A stretch of DNA of 63,461 nt, filler included, from Octopus bimaculoides (taxonomy: Eukaryota): NCBI RefSeq assembly GCF_001194135.2. It is 6 parts of 6 records of this genome, joined end to end, with 100 filler letters (N's around TTAATTAATTAA, not from the genome) between each part and the next. Parts side by side here need not be neighbours in the genome. Positions count along the whole stretch, not along the records: positions 15,202 to 30,310 come from NC_068995.1; 5 more parts are not named here. One strand, given 5' to 3'. How positions within the stretch are numbered: the first letter of the stretch is position 1; the number at the start of each line of letters is the position of its first letter. Of this stretch, positions 1 through 63,461 are shown piece by piece. Under the pieces are notes generated by a model. The model searched no databases, was not told the DNA's origin, and saw only the letters and a list, made by a program, of their open reading frames with translations. A program made the position numbers and the translations under genes.

Positions 1-269
1 TATATATATATGCATATATGTATATGCTTGTATACAGATGTATGTATATGAATATATGTATATGTGTTTATTTGTGTGTATGTATATATATATGTGTGTG
101 TGTGTATGCGTGTATTTGTGAGTGTGTGTGTGTGTATGTGCGCGCGCGTGTGTATGTGTGTGCTTATAAAATAATTTCTATTATCACTTGAACAAAAAAA
201 AAATTACGATGCAATTTTTCAACTGAAAGAATTGAAATAAAATAACATTGACTGTTTATCTTGATTTCT

Positions 270-300
<31 letters not shown>

Positions 301-1000
301 TCTTACTGTTGTTGTTGCTGTTGTAGTAATTTTCATTGTTGTTCTTCTTCTTCATGCTATTTCATTGTTTTTCTCTCCTTCTTTGTTTGAATTAATTTTC
401 TTTCCCTTCTAACTCATTTGAGTTGAAGCCACGTTTGATTTTCACTTGTTTTCCGTATTAACCCAACTGCAATCACCACCGCCCAAACAGGACTGTTGTT
501 GTTTTGGTAATTATTATTATTATTGTTATCATTATTATTATTATTGTGGTATTTTTTAAACTTTTCATTATTGATAATATATTGTAAGTCTAATAATTGT
601 TATGTTAAATGATGTTGTTGTTATTATTGGCGGTGGTGTTGGTAACGTTACTGTTAATAATGCAGGTGTCGGGAGATGGGAGAGGCATAATGCAGTATTA
701 AACTTTTACTGTACTGTCCCTCCACCCCGTCATCTGTTCTCCCCCATCCTGTTATTAATTAAACATATTTATAGTGAAAAAAATAATAATAACGGAAGGC
801 AAAAACGACATATAAGTGTCAGTTGCAGGATTAATGTCTGAATTTCTGGGCGGAAAGTCGAGCAATATATGCTTCACTCACCGCACGCTCTCTCTCTCCC
901 TCTCCCTCTCCCTCTCCATTTTTTCTCTCTCTCTCTCTCATTCTCCCACACAACTTGCGTTGGGGAAATGATGCGCAAAACTTGACTTTGCGGAAGGGAT

Positions 1001-1039
<39 letters not shown>

Positions 1040-1554
1040 CAATATAGAGGAGAGAGTTAGAGAGACGGAAATATATATATATNNNNNNNNNNNNNNNNNN
1101 NNNNNNNNNNNNNNNNNNNNNNNNNNNNNNNNNNNNNNNNNNNNNNNNNNNNNNNNNNNNNNNNNNNNNNNNNNNNNNNNNNNNNNNNNNNNNNNNNNNN
1201 NNNNNNNNNNNNNNNTATATAAATATATATATATAAGTATATATATATATATATATATATATATAAGTATTTATATATATATATTGTCAGTGTTGCGCGC
1301 ACGCACACATATACATATGTAGATTTAGTCCAATGTTCGGAAAACCTTTTGCTTCTGGGTTACGTCCCTCCTTACATTTTAGCTTAAACGCTTACAACGT
1401 TACTCCGATGATTACATAATTAGTACAAGATAAACTATTGTTGTATATCTAATCAATTAAACACTTGAAAGGCTTTCACACTTATAATCGAATCAGTTGA
1501 TAAAGGGGTTTCCGAGAAGCCGGAACGATTAAACTCCTTTGCTTTAGATCTGAT

Positions 1555-2555
1555 GCAAGTCATGCCATTTTTGGTCAAAAGCTGTCTCACTCTCAAGGCA
1601 GTGTGTGCAGGCGCATTGTAGAGATGAAGCCATCACTCTCCACTTTGCCACAGGTCGGGGCGTTTCGTCGTACCACATCTCGTAAACTCTTCAAAGCTTC
1701 CATGTAAAACTTCCATGTAAAACTTCCATGTAAAACTTCCATGTAAAACCTCCATGTAAAACTTCCATGTAAAATGTCTGGTTAACGATTTGACCAGAAG
1801 GAAACAATTCTGTGTGGACAATTCGTTTTGCATCAATGAAACAAATCAGCATCGTCTTGACACTGGACTTCACTTGACACGCTTTTTTGGGGCGTGATGA
1901 CACTGAATGCTTCCATTGACTTGATTATTAGTGCTTCGTTTCCGGGTTGTAGCCATAATATCAGTTTTGATCCCAGTGATGGCCTTCGAAAAAAGGTCCG
2001 GATCAACTTCCAACTGTTCTTTCAGTTCACAACACGCATCCAGTCGTGACTGCTTTTGAACTTCCGTGAGCAAGCATGGCACACATTTTGCCGCAACTTT
2101 TTTCATTCGTTGGCAAGAGCTCCAGGACACACCAATCCTCCAAGATCACTTCATGAATTTCCGTGATGTTTCCATAGTTTCTGGAGGACGACGGTGGCCC
2201 TCAAGCAACAAGTGACCACTCCTAAAGTGTAAAAACCACTGCTCATGGCAGTGTCTTTGTAAGCTGATTGAAGCATGACAAATGTTTCGGCCGTCGTTTT
2301 CCTCAGCAGAAAACAGAATTTCACGGAAGCACGCTGTTCCTTCGTTCCAGCCCTCGCAAAAATCGACGAACAAGGGAGAAGTACTGCAAAACAAAGACAC
2401 ACTCTAAACCAAAGATGTACCATATGGCAGAACGACTTAATAAGACAACGTTGGTCGGCAGACTGATGCCTGAGGGTCGCATCAAGTGGCTCCTAGCGGC
2501 GGAAGTCTGAACTACAACAGTGAATGTTTCCGGTTACTTTTGGGATACCGTCGTA
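1555..2555 (-). mobile_element. Degenerate mariner (Tc1/mariner) transposon, 3'-truncated, frameshifted transposase
   Basis: Minus-strand pieces match mariner transposase: EQRASVKFCFLLRKTTAETFVML (HTH), VAAKCVPCLLTEVQKQSRL, KTMLICFIDAKRIVHTE, RPDLWQSGE. A TA-flanked TIR-like end (rc TACGACGGTATCCCAAAAGTAACCGGAAAC) lies at ~2526-2555. Confidence 0.9.
1697..1774. repeat. 13-bp tandem repeat (CTTCCATGTAAAA) x6 inside the mariner transposase
   Basis: Six adjacent copies counted directly, one with a single substitution. Confidence 0.95.
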
Positions 2556-2609
2556 AAACGAAAGAAAGAAATTTAATTTGAGTGCACGTGGCTAAGAAAG
2601 AATACTGTA

Positions 2610-2635
2610 TCACCACCACCACCACCACCACTACC

Positions 2636-2667
<32 letters not shown>

Positions 2668-2711
2668 CCAGAACAACAACAACAACAACAACAACAAAAA
2701 AAACAACAGTA
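2610..2711. repeat. (ACC)n(AAC)n microsatellite
   Basis: Directly visible; it produces the poly-T/poly-N stretch of ORF 2582..3034. Confidence 0.95.
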
Positions 2712-4850
2712 ACAAGGGCAAAACCTATACGTTCGACATTGAAACTTTCATCAAAGCTGTGGGTAAACTGCATAATGGGAAAGTACTAAGAAGAGACCTC
2801 ATTGTTGGTTACCGGTATAAACAGCTGAAGAAATATAGCAGGCCAAAAATGAAATCACTGTCTTCACTGAACAATGAGTGTTTAGTTTGCCTTGGCACTA
2901 TTTACGAACTGTACATATGCTGCATGAAACTATTTCTCAAAGACCATTGCGTGAGTAGCGATAGGGTCGCTGATGAGCAGACAAGTGGAAAGAAAGGCGT
3001 GCGGAGATACGCCGAACGACATTTAGTCAATTAAGATGTGCTGTCTGAAGTAAGAAAACATCATAGAAACCTTACGAGAGTGTGGATTGATTTCAAAAAG
3101 ATATTGTAATCTATTCTGTATTCAGATTTGTTGTAGCCATTACAATTGGCATAAGTATCTGCTGCATTAATTTCTGCTATCGTAAGCTTCAAGAAAACCT
3201 AGTCTATAATCCTCACTCTGTAATTGAACGTAGAGTGATTGCTTACGATGTTATAAATATTTCAAAAGGAATATTCCGAGGCGGTTGACAGTCTGTCTGT
3301 GATTCTGTTTATTTTGGCCCTAAACCGTTTGTAATTTCTTTTATAAACATTCAGAGATTAAATTTTATGATTTACAACAGAAGGTGATATTAATGTAACC
3401 CATAATTCTTTGTGGACGATCTAAGGATCTACATTTGAAATATTTACGATGCTGAAAAACAGCTGGGTTTAGTCACAATATTTGTTACTGATATAGGAAT
3501 GGAATTTGGTGGTGGTCTCTATCTCCGTCATTCTACACAATGAGTGCTACAAATATCTAAGCGTTCACGAATGTACATCATACACAGTTATTGTCAACTA
3601 AGACAGTAAACAAAGAATATTATACCAGTAAAACAGATATGCCATATCAGAGCACTCTTCATAAAACAAAACATTATCGCACAGTGCATTTGCAGTACCA
3701 GAATTGAATTTGGGTACTCGACTGGTCTATGAAGAAAATCTGCTCCATAGTCATTACACCTCTCAAGATCTTGCCGTCAACTACAAAGTTCCACAGAAAG
3801 TGATATTGACAGACGCCATCCCAGGACAAAAAAAATAATAAATAAAATAAATAAACACATAAATAAATATATACAATAGAAGGGGTTGCTTAGGATCAGT
3901 GCACATGATCTTTAAGTGCCATACAGTACCACTGAAATAGTACTGAAAAATAAAGCAAATAATTTTCCTCCAAGGCGGTACTGAACTCTGCGCAAGGAAC
4001 TCTCATTTTCTGATTACTTGTCATGTGAACACCGAAGTGCAGGATAAGCATATATCAGCATAAATGTTCCATATCACGACAAGATTAAACGTCGGTGTGT
4101 TGGCCATAAGCCATCAATTTTGGTGGGAGGGGACACGTCGATTACATCGACCCCAGTACTCGACTGGTACTTTATTTTATCAACCTGGAAATAATCAAAG
4201 ACAAAGCTGAGATCGGCGTAATTTGAACTCAGAATGTAAAAAAGCTGCCGTAAGAGATACGATTAAGCATTTTATCCGACGTGTTGACGAGTCAGACTGG
4301 TCACAGCTTTCAGAAATATGATAATATTTACATCGAAATTAGCTTCCCTTAGACTCGTGACCGTTACACCCCATCATATCTCGAAGGTTACGCTTTTGCT
4401 GGAGACAGCCACGAAATATCTGATGAAAACAAGGAAATGATGCCATTAAACTTCCAAGATGCAACCATAATTGTCTATTATGCCACTGCTCTATGTAGAA
4501 CAATACATACAGTCAATAACTGCCTAGAAGTGTATCGAGGTACCACCTTGCACTGCAACATGATGTTGATAAAACAATATGTAATGCCATCTGTAGGAAA
4601 GTTTGTCCTGCAGTTCAAAGAAATAACACTTTTATTATTGAATACATACATATCAACACAAAAAATATTGAACATTTCTATATTACTGAAAGGTAACATG
4701 ACAAGCTTGGTATAATTATTTACACAGAAAAACCGGGTATGCCAACTGGATAAAAAAAAGAAATATTTGGAGTTATGTAAATAATTTAAACAGAACAGCA
4801 CAACCGAGTTTCATCAACACCCGGGAGTAGTAAAGACTAGAATTTTGTTT
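2712..4850 (+). mobile_element. Decayed, 5'-truncated non-LTR retrotransposon (R4/Dong-like, RT plus restriction-like endonuclease)
   Basis: Broken frames give AVGKLHNGK..DLIVGY, RVWIDFKK, GIF..DSLSVILFILALNP, FFVDDL and VTDIGMEFG. A C-terminal zinc-knuckle/endonuclease-like region sits at ~4480-4830, and a SINE interrupts the element. Confidence 0.8.
4100..4305 (-). mobile_element. tRNA-derived SINE, family B (GCCTTTCATCC..GGGGTCGATAAA..AAGTACC core), inserted in the LINE
   Basis: Shares sequence with copies at ~5345-5525, 17205-17395, 35885-36080, 36820-37015, 53785-53940, 56905-57115 and 62225-62360. Confidence 0.8.
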
Positions 4851-4871
4851 AATCTTTGACTTAATTTTCAC

Positions 4872-5009
4872 GGGGCTGTGTGGTAAGAAATTTGCTTCTA
4901 GGTTCAGTCCCACTGCTTGTTAAATTGAGAAGTTGTCTTCTACTATAGCCTCGGACCGACCAAAGCTTTGTGAGTGGATTTGGTAGATGGAAACTGAAAG
5001 AAGCCTGTC

Positions 5010-5058
<49 letters not shown>

Positions 5059-5310
5059 CGTGTGTGTGTGTGTATGTGTGTGTATGTGTGTGTGTGAGTG
5101 TCTGTGTGTGTGTTTGTCCCCCACCACCACTTGACAACCGGTGTTGGTGTGTTCATGTCTCCGTAACTTAGCGGTTCGGCAAAAGTAACCAACAAAATAA
5201 GTACCTGACTCTAAAAAATAAATAAGTACTAGTGTCGAGTCATTCGAGTAAAAATTGAAGATGGTGCTCCAGCTTGGCTGCAGTCTATTAACTGAAACAA
5301 ATAAATGAGA
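4872..5310 (+). mobile_element. tRNA-derived SINE, family A, with internal (TA)n(TG)n
   Basis: Head GGCTGTGTGGTAAG..GGTTCAGTCCCACTG and body TGTGAGTGGATTTGGTAGA..GGAAACTGAAAGAAGCC. Repeated at 43232-43700, 52170-52695 and 59950-60390, among others. Confidence 0.85.
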
Positions 5311-5344
5311 TAAATTTCTGCTATTGTACAGGCGAGTTATGTGT

Positions 5345-5525
5345 ATTATAAAATATTGGTTTCAAATTTTGGTACAAGGCCAGAAAGTTCGATCCCCAGT
5401 ACTTATTTTATCGACCTCGGAAAGATGAAAGGCAAAGGTGAGCTCGGCTGAATTTGAACTCAGATCTTGAAAACGGACGAAATGCTGTTCAACATTTTGC
5501 CCGGCGTGCTAACGCTTCTGCCTTT
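5345..5525 (-). mobile_element. SINE family B copy
   Basis: GGAAAGATGAAAGGCAAAG..GAATTTGAACTCAGA matches the other copies. Confidence 0.8.
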
Positions 5526-6441
5526 GTGTATCATAAAATATATTTTATTGATGGAGAAATAGTCAAAAATACTCTCCCCATATTTTCAAATGCATTTCAT
5601 TTTTCTTTATTTATTAGGATTTATGAATATTCGTTATGGTTTGTTCTAGTTTAAGCAACACCCCGAGTTTTATTGAGCCTACATACGTCATAGTTCAGCT
5701 GTGTTTGTCCTAGAACAACCGCTATCCGGTTATATAGAAACATAGTTTTATGGAAGAATATATAAATAGAAAAGTAACCACAAAGCTTGGTGGATAGATA
5801 TTCTTGCTAACATATTTGAAACACATCTCCATATTCACGTATTTTGTAATTCCTTCAGTTATTATATGTTATTGTTTTCATATAATTTAGGGTCTTTCAA
5901 ATTTCAAATAATTTCATATTTCAAAATAATCTCATTTCTTTCTGATTTTCATATTCATTTTAGTTTTTACTTTTACCTATAAGAATGCTAAACGCTAGAA
6001 ACCATATTAGTGTTGTTGTTTTTCTTTCTATTATGCAGAGTGCCTTTATTCATACAAAACTTCAAAACACAAGCCTATTTTTTATTGTATACCTTTTATC
6101 ATGTTTCCTAGCGCATTAAAGCTGAAGCAATGCAAAACGAACATCTCCCTAATCTTACCTCGGAAAATTGAGTACAAAGCGTTTCATTTTATATCTCCGA
6201 TATCCTATAGAAATAGTGAAATTAATTTATTCAGATACTTAGTGAATAATATCTTCTCAAATTCAAACTGGTTCTCAATTGATTTCCTGTGGGAAACATC
6301 TTTCTTTTGTATTTCTTCATAACAAATACTCTCTCTTTCTTTATCTCTATCTAACTCTAGTTGCTGTATATACGTATGTATGTATGTATGTATGTATGTA
6401 TGTATGTATGTATGTATGTATGTATGTATGTATACATGTAC

Positions 6442-6510
<69 letters not shown>

Positions 6511-6669
6511 TATGTGTGTATGTCTGTGTTGGTATTTATGCGTATATGCGTGTGCGTATAAATGAAGGCACGGGCATGTGAGCATGCATGTTTATATATT
6601 CGTCTCCATGTATATGAGAGAATAAAGCGCTTTATTATTTGCACGAGTATATCGATAAACTTATATGTT

Positions 6670-6717
<48 letters not shown>

Positions 6718-8875
6718 TAGTCGGATTGGAGATATAGTTTTGTTTCTCTCAATTATTTCAGTTTAAACACTGGGAATTAAAGTTATATATTTATAGCTTT
6801 CTCAACAAAATGACTTTAAAATGACATGTTTGACTTAATCTATTATAACAATTAATAGAAAATGGTTCTTTCTCTAATTTTAGTTATTTCGAAAATTGCA
6901 ATTTCTTAATATCTTCAATAATATTTCGTTTGCAAAATGAAAGGGAAAAAAATGATTTATTTAAAACAATTTACTAAATTAGTTTAAAATAATCATAATC
7001 TATATTGTCCGGAAGCTTTCTGTTTTAGTATTTTCTCGTGACATTGCGTTTTCGCTTCAAAATAGAGTCCCTTAGAATGAGAAAACATTTGAAAAGTAAT
7101 CGTCTCCAATTTCATATTGTTGTTAATTGTTATANNNNNNNNNNNAAAACGAATATCAGCGAAATAAAGCATGAAATTAAACATGATTTTCAGTTGAATA
7201 TTCTCTAAGTTCGTTCCAGGATATTTTTCCTTTTAACACAAATAACATATTTATTGTTTTGAAAACATTAGGCACATTTGTTTTTTACACATATATAAGG
7301 TTTTAATTTTGTGGGGTTTCACATTATAAGAAATGTACTTGAAGATCCTGTATAATGGATCTTTGTTAAATATATATTGTGATGAAGTATAGACTTAGTT
7401 GCAATTAAGCTCTTGGAAAAACTAGTTCGCATTAGGTAGAAAAAAAAACATAAGCTAACAGCGATGAAATATTCCTTTAGTTTATTTTGTTGATTGCTTT
7501 GAATAGAATTGTAAATATATGTGTTACTTTGGTTATGAGCTTATCACAAACAATATTAAAAATGCTAAATGTTATTAGTAATAAAATCTATCCTCCGTCG
7601 ATTTCTACGATTAGTGCCACAATTGTGCAATCAACTATACTTTGAGTGGTTAAGTACAGACGGTTGTACACTCAACATTATTGTCAGACAGAATCAGTGC
7701 GGCACTCTGTAACAAAGGTAGCCTTTTTTATGAATTGAATTTATTCCATATTCTTACAATCTCCGTCTACACAATTTCCCCTAACAGATACGAAAAAAAA
7801 TCCGCCCAAGATACTAGAAGTGAGATGATACTTGGGGTTCCCTAAATGCAAAGCAAATTTCTTAGCCACGGAGCCGTACCTGCATTCATCAGTATTCTAC
7901 CATTAACACTCATCTACAAGCAAAAACGAACGGCAACCTTGCAAATTATGCTTGCAGTCATTGGAAGAAAGATATAGGAAGGAAAGTAGACTTTTAATGT
8001 AAAATGTCTACTAATTACATTGATATAGTTTTGTCCCTAAGACAGAAAAGCTTGGGTGTAGTTTATTTTTATGTCAGTTATCTAAACGAAAAACTTGACA
8101 GTTCAAATATGACCGATTCTAGTAAATATTCCTTCATTACAATATAAGATGTGTTCTAACCACAGAAAGCTCTAGTGCAAGAAAAGAATCAAATATGAAA
8201 TGTATCATCAGAAGGAAGCATGATCTGGGAATATTAGAAGAAGTGTCTTTTTGTCCACTAACTTATACAGTGATGATATCATTATAGCAAACTTTCTACT
8301 GGCACAAAAATTAGGATGAATAGAAATAGAGTCATAATTGCAAACATTTCTACATAGATTTCCTGCTGAAAATCTCGTTCAAAGTCACATGTGTCTGCTC
8401 ATTATCACCTTAACTGCTCATATTGTTTGTTTGACAGGGTACATCTGTTGCACTCCATATCTAATTTTGTAGCTCAATGGACCCTTCCCCTTCTCTCTCA
8501 CTCTCTCTTTATCTCTTCCTCCCTGTCTCTTACTCTCTACAGTTGACAATAAGATATTTCTAAAATGAATTATGCTATCACTTAGTTCACGGAAGATGGT
8601 CAGTATTATCACAAGAAATTCTAGAAGCTTTAGGTTATTAGGGAGAGGGAATACTTGAAATGTGTGAGTACATTATTTGTGGAAAGGCAGACACATCAAT
8701 CAGGCATGGGGAACCTGCTGGTTAAAAAACCCCCAAAAAACAAACAGTTGAGGAACAAAAGATGATATAAAGAGACTGACAAAGAGAGAGAGAGAGAGAG
8801 AGGGGGAGAAGGAGAGAGAGAGAGGGAGAAGGAGAGAGAGTGTGTGTTTACAGTAAGTTGGTATTAATTAATCAA

Positions 8876-9419
8876 ATGGCTTTCTTTAATGGATGTTATG
8901 AAAATGCAAGCAAAGCAGTTGGTCTGTCATAAATGCTGTTGCAGTTGCATCTTGAAGGGGTTCATCAACTGATCATAACTGAAATATTTTATGATCCTGA
9001 AAAATCTGGTGTTTATGATGCAGTGACTTTACTATTAAGTGACAGGAGTCATGTCGTATAAGAAAAAGTATCTACTACTGGTAAATATGTAAACAAGAAC
9101 TACCTGTTTTATGCTCAGGTCATCGGTGATAAATCCATCGACACTTGTTTAGTGTCTCAAAAGTGGTTACTGGAGGATGGATGGGCACCTCGATAGGATA
9201 AAAAGCAATACATGTCTTGTGGACTACTCAAGGAGGCACCAACTGCTGACCATCTTGCTTGCGAATGAAACATTTGGTCCGAGCATTTTGACGCTCTGGG
9301 CATTTTTGACTCAGACGTACTGGGCTTTCTTTTCTTCTGACCCAGGGAACTCGAACGAGACAAACCTCTCGATAATTACCAATACTTCCCATGGTGGTTT
9401 AAATTAGTTTTGCTATGAT
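8876..9419 (+). pseudogene. Possible decayed coding fragment of unidentified family
   Basis: One frame from ATG 8876 reads about 180 codons of protein-like text with five internal stops (MAFFNGCYEN..KWLLEDGWAPR*..IWSEHFDALGIFDSDVLGFLFF*PRELERDKPLDNYQYFPWWF). No family recognised. Confidence 0.3.
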
Positions 9420-9640
9420 TGTCATTATCACATTTGCACGTTATCTTAGATGACAGGTTTATGGTCGAGCTTCTGGCGCTCTTGGACCCCCGACCATATC
9501 CTTGCTTTCCACTATCGGGGCGGAGATGGCTATCACCAAGCGTGAGCACATGGGTTAGAGTGGCTTTTCCAGCGCCTTTCCCTCACCATCCTCCGGGATA
9601 ACGCCTTTCTTATTTTACCTGCTGGGACCACGACACTGTC
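9420..9640 (+). mobile_element. 3' end of a CRE-clade non-LTR retrotransposon ORF
   Basis: With frameshifts it reads VE(T)SGALGP..LLSTIG....EWLFQRLSLTILRDNAFLIL. This matches the VETxGxxG..WLxQRLSxAIxRGNA C-terminus of CRE-like elements. Confidence 0.7.
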
Positions 9641-10315
9641 TGAATTACAGACAATTGTACGTTTACTCCTTAATGCAAAGTTACTCCATATAAATTCCTT
9701 TTATCTATGACTGACATTTGTGAATTACACTTCTATCAAGCGTCCTTTTCTCATAATCGCAATATAGCTATATGTTCGAACCTTCTAATGTACATGACTA
9801 TTAACCGAGGTTAACTAACCTAAAATATAAACGTAAAGAAAAATATTGGCCCCTCCCCCATATTTCATTATAAAATATACCATTTCATCATGATCATGTT
9901 TATAATGTGGCATAATAAATGCATTTTCATGTTTGATATATGCAAGTTAGATGCTATACAAAGGATGACTCCTACTCGTGTTTATATATTGTATCTTCTT
10001 TAAAAATATGTTCGTTAAAACATGTCATCGCAGTCATTTCATTTAATCCCCTTACATCTCGTTATCCTTAAATATCACACATACGCGCGCGCACGCATAT
10101 ACATACAAATATATGTATGTGTATATAGTACATATATATATATATATATGTATGCGTGTGTGTATACTTACATACATAGATAGATACATACATACATATA
10201 TATATCATTGCCATATGCCGGGAACCCATCCCAATTTGAAACAAACGTCATAATTCAATTACGCTCTATTCGACTCATCTAATTTTATCCCGAGAAAATT
10301 GCAAAATTTGTCATG

Positions 10316-10351
<36 letters not shown>

Positions 10352-12726
10352 GATCTATCTATCTATCTATCAGTCTGTCTGTCTGTCCGTCCGTCCGTCC
10401 GATTGTATGCCTTTGTGTGTGTATATATGTATGTATAAGAGAGAGTGTGTGTGTGTGTGTGTGTGTATTTAGACATGTTTTTGCCTGTTATAGAGATTGT
10501 TTATACAGACACACGCAGCCTCAACACCGTTCCAAGAATAAATGCACCTTTCAAATATTTAAGATATAGGAATGCTGGTGAAAAGTATGAGAGGATAAAT
10601 CGAAAGGAAAGGGGCCCGATTAAAGAACAAACAACGAGTAAATTAAAAAGAACAAGCATAAATGATTAAACTGATATATTTTGATAAAATGTCGACGTAA
10701 TCTGTAGGCTGCTTGACGGCTGCCGTTCTTATTTGTTAGTTCACATGATATATAGCTTTTACACAAACAACAGTTCAGATGTTGAAAACTAACACAGTCA
10801 AATATTTCAATGATATATATCGTGATATATTAGGTTTCTGATCCTCTTTGTCGTCTGGTTTGGAAGACATTACGAAAAAGTGATCCATTGTAAGAAATTA
10901 GTGTAAAAATAGAAACTTCCGGCAAAAGAGAAATTTGTTTTATTGAAACTGAAGGAAAACATTGAAGTCAAGTGAAAGCAATTCATCAAAGAAGGATTTT
11001 TTGTTTAAGGCTGCAATATTATTAAGTCTATAACATCTTATCAGGCAAATCTTCAGGAAATTCTTGATGTTTTCTGCATTATCTTTCGATGAAAGGCAGA
11101 AGTAGATGGAGTGAAAGCAGTTTACTAATCGTTGACGGAAAGAGATTTGATCTGAAATGGTCTCTTTTCAGACAGGTCTTTAGAGTGAAATGTTATTTAA
11201 TTATTTGGCTAAATAGCATAAATAATTAAAAAAAGACTACGTTACAGAAATTTAGGCTGAAATAACGTTATGTAATAAATCTATATCTAAAACAGGAGTT
11301 TATTTGAAGAGTATGCAATGAAAATTTATTGCCACACACCTACTAGAGTTAATTATTTACATTCCATTTTACTTGGTACAATACCTATTTTTTGTAGAAT
11401 AGCAGAATATTTAACTAATTCAATAAATTGCTTGTCAAATACTTAGAAAATTTGATTGCAGCAGTGAAATCTGAACCCCGCAAACTATCGAAATGGCTGC
11501 ATTGCTATAGGTGTTTTACCGCTTCGATCGTCTTCACCACCCGTTTAAGACAACCAAAATCTTCTTCAGTAACAGCAATACACTGTGGTTGTAGCTGTAT
11601 TAGCTATTCTATTCGCGAACAGTATTTTTGAAAATTGGTTAAATCGATTTGAATAAAAAAGAAAGAAGCTACATCGAATGCGGTGATGCTGAATTAAAAT
11701 CTTGCTGAATGGACTGCACCATCCGAACTGAAAAGTATCAGATATATAATGGGGACAATTTTGTTAGTAATACGTTCTCAGTACACATTTGTGACTTTGA
11801 AAATGTGGGACACAGAACTGTAAATTGCAAACTAAGAATAACACAGGATTAAATATGGTAATTCCATAGTTAGATATCTTTATGTATCAAGTTCGAATTC
11901 CAATAAAATCAGCTTTGCCTTTCACCATTCCAGTTTTTATAAAATAAAATACCAGTCAAGCAATGGTGACGATTACGTAGACTGATATATGTCGTAAAAA
12001 ATATGTCATTGTACGTATTCGATCCCAATACGTCAAAGTTGGTTATTGTAACATCAAGAAATTTTCTGTAGTATGTTGCGTTCTCCGAGACCTGCCGTTA
12101 ACAAAATGCTCTCTTAAAACTTGCTCTTATTTATGGTGAGTCTAGATGGAGGAACACAGCTCATGAAGTACATACTTCATGATACTTTTAATGCTCCTTT
12201 AAACTGTTTGCACGTCAATAAGTACTGAAAAGATGTGGGCAGATAGATAATTCTAAAGAGGTGATGTAATTGTTAGTGCGAAGTGATATAACTGTTAGTG
12301 CTAGGTCGCCGGTGGCTAGACTTAACATAGATTATAAGAATAGAAAAGACGAGTGAACTGACAGTGTCTTAAGCAGATGTATGAGATCAGTCGATTGAGA
12401 CGAACTGGAGACATTATTTTAGAGGTAGAAAAGGTTGAGAGATGAGCTAGAACACCGGGAAACCAGAAGGTGGCTGCAAGTGAATTTTAAGACGAGTGGA
12501 TTTTCTCTAGATACGGTCTAAGATATATGCTTTTGTAGAAGCAGTAGTATCTGAAATGAGGACCACTACTCCATTGTAAAACTTATCTGAGTTTCGTGGG
12601 ATCTTAGTAATTATTAGAAGTCGGACAACTTTCTAATCTTGAACAGATCGTACAGTCTTTGGGATGCGATCCTTGCTATGTTAAGGATGTGTTTTTGCTC
12701 GAAAAGATAACTAATGTTTAAACAAG

Positions 12727-13223
12727 TTTATGATTGGAGATACGGCAAAAGTCCCTAGTTGTGCATTGTTCATGTTTAAGTTGGGTGAGGTACAATATAT
12801 TTCTCCATATGAATATTGGTTGATATTTTTTGCTACTAAAATAGGCAATATTAGCGTGGTCCTAGTAATGGTTGCTTTCAATGTATATGGAATCGGTGCA
12901 AGTCTGGTGTGGTGTGTAAGTGTTTGTGGATTATGATTAGTTGATGGACAAGAAATGGATTTGTACTTGTAGTGTAATTGTCCTCTGTAGTAGAAGTAAA
13001 TGTAGTGGAAATAATACCGTCCTCTACTAACGTACTCTATCCTGTTACGATTCAGCTGATGAGTTATGATCTCTCAACATCCACAGCGGTTATTTTTGGG
13101 ACAAGTCGATATATGATAACCACTTTTGACCGTATATCAAGGGTTTTATGATTGGAGATACGGCAAAAGCCCCTAGTTGTGCATTGTTCATGTTTAAATT
13201 GGGTGAGGTGCAATATATTTCTC
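12727..13223. repeat. 79-bp dispersed direct repeat (12727-12805 and 13145-13223)
   Basis: TTTATGATTGGAGATACGGCAAAAG..TATATTTCTC is present twice with 3 substitutions. Confidence 0.9.
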
Positions 13224-14524
13224 TGTGTAATTTATTCTCTTCGAAGTTGCGTAGGATATTAAGTGAAATTTTAGATGCCCAGATATGCAAAACAATGCAA
13301 CAGAGACTGTAACATAATTTTCATTAGAAAATCTGCGATATTCCCAAGAGTATTTAGTTTTTTTCTAATTTTATTTTTACCTAATTTTTTTTATCTATTT
13401 AACTTTATTTTACTGGTTTATTTGGAAGCTAACAGGTTATAGCATAAATTTCTTATCATCGGTTAAAATAAAAGCCCATATACTATAACCCTTGCACTAA
13501 AATCTAGCAGTTAAAGGTGAGCTCAAGAGCAAAATGTCATTTTGAATATTGTTAAATGTGGTTGCAGTATATTACCACTTCTGTACAGATATATTTATTT
13601 AGAAATGCTAAAATAACAATTCAAAAAAATTGATATCTTGTAGTATATCAATGAACATGAGATGAGTTTCATCGTTATAAACAACTTTGTCTGCAACCAT
13701 AATAGAAGGCAAAAATATATGTAGAACATTGACAAAAATTTCAAATTAAAATTTATTCCTAATCTGGTTATATTATTTCTTTTTTATTTCTTTTTCAAAC
13801 TTCCAATAATAAATTGTATATCAATTATAAATACTAATTTAATACAAAATATTTTTTTTAATTTTGGCAATCTGAAAAGGAGGATAAATTCAGATGAATC
13901 ACGGAAGAATGGTAACGAGAAAAGCAAAGAATCATTGTTAATTTGGAAGTAAAGTTTTTCCTTAAAAATTCCATTCCCCGTTTGAAATCTATTTCACAAA
14001 ACACTCTATGTCTCTCTTTATCACTCCTTTCTCACACACTCTCTAAACACAAACACATATACATACAGACACGCACACACACATACATGCACAAGTATAT
14101 ATATGAATTTATATATATATATACACATGCACACTAGATAAAGTGTATGTTTAGACATGTTTTGCGATTTCGTTACAAACACAGAGACATATATATGAAT
14201 ATATATTTCTATAAACACGTGTTTCTATAACATTAATATCTATATTTATCAAAATCTCTCTGCCTATGTCGCTATGTCTACATGACTGTTTATGTATGTA
14301 CATGCAAGTATATGTAGACATAAATATATGCCTCTATCTATCTATCATTTTTACATAAATACATACATTTATACAAACACATATACTTACATACATACAT
14401 ACATACACATCAGCACACACACAGATGCTTATATAATTCCATTTCATGTGTGACAAAGAATGTTTTATATACCATATTTCAGTAAATGTGCACACAGGCA
14501 CCACACATGCATATGTGTGCGTGT

Positions 14525-14569
<45 letters not shown>

Positions 14570-15755
14570 GTGTGTGTATATATATAATGTATATAAAGTA
14601 TATATGTATACTTATCTAGAAATATGTTCATATGTATTTATACATTTTCAAAAAGGCATAAAGTATTTAAATTCTCGTCTGTGGAATTCTTCGTTAATTA
14701 AATGATGCCAGCTATTGGTAAATAAAACGCGTAAAAGTAAATAGAAAGTAAATAGGAAAATAGTAGTTTAAACTATTCTAAAGAATTTAAAAACCAAACA
14801 TTGTATAATGTACAAGTTTTTCTCTTCGAAGAAATTCTACGCAATTCTATTGTAGCAACGACATAAATTTCAGTATTGATGTTCAAACGATAAATACATA
14901 AATAAATAAAAAATCAAATAAATAAATAGAGAGTATAGTATGAAATAAATAACAAATACAAATAAAAATAGGATAGAACTCACAATATGGACGGTTACAT
15001 TATTATTATTTTGTTGTTTTTTTATATATCAGAACACTATTTGTTAAGCCTTTATATATACATGCATACATACATACATACATACATATATATATATATA
15101 TNNNNNNNNNNNNNNNNNNNNNNNNNNNNNNNNNNNNNNNNNNNNTTAATTAATTAANNNNNNNNNNNNNNNNNNNNNNNNNNNNNNNNNNNNNNNNNNN
15201 NTATATATATATATATATCCCAAACTTAATCCTTACTTTATAGAATGATTCATTCCGACGAGCATTTGTTTGACGAACACACTGAGACACCTATTATTTG
15301 GCGCAAAGCAAGTCAGTGCAGTGCAGACTTTAACGTGGCGACTGGGTGATTCTTTTTATTGTGGCAACACGTGTTGAGGAATGTGATGTCATAATACCAG
15401 TCCAGAAACCGGTCCACCTCAGTTCAAATACTAGAAAATCTATAGCTGGCTTCAATATAGTTATAGTGAATGATTTTCTTGACCCGTATGCTCAAAGACG
15501 GTTGATTTCTGTAGTTATTATCAGTGTTATTTTATCAGCAATTGAAAAAAGAGTTTTGGCTGTTATTTCCAGCAGGTAGACATTCATACTCAGTATATCC
15601 TTTGATTACTATGCATTTTAATCATTCAGCTATTTACTGAGTTTTGGGGCATGCAATCGCCTATATTATTGTTTCTGTTAGGATCAATTGAATTATTTTA
15701 CCCTAAATAACAATATCGTTAACAATTTCTTCGCAAATATTTTCTACTAGTTATT

Positions 15756-15789
<34 letters not shown>

Positions 15790-16112
15790 NNNNNNNNNNN
15801 NNNNNNNNNNNNNNNNNNNNNNNNNNNNNNNNNNNNNNNNNNNNNNNNNNNNNNNNNNNNNNNNNNNNNNNNNNNNNNNNNNNNNNNNNNNNNNNNNNNN
15901 NNNNNNNNNNNNNNNNNNNNNNNNNNNNNNNNNNNNNNNNNNNNNNNNNNNNNNNNNNNNNNNNNNNNNNNNNNNNNNNNNNNNNNNNNNNNNNNNNNNN
16001 NNNNNNNNNNNNNNNNNNNNNNNNNNNNNNNNNNNNNNNNNNNNNNNNNNNNNNNNNNNNNNNNNNNNNNNNNNNNNNNNNNNNNNNNNNNNNNNNNNNN
16101 NNNNNNNNNNNN

Positions 16113-16189
<77 letters not shown>

Positions 16190-16234
16190 GCATATATATG
16201 CATATATATACATATATATAAATATATGCATATA

Positions 16235-16861
16235 TACGAGGTGTGAGTAAAAGTTTTTCGGCACTTTTATTGTCATTATTGTCAACCTGTTCTGTGCAAG
16301 CGTGCATATTGTTGGTACTATTGTGGGCATATGATCGAATTTTGAGCCTTATCGCGCTACCTTTCCTTTTGGCTTTACAGTGTAAGCACGCCCGCTCCGC
16401 TAGCAATGCCAAAGAAGAATAAAGAGCAGTTAACCTAGAGATGGTAATGGCGAAACGGATCACCATTATCATATCTCAAGCTAGCTGAATATTCTCGCCA
16501 GTGGTGGAGGACGATGGGCGTCCTACTCCCTCTCTGAGCGTCACGCTTTACGGCCACTCTTACACTCCCCGACCACTCATTCACACTTCTTCACGGTAAT
16601 GCTCTGTCCCCATATTTTGCGAAATGCCGCCGATGAATTTGAACTTCTGACACACCTTCTGACCAGAGAAAACGGATCACTGCTCTTTGCTCTCCTTTGG
16701 TGCATACTGCTAGTGGAAAAATGGCGTGATCATGTACAGACTTCGATCACGTGACCACAATACTATACCAGCTATTTGTATGCATGCGCAAAAAGCACTG
16801 TGTTAATAATAAAGGTATGTTATGTCGAAAGTGCGGGTAATTTTTTACTTTCCGTCCTGTA
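16235..16861 (-). mobile_element. Internally deleted mariner element
   Basis: Minus strand ~16500-16710 encodes CTK.EQRAVIRFLWSEGVSEVQIHRR..YGD, a mariner N-terminal HTH. The ends are TA-flanked and loosely inverted (..GTAAAA..GCACTTT). Confidence 0.75.
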
Positions 16862-16890
16862 TAAATACACATATGCTAGTGTATATATAT

Positions 16891-16926
<36 letters not shown>

Positions 16927-17204
16927 GTGTGTGTGTGTGCGTGTGTGTGTAAATGAGTGAGTGTGAGTGTGTGCATGGGCTCGCGTAATTATATATCACA
17001 TTTCCGAAAATTATATTACTCGTTACAGAGTATTTTATTTTGACAAGAATTTGATGCTTCGTGATACTGCATTTTGCACCATTGTGATAAGTTAGTAAAC
17101 AAAACGTATATCTCTACCCACATGATCTGTATCTATTTCTTTTCTCATTATTTGATTACATTGCCAATTTTTGCCTTTTGAATTTAACAGTTGGCTATAG
17201 TCTT

Positions 17205-17395
17205 CTAGCGAAATGCTTAGCGATATTTCGTCTGTCTTTATGTTCTGAGTTCAAATTCCGCTGAGGTCCACTTTGCCTTTCATCCTTACGGGGTCGATAA
17301 ATTAAGTACCAGCTGCGTACTAGGGTTGCTCTGATCGACTGCCCCCCCTCCTCCTCAAACATTTCGGGCCTTTCGCTTAGAGTAGAAAAGGTAAT
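17205..17395 (+). mobile_element. SINE family B copy upstream of CR copy 1
   Basis: GAGTTCAAATTCCGCTGAGGTCCACTTTGCCTTTCATCCTTACGGGGTCGATAAATTAAGTACC. Confidence 0.85.
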
Positions 17396-18285
17396 GTAAT
17401 AAGGTCCCCACATGACAACTATTTCACAAGGACACAGATTCATCGGTATGAAATATTTTCATAAATGTATTTTATTGCGATTGAATGTTGTAATTATTTT
17501 CCTGTTGTTTTGATATTCCTACACGTTTAATCTTGTCCTATGATTGCAACCATATCCAGGTTTTGGTTTTCACGTTCTCTCACAAATATAGAGAGTTAAT
17601 ATGTTTTCAAACTTTGCTCTATATAACATGATTTAAAATATAACTGCTTTGTTTTAGGATTCCGATTGACCACCATTATTCTACAGTCATATCCAAGTTT
17701 GTCAGAATATCCACCTGTTCTGTTATGAAGAAGACCTTTTTACTGTTTCACACAAATCTGGCCAACGAAATAGACGGAATTATAACGATACATGTATAAG
17801 GGATCTCCACATAACTTTTGAAAGAAAACACTGATAAGTATTTTACCAAGAATATTGAAAGGAATACGTAACATGCAGTGCCGAATAGATGTACATGACT
17901 GCGCAATCTGAAGGTTATTCCAAATACTGATTTTACTTTCACAAGTAATTAAGTCGACAGCAAGAGTAATTATCATCATTCTTGTCAACATTTTATATCA
18001 TTCAATAGACAACACGACATACCGAGATGAATATTGAGAACATTTTTCGTATTTAAGAGAGTGTTGTCTCCGTTGTATTTTAAAACTATCATGTGATCTC
18101 TTAGTAATCTGCAGTAATTTTTTGTTTTTGCGAACAACGTGAATGGTACTGATTTAAGTAAAATAAAAGAAAAAAGATCTCATAGTTAAGTAAAATAAGC
18201 TACAAAACCATCAAATTGTCATTGATAAAAGCAAAATAAAGAGTAATTGACTGAGATTTAACTTACAAAACTATTACACATAAAT

Positions 18286-19497
18286 ATGTTGATTCTGTAT
18301 CTTGCTCTAATCGTGACAACATGTGTATTCGTTGTGAACTGTGAGCCGAGATACAAAGATGAAGAGAGATTGCAACTTGACATCTTATCTACCTACAACA
18401 AACATATAAGACCTGACATTAATGTAACTGCATCAGTAGATGTATATGCAAGCTTATATCTTGATATACTCTATGATTTGGATTTTGTAAACAACATCCT
18501 TACGGCTCGGTACTGGATTCAACTGAAATGGACGCATGAAATGCTGAGATGGAATCCATTAAACTATAAAAATATTTCGCGTACCTACCTACGTAAAGAT
18601 ATGATATGGATTCCATCTATTACAATGTGCAACACAATGAAACAATCAGAAGATAAAGACAATCCTTCCGAAGTATCTGTGTATTTTAATGGATCTATAG
18701 AAATTAGTTTAATTAAATTATTGCACACCTACTGTGAAATAAATGCTTACACATTCCCTTTCGATGAACATACATGCAATGTATCCATGTGTGTCTCATT
18801 GCAAGAACTTCACCATGCGAAAAGGACGAAACTTACTTATAAATCGAGACAAGCGAAACACTCTAAATGGGATATCAAATTTTCTGGTGGGACAAATGGT
18901 ACAAACTATTATCACTACAGTTACGTAGATGCTACTATGTACCTACGGCGTAAATGCAATGTAGGTGTCATAGCTATGCTGATTCCGACAATAATGCTGA
19001 CTATTTTAACTGCCTTTATTTTTCTTCTACCTCCTGAATCGGGTGAAAAAGTTACTCTAGCAACGACAATATTTTTATCAAATATCTTGTACCTTGCACA
19101 AATTGAGAAAAACCCACTGATAAATTCAAAAAAGCCCTCGCTTCTTGTTTTATATATAATGGTATTATCATTGTTATGTGGTATCGCTTCAATTGGTTCG
19201 GTGATTATAAGCAAGTTGTATGTAAACCAGTCATCTGATAACAACAAAGTGAAGGCGTCGCATCAAAGTAACATCACCTCACGCGTTAATCAAATTGCAG
19301 ATATTTCAATTATACCTAAGGAAGAATCCAATCCTGTACTCAAAAAGGACATGTCAGGAAAAGGATTCAGAAAATGCATTTTCCATTATAGCCGACTTGA
19401 TGACATATTTCTAAAATTTACCATTGCAAACTTAACTGTATTTTCAATAGTATTCATTTATTTATTGTATATGGCAGAGAAAGTTTCTTCCTTTTAA
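18286..19497 (+). CDS. Cephalopod chemotactile-receptor-like Cys-loop ligand-gated ion channel subunit (divergent nAChR-like), intact, 403 aa, CR copy 1
   Basis: Signal peptide, YNKHIRP, IWIPSI, Cys-loop C150-x13-C164 containing FPFD, M1-M2 LPPESGEKV, four TM segments and a short M3-M4 loop. No loop-C vicinal cysteines and no introns in the CDS. Confidence 0.93.
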   Translation: MLILYLALIVTTCVFVVNCEPRYKDEERLQLDILSTYNKHIRPDINVTASVDVYASLYLDILYDLDFVNNILTARYWIQLKWTHEMLRWNPLNYKNISRTYLRKDMIWIPSITMCNTMKQSEDKDNPSEVSVYFNGSIEISLIKLLHTYCEINAYTFPFDEHTCNVSMCVSLQELHHAKRTKLTYKSRQAKHSKWDIKFSGGTNGTNYYHYSYVDATMYLRRKCNVGVIAMLIPTIMLTILTAFIFLLPPESGEKVTLATTIFLSNILYLAQIEKNPLINSKKPSLLVLYIMVLSLLCGIASIGSVIISKLYVNQSSDNNKVKASHQSNITSRVNQIADISIIPKEESNPVLKKDMSGKGFRKCIFHYSRLDDIFLKFTIANLTVFSIVFIYLLYMAEKVSSF

Positions 19498-20014
19498 CGT
19501 ACAAGGACAAACTGTATTTTTTGTAAGAAATTGTGTCTACTATCCGTGTCAGACACAAATATGTAGAATCTTTACTTTATATGAAGAACCCAATATTAAA
19601 AGTATATGTCTGGATTTGTCACCTTTAAAATGGTTAATTCAGATACAGACAAATCAATGATACTATAAAAGGAACATTGGAAAAGTTTCCGTTCTACTAT
19701 GCTCATTCTAGGATCTTGTTGATGATAGACATTCACATGAAAACTTCTACACAAATACACAGTATAATAACTGCGAAAATTATGACGTAGATGGTAGAAT
19801 TGAGGATGTGTATATCTATGTACATCTACATAATAAAACGCACATATAAACTCAAACACACATGTATGTGTATATATAAATATATATATATACATATGTG
19901 TGTGTGTGCATACAAGCATATAAAATGACTAGTTTAAATTCGGATATACTGCATTTGTACAGTGCAATATTTAAGGCATGAGAAGTTATGTACATTATTT
20001 ATATTATTTACATT

Positions 20015-20075
20015 TGACGGATATTAATCATCGTTTCGGCTGATATACCCTCCAAGCCTTCATCAGGTGTCTTGG
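20015..20075 (-). ncRNA. Hammerhead ribozyme-like core in the Penelope terminal region (probably degenerate)
   Basis: Minus strand reads GACAC-CTGATGA-a-GGCT..AGCC-GAAAC. The catalytic boxes are at 20066-20060 and 20037-20033 with a helix II between them. Helix I/III pairing is not convincing in this copy. Confidence 0.55.
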
Positions 20076-20169
20076 GGAAATTTCGAACCTGGGTCCTCAT
20101 TACAAAAGTTTTTTTCGATGTTGTTATTATTATTATTATTATCATTATTGGTATTAGTATTATTATTCA

Positions 20170-20241
20170 GGTCACTGCCTGAAATCGAAATCGGAATCTT
20201 GGGGTTAGCAGCCCGCGCTCTTAACCACTATGCCACATGCC
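20170..20241 (-). ncRNA. tRNA-like unit (Pol III A/B boxes) in the Penelope terminal region
   Basis: TGGCATAGTGGTTAAGAGC (A box), CT-GCT-AA anticodon-like loop, GATTTCGATTTC (imperfect B box). No good acceptor stem. Confidence 0.55.
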
Positions 20242-23200
20242 TGTGGGCAATTATGGAGTGAATTTTTACGGCTTATATATCTAGCATTTTCCTATCCTTC
20301 CTTAATACCTGTTTCCATATGCTATTCGTATCTGCACTCTGTCTGCTTATGAGGTTGTTGTGTCCTAGTATATATGCTGCTTCTTTTAGTTTTCGTATTT
20401 TCCACTGGTGTTCTCTGTCTATTATTTTAAGCTCACCCCACAGGGAAAGGTGGTCTCCATTTTTCCATACATGATCAGCTATACCCGATTCATCAACATC
20501 ACGTGTCAGAGCTTTGCGATTTTCCTCCACCCTTATTTTGTGGGGGATGGCATGTTTCGCCTTTATATAACCTACAACAGCTGCATGGGATGGAGTACAC
20601 GCGGTTTTGGGTCATATTGTTTTCTATTGGTAATTTTACCTCCAGGAGATATTTTTGAAGTGTTGTATTACTCTTGAATACTGTCCTGATGTCATGTGGG
20701 CCGCATCTCAACACTACTGTAAACTACCACACAGGTACGGTCTCCCTAAAATTTACAAGGATAGTATTCCATTAAGAACTATGAGCTGTCAAGGTTCAGC
20801 ATGTCATCTACTGAGCTGCTTCTTTGTGAAATATAATCAGTCCATTTGCATGGAAGTCCAAATCATTCGTGAAGAATTCCAACCAATTCACAGAATTGAT
20901 CAAGGACACCCCCATTGAATCCAACCAGATGGTGAGCTTAGATGTGATAAATCTGTTCGCCAAAGTCCCAACTGGTAAAGCGCTATCGGTGATTCAAGAA
21001 AATCTAGTGACAGACACCCATCTAAAAGAACGGTCTAGTATTCCAATAAGAAACTTGATGGACATGGTTACTTTCCGTGTAGAAACTACCTACTTCAGTA
21101 TAGACACTGATATATATCGACAAGACCAGTGTTTAGCGATGGGTACGCCATTATCACCGATAATAGCCAATATATACATGGAATACTTTGAGAATATCGC
21201 TTTAGGATAAACACCAATAAAGCCAACCCTATGGCTGCGATATGTTGATGACACCTTTATAGTCTGGCCCCAACAGGAATATGTCGATGTACTGTTAGAT
21301 CATGTGAACTCAATAAAGCCATCCATACAGTTCACAATGGAAAAAGGAAAAAAGACAATCAGCTAGCATTCCTGGACGTATGAATAACACGCACCAAGTA
21401 TAGATTCAGGATATCTGTATACTGCAAACTGACCTTCACTGATCGATACCTTAACTTCAATTCCCACCATCCATGCAGTGTGAAGACAAGGATTGCTCAC
21501 TGACTAAAACATCAAGCAAAAAATATAAGCAGCGATCGTGATACCCACCATGAAGAAATGATCAAGCTCAGTAACCATCTATTAAGCAACAACTGTCCAC
21601 AAAACATACTATCTACTACAATTATGTAGAAAAGAGAGGATGAAACCAATAAACGGTCTACAGTCTGTCTAAGCTATGTAAAAGGCCTCTCCGAAAGATA
21701 CAAAAGATATCCGACCCATATGACATCAGGAGAGTATTGAAGAGTAACACAACACTTCGCAAATATCTCCTGGGAGTAAAAGTACCAATAGAAGAGAAGA
21801 TGACTCAAAACTATGGGTACTCCATCCCATGCAGCTGTGGTAGGTTATACAAAGGTGTAACATGTCACCCCCCACAAAATAAGGGTAGGGGAACATCGCA
21901 AAACTGTGACACGAGGTGATATTGATAAACCGGGTATAGCTGATCATGTATGGAAAAATGGAGACCACCTCCCACTGTGGGATGAAGTTAAAATAATAGA
22001 CAGAGAACTCCACTGGAAAATACGAAAACTAAAAGAAGCAGCACATATGCTAGGGCACAACAACCTCCTAAGCAGATAGAGTGCACATATGAGTAGCTTA
22101 TGGGAACCGGTATTAAGGAAGGATAGGAAAATATTAGATTTATAAGCCCTAAAATTTCACTCCATAATTGCCCACGGGCATATGNNNNNNNNNNNNNNNN
22201 NNNNNNNNNNNNNNNNNNNNNNNNNNNNNNNNNNNNNNNNNNNNNNNNNNNNNNNNNNNNNNNNNNNNNNNNNNNNNNNNNNNNNNNNNNNNNNNNNNNN
22301 NNNNNNNNNNNNNNNNNNNNNNNNNNNNNNNNNNNNNNNNNNNNNNNNNNNNNNNNNNNNNNNNNNNNNNNNNNNNNNNNNNNNNNNNNNNNNNNNNNNN
22401 NNNNNNNNNNNNNNNNNNNNNNNNNNNNNNNNNNNNNNNNNNNNNNNNNNNNNNNNNNNNNNNNNNNNNNNNNNNNNNNNNNNNNNNNNNNNNNNNNNNN
22501 NNNNNNNNNNNNNNNNNNNNNNNNNNNNNNNNNNNNNNNNNNNNNNNNNNNNNNNNNNNNNNNNNNNNNNNNNNNNNNNNNNNNNNNNNNNNNNNNNNNN
22601 NNNNNNNNNNNNNNNNNNNNNNNNNNNNNATATATATATATATATATATAGGATATCTAACGACTAAATTTTCATTGGAGTGTATTTCATTGTTTTCCAC
22701 CGTAATATCCAAGATACAAATAAGAAAGCTTACATAATCTCTCATTTTCGTTTTGTATAATAACACGAAATTTTATATTTATATGTCTTCAAGATAACGT
22801 TTAACTATATTTTAGCTTGTAAGTAATTATACTTTAAAGTCCATGCATGGATAGGCATTCCAAAGTTGTAAAGATTCATAGGCATAAAATACTTACATGA
22901 AACCATTCTATTATTTTTGAGTGATGTCATTGTTTTCTGATTTTGTTTTACAGTCTTCGGCGTTTAATTAAGCTCTCCCATAATTACCGTATTTTTTTTT
23001 CTTCGCACAATTTTTACAGAGAATTATTTTTTGTACAAATTTTGATCTGCCTAACATTATCTAGCAAATACCTTGTTTCTTTTAGGCTGCCAATTCATCT
23101 GTTTACAGTCAAGTGAAAGTTTGATACACTATACACAAGATCATTTTACTGTTTCATGCGGATATCATCACCGAAGTAATCGATACAAAGCATCCAATAC

Positions 23201-23669
23201 CTACCAATTTTGAGGTATACCTTCGTATATATTAAAAAAGGACGCCTTTTAATATGTCACCACGAACACTGGACGAGATGTATAACGTGCAATGCTGATT
23301 AGATGTTTATGACTGCGGCACCAGAAAGTTCTGTTCAAATTCTGATCTTAATTTCCAACTAATAGCATTAGTATGGTAATCCGTCTATACTTTTAAGTGG
23401 AAAAGAATGAGTGGCGGCACATATTTGTGTACTTATTTTGTATTTACANNNNNNNNNNATTTTTCTATTTTATTATTAAACTATAATGTGCATGTTAGTA
23501 ATCAGTCGTAATATTTTTGTTAACAACAAAAATGACACGCGTTCAAGAAAAAATTGATATCTGATAATTAAGTAAAATAAGGTAAATTCTTTCAAATATT
23601 CTTAATGATAAAATATAAAAGAAATTGTAATTTGCATAGATATTCCTTACAGAATAATTATACATAAAA

Positions 23670-24854
23670 ATGTTTGTCCAGTACCTCGTTCTGCTTCTGA
23701 CTACATTTCTGTCGTTAGTAAATACTGACCCACTGTACAAAGATGAGTTAAGGCTGAAAGACAAATTATTATCTAATTATGCGCATCATATCTGACCTAT
23801 CATTAATTTAACTGCGTCGGTCGATATAAAAGCAGAATTATGCCTTGAAGTACTCTATGAATTGGACTTTGTAAACAGTATACTTTCGGCTCGGTATTGG
23901 ATTAAACTGCAGTGGACTGATGAATTGTTGAGATGGAATCCATTAAACTATAATAATATGACACGTATGTATCTACCTAAAAATAAGATATGGATCCCGT
24001 CTATTACAATATTTAACTCAAGAACAGAATCAAAATATAAATATAGTTATCAAGATGTAACTGTGTATTCTAAAGGATCTGTGGAAATGGTGTCAATCAG
24101 ATTTCTGCATACCGATTGTCAAATAGAAGCCTACATTTATCCTTTTGATCTACAGACATGTTATATTTTTCTGGGTATACCAACATATAAACCTCAAGAT
24201 ACAAAAATAAAAGAAATTCTTTGCGGTAAAGAAAATGATACTACCAACTATCAATGGGATATCACATTGTATTGTAACGTAGATAGCGCGAACAAACACT
24301 ACAACTACGTAGATGTTACGATGTACTTATATCGTAAATTGAATGCAGGTATCATCGCTATGTTGATTCCAACAATGACGATAACTATTTTGACTATCTT
24401 CGTTTTCGTTCTACCACCAGAATCTGGTGAGAAAGTTTCTTTAGGTACGACGTTGTTTTTATCAAATATTTTGTACCTTGTAGAAGTCGAGAAGACCATA
24501 CCGAAAAATTCAAAAAGACTCTCGCTTTTTGTTTTATATTTAATGGTATTATCATTGCTAAGTGGTATCGCTACAATTGGTTCGGTAGTTATAAGCAAGT
24601 TATATGTAAAGCAGTCGTCTGATAATATCAAATTGAACACATCGCATCAAACAAACATGTCGTCACGCATTAACCAAATTGCAGATATTTCAATAGTATC
24701 TAAGGAAGAATCGAATCCTGTACATAAAAAGGACATGCCAGGAAAAAAAATGAAAAAATATACTTTCCATTACAACCGAGTTGATGACATATGTCTAAAA
24801 TTTATCATTATAATATCGGCATTAGTTTCAATTACCTTTATTTGTCTTTCATAA
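23670..24854 (+). pseudogene. CR copy 2: full-length Cys-loop receptor frame (394 codons) with a single in-frame TGA at codon 42 (23793-23795); pseudogene, null allele or recoded gene
   Basis: ATG 23670 starts MFVQYLVLLLTTFLSLVNTDPLYKDELRL..YAHHI*PIIN, in frame with ORF 23862..24854. Cys-loop C-x13-C, LPPESGEKV and four TMs are present, colinear with copy 1. Confidence 0.85.
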
Positions 24855-24999
24855 TTTTAAAATTATAATATTATCCATCATTCTTTCTCGAAAATCACAT
24901 CTAATACTCTAGTAATTGACAGATGTGTAGGAATATTCAGACTTTAATTCCCACGAGGTCCCCAAAATTGATAATATATATTCAGAGTTGTTAAATATA

Positions 25000-26112
25000 A
25001 CACATTTGAAATGCTTAATTTAAATACTCACTGATATACAAATAATAAAGAAAGTTTGAAAGTTAATTTATCATCCACTATTAACAAACATATGACCTGT
25101 CATTAATCTAATTGCATCGATCAGTATATATATATATATATATAAATGCAGAAATATGACTCGAAATACGCTTTGGTGTGGGTTTTGCAGTTTTGTAAGT
25201 AACACACCAGTAGCAAGGCATGAGACTGGATTGCATTGGAATGATGATCTGCTGAAATGGAAGCAATTAATCCATAATAACATTGCACCTAACTTTGCAT
25301 CTAAAAATAAGATACAGAGCCCATCAGTTCAATGTGTAATACAATCAAAGAATTAGAACATATAGTTCTCTCTAAGTCATTCCTGTTTACAATGGATCGG
25401 TGGAAATGTCGTTCATTAAATTACTAAATACCTATTATCAAGCGAATGTTAATATTTTCCCCATTTGAATCAGAGATGTGAGAAATTGCTCTGTGTTCTT
25501 TCCCATAAACATCTCCACGGAGATGTAAAAGAGGAGTTTTGAAATTATGCCAATTGCACATGAAACTATCAATTGTCTATCTACTTTATTAATGTGGAGG
25601 TTAGCCAAACCAACAACAAGAGCTAAGCAAGCGCTCTGATTTACTTACAATGTAAATTCCATGAGGGCGACATACGTGTGCTGATTTGAGCAATAATGAT
25701 GACCGTTTGAATCTTTTCAAGCAGAGGAGAAAACGTCTAGATCAACTACAACATTTTTATCAGAAGTCCTGTACATTTTATTAATTGAGAAAAGCTCACA
25801 GAGTAATTGAAAGCCAGCTTTGACTCTTATTTTATATTAAATGATATTAATTGTCAAGTGGTATCGCTGTACTTAGTTTGGTGGTTAAACGCAATTGTGT
25901 GTTAGTCAGTTACCTGCTCATATCCAATCTAGCTTGCCACAGCAAAGTAGAATCATGTTTCGTAGATATTTCAATGATTCCTCAGGAGCAATCGGGTCAT
26001 GTAATCCATGGGGATATGCCAGGTAAAAAGAATAATAAAACGTATCTTCTATTGCAGTTGATTTGATGTCATATATCTAATATTTATTGAAGTTACATCA
26101 ACAGTAATTTAG
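25000..26112 (+). pseudogene. CR copy 3, heavily decayed pseudogene
   Basis: Fragments align to copies 1 and 2: LHWNDDLLKW, PSV/MCNTIK, YNGSVEMSFIKLLNTY, GEN..TTFLSEVLYILLIEKS, SSGIAVLSLVV and DISMIPQEQSGHVIHGDMPGKK. It carries many frameshifts and stops and a (TA)n insertion at ~25125-25143. Confidence 0.85.
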
Positions 26113-27286
26113 ATAGAAATTTTTTTTACTACTTCTGACAGGACACAAACATTCCTTCTTTTAAGTACAAAACCACTCTAATAATTCTCAGATATACAGA
26201 AATATTTAATCTTTGCTTGACATGTGGTTGCCAATATTAACAATATATGTCTAGCCTGTGTCACATTACACATTGGAAATGCTTAGCTTAAATTCTGGCA
26301 GTATATTGCCAACGGTATGGGGCATACATTGAAGAAAAATTCTGCCCATTCGACTTCGTTCAATCTACATTCTTGTTTATAATTAAATTTTGCTATGCAA
26401 GCCTGTATGAAAAACGAAGCACATATGCCGTGTCAAAACGTCTCTTAACAGGCCACGGATCAATACGAATACAAGCGCGCGCACACGTAGACATATACAT
26501 ATTGCTACAATGCATATACACAAATGTACGTGATACATAACAATACTACCTGAGTATCCCGTCGTTGTCGGCATATTTCCAGAATAGAATACCATAGTAG
26601 ACTTTCGGAATGACACATTCACATAGGCTGGATATTCTCTAATTTTAGTGGGTCTTTAAAAACCATTTTTTTTTATTCACCACACACTCAGAAATGAAGG
26701 GAGGAAGTTTTTCATGAATGAAAAGTTTTGACAATTCAAGAATCATCTTTCCCCTTTCCGGAGCGATTTTCTTAACTTTTTTTATTGGTACTATGCACTT
26801 AATAATGATATGAGAGGCATTTGCGGTACAATGAAAGGAAAAAAAATGTTTTGAAAGGTTATGAATATTTTAAAACTCCTCTCCTTTATTCAGTATCTAT
26901 TTAAACGTTTGATTTTGTCTTTTTGCACAACACACTTATAACTGATTGAAGCATTCTTGACGATTGAATATCGGCGTCCACCATTATAATACGCACTCCA
27001 TTAATTTTCAAACAGAAAATAAAATGAGATTGAAAAACAGTTACATTTTTTATAATTTTTCATAAACCCCGCTCCTCATAAATCCTAAAATTTTGGGTTT
27101 TACGAAAGTGTTTTTCAGCAATACATTTAAAATACGAACAATCTGAATCTGCAATTTGATTTTGTATATAATTTTAAGATACTTTCGTTTTTGTATGTGG
27201 TTTGCAAGATTCTTTATGTGAATTTGTTTGCGAAGTATATTTTATTGTGTCTGGGAGAAGTCATTCTCTTATAGTGCCTTATTAAT

Positions 27287-27427
27287 TTAACCCACTCACT
27301 GGTCTGAATTACACTGGTTTACTTATTTTATTTCACTAAAATTTTCGTTGCCTTTTCAATAGTCGTTGAATATTTTAGTAAAAAATAATAAGTAAATCAA
27401 TGGAAATATGACCGCTGAGTGTGTTAA
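27287..27427. mobile_element. piggyBac-like MITE
   Basis: TTAA at both ends; imperfect TIRs TTAACCCACTCACTGGTC / rc TTAACACACTCAGCGGTC. Confidence 0.7.
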
Positions 27428-27879
27428 ATTAATAATGCACTTTAAGGTAATTATCAGACGGAAAATTGTGTCATTTAAGGGAGATTTAGATGTTGTTTCT
27501 AGTACGTCCAAGAAAAAGACTCTGCCCTTGTTCTAAAATGTTATACATTAACCATTATCATGTCTTGTACCATTTCACATCTTAACGGATGGATTATGTA
27601 CTCGTCGACTTTCTATGGAAGCGGCGTGTTTCAAAGATTAAGTGTTCTGTTTGTTGTAATCACTCGCTAATTGAAGGACTTGGATGTCACGTGTGATAAT
27701 GCGTAATCATGTACTTTAGCAGAAACGCAACTAACGTGTCTTTGACAACAAGAACGAGGAGTTGCCATTTGAGAGAGACTCTCATTTCCCTTCCTCATCA
27801 GATTTTTAGTGAGCTGTAGTCGTGCATCATGACGTGACCGGACCAAAATTTGGCAACCGGAGTTTCGTCAAGTACTCTT

Positions 27880-28400
27880 GGCTTTCAGCTAGATGGGTTG
27901 TCCGCGAATAGACTGCAGTTGTTGATGTATGGGTCGGAAGTATTTATTGCCAAGGTTCATAGATAATCTCTAGAAGTCTCTGGTCTAGCAATACGAAAGT
28001 GATTCGTGGTATTGTCAGTAGTAAAGAAACTCTACAGCCAAGTGCTAGAGATTCGTGCAGAGCAAAGAAATTTTGCTGCATGCTTTTGTCGAGAGCCCTA
28101 GACTTACTGAATTGTCACAGCTGTCACATGTTTCACATGTTTCACGGATTCGACTATAAATGGAGTTTGTTTCAAACATTGTCCCACTTCCTCTCAATGA
28201 TCAGAAAGGAGACAGTATATTTATCATTCTCATTGGCTTTCGCAAACGTAGTTAGGTTCTTGGACGAATTTGAAAGGGTTAACAACAGACGATTTCCACC
28301 TTACATACTAGAAAATTTATTGCGAGTGACAACGATATTCCAAGAGAACAGGCTCGCTCCGAACATAGGCCTTTATATTTATAAAGAAAGATGTGAAGAG
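27880..28400 (+). mobile_element. Possible very old LINE RT remnant
   Basis: Weak motifs only: LDGLSA..LMYGSE, VLSVVKKLYSQVLE.RAEQRNF and VYLSFSLAFANV resemble RT subdomains 0-3. Confidence 0.3.
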
Positions 28401-29229
28401 TTACTTGACCTTAGCTTTGTGTGGTTTTCATGTTTAACCATTATTGTGGAATATCTTTTGCTTGAATTTTGTACTTCTTAGTTTTTGCTTTCTTTCTGTA
28501 CTCTCTTCCATTTATTTGTAAAAATGTAATAACGAATAAAATATTAGAAATAATTATTATTGTTGCTTTTGTTGTTGTTGATTTTGGTTCTGTTCTCAAG
28601 GCGTCGGGTTGGTTTAGTATAGAAAAATATGTCTTGCCCTATTTGTTCCTGCTTTTTAGCACCTAGTACAGCAATACACTTCGTCGCTCAAGCATCGATA
28701 AAATAAAATAACAGTCCAGCTAAGGTACATGCAAACGACTAAGCTCAGTCACTAATATTGCTTGCCTTATACAAGGAAATTTAGAGACACGATGAATGAA
28801 TAATTGTTGTGGAGAATAATTCGTCTTACAACTCTCAGATTATGAAAGATCTGGCTTCTGTTTGGCCAATATATGTATTTGGAACACTGCATTACCTTTC
28901 CTTATAGTGGTGTAGCCAGACAAATTTCCGCCTTCGAATATACTTTTCTATAGTGGCAGAATAATGTTTACAATGATAAATTGACGTTTTTCATGGTGTA
29001 GCTGAGTGTGCGATGTGAACAAACCTTAACATCACGGCTAGTGAATAATGCCAAAAAGCAAAATGTTTGATTAAAAAGGAAGCTGAAGAATTTGTAAAAA
29101 TTGAACCAGGAGACTCAACAACTAAACGTTTTAGAAATATTATTGTCAGTAAAAAGAACATTACGAAAACAACAACAAAATTCTTACTAATATTTTAATT
29201 GCATAATGCAGGAACCTAACACAATCGTG

Positions 29230-30290
29230 GCACGATGGGCAAAACACTTTCCGATCCACGGAAAGTGCTCTGGCAAGGGTGGTGTCGATAATGGTGAGGG
29301 GATATCCACATAGGACGAAGTGGCGAGGCAAGAGTTGAGACTGAGTCTCAAAGTCATGGTTGTCACTGCAGAGCCTGCGTAGGCGGAGGAATTAGGAATA
29401 GGTGATTGAGAGCTTGGTGTATTTAGAGTGGGAAAAGGAGAAGTGTGAGTCTGTGTGTTTGTAGTGGATGGAGGTGGTGAGAGTGGAGTGACTAATGCTG
29501 ACCGAAATGTCGAGAAGGGCGACTAAGGTGTCGGAAATAGTGCAGGAGAGGTGGAGGGCAGGATGGAAAGATTTGACAAAAGAGAGGAAAGAGGCTAGAT
29601 GTTCGTGGGAGAGTGAGGTCGTACCGATACAGTCATCAATATAACGACCGTTTAGTTCAGGAGTGGGAGCAGTGAAACTTGAGAATATTTGGGCCTCAAT
29701 GTAGCCAACGAACAGGTTCGCATAGTCTAGGACTATTTTCGTTCCGATGGCCACTCCCGAGACCTGCTTGCAAAAATCACCTGTAAACGAGAGGACAAGT
29801 TCGGCCAGACGAAGGAATGTGGATAAGTCAGGTTGGGGTTTGGTCGAAGGTCAAGGAAATGTTGGAGTGCACGCAGCCCCTCGTGGTAAGGGATCACCGT
29901 GTATAGAAAGAATCCTGATGTCAAGAGTGATGAGAATTTTAGAGGGGCCAGGTGGGAAAGAGAAAGAGTTGAACAATGAAAGAGCATGGTTGGTGCCATG
30001 GATATGAGAGCGGATAGATGCCAGTAGGGGGCAAGGGCACGATCAAGATTTCAGGAGATGAGTTCGGTGGGACAGTTGTAAGCGGAGACGATGGGGCGGC
30101 CAGGGTTAGATTTGTGGATTTTGGGGAGGAAGTAAAATGTGGAAACTCGAGGGATGCGAACAATGAGGAGTTGGAGGGCAGCAGGCAGTAGAAGGAGGTG
30201 TCTTGAAGTTGACGGAGAGCTACCGCCTTCTAGAGGACTGCACGCCACCCACCACGGCTCCACCATTGTCGGCCGGTTTTATGATGATCA
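29230..30290 (-). mobile_element. Second Penelope-like RT fragment
   Basis: LPKIHKSNPGRPIVSAYNCPTELIS, AIGTK..YANLFVGYIE, RYIDDCIG, LLDISV and HYKHTDSH. Confidence 0.85.
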
Positions 30291-30734
30291 TATATATATA
30301 TATATATATANNNNNNNNNNNNNNNNNNNNNNNNNNNNNNNNNNNNNNNNNNNNTTAATTAATTAANNNNNNNNNNNNNNNNNNNNNNNNNNNNNNNNNN
30401 NNNNNNNNNNTATATATATATATATATATATATATATGTCATGCGAATTTGTTATTTTTTCTTTTTGCCAACATAAAAAAGTGTGTTACTGTCTGGGAGA
30501 TCTTTATGGTAGTAGAAAAGGCATTTCACTCCTATTTCTAAATTTGGTGCGTGGAGAAACAATTAGCTGACCCCTGATTATAATTATGCTCATAATTATA
30601 GAATATTTATATATATATACATACATACATACATATATATATACATATATATATACATATATATATACATATACATATATATATACATATACATATATAT
30701 ATATATATATATACACACATACATACATTATGTG

Positions 30735-30971
30735 TACAGGGTGCAGCAGAAAGGTTGCCTTGATTTCAAAGGTTAATAAAAACCAAATGCATGAAGACAC
30801 AAGAAGAAAATGATGCTCTCCCCTGCAAGCAATGGTGGGTATAAAACCTGAAACAGAAAAAAAAAATGGCATTTAATGAACTTCATAGAAATACAAAGTT
30901 TTTTTATGCATCTTTGTGTTTGTTCTTTATTAACCTTTGAAATTGGAGCAACCTTTCTGCTGCATCCTGTA
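30735..30971. mobile_element. Tc1/mariner-type MITE
   Basis: TA-flanked TIRs TACAGG(G/A)TGCAGCAGAAAGGTTGC..ATTTCAAAGGTTAATAAA, about 45 bp. Confidence 0.9.
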
Positions 30972-31534
30972 TATGCATGTATATGTGTGTGTGCGTGTGT
31001 GTGTGTGTGTGTGTGAGTGCATGTGCTTTTGACACCAGGTGTTGGTTTGTTTATGTTCCCATAACTTAGCAGTTTGGCAAAAGTGACCAATAAATTAAGT
31101 GCCTGGCTTTAAAAGGTAAGTATCGGGATCAATTTAATCAATGAAAAAATCTTTCGAGGTAGTGCCCCAGCATGGCCACAGTCCAAAGGCTGAAACAAGT
31201 AAAAGTTAAGAGATAAAGATCACGCTTTAAGTACACAGTTCATATTACTATTATCTGCGCGTGGACAAGAGTTTCAACTTGTTTTAGGGATCATCATGTC
31301 TTTTATTTTATTAGTCAAGAGGAGTATGGAAGTAATAATTATGCCATTTGCAGATCATGTGACAGATGTCATTTTATTTAATTCTATTTTATTTAGGGTG
31401 AGTAACCATGTAGCGTTTCTTCAAGAACCCGCTTCCCTCTCCTTCCTTAACTCCCTCATCTCCTAGTGTAAGAAACACCTGTACAGGTGCTAAGTAAAAG
31501 CATGCATGCTTAAGAATTAGTCTTGCGTGTGACA

Positions 31535-31895
31535 TGTAAGGAGCACCCTACTTGTTCCATGTAAAAATCACCCTTCCTGGTGCCACATAAAAAGCACCGG
31601 TGCTGGTGCCACATGAAAATCACTACATCAAAAGTACCTGTGCCACATAAACAGTTCCCATGCTGGTGCCACATGAGAGCCACCTGTGCAAGTGCCATGT
31701 GAAAAGTATCTGTGCTGACATCATATGAGAAGCACTCATGCTGGTGCCCCATAAAAAGCACCCATACTGATTGCACATAAGCAGCACCCATGCTGGTCCC
31801 ACATAAAATGCACCCATGCTGGTCCCACATAAAACATACCCGTACTAGTGCCACGTTTAAAACCCTGGTGCTGGTGTCACGTAAAAAGCACCCAG
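31535..31895 (+). repeat. Degenerate 26-bp tandem array (consensus ~AAAAAGCACCCATGCTGGTGCCACAT), about 13 units
   Basis: Units read off directly; no unique spacers between them. Confidence 0.85.
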
Positions 31896-32068
31896 TACAT
31901 TCTGTAAGGTGGTTGGCATTAGGAAGGGCATCCAGTTGTAGAAACCATGGCAAAACAGACAAAAGGAGCTTGGCGCAGCTTCTAGCTTGCCAGATTCTGT
32001 CAAACTATCCAACCCATGCCAGCATGGAAAATGAACATGCGATGATGATGATGATGATGATGATGATA
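31895..32068 (+). mobile_element. SINE/RTE-like 3' tail ending in (GAT)n
   Basis: GGTTGGCATTAGGAAGGGCATCCAG..AACCCATGCCAGCATGGAAA..(GAT)n. Related tails occur at ~37290-37560 (-), 43860-43970 (+) and 49190-49280 (-). Confidence 0.75.
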
Positions 32069-33476
32069 ACAAAATTCTTCAGTTCTTCAGCGATCTCACT
32101 GTGTCCCTTATAAAGGGCATGGTACATGTTCTTCAACAGTATATCGATGAACGCCTGTTGCTGACAACACAGAATGCTGACTCAACAAATTACAGTTTTT
32201 CTTCTGTAATTACTGTATTAAACTATTAAAACTATTGGACTCTCCCTATTGATTTTTCTCTCCTTGAATATAGTTTGTTTAGTCAGTTCCCTTCAAATAT
32301 ATGTAATGGTAGTTATGGATTCTGGTTGCTGTGGATTTATCGTTGCTATGGAGCTTTCGATGTTCTCAGTTCTTGTGTAATCAACATCAGAGAATTAAAT
32401 TCTTTGTTTTAATAAACAAAGAGCTATTGTAATTACATATGCTTGTATAACGATCGGTTGCTGTCGTTGGCATGGACTGTCGTTAGATTGGTATCAATGC
32501 ATTCTTTATTTAGTAAAGAATTCTTCAAGCACTGACAAGATCATGGCAACTGTAATTTACAGCTGCGTTTTACAGATTATTTTGCTAATGCAAAAAAATT
32601 TTTAAACTAACGAGAAACAAAAAAGTGCATGAGAGTTGCAAGCTAAAAACTGCAACGAGTGCAAAAATTTAAACAGAAATGAAGCAAATAATTATTGCTA
32701 AATTAGAAAATGAAATTATATAAAAAGAATTTTTTATGTTTTTTTTTACAAAGATTTTTTTACGTTATTAAAAATTAGCATCTGAGGAGAAAGAGAAAAA
32801 GTAAGGCAGCATTAAATTTGGTGAAACACTTGCATTGAGTCTGCAGACAACAACGAGAAGAACAGAACTGAACCAACAATAACTATAACAACAACAACAT
32901 CAACACCAATCAGATCAAACAATGTATCTTTCTATTCTTTTCGCTATGATTATAAAGCCATCATTTTATATTAGCAGCTTTCCAATTCGGTTATTTTAAC
33001 CTCATATCTTAACCACATGGGGCATTTTGTTAGAAATAATTCTATTTTACAATTTTATTAATTAATTAATTTCATAATTTGATTTCTTCTTCACCTTCAT
33101 CTTTATTTTTATTAATTTCAGGTTTAGTTTAATTTCAGGATATTTCATTTTTATTTTCCTTTTTATTTTTATTTCCTTTTATTGTATTTATTTTTTTCTT
33201 GTAATTGGTTATCTCACATTGTGTTATAAAACCTACAAAAACAAAAATCCCAAACAAAAACAAAAAGTTGAACAAAAATGGAAATGGGTAAACAATGAAA
33301 ATATGTAAGATCTTTATACATACCTACATACATACCTACATGCATATATATATACACACACATACATACACACATGTGTATGCGTGCATGCGTGTGCTTG
33401 TGTGTGTATGCACTTGTGTATGTGCATGCATGTGTATGTATGTGTATGAATGAATATATGTGTATCTATATATTTA

Positions 33477-33531
<55 letters not shown>

Positions 33532-34280
33532 TATACATACACACACACACACATATATATATATATATTTATACATATATATATGGCATAATATATATAT
33601 ACATGTATGTGTTTACATATATGCGTATGTATGTGAATATATATATATGCATACACACAGATGCATGCATATATATATATATGTATATATATATATGTAT
33701 ATGTATATATATGTATATGTATATATATATATGTNNNNNNNNNNTGTATATGTATATATATGTATATGTATATATATATATGTATATGTATATATATATA
33801 TGTATATCTATATGTATATGTATATATGTATATCTATATGTATATGTATATATCTATATGTATATGTATATGTATATATATATATGTATATGTATANNNN
33901 NNNNNNNNNNNNNNNNNNNNNNNNNNNNNNNNNNNNNNNNNNNNNNNNNNNNNNNNNNNNNNNNNNNNNNNNNNNNNNNNNNNNNNNNNNNNNNNNATAT
34001 ATATATATATATATATGTATATGTATATATGGCAGTTTGTCTGTAATCCTGGAGATTACTATTATTTGTAGTCGTAATTCATTTCCCTATTATTACCATG
34101 GGGTAGGGAGGAGGGGGAGTGCACGAACCAATGGGTTAAACATCCACATGTAACTTCAACAACAACAAAAACAGTCCAACTTCCAAATAAACACAGCTGG
34201 AAAGTTTATATCGTTATTTCTTTTTGTTTTGTGGAGATTTTTTTAAAAATTCATTTATTTTTTAAAAAAATGTTCTTTTT

Positions 34281-34321
<41 letters not shown>

Positions 34322-36278
34322 TAAATCCCCACCGCCCACTCTGTTAGTCCTCATCTTGTCAAATAATTGATCCTGAAATAGCATATTCTTTTCAATAATG
34401 TTAGCAAATCAATTAAGGTTCTCTGTGTGCAAACAATTTCAAACTGTTTTTGTAAAGTAATTGATTTAGCATTTTTCAAGTTTGCCTAATGTGAATATTG
34501 AACGATGGAGCAGTTTGTTGCCATTGTATTGTTCAAGCTGTTATGTGCTGCACTGAAATTACTTAAGGCTCAGTATTGTCAAGGCTGTGGTCAATAAAGT
34601 TGATAAAGGTGTGAGACAAAGATATATCCTTGCTAATTTTTCCCATTGTCTTCTTCATACTGGGCGTTGTCATGGGAAGAAATCTCAGGTGATGTAAAGC
34701 TGTTTATATTTCTTTTGAAAGCCATTACGCAAGTTTGTTCCTGCCACGATTGTTTTCCAGGTGAAAGTCCTGCCAGAAAAAGAAAAAAAGAAAAAATGTA
34801 GACTGTAGCATGTAGCCGGCACAGCTGTGTGGTATGAAGTTTGCATCCCAACCTCATGGTTCCAGGTTCAGTCCTGTAGCGGAGAAACCTTGGTCAAGTA
34901 TCTTATGCTATAGCTTTGGGCCAGGTCATGTGACAGACATCATCTTATTTTATTTTATTTTATTCTATTTTTTATTTTATTCTGCCCTCAAGGGCAGCTT
35001 GAGGGAGGTGGCATTTCTTTTACCTCTTATGTTTTGAGTTCAAATCCCTCCGAAGCCTGTCATCCATTCAAGGTCAATAAAATAAAGTACCAGTCAAGTA
35101 CAGGGGTCAATGTAATTGACCGGCCCACTACACCCTAAAACTGGTGGACTTGTGCTAAAAATGTTGTTGTTATTGTTGTTATTATTATCCTTCTTCTTCT
35201 TCTTGTGAATGAATTTAGTAGATGGAAACTGAAAGAATCCTGTTAACCCATGCCAGTATGGACAATGGATGTTAAATGATGATGATGATGATATATGTGT
35301 GTGTGTGTGTGTGTGTGTGCGTGTTTTTGTAACTGTGTTTGTCCCCCCCACTGTTGGTTGACAACAGGTGTTGGTGTGTTTATGTCCCTGTAACTTAGCA
35401 GTTCAGCAAAAGAGAGCTGATTTAATATGTATCATGCTTAAAAAATTAAGTGCTGGGGTCAATTTGTTCAACTAAAATTCTTGAAGGTACTGCCCCAGCA
35501 TGACCACTGCATAATGACTGAGACAAGTAAACAATAAAAGATATGTGTGTGTGTGTGTGTATGGGAGGGTCTTTGTGTCTCTTTACCCCAACCACTTGAC
35601 ACCCTGTGTTGGTGTGTTTACATCCCTGTAACTTAATGATTCAGTAAAAGAGATCGATAGAATAAGTACCAGGCTATACAATAAGTCCTGGGGTTGATTC
35701 ATTCGACTGAAATTCTTCAAGGCGGTGCCCCAGCTTGGCCACAGTCCAGTCTAATGAGTAAAACAACTAAAAGAGAAAAGATGAAATTTGAGTCTCATCT
35801 CCTGAGGGACAGAGTTCAATTCTTACCTATTCTTGTTGATTTTGCTGCTTGTCTCAGCAAAGTTAATAATTATTTCAAATTTTTGGCGTAAGGGCAGCTT
35901 GAGGGAGGTGGGGGATGAGTCGATTACATCGACTCCAGTGTTCAACTGGTACTTATTTTATCGACCCTGAAACGATGAAAGGCAAAGTTGACCTCAGAGG
36001 AATTTGAATTCAGAACGTAGCGATGGACGAAATACCGCTAAACATTTCACCCAGCGTGTTAACAAGTCTGTCAGCTCGCTGACTTATCTCTGCAAAGTTG
36101 ATAATAAATTAATTATCTGTTATGTGCTTAATTAATTAAGGTGATCATCTTTCTACATTCAAATTAGAAATGGGTACTGTGCCTCGTTAAAAGATATTAG
36201 TATTAAAATAACTACACTTTAATGTCATCGTCATCACCCGCCATCTTTCTACTCCTCATCATCTCCACCATCACCACC

Positions 36279-36312
<34 letters not shown>

Positions 36313-37029
36313 TCATCACTGTCATCATCATCATCATCATCATCATCACTGTTAGTGTGTTGGACAAAGTGTTCAGTGGCATTTCTTCTGGCTCTCTGCG
36401 TCCTGGGTTCAAATCTTGCCACGGCTGATTTTGCCTTGCATCTTTCTTTTCAGGGTTGATAAAATGCATACTGGCTGAGCACCACTGCAAGCAACATAAT
36501 CAATTAGACCCTTCAAAAGAAAGCTGGGCTTGCGCCAAGATGCGAAACCATCCCTGCTATCATCAAAGTGGTGAGCTGACTGAATCATTAGCATGCTGGA
36601 CGAAAATGCTTGGTGGCGTTTCTTTTACCTCTCATGTTTTGAGTTCAAATCCCTCCGAGGCCTGTCATCCATTTGGGGTCAATAAAATAAAGTACCAGTC
36701 AAGTACAGGGGTCAATGTAATTGACCAACCCACTACACCCTAAAACTGGTGCTAAAAATGTTATTGTTATTGTTGTTATTATCCTTCTTCTTCAAATTAT
36801 TATTCTTTTCTGCTCTAGGCACAAGGCCCGAAATTTGTGGGGAGGGGCTAGTCAATTAGATCGATCTCCAGTAGGCAACTGGTACTTAATTTATCGATTC
36901 TGAAAGGATGAAAGGCAAAATCAACCTTGGCGGAATTTGAACTCAGAACATAAAAACAGACGAAATACCACTAAGCATTTCGCCTGGTATGCTAACAATT
37001 CTGCCAGCTCACCACCTTATTATTATTAT

Positions 37030-37065
<36 letters not shown>

Positions 37066-37239
37066 AAATGTACAAAAGCTACCTTTATCAAAAGAAAAAT
37101 GACAAATACATCTAATGTGAACCTTGACCAGCAAAATGTNNNNNNNNNNNNNNNNNNNNNNNNNNNNNNNNNNNNNNNNNNNNTTAATTAATTAANNNNN
37201 NNNNNNNNNNNNNNNNNNNNNNNNNNNNNNNNNNNNNNN

Positions 37240-37289
<50 letters not shown>

Positions 37290-37559
37290 AAACATCATCA
37301 TCATTTAACGCCCGCTTTCCATGTTAGCATGGGTTGGACGATTTGCCTTGGGACTGGCGAACCAGATGGCTACACCAGACTCCAGAATTCTGATTTGGCA
37401 GAGTTTCTACAGCTGGATGCCTTTCCTATCGTCAACCATTCCGAGAGTGTAGTGGGTGGTTTTTGCCTGTCACCAACACGAGGACCAGTCCAGCGGTACT
37501 GGCAACGGCCATGCTCAAATGGTGTCTTTTTGCATGCCACCTGCAAAGGAGTCAGTCCA

Positions 37560-37595
<36 letters not shown>

Positions 37596-37633
37596 TATCT
37601 ATCTATCTATCTATGTATCTATCTATCTATCTA

Positions 37634-37687
<54 letters not shown>

Positions 37688-38609
37688 TGTTCCCCCACCG
37701 TTACTTGACAATTTTTTTTTTTTTTTTAATTATTTCAGTCTTATTTATTTACCATATCACTAAATTACCAATGCCTTTTATCATTTACCTCTTGCACACA
37801 CACACACCCTCCCGCCTTCCAGGCGCATGCGCTCTGGCTGTCTTTTGTCTATCGCTTTTAATCAGAAATTTTGACCAAGTAGGGCTTAAAACAAAATACA
37901 AATAGCTTTTGTAATTCTAACAAAAACTCTTAACTGAAAGCTGTAAAATTATTAATATAAATAAATTATTAATATAACTAAACTAATTTAGTATTCCTTT
38001 GGAATTATTTTATAAAATGTGTTCTCTGGAATGCAAGCATTTCTCTTTTAACTGTTTATCCCACAAGTCTTTGATTACTGTTGGGATTTTATTTTCTAAC
38101 TTTAGTGGAATTATAAAATCATTTCAATAGTTAATTTCCAAATTCTTAACTGCAGATTAATATTGCATACTTAATCAAAAATTAATTTTTACTTGATTTA
38201 GTCATTAGACTGGCCATGCTAGGGCACTGCCTTGAAGGGTTTCATTGAACAAATCAACCCCAGTGCTTATTCTATCAGTCTCTTTTTGCCAGACTGCAAG
38301 GTTATGAGAGTGTAAACAAATCAACACTGGTTGTCAAGTTGTGGGGTGGGGGAGAGAGACAAACATAAAGATACGTACACACATCTTTTTTATCCTTATT
38401 TTATTTTTTATTTGTTTCAGTCATTTGACTGTGGCCTTGAAGAATTTTTTGTCAAATGAATCAATCCCACTTTTTTTTTTCTTCCATTTTTTAAAAATTT
38501 GGTTGGTACTTATTCTATTGGTCTCTTTTGCCAAACCGCTAAGTTATGGGTATGTAAATGCATCAACACCAGTTGTCAAGCAGTGGTAAAGACAAGCACA
38601 AAAACAAAG

Positions 38610-38640
<31 letters not shown>

Positions 38641-41555
38641 TACCATGGGCTATTTACAGTTTCTGTCACACCAAATCCACTCACAAGTCTTTTGTTGACC
38701 TACAACTAGTAGGGACTCAACCTGTGACCATGTGGCTGGGAAGCAAACTTCTTACCACATGGCCACGTATAGAAATAAGTCTTTTTTGTTTTTTCATTGG
38801 ATTCTCACAACTGGAACATCCTTCTTAATGGCTAATCTCTGTACTTATTTTTTCTTGTCTACTTAGATCTAATTTGAGTTTTAGTTTTCCTGTCATCTAC
38901 TGTAGCATATAACTATTTCAAAATAAGAAGAATATATTAAATTGTTCCTATTTGAAGTAAATAATGGTCATGCAAGATAAACTTTGGTTTGCTGTTGAAA
39001 CTTCCTTCTAAAGCGAGGCTTTTTTTTTTTTTCTTTACCTATTTTGTTTTAGCTTCATTTAGGGGCAAGCACACAACTCTTAAATTCCCTGTGGGTTGAA
39101 AACAGAGAATTGCTAACATTTGTTGCCCCTTCTGCCTTAGAACTGCTGTAGGTCAGTTGCTGGGGAAGGGTAAATCTTTTGCTTGGAAGAAAGAATGAGG
39201 AAGCCTAGGAGAGGGTACAGGCCTCTAACTAAGCATGTCAGAAGCTTAGAATGGGTGGCAGTTTAGATTGCTATCTTCAATTCCATTATAATTCTATTCA
39301 TTCAAACTATGGTGTCATAAAAAAAAAACAACAAAAAGCTTCATGTAAGTAAACAAAAACAAAAGATAATAATGAACAAAAAGAACCCCCCCAAAAAAAC
39401 AAAGCTTATTTATTTGTTGGTTTACTCCAACAGCACATGGTCCTGATTTTAGCTCAGTATCAAATGACTGTCTAATTCTAACAATCTAGCAGCTGTTTGG
39501 AATTGCCGAAATAAACTAACAACATTGGATGTTGTCAAGGAAATAAAATGTTGGCCTCTATGTACACCAGTTCCAAGTTCACTTACTCTTGTAAGTTTAT
39601 CTCTTGTAGTCTGCCACTCAACCATTTAGTTCTTTCACTCATCTTTTAACTTTTTTCCTCTTTAAATGCCTGGTTCACCTTCTAACTTTTCTTTCATTTC
39701 CATAACTTAGCCTCCACTCTGTGTGTGTGTGCGTGCATATTTTTTTTTCTTTCATTTTTTGTTATTTTTAGGCTTTTTAGCAATAGCCATACTCTTTAAA
39801 TATAAGATTGCCTGCCATAACTTGCTGCCATCTTGTTAGATTATTCAAATTGCAATGCTAGATTACAAAATGATATTTTAGTCTTGTTTTCAAATTAAAC
39901 CTAATGGTAATTCTTAAAAAAACAAAAAAATCATTTCCATTAAGTTCAGTCTTCAAATGGTTTATACTTTATTTATTATATAAAATACAGCCAGTTTTAT
40001 ATTTCTATACCTTATTACATTAACACTATCACTGCCAAAGCTATAAATTAAATATATAACTGTTTGCATACACTAAACTTGTACACACTTATTTAATATG
40101 CACAAATATTTGAGTATTTTTCTCTGGTTTAAGATCAAACATTTAATTTGCTGTTATTGATGTTAGTAAATTGCATTTTCGAATGGTTTGCATTAGTTTT
40201 AGACTATTGGTAGGTCAAAATTTTCTGATGAGAAATTATGTTTTATAACTTTATTTAACTTTGTTTACAACAATTTCATTTTACTTCTCTTTCTCTCTTT
40301 AACCGTTTATACGTGTACATATATATACACACATACACACACACTCTACACTCTTTAAAATGTTTTTAAAGATACACTAAAAGTTTTCACTATTTTGTTT
40401 TCTAATTACCAGCTGCATACTTGTTTATCATTTTAGCTTCAATTTTAAATAATACATGCAATCACAAACACAGCCATAGAATTCGGTAATTAATTTTAAG
40501 GAATTTCTATTATCACCACAAGGTGGTAATGTCAGCTTACTTTCTTTTACCTATAATTATGGCAGGTCTTATTTATATCTTCTTCTTCTCTGCTTCAAGC
40601 GCGTGTTGTTCTTTTGTTAATGATAACACTTTGTCAGGCATTCATCAACCGAGAGTGTAAATAAAATTAAACAAGGTGAAAATTTAATGACTTCTTTTCT
40701 TCATTTTTCATTGACTGTTGATGATTTTTGAGACATCGTCTTAAGGTGCTTGCATTTTGTCTTATACATTAGGAAGTTTTTTTTATTTTTTATTTTATCA
40801 TGTCTTTCCCCCCACCCAACACTTCTTATCTTTCTAATTTCTAGCATGAAATAGCAGCTATTTAGTCATTCACATAAGTTTCTTGAAATGAAAGATCAAT
40901 TAGGTTTTTTTTTTTTCTTCTTCTCATTTTCAAGAATTCATAATGGAATCTATTAAGAACTCCAGTGTTGTCTGCAACAACTTTTTGACTTCAATATTGT
41001 TGCAGTGTTACTACTTATTCCTTCCTTATTCTACACTAACGCCCCCTACAGGCATTCATTTTGACCACAGATTATTATCTGACAGACAATCTTCTTAAAA
41101 CTTCTTTAGTATCAACCAGCATCTGGTTTATGTGGTTTTCTTTTTTTTTTTTTTACTTGGTTCTTACTCATTTACCACCCACAGACCTTACCTACCTTAC
41201 TCATTTACCTACCTTCTCTTCTTTGCTAATTTGGGTCAACCATCAATGGGAGCAAAAAGGATTACCTTCTTCTATGTAACATTAACATCTGGCATTTATT
41301 GCACTTCTCTGAGATTTTCCGTTTTTGAGGTGACTGAGGTGAGGTTACTTTACATCTTACCTTGTATCCTCCTCCTCCTCATCACCATCATCATCATCAT
41401 CATCATCATCATCACCACCACCACCACCACCACCACCACCATTCCCTGTTGCTTCCTGATAGGGATCAATCAGAATTTTTTATCCATGACACTACTATCA
41501 TGAGTCCCCAAAGTTTTCTTTTCAAACTTAAAAGCTAAGTTCACTTTTATGGTAG

Positions 41556-41790
41556 AACCCTTTAGCATTCAGTAAATTAATTACTCTGTTGTCAAATGCA
41601 AGGCTTATTTCTTCACATTGTTTTGAATTAACCATGCATTTATCTTGTAGCCAAGAGGTTTCAATGAGGCGATTAGCTATTCTTAGAATGACATTGTAGG
41701 GTAGGTGCAAGAGACTGGATCTGGCTTCTTTGACCATAAAACAGGTAGAATATTTAGATTGGATATGGCTGGTTCAAATGCTAAAGGGTT
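41556..41790. mobile_element. MITE with 14-bp perfect TIRs (piggyBac-like CCC..GGG ends)
   Basis: AACCCTTTAGCATT ... AATGCTAAAGGGTT; the TTAA target duplication is not preserved. Confidence 0.8.
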
Positions 41791-42509
41791 GAGAGAGATA
41801 GAGAGAAAGGTGAGAAGGAATTATTCATTGACTGACTTTATGAATCCTGCTTTCACCTTAATGTGTGTGTCCTAGGTGTCTGTTGCTATCAGTGATATAT
41901 ATCTATCTGCCAAGTGTTCCCCTTATTGAGGTGGTGCCCTTCAGGCATATTAACCTTGTTGAAGTGGAATTCACTTTCACCTGTGTATGTGTGCATGTAC
42001 ATACACAACCATAACCCTTCAAGTATGCTGGGAGTGCAAATGTGCTTTTCAAAGTGAAAATATAACAAAAATTTGACACATAATTTTTCAAAAAAAATAA
42101 ATAAATAAATAAATAAACATAGAGAAATTATTTCTGGCTGTTTATACAACTTACTCCAGCTATTTCCATGACAACAGACTAGATACAATAATAACACAAA
42201 TACTGAAAAGAAGAAAAAACATTGGGAAGGTGAGGGGTGCCCTCCTATTCAATATCTACCACTTATCACAAGAGTATAGATAACAGTTCAAATATAAATC
42301 TATTATGTGTTGTTACATTGGTTTACTCACAGATGTAAATCATAGGTGTTGCATTTAATTCTTGAAGTACTTTTCTGCCCCCCCCTCTCTCTTTCTCTCT
42401 CCACTCACTCCCCTCTGTGCTGAGTCTCATCACTCTTCCTCTTTGTTTTCATCTTTTTTTTTTTATTTAGAAACAATTTTTAACCTACATCTACCACTTT
42501 GCTCTCATA

Positions 42510-42547
<38 letters not shown>

Positions 42548-43231
42548 CTATATTTCTAGGCTTTTGAGACTACAGACTATAAAGATAGTCAATCTTCTAT
42601 ATGAGAAATTCTAATAGAATCGATAACTTCAATGGGAGAGGGTAATTTTATAATCCCTGTGAGGACATATCAAAAAGGGACAGAACAGGGTCCCTTTAGT
42701 CTAAAACAGAAGAAACTGTTTTGTTCTTGTGACACAGTAAGAACCAAACAGTTCTTCCAATCAGACTTTTCTCAACCTCACACACACACATGTTCTCTTT
42801 ATCCTTTTATTGATTGCTGGCACTGGAGAGCAGCCATACTGGGATACCACCTGCAAAGGTTTTAGTCAATTATGTAAAATGCACCAAATACTACTTATTT
42901 TATTAATTGCTATTTATTAGATAACCAGTTCTTTTTCAAATATAAAAGGTTGACATGCAAGGTACCAGAGTGCACCAGTAAATAAATATACAGCTGCACA
43001 TATGCATGCACATACATACAAATTCAGACAAAACATTGGCAAATTTGAGGCTACTATAGAAGATGGTAAGATCAACACCAGTACTACACCTATTTCATCA
43101 CTCCTTCCTACAAATAAAGTGGCAGCAACACATCCCAAGGATACTTACACCACTTCAGTATGAAAGTGAGGTCATGAAGGTCTGCAAACATCAATGAATT
43201 TGAAAACTTTACTGTTCTGAACATGTTATAC

Positions 43232-43700
43232 TCTTTATTCTCTTTTACTTGTCTCAGTCATTTGACTGCGGCCATGCTGGAGCACCGCCTTTAGTCGAGC
43301 AAATCGACCCCAGGACTTATTCTTTGGAAGCCTTGTACTTATTCTATCGGTCTCGTTTTGCCAAATCGCTAAGTTAAGGGGACATAAACACACAAGCATC
43401 GGTTATCAAGCGATGTTGGGGGGACAAACACAGTCACTCAAACATACACACACACATATATATGTATATACATATATACGACGGGCTTCTTTCAGTTTCC
43501 GTCTACCAAATCCACTCACAAGGCTTTGGTCGGCCCGAGGCTATAGCAGGAGACACTTGCCCAAGGTGTCACGCAGTGGGACTGAACCCAGAACCATGTG
43601 GTTGGTAAGCAAGCTACCAAAGAATAAGTCCTGGGGTCGATTTGTTCGACTAAAGGCGGTGCTCCAGCATGGCCACAGTCAAATGACTGAGCAAATTGTT
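43232..43700 (-). mobile_element. SINE family A copy plus an inverted duplicate of its 3' end
   Basis: Minus-strand copy at 43232-43620 is followed by + strand AAGAATAAGTCCTGGGGTCGATTTG..CAGCATGGCCACAGTCAAATGACTGAG. Confidence 0.85.
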
Positions 43701-44525
43701 AAAGAATTCTACCTAAAAAATGTGTCACACAAATGAGGTATTCACACTAGTTTTATCTATTTTATTAAATCACATATATATTTAATTATCTTTGGCAGAA
43801 CATATTCTAAAATATGAACAGTACAGAGACGATTTACATGTCCCCCCCCCCCTGCTTTGGATCAAGTGAGGGTTGGCAAAAAGAAAGGTATCCAGCTGTA
43901 GAAAAATCTATCTTAAAACAAATTCTGATTAACTCCTGCTAGCATGGAAAAGTGGAAGTTAAAACAATGATGGTGGTGGTGGTGGCAGTGGCGATGGTGT
44001 TAAGGAGTGGGGTTGGTGGTAATGGTGGTGATGATGGCTATTATTATATGAATAAAAGCTTCGTCCATTTTGCGAGTGATTTTTCCCATATTTTGATCTA
44101 AATTCACTACTTGTTCTCTTTAACTTGATTGTTACATTTTCTGCTATTGAGCTTGCTTGGGTTTTTTTTTTCTTCTTTTTTCTTTTTGTTTGTAGTTTCC
44201 ACATGTCTGTGTCTTTATATAATGCCTGTCATATTTAGGAAAAGAAAAGCTGGCCTTGCTGCAACAAAGCATTGTTGGTTTTGTTTTTGTGCCTGAATAA
44301 GCAGGATTTTATAGATCTGGTGTACTCTTCTCCAAATTCATTTATTTTTTTATTTTTATAAAGAATAACAATATGTCTGTAGGTAGGATAGGCTAAGGAT
44401 GTGGAGTGGGTTGGGCTTATGTAAAATGTCACACACAGTCCTAACAAAACCAATTGTAGGCATCTCTTTCAGTCTGATCATACTAGTCTTGACACTTTTA
44501 CTGCTTTTTAACAACAACAGATGTA

Positions 44526-44583
<58 letters not shown>

Positions 44584-45521
44584 AAATAGAAAAAAAAAGT
44601 GGCAGAATACCAGAGCACTAACCTCAATACTCACTTGGCTTGACTTCGTTAATAAGCTTCTGTGGGTTCAATCAAGCGAAGTCGGTTCAATCCAACTTGA
44701 CAGCTTATGTTTTGCCTTTGACCATTTGGCGCTTGTGCTTGTGTTGTAAAGAACTGACATGGTTTTGTTGAAAAGACTGAACTGAATTGTAGAGAGTGAA
44801 GAAAAATAGAGCAGCTTACTTTAGAGTGGGTAGGGTGTTCTATTCATGATCATAAGGTTGTGGATTCAATTCCTGGTCTGGATGGCATGTTGTGCTCTTG
44901 AACTAAGCACTTTGTTTCACATTGCTCTAACCTACTCAGTTGTAATGGGTACTAGCTGAGTGAGTGTTTTGGTGCAGCCCTCTTTTTCCTTCCATTTGTC
45001 TCATCCTGGTTCTATCACTGAGTGAAGGGTGAGAGGTCTGAGAAGGTGTCTGTGATGTGATGTTTTGCTGGTGACTATATGTACACCTAAAACTACTAAT
45101 GAAGCCAATACTGTCATGCCATACTTTTGAGTGGATGGCTGGCTAGAGAACTGTTATATGGGTATTGCCAAAGCTTGGATGAGTTGTAGAGCACTGTTAT
45201 GTTGTTGGTGGAGAGGGGAGTTGGCTGCAATGATGATTTTAATGGTCATTCTTGCCCATGCCCATAAATAGACTATGGAATTAGTAGAGTCGAAACCGGT
45301 ATCATATACTGTGTTAATATTGAAAGCAATTTGCTATGCATTTAAAAAAATAATTATTGTTGTTAAATAATTATCAACAGAACCAATTGTTGATAATCAT
45401 TCCATTCTTATGGATAGGAAATAAATTGAAAGCTTGGATTAACTGTAAGCATTCCTCATCTTTTAGAAACTGTATTGCATACAATTATTTTCGCCAGTTG
45501 TTGGAAAATTAACAGCTCAAT

Positions 45522-45570
<49 letters not shown>

Positions 45571-45754
45571 CGTGTGTGTGTGTACGTGCGTGTGTGTGTG
45601 TACATATATAAGAAATTATGTAACAGCTTACAGCTGTTTCTGATATAAGGTTCAATGCTTTCATAGTTGAATGCTTGTGTATCACTTTATAAGTTTTGCT
45701 GAAGCTTCAAAAATGAAGTGTGTGTGTGTGTGTGCATGCACGTATCTATGCACC

Positions 45755-45789
<35 letters not shown>

Positions 45790-47122
45790 ATATGATATGT
45801 ATGAATATAAAAATAGGCAAATCAGGGGGCTGGCAATAGGAAAGGCATCTAGTAATAAGTAAAGCACAGCCTCATTCATACAGCTTATATATCCCATGCC
45901 AATGTGGTAGAAGTGATATAAAGCAATGATGTTTATATGCTATATCAAAGTTATATAATCACAATCATCATTTCATTTATGTTCTCTTCTTGAATGGCAA
46001 TACTCTACTTGACTTAATATTCATCTATTACTCGTTGTTGTTGTTGTTAGTGGTGGTGGTGGGATGTTATAGGAACACAGTTTAACATGGAGCCAAAACC
46101 ACTGGTTGTGAATTGACAATAATAAATATATCTACTTAGAGATGTTGTTGAGTCAGTGTTTGATCTGTATCGCATAGGAAGTATTTAACTCTGTTTTCAT
46201 GTCTTTCTTTATATCACTTTAGTCTATTTAACAATACTAGTGTTACTACTAAGTACATATATCATAGTGCTATCAACTTACTGCTTAGGATTTCCCTATA
46301 TAATTTATAGACAGTGCGCTGTAATTCTCCTGGTAATGGAAAATATTGTCTTAATAGTAGTATCAGCTAATCACTAACTCAAATTGCAGCCAAAGTCTAT
46401 TGCGATCGATACATTTGGTAAAAGCACACATACAGGATTTCTTCCATTGATCTTTGTTGATCTTCTTATAGCTTAAAGTGGTAACAAGATTGCTGGACTG
46501 TCTTCGTTGGATTGATTTATTGTGCTAATGACTTATGAATTTTTTCTTATACATTCCTGTTAAATTGAGCAAAAGAAATCCCTGTGCTTTCAGTTTCAGA
46601 AACAGTGCAAGTTAGCTAACGTTTCATAGCTATTAGGATCTGTTTAAATATAACAACAGCCTCTTTTAAATCTGCTTTGTGCATCAAAGAAAGAGCTTCC
46701 ATTTCATACAAGTTTCAGATTCCATCNNNNNNNNNNNNNNNNNNNNNNNNNNNNNNNNNNNNNNNNNNNNNNNNNNNNNNNNNNNNNNNNNNNNNNNNNN
46801 NNNNNNNNNNNNNNNNNNNNNNNNNNNNNNNNNNNNNNNNNNNNNNNNNNNNNNNNNNNNNNNNNNNNNNNNNNNNNNNNNNNNNNNNNNNNNNNNNNNN
46901 NNNNNNNNNNNNNNNNNNNNNNNNNNNNNNNNNNNNNNNNNNNNNNNNNNNNNNNNNNNNNNNNNNNNNNNNNNNNNNNNNNNNNNNNNNNNNNNNNNNN
47001 NNNNNNNNNNNNNNNNNNNNNNNNNNNNNNNNNNNNNNNNNNNNNNNNNNNNNNNNNNNNNNNNNNNNNNNNNNNNNNNNNNNNNNNNNNNNNNNNNNNN
47101 NNNNNNNNNNNNNNNNNNNNNN

Positions 47123-47160
<38 letters not shown>

Positions 47161-47540
47161 GAGGCGCAATGGCCCAGTGGTTAGGGCAGCGTACTTGCGA
47201 TCATAGGATCGTGGTTTCGATTCCCAGACCGGGTGTTGTGGGTGTTTATTGAGTGAAAACACCTAAAGCTCCACAAGGCTCTGGCAGGGGATGGTGGCGA
47301 ACCCTGCTGTACTCTTTCACCACAACTTTCTCTCACTCTTCCTGTTTCTGTTGTGCCTGTAATTCAAAGGGTCAGCCTTGTCACACTGTGTCACACTGAA
47401 TATCCCCGAGAACTACGTTAAGGGTACACATGTCTGTGGAGTGCTCAGCCACTTGCACGTTAATTTCATGAGCAAGCTGTTCTGTTGATCGGATCAACTG
47501 GAACCCTTGACATCGTAAGTAATGGAGTGCCAACAACAAC
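47161..47540 (+). mobile_element. tRNA-derived SINE, family C, with (AAC)n tail
   Basis: GGCGCAATGGCCCAGTGGTTAGGGCAGCG..GGTTTCGATTCCC head with A/B boxes, a unique body and a CAACAACAAC tail. Confidence 0.8.
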
Positions 47541-48279
47541 ATATATGTGTGTGTTGATTCATTAGAATTGATAAATTATAGAACTCAGTACAAAAGTAGA
47601 GTATTCTTTGATACATTATAACTGGAAGGCTCTGAGTACTCTGAGTATTGGAAGAGTCGTTCAGTTATAATGTATTATGTATATATATATATATATATAT
47701 ATATCTCAATTCTTTCTGTCATAGAATGTAGGCTCAAAACATCAACTACTTTTCCATTCCTAAGTGTCAAACTAATACACCTGCTCATTGCTCCTTCACC
47801 TGTCTTCGTCTTTTGTTTTCTATAAATTTGAACTATATATATTCACATATAGTTATTTGTCTTTTTATATTTTTTATATTTACATATATATTTACTATAT
47901 ATATTTACACATAGTTATTTGTCTTCTCTATCTCAGAAATCTTCTCCAGTACTGTAAGGTCTTGTTCAGTTCTGATTTACTCAAGAACTCGTTCCTACCT
48001 TGAAATCTAGTCTCTTTTTTTGTAATAATCTTGTTTTAAGTATTCCAGTATAAGCCATCACAATCCCAACTAACCATTTAAACACAGTTTTATTCAAAAA
48101 CTAGTAACAGGGGTAGAGTGAGCACCAAAGGTTATACCATAAAATTCATGAGTATGAATATGTTCTTATACTGTCAGACAAATTGGAATCTGACATTTGC
48201 AGAACAACTCTTTAAGAGAGAAATTTTGTTTTTCAGTTTATACTTCCCTACATTCCAAATGACAATACCGCTTCTTCTT

Positions 48280-48322
<43 letters not shown>

Positions 48323-49075
48323 TCTTTCTCTCTTTCCTCAACTCTCAGGTCCCCAAAAATGTTAATTTCTATACTTCTCATGACAATGAACTTACCAAAC
48401 TCCTCTCTTTGAACACGTAATATTTATTTAAGCATATATAGTTGAATTCTTGAACATGCTAAATTCACTTCTTTCTTTCTTTCTTTTTTTCCTGTTTTTT
48501 TTTTTTTTTTTTTTTNNNNNNNNNNNNNNNNNNNNNNNNNNNNNNNNNNNNNNNNNNNNNNNNNNNNNNNNNNNNNNNNNNNNNNNNNNNNNNNNNNNNN
48601 NNNNNNNNNNNNNNNNNNNNNNNNNNNNNNNNNNNNNNNNNNNNNNNNNNNNNNNNNNNNNNNNNNNNNNNNNNNNNNNNNNNNNNNNNNNNNNNNNNNN
48701 NNNNNNNNNNNNNNNNNNNNNNNNNNNNNNNNNNNNNNNNNNNNNNNNNNNNNNNNNNNNNNNNNNNNNNNNNNNNNNNNNNNNNNNNNNNNNNNNNNNN
48801 NNNNNNNNNNNNNNNNNNNNNNNNNNNNNNNNNNNNNNNNNNNNNNNNNNNNNNNNNNNNNNNNNNNNNNNNNNNNNNNNNNNNNNNNNNNNNNNNNNNN
48901 NNNNNNNNNNNNNNNNNNNNNNNNNNNNTGTGTGTGTGTGTGTGTGTAAATATATAAAAACAAAAAGATAAAGAAAGCAATGGTAAGGTTGAAGAAGTAT
49001 TTTATGGATAGAGTCTTACAGCTGTTTCTGGGAAGATCCAGTACTTCCCTTCATCGGAGACAGAAAAAAATAAAG

Positions 49076-49114
<39 letters not shown>

Positions 49115-51698
49115 CCTATATAATGATGTGTAATTGTAAGATCCAGGATTCTAGGTGTAAATATTTAGTAAGTTTTGAACAGTCCATATCATCATCATCA
49201 TCATCCTTTAATGTCTACTTTCCATCCTGGCATGGGTTGGACAGTTTGACATGGGACTGGTCAGCTGGCAGCTGTCCAGACTCCATATTTTTATAAACAC
49301 AAAGACAAAGTAAGAAAAAGAAAACAAACAGGATGTATTAGGTTAATGTTCAGGAGATGCTTAAACATTTTGAGCATATGCTCTTCTTTGGAAAGGGTAG
49401 ATGAGCAGAGAAAAAAAATAGAGAGGAAAGAACAAATGTGTTTCAATTAGATGATCACTATATATATATATATGATGAGCTTCTTTCATTTTCTGTTTAC
49501 CAAATCCTCTCATAAGGCTTTGGTTGGCCCAGGGCTATATAATAGAAGATAGTTACTTAAGGTGCCATGCAATAAGATTGAACCCAGAACCCTGTAGTTG
49601 GAGAGCAAACTTCTTTCTACACATCCATACTACATAATATATTGTTTCTCTTCAAGAATTCCAACTAACCTTTTAAACTTTTTACTGTAATCTTTCAAGT
49701 CCCCCCTCCCCCCATTTAATACGGCTCTATGTTATATCAACTTGTAAAGAATTATGTATCCACATTAATTTTTATAGTAATTTAAATCATATTGCTTTAA
49801 TGCCCTCTTTAAAAATACTATTTATATAATGTAAATAAAATTTATGAAATATGTACATAAATTTTACTTTATTTTTATCAGAAAATATTTTTAAAAGATT
49901 ATTTTTATCAAATTTTTCTACACATTTTCCCAGTGAAACCTGATTCTTCATTTTTCTGTCAAATTCTCTAATTTCAATTAAATTTTTCATGTGATGTAAA
50001 TTCCTACTTCTAGATTATTTCTTCTAATTTTTATTAACCATGATTTTTTTTTCCTTTATATATTTTACCAAATAAATGAAGTATTAAAAAAAAAAAAAAA
50101 CCCCAGAAGTTTGAAAGATTCATTTTACCAAAATATTACTTATGCCTATTTTTGAATCGTGCATCAGGATTGGCTAAAATTAACTAGCATTATCATTAAC
50201 AGTTACATGAATTTTGTTATGAAAATATATAAATCCATAATTTGGTGCAAGGAGACATATTTGAACAAATAAAATGTGTGTTGCTATTATTCCCCTTCTC
50301 CTATTCCTTTAGTATATCTCATGATAATGTTGTTATGTCCTTAGCTTGTTTCTATGTTATTGCCAGTTCTACCCCTCCCCATTACCAGTCTATTTTACAT
50401 ACTCCCAACATTTGAACCTACTGTTTTATAAATGAAAATGGCAAAATGTGATTATTGGTTGATCGTTAAGGGAAGCTCACATCTAGCAGCAGAGCTCTTG
50501 TGTTTACACGAAAACACTTTTGGAGAGCTGCCTTACGATTTTAAATTGGGGTTTATTAGAGCAGGTGTCTTTACAACTGAATGCTTTTTCTCCTGCCAAC
50601 AATTTTTAATGAGAAGTTTACTGCATGGCATACTGCATTTTTCTGTTTAACATTCTGAATTCTCAGTATTTTTTTATTATTTCATTTTATTTTATTTTTT
50701 CTTAATTTGCATATGATTTTTACTTGTTTATAGCAGATCTCTAGTTCAAAATGAGGTGGGGGTTATAAGCATGTGATAAAGGGTGGTGGAGAGTAATGTA
50801 GATAAAAATAAACGGCTGTATTGATACACTCTCTCTCTTTCTCTCTTTCTCTCTATCATTTAAGAGAAGCATATTGCTTTATTTAAGAGAATAGGATATC
50901 AAATAGGCAATGCTCAAGAATTGGGCAATGTGGATAGAGTGTGTCTAGCAAGCAGAAAGAGCTTTTTACTAACAACCTGGGGAATTGTTTTGATAGTTTG
51001 AACATGATGTTAGCTTTTTGTTGTATATATTGTTACACTTCAGAAATACATGAAAGCAAATAAGGTATCCAGCTCTTCCCTGTTAATCATTGAAAACTGG
51101 AAAAGGTTGGTTGATATGTGCCTTTGTTATCTTATTATAGGAGGCATTCATGGAAGTTTTCTGATAAAGCTTTTGTTCTCAGACCTAGCAACTTGATTTA
51201 TGACATACATTGAAGTATTCAACTTGCTTGGCTGATGGTGGCCATCTACCCAGGAAAATAAGCTGATGCTGTGTGGGGTGGTTTTGCAAACCTGATTAAT
51301 TATCAGACAATTCTCTCTACAATGACTACTCAAGCCCATAGTGGTGGCAGCGGCGGTGGTGCTGGTGCTGGTGGTCAGACTCTCTGGTCGCTTGGTGGCC
51401 AAATTTCCCTCCAATCATATGCTATTGTCTGAGAAAATGAAAACCAATATTGGATAAAATATTCCCTGATATACAAAAAGATAGGATATGATGGTCATGT
51501 CTGGATTTTGAAACTCATCCATAATCAATAAATTAGATTGATATGTTACCTTCCACACTCATTCTGTTGATGGTCAAAACTGAAACTCAGTATGTGCTGT
51601 TACATAATCTGGTGGAGAGGTTTGTGTGTGTGTGTGTGTGTGCATGCATGTGTATATGTGTATATATNNNNNNNNNNNNNNNNNNNNNNNNNNNNNNN

Positions 51699-51757
<59 letters not shown>

Positions 51758-52169
51758 AGTTAATAAATTGTATGGTTTACACCTAGGTCGAAACAATTGT
51801 AGTGATCAATAAAGATTCTTGTATGTTCCAGCTTTCATCTTTCTCATTGTATCTATATATTATTTATTGCATTCATAGCTCAGAAGCTACACCAGTAACT
51901 TAGTCACCCTGTGTTTAATGCAAAAGTCTTATCTAACTCTTTACTGTTTGCGTGCGCATGTGTGTGTATAAATATGTATGTATCTGCATATGTATGGTTA
52001 TCAGAAGTAACTGACTTCAAGTTGTTTTTTTTTAAAGCCAGATCTATATAATTGAAATAGGGTACCTATCACATGATATACACCCTCCATTCCAAATGTG
52101 TCTCATGAAAATGGAATATTTCGTATTCAAATTTTGTTTGTTGTTTGTTTCTATTTGTATTCTTTTATT

Positions 52170-52695
52170 CTTTTACTTGCTTCAGTTGTTCGACTGCAGC
52201 CATGCTGGAGCACCACCTTTAGTCTAGCAAATTGACCCCAGGACTTATTCTTTGTAAGCCTAGTACTTATTCTATCAGTCTCTTTTGCCGAACTGCTAAG
52301 TTACAGCGATGTAAACACACCAGCATCAGTTGTCAAGTGATGATGGGAGTGGGGAGCAGACACACACACACACGCACACACACACACACGATGGGCTTCT
52401 TTCAGTTTCCGTCTACCAAACCCACTCACAAGTGGTAAGCCCAAGGCTATAGTAGAAGACACTTGCCCAAGTGTCTGTGTGTATCTGTTTGTTTGTTTGT
52501 CCCTCCCCACCACCTGACAACCAGTATTGGTGTGTTTACATCCATGTAAGTTAGTGTTTCAACGAAAGGGACTGATAGAATAAGTACCACACTTAAAAAA
52601 AAGGGGCACTGGGTTGATTTGTTGGGCTAAAGTTCCTGAAGGTGGTTCCCTAGCATGGCTGCAGTCTAGTGACTGAAACAAGTAAAAGATAAAAG
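52170..52695. mobile_element. Two SINE family A pieces in opposite orientation
   Basis: Minus-strand copy at ~52170-52470 and plus-strand 3' half at ~52480-52695. Confidence 0.75.
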
Positions 52696-52940
52696 ATATG
52701 TGCATGTGTTCACACACACACACACACCAACATAAGTATAGATGTATGTATGCACACACACACACACACACACTTTTGCATACATAAACATGTATGTCTA
52801 TGTATATATCTATCCATCTATCTCTCTCTTTCTCTCTCTCNNNNNNNNNNNNNNNNNNNNNNNNNNNNNNNNNNNNNNNNNNNNTTAATTAATTAANNNN
52901 NNNNNNNNNNNNNNNNNNNNNNNNNNNNNNNNNNNNNNNN

Positions 52941-52987
<47 letters not shown>

Positions 52988-53014
52988 CATATATATATAT
53001 ATATACATATATAA

Positions 53015-53051
<37 letters not shown>

Positions 53052-53244
53052 TCGCTTCCTTTGTATATCTAATGATATTTTTTTGTTTTCCTATATGCGT
53101 TTATGTTTCTGTTTGCCAGTGTATGAATTATCGCATGTCTATATTCATTTCACATGCTCGTGTGGGTGCAGCTGGGTGTACTTCTATCTGCATGGTTGCG
53201 TGTTTGTCTGTACCTTGTGTGTGCAATTCTATCTGTTTGTGTAT

Positions 53245-53275
<31 letters not shown>

Positions 53276-53286
53276 CATACACAGAG

Positions 53287-53351
53287 CATCCAGGGATATA
53301 TGGAAACCTGCATATTTTTGTGTATATCGTATTTCATTTCTATTCATATGC

Positions 53352-53410
<59 letters not shown>

Positions 53411-53490
53411 CATCCAGGTATACATGGAAACCTGCATATTTTTGTGTTTACCGTGTTTTATTTCTATTCATATGCATATGTATATATATA
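53287..53490. repeat. Tandem duplication, period about 124 bp
   Basis: CATCCAGG..TGGAAACCTGCATATTTTTGTG..TTTCTATTCATATGCATAT at 53287 and 53411, each followed by (TA)n. Confidence 0.85.

Positions 53491-63461: not shown

Follow-up and report, generated by a model that had tools for sequence, protein, structure and literature searches.

The second of three Cys-loop channel genes in a tandem cluster of Octopus bimaculoides (copy 2) is interrupted by a single in-frame TGA codon and is very probably a young pseudogene or null allele, fixed or segregating, in a cluster that evolves by birth and death. The gene lies in a window of 63,461 nucleotides, i.e., the whole stretch of DNA that was analyzed, and within the part of it (positions 15202–30310) that holds all three paralogues on the plus strand; the gene features described below are given for this strand. 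The following course of events is proposed: in O. bimaculoides, after the split from the lineage of O. sinensis, a tandem exchange of AA for CT would have turned ATA AGA into ATC TGA at codon 42 of copy 2. Translation would then stop after 41 residues, comprising the signal peptide and 21 further residues, and no receptor subunit would be made. The lesion would be young relative to the species branch, such that the rest of copy 2 still looks functional, and the loss of this copy would be a single step in the birth-and-death evolution that is ordinary for a tandem cluster of chemoreceptors. Both the loss of function and the recency of the stop are what we infer from the comparisons presented here.

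Copy 2 (23670–24854) is a single-exon frame of the chemotactile receptor (Cys-loop channel) type with one interruption, as judged by translation, Pfam domains, alignment to CRT1 (9e6b/8eis) and collinearity with O. sinensis. Starting from the ATG at 23670, the translation reads MFVQYLVLLLTTFLSLVNTDPLYKDELRLKDKLLSNYAHHI, followed by the stop and by PIINLT..., and extends over 394 codons to a TAA at 24852–24854. The only internal in-frame stop is the TGA at 23793–23795 (codon 42), which deprives copy 2 of an uninterrupted coding sequence for a full subunit; translation confirmed that there is no other stop or frameshift in the 394 codons, as stated in an earlier note on this DNA. In a frame of this length, ~30 stops are expected by chance at the local composition (A 0.35, T 0.33). 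Since the probability of finding at most one stop in a random frame of 394 codons is 3e-12, the frame of copy 2 is real and not an accident.

The predicted protein contains the Pfam domains Neur_chan_LBD (E 2e-33, 115.9 bits compared to a cut-off of 26) and Neur_chan_memb (E 1.5e-13, 52 bits compared to a cut-off of 28.1). The solved structure of CRT1 from O. bimaculoides (9e6b) aligns with it from end to end, covering residues 1–393 (E 3e-114), and lower-scoring structures include squid CRB1 (8e-40) and the alpha7 nAChR (8e-32). On the basis of these similarities, copy 2 can be assigned to the octopus chemotactile receptors (CRs), and it is closer to the CRs than to canonical nAChRs. The nicotinic receptor-derived octopus CRT1 (PDB 8EIS/9E6B) shares with copy 2 the pair of domains, the Cys-loop and the alignment over residues 1–393; however, the two proteins are only ~51% identical, and the premature stop at codon 42 is found in copy 2 only. 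Copy 2 also resembles the CR family in its single-exon coding region, its location in a tandem cluster and the high family-wide dN/dS, and CRs have been described as intronless and fast-evolving (PMC11526382).

The signal peptide, the Cys-loop and four transmembrane helices can be located in the frame. A signal peptide is predicted for residues ~1–20 (23670–23729) from the hydrophobic N-terminus and from the mature CRT1 chain (8eis), whose first residue aligns with position 21. The Cys-loop is recognizable by its sequence motif, C150-x13-C164 (24117–24161). The cores of three transmembrane helices emerge from hydropathy: TM1 (residues 228–246, 24351–24407), for which the CRT1 alignment provides additional evidence, TM3 (residues 286–304, 24525–24581) and TM4 (residues 374–392, 24789–24845). 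TM2, the pore-lining helix (residues ~253–272, 24426–24485), remains below the hydropathy threshold and was placed via the alignment to CRT1 only, with the match to Neur_chan_memb in agreement. With this specification for TM2, the earlier description of a signal peptide, a Cys-loop and four transmembrane segments in one frame is correct.

The TGA of copy 2, which is followed by a C (23796), stands in place of a conserved arginine: it aligns with the Arg of the KHIRP motif in copy 1, and the column at codon 42 contains Arg in 16 and Lys in one of 17 informative homologues, not counting two truncated models that lack the residue. The earlier claim of a single TGA at the conserved HIRP arginine is thus borne out by both translation and alignment. 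To trace the stop back in time, an orthologue is provided by O. sinensis, in which the locus on CM016874.1 (L001) is collinear with the window and displays 83–86% nucleotide identity over the gene and both flanks: window positions 22993–25030 correspond to 9330–11369 of L001 with 83% identity, and copy 3, the downstream flank and an upstream retroelement remnant are 85–86% identical. Because of this collinearity, the O. sinensis gene P0002 (XP_029646618.2, L001 10001–11200) is considered the positional orthologue of copy 2. It has an intact frame of 399 aa, is the best other homology match to copy 2 (72% identity), and the signal peptide sequence MFVQYLVL is common to both. A locus in O. vulgaris (L005, P0020) was rejected as orthologue, as it represents a different paralogue (~52% identical), and the homology search returned no relatives closer to O. 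bimaculoides.

Codons 41–43 read ATC TGA CCT in copy 2, ATA AGA CCT in the O. sinensis orthologue, in copy 1 and in the O. bimaculoides paralogue P0003, and TTA AGA CCT in P0005, a more distant relative assembled from Logan. Among the five genes compared, copy 2 alone has TGA at codon 42, and the ancestral codon is deduced to be AGA because the orthologue, copy 1, P0003 and P0005 all possess it. In the codon alignment of the five genes, copy 2 differs from the orthologue and all paralogues by the tandem AA>CT exchange at 23792–23793, of which the first change (23792 A>C) is synonymous (Ile), while the second (23793 A>T), a transversion, creates the stop. This alignment assigns the origin of the stop to the O. 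bimaculoides lineage, after its split from the O. sinensis lineage. The earlier note had suggested a recent nonsense mutation in a young pseudogene or null allele, brought about by a CGA>TGA transition at a CpG site. The evidence favors the first part of this proposal, but not the mechanism: with AGA in every comparator, a CpG origin is ruled out, and the stop is explained by a change from AGA to TGA within the tandem exchange.

The base call is derived from one individual and a single gapped short-read assembly, which was obtained by Hi-C scaffolding of an earlier shotgun assembly (PMC9068888). The part from 15202 to 30310 includes N gaps of 10, 323 and 445 nt; the gap of 10 N (23449–23458), a sign of a gapped short-read contig, is located 212 bp 5' of the ATG and 335 bp 5' of the TGA. 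A search for contigs that encode the 339-aa database model of copy 2 returned none, and exact look-ups of the full-length R42 and W42 variants, of the downstream ORFs of 330 and 298 aa and of the 41-aa N-terminal peptide were likewise empty; as copy 1, too, is recorded on the reference chromosome only, these negative results carry no weight. These circumstances, together with the functional look of the rest of copy 2, would be compatible with a consensus or assembly error, or with a somatic or rare-haplotype call, in which case the germline would read ATA AGA and the gene would be intact. However, such an error would require that both 23792 and 23793 were miscalled, in unique, non-repetitive coding sequence and away from a contig end. 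The consensus of high-coverage short reads seldom carries substitution errors. Moreover, real nonsense alleles are common in chemoreceptor families (PMC11526382). A faulty base call is therefore improbable, and it is less likely than a stop that is fixed or heterozygous.

If the stop is real, its age can be constrained by the decay expected of a neutral sequence. The non-coding flanks of O. bimaculoides and O. sinensis diverge by p = 0.124 and contain 44 frameshifting indels per 6840 aligned bp, and ~4.8% of random substitutions in the frame of copy 2 are stop-creating. Over the whole O. bimaculoides branch, a neutral frame of 1185 bp would be expected to acquire ~3.8 stops and as many frameshifts. 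That copy 2 has no further lesion requires no more than a stop younger than ~39% of the branch (95% level), and a stop that arose 9% of the branch ago would still leave the frame clean with a chance of 50%. The earlier characterization of copy 2 as otherwise intact is thus true of the frame, but it is weak evidence, as it does no more than set this upper bound on the age of the stop. An intact downstream frame is the normal look of a young pseudogene and provides no evidence for recoding. This calls for caution more generally: a frame that is perfect except for one stop should not be read as a sign of recoding, and at the divergence and indel rates of this locus, a single lesion is what is expected for a pseudogene whose age is below about one third of the branch.

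A direct comparison of copy 2 with its orthologue yields a pairwise dN/dS of 0.74, which rises to 0.86 if only the part 3' of the stop is considered. When three outgroups were used to assign the differences to branches, 48 nonsynonymous and 29 synonymous changes fell on that of O. bimaculoides, compared to 63 and 14 on that of O. sinensis (Fisher p = 0.011). Hence, the reading of the pairwise omega as decay was dropped: the excess is found on the O. sinensis branch and not on the branch that bears the stop. Maximum likelihood estimation under a codon model (own implementation, F3x4 frequencies, five taxa) yielded an omega of 0.55–0.62 for the O. bimaculoides branch vs. a family background of 0.62–0.69 (p = 0.73), and of ~1.5 for the O. 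sinensis branch, which is above background (p = 0.0085). By parsimony, omega on the O. bimaculoides branch is 0.50 for codons 43–394 (bootstrap CI 0.31–0.83). At columns that are otherwise invariant in the family, copy 2 has one unique deviation, F375C, and intact members have 0–8. Evidently, the constraint on copy 2 would have been normal along most of the branch until a recent hit occurred. This argument for recency has limited power, because maximum likelihood does not reject an omega of 1 on the O. bimaculoides branch (p = 0.10). A functional recoded gene would equally be expected to retain conserved residues and to have a dN/dS of less than 1 in the part that follows the stop.

The sole database record of copy 2, P0001, is a model of 339 aa that begins at E56, 3' of the TGA. 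This start is located just 3' of a sequence ending in gcag, a possible acceptor, and the sequence ttccttacag is present 11 nt 5' of the ATG; both features could be taken as hints that the stop is skipped, either by means of a short intron or by a start codon further downstream. However, this region is collinear and free of interruptions in all relatives, among them the solved CRT1, in line with the intronless nature of CRs (PMC11526382). With any in-frame skip, the protein would also lose helix alpha1, the RP motif and the last part of its signal peptide, and translation from the next ATG in frame after the stop (codon 97) would give rise to a protein without a signal peptide. A bypass of the stop by splicing or by a downstream start is implausible and has only a marginal probability.

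Alternatively, the stop could be real and yet be translated, either by programmed readthrough or after A-to-I editing (UGA to UGI, read as Trp), resulting in a functional CR that is conditional or produced at low dose. This is very unlikely, and the same applies to its more specific version, in which a real and fixed UGA is usefully decoded in sucker sensory cells and copy 2 serves as a low-dose or conditional subunit: near-cognate readthrough of UGA-C would insert Arg and thereby produce a wild-type subunit, or ADAR would edit the codon to UGG. The leaky context pointed out in the earlier note is indeed present, with a C at 23796 directly after the UGA, and UGA-C is the leakiest stop tetranucleotide according to measurements in yeast (PMC4748822). 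By near-cognate decoding, UGA can be read as Arg, Trp or Cys (PMC4150775), and copy 2 may give rise to trace amounts of unprogrammed readthrough product, part of which would be wild-type. The intact downstream frame with a dN/dS of ~0.5 is compatible with a translated gene as well, and the mRNA would be expected to be spared from exon junction-dependent decay, as the coding part is intronless. However, the stop is not conserved. The conserved TGA with dN/dS below 1 downstream, which had been named as potential support for recoding, is not found: the O. sinensis orthologue has AGA, even though the downstream omega of copy 2 is 0.50. In addition, an intact frame is expected anyway for a stop within the age limit of ~39% of the branch.

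The sequence context and the predicted RNA structure do not point to programmed readthrough, either. The stop is embedded in UGA CCU AUC and not in UGA CUA(G), the high-readthrough motif in human, with which LDHB reaches only ~1.6% (PMC4359377). The readthrough genes of the UGA CUA G type (LDHB, MDH1, AQP4) and the alphaviruses, which combine UGA-C with a 3' structure, have UGA-C in common with copy 2, but copy 2 has CU instead of UA at positions +5/+6 and lacks a downstream structure. No stable local structure was found around or 3' of the stop: the 100 nt that follow it are less stably folded than their shuffled versions (z +1.22), which argues against a readthrough-stimulating structure, and the local fold of 201 nt is no better than shuffles (z -0.28), i.e., no RNA duplex was detected around the stop. 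In contrast to conserved natural terminators that are followed by a conserved extension, the stop of copy 2 is internal (codon 42) and absent from the orthologue.

With respect to editing, coleoids are heavy editors of their mRNA, and mutations masked by editing can become fixed in them (PMC6881472), and stop-bearing genes in fungi are rescued by editing (PMC4817773, PMC10776026). The PUK1-like genes of Fusarium and the harm-permitting editing of coleoids are comparable to copy 2 insofar as an in-frame stop occurs in a heavily editing organism. However, editing restores the ancestral residue in these cases: the fungal examples involve UAG>UGG (PMC4817773), and the coleoid model is based on G-to-A substitutions that are reversed by editing (PMC6881472). 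In copy 2, by contrast, the mutated base is the first codon position, where A>T is irreversible by editing, and the third position was already A in the ancestor, so that editing would not restore the codon. The edited product, TGG, would encode the non-ancestral Trp, which is found at codon 42 in 0 of 17 relatives. Furthermore, the target A (23795) has a G as its 5' neighbor and is not part of a local duplex. A 5' G is the neighbor that is most disfavored by ADARs. Neither conservation nor codon context, structure or the outcome of editing, which could all be tested, supports recoding.

As UGA is also the codon for selenocysteine, an insertion of this amino acid at codon 42 would formally account for the stop. 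However, the homologues have Arg or Lys at this position, and neither Cys nor Sec occurs in any of them, and a search for SECIS elements or any other Rfam family on both strands of 23400–25400, which covers the gene and ~550 nt of its 3' flank, returned no hit (E<=1). Cys-loop receptors are not known to include selenoproteins, and the selenocysteine reading can be regarded as effectively refuted.

The interpretation of copy 2 as a young pseudogene or null allele has close parallels in other systems. A single disabling point mutation in a tandem paralogue that is intact apart from it, as seen in copy 2, is shared with lineage-specific pseudogenes and segregating null alleles of vertebrate (OR/T2R/V1R) and insect (GR/OR) chemoreceptors. 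Chemoreceptor families contain many pseudogenes and follow a birth-and-death pattern (PMC11526382). They match the present case in the intact orthologue and the differential loss of neighbors, with no substantive difference. Copy 2 would be an example from the CR family; two preprints on CRs make no mention of pseudogenes or stop codons. For annotation purposes, the O. bimaculoides locus would be recorded as a null allele or pseudogene of a CR gene whose orthologue in O. sinensis, XP_029646618.2, is intact; beyond this, it is of little importance.

The fate of the neighboring copies illustrates the turnover of the cluster. Copy 1 (18286–19497) is an intact paralogue of 403 aa with AGA at the homologous codon, according to translation, alignment and codon alignment. 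Its O. sinensis counterpart is reduced to the last 153 codons (251–403), and the sequence 5' of this remnant is unrelated and free of assembly gaps. Copy 3 (~25056–26085) is an old and heavily degraded paralogue, of which tblastn and alignments recover fragments in three frames, and an equally degraded collinear copy exists in O. sinensis. Its lesion at the codon that corresponds to the stop of copy 2 is a 2-nt deletion (CATAT--GACCT, CATATGACCT, 25089–25098), just as the earlier note had described it. The same two nucleotides are missing from copy 3 of O. sinensis, so that the deletion predates the split of the species. A TGA common to copies 2 and 3 is therefore rejected, and the matter, which had been thought undecidable from this sequence, can be settled: copy 2 of O. 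sinensis has AGA, and copy 3 bears a separate, older and independent deletion. The second TGA that had been noticed in copy 3 (26059–26061) is likewise present and aligns with a CGA in copies 1 and 2. It also occurs in O. sinensis and is one old lesion among many. The substitution in copy 2 and the deletion in copy 3 affect the identical AA dinucleotide, a coincidence that is left without explanation here. Taken as a whole, the cluster has undergone differential loss: O. sinensis has lost copy 1, O. bimaculoides has a hit in copy 2, and copy 3 is dead in the two species alike. These three copies provide a clear, small case of how the family of chemotactile receptors turns over by birth and death.

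Copy 2, the chemotactile-receptor paralogue that is still intact in O. sinensis (positions 10001-11200 of the collinear O. sinensis locus, L001), shows 63 nonsynonymous and 14 synonymous changes on the branch leading to that species. The maximum-likelihood estimate of omega for this branch is about 1.5, which is significantly higher than the family background (p = 0.0085), so the O. sinensis copy has evolved under either positive selection or relaxed constraint. The motif ttccttacag (window 23649-23658) is located 11 nt before the copy 2 ATG and looks like a 3' splice acceptor; O. sinensis keeps it as tctttacag (L001 about 9974-9983), while copy 1 has ttacaa instead. If the motif does serve as an acceptor, copy 2 would possess a 5'-UTR intron before its single coding exon.

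Copies 2 and 3 are altered at precisely one and the same AA dinucleotide within the paralogous CATATAAGACCT: by an AA>CT substitution in copy 2 (window 23792-23793), and by a 2-nt deletion in copy 3 (window 25089-25098; L001 about 11511-11520). The substitution and the ancient deletion are independent in time, and the double targeting of this dinucleotide may be coincidental, or it may reflect a hotspot or a repair event.

The counterpart of copy 1 in O. sinensis (L001 1045-1503) is homologous to window 19035-19497, and the last 153 codons are all that this locus keeps of the gene (82% amino acid identity). Because the sequence 5' of this remnant is unrelated and contains no N gap, copy 1 appears to be truncated or lost in O. 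sinensis, whereas it is intact in O. bimaculoides.

Between copies 1 and 2 lies a retroelement remnant (window 20234-22184), whose inverted repeat arms (20234-20709 and 21706-22184, 84-89% complementary) lie on either side of an ORF (20869-21210). This ORF matches the reverse-transcriptase family RVT_1 weakly, with an E-value of 9e-4 that falls short of the cut-off. O. sinensis is collinear across the block, and the insertion is therefore old. Collinearity with O. sinensis stops at 29249, so the region at 28700-30310 may be a species-specific insertion. Here, GC content rises to 0.41-0.50 and GC skew is strongly positive (+0.29 to +0.42). Overlapping ORFs occupy both strands, and one of them (29392-29754, minus strand) carries the kind of YIDD box that reverse transcriptases typically have, but has no match in Pfam.

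Cephalopod genomes are rich in AT microsatellites, and such genomes break short-read assemblies. At 15758-16236, 16890-16973 and 22185-22629 of the window, N runs of 323 nt and 445 nt are adjoined by (TA)n, (TC)n and (TG)n microsatellites, which fits this pattern.

The O. bimaculoides paralogue P0003 (locus L002; CM046615.1 at about 37.95 Mb) is annotated as a protein of 374 aa that begins at an internal Met. An in-frame ATG 22 codons further 5' supplies a normal signal peptide (MTFVQYFVLILTTFLSVVNCDP; L002 1935-2000), which makes it probable that the public model lacks some 5' coding sequence.
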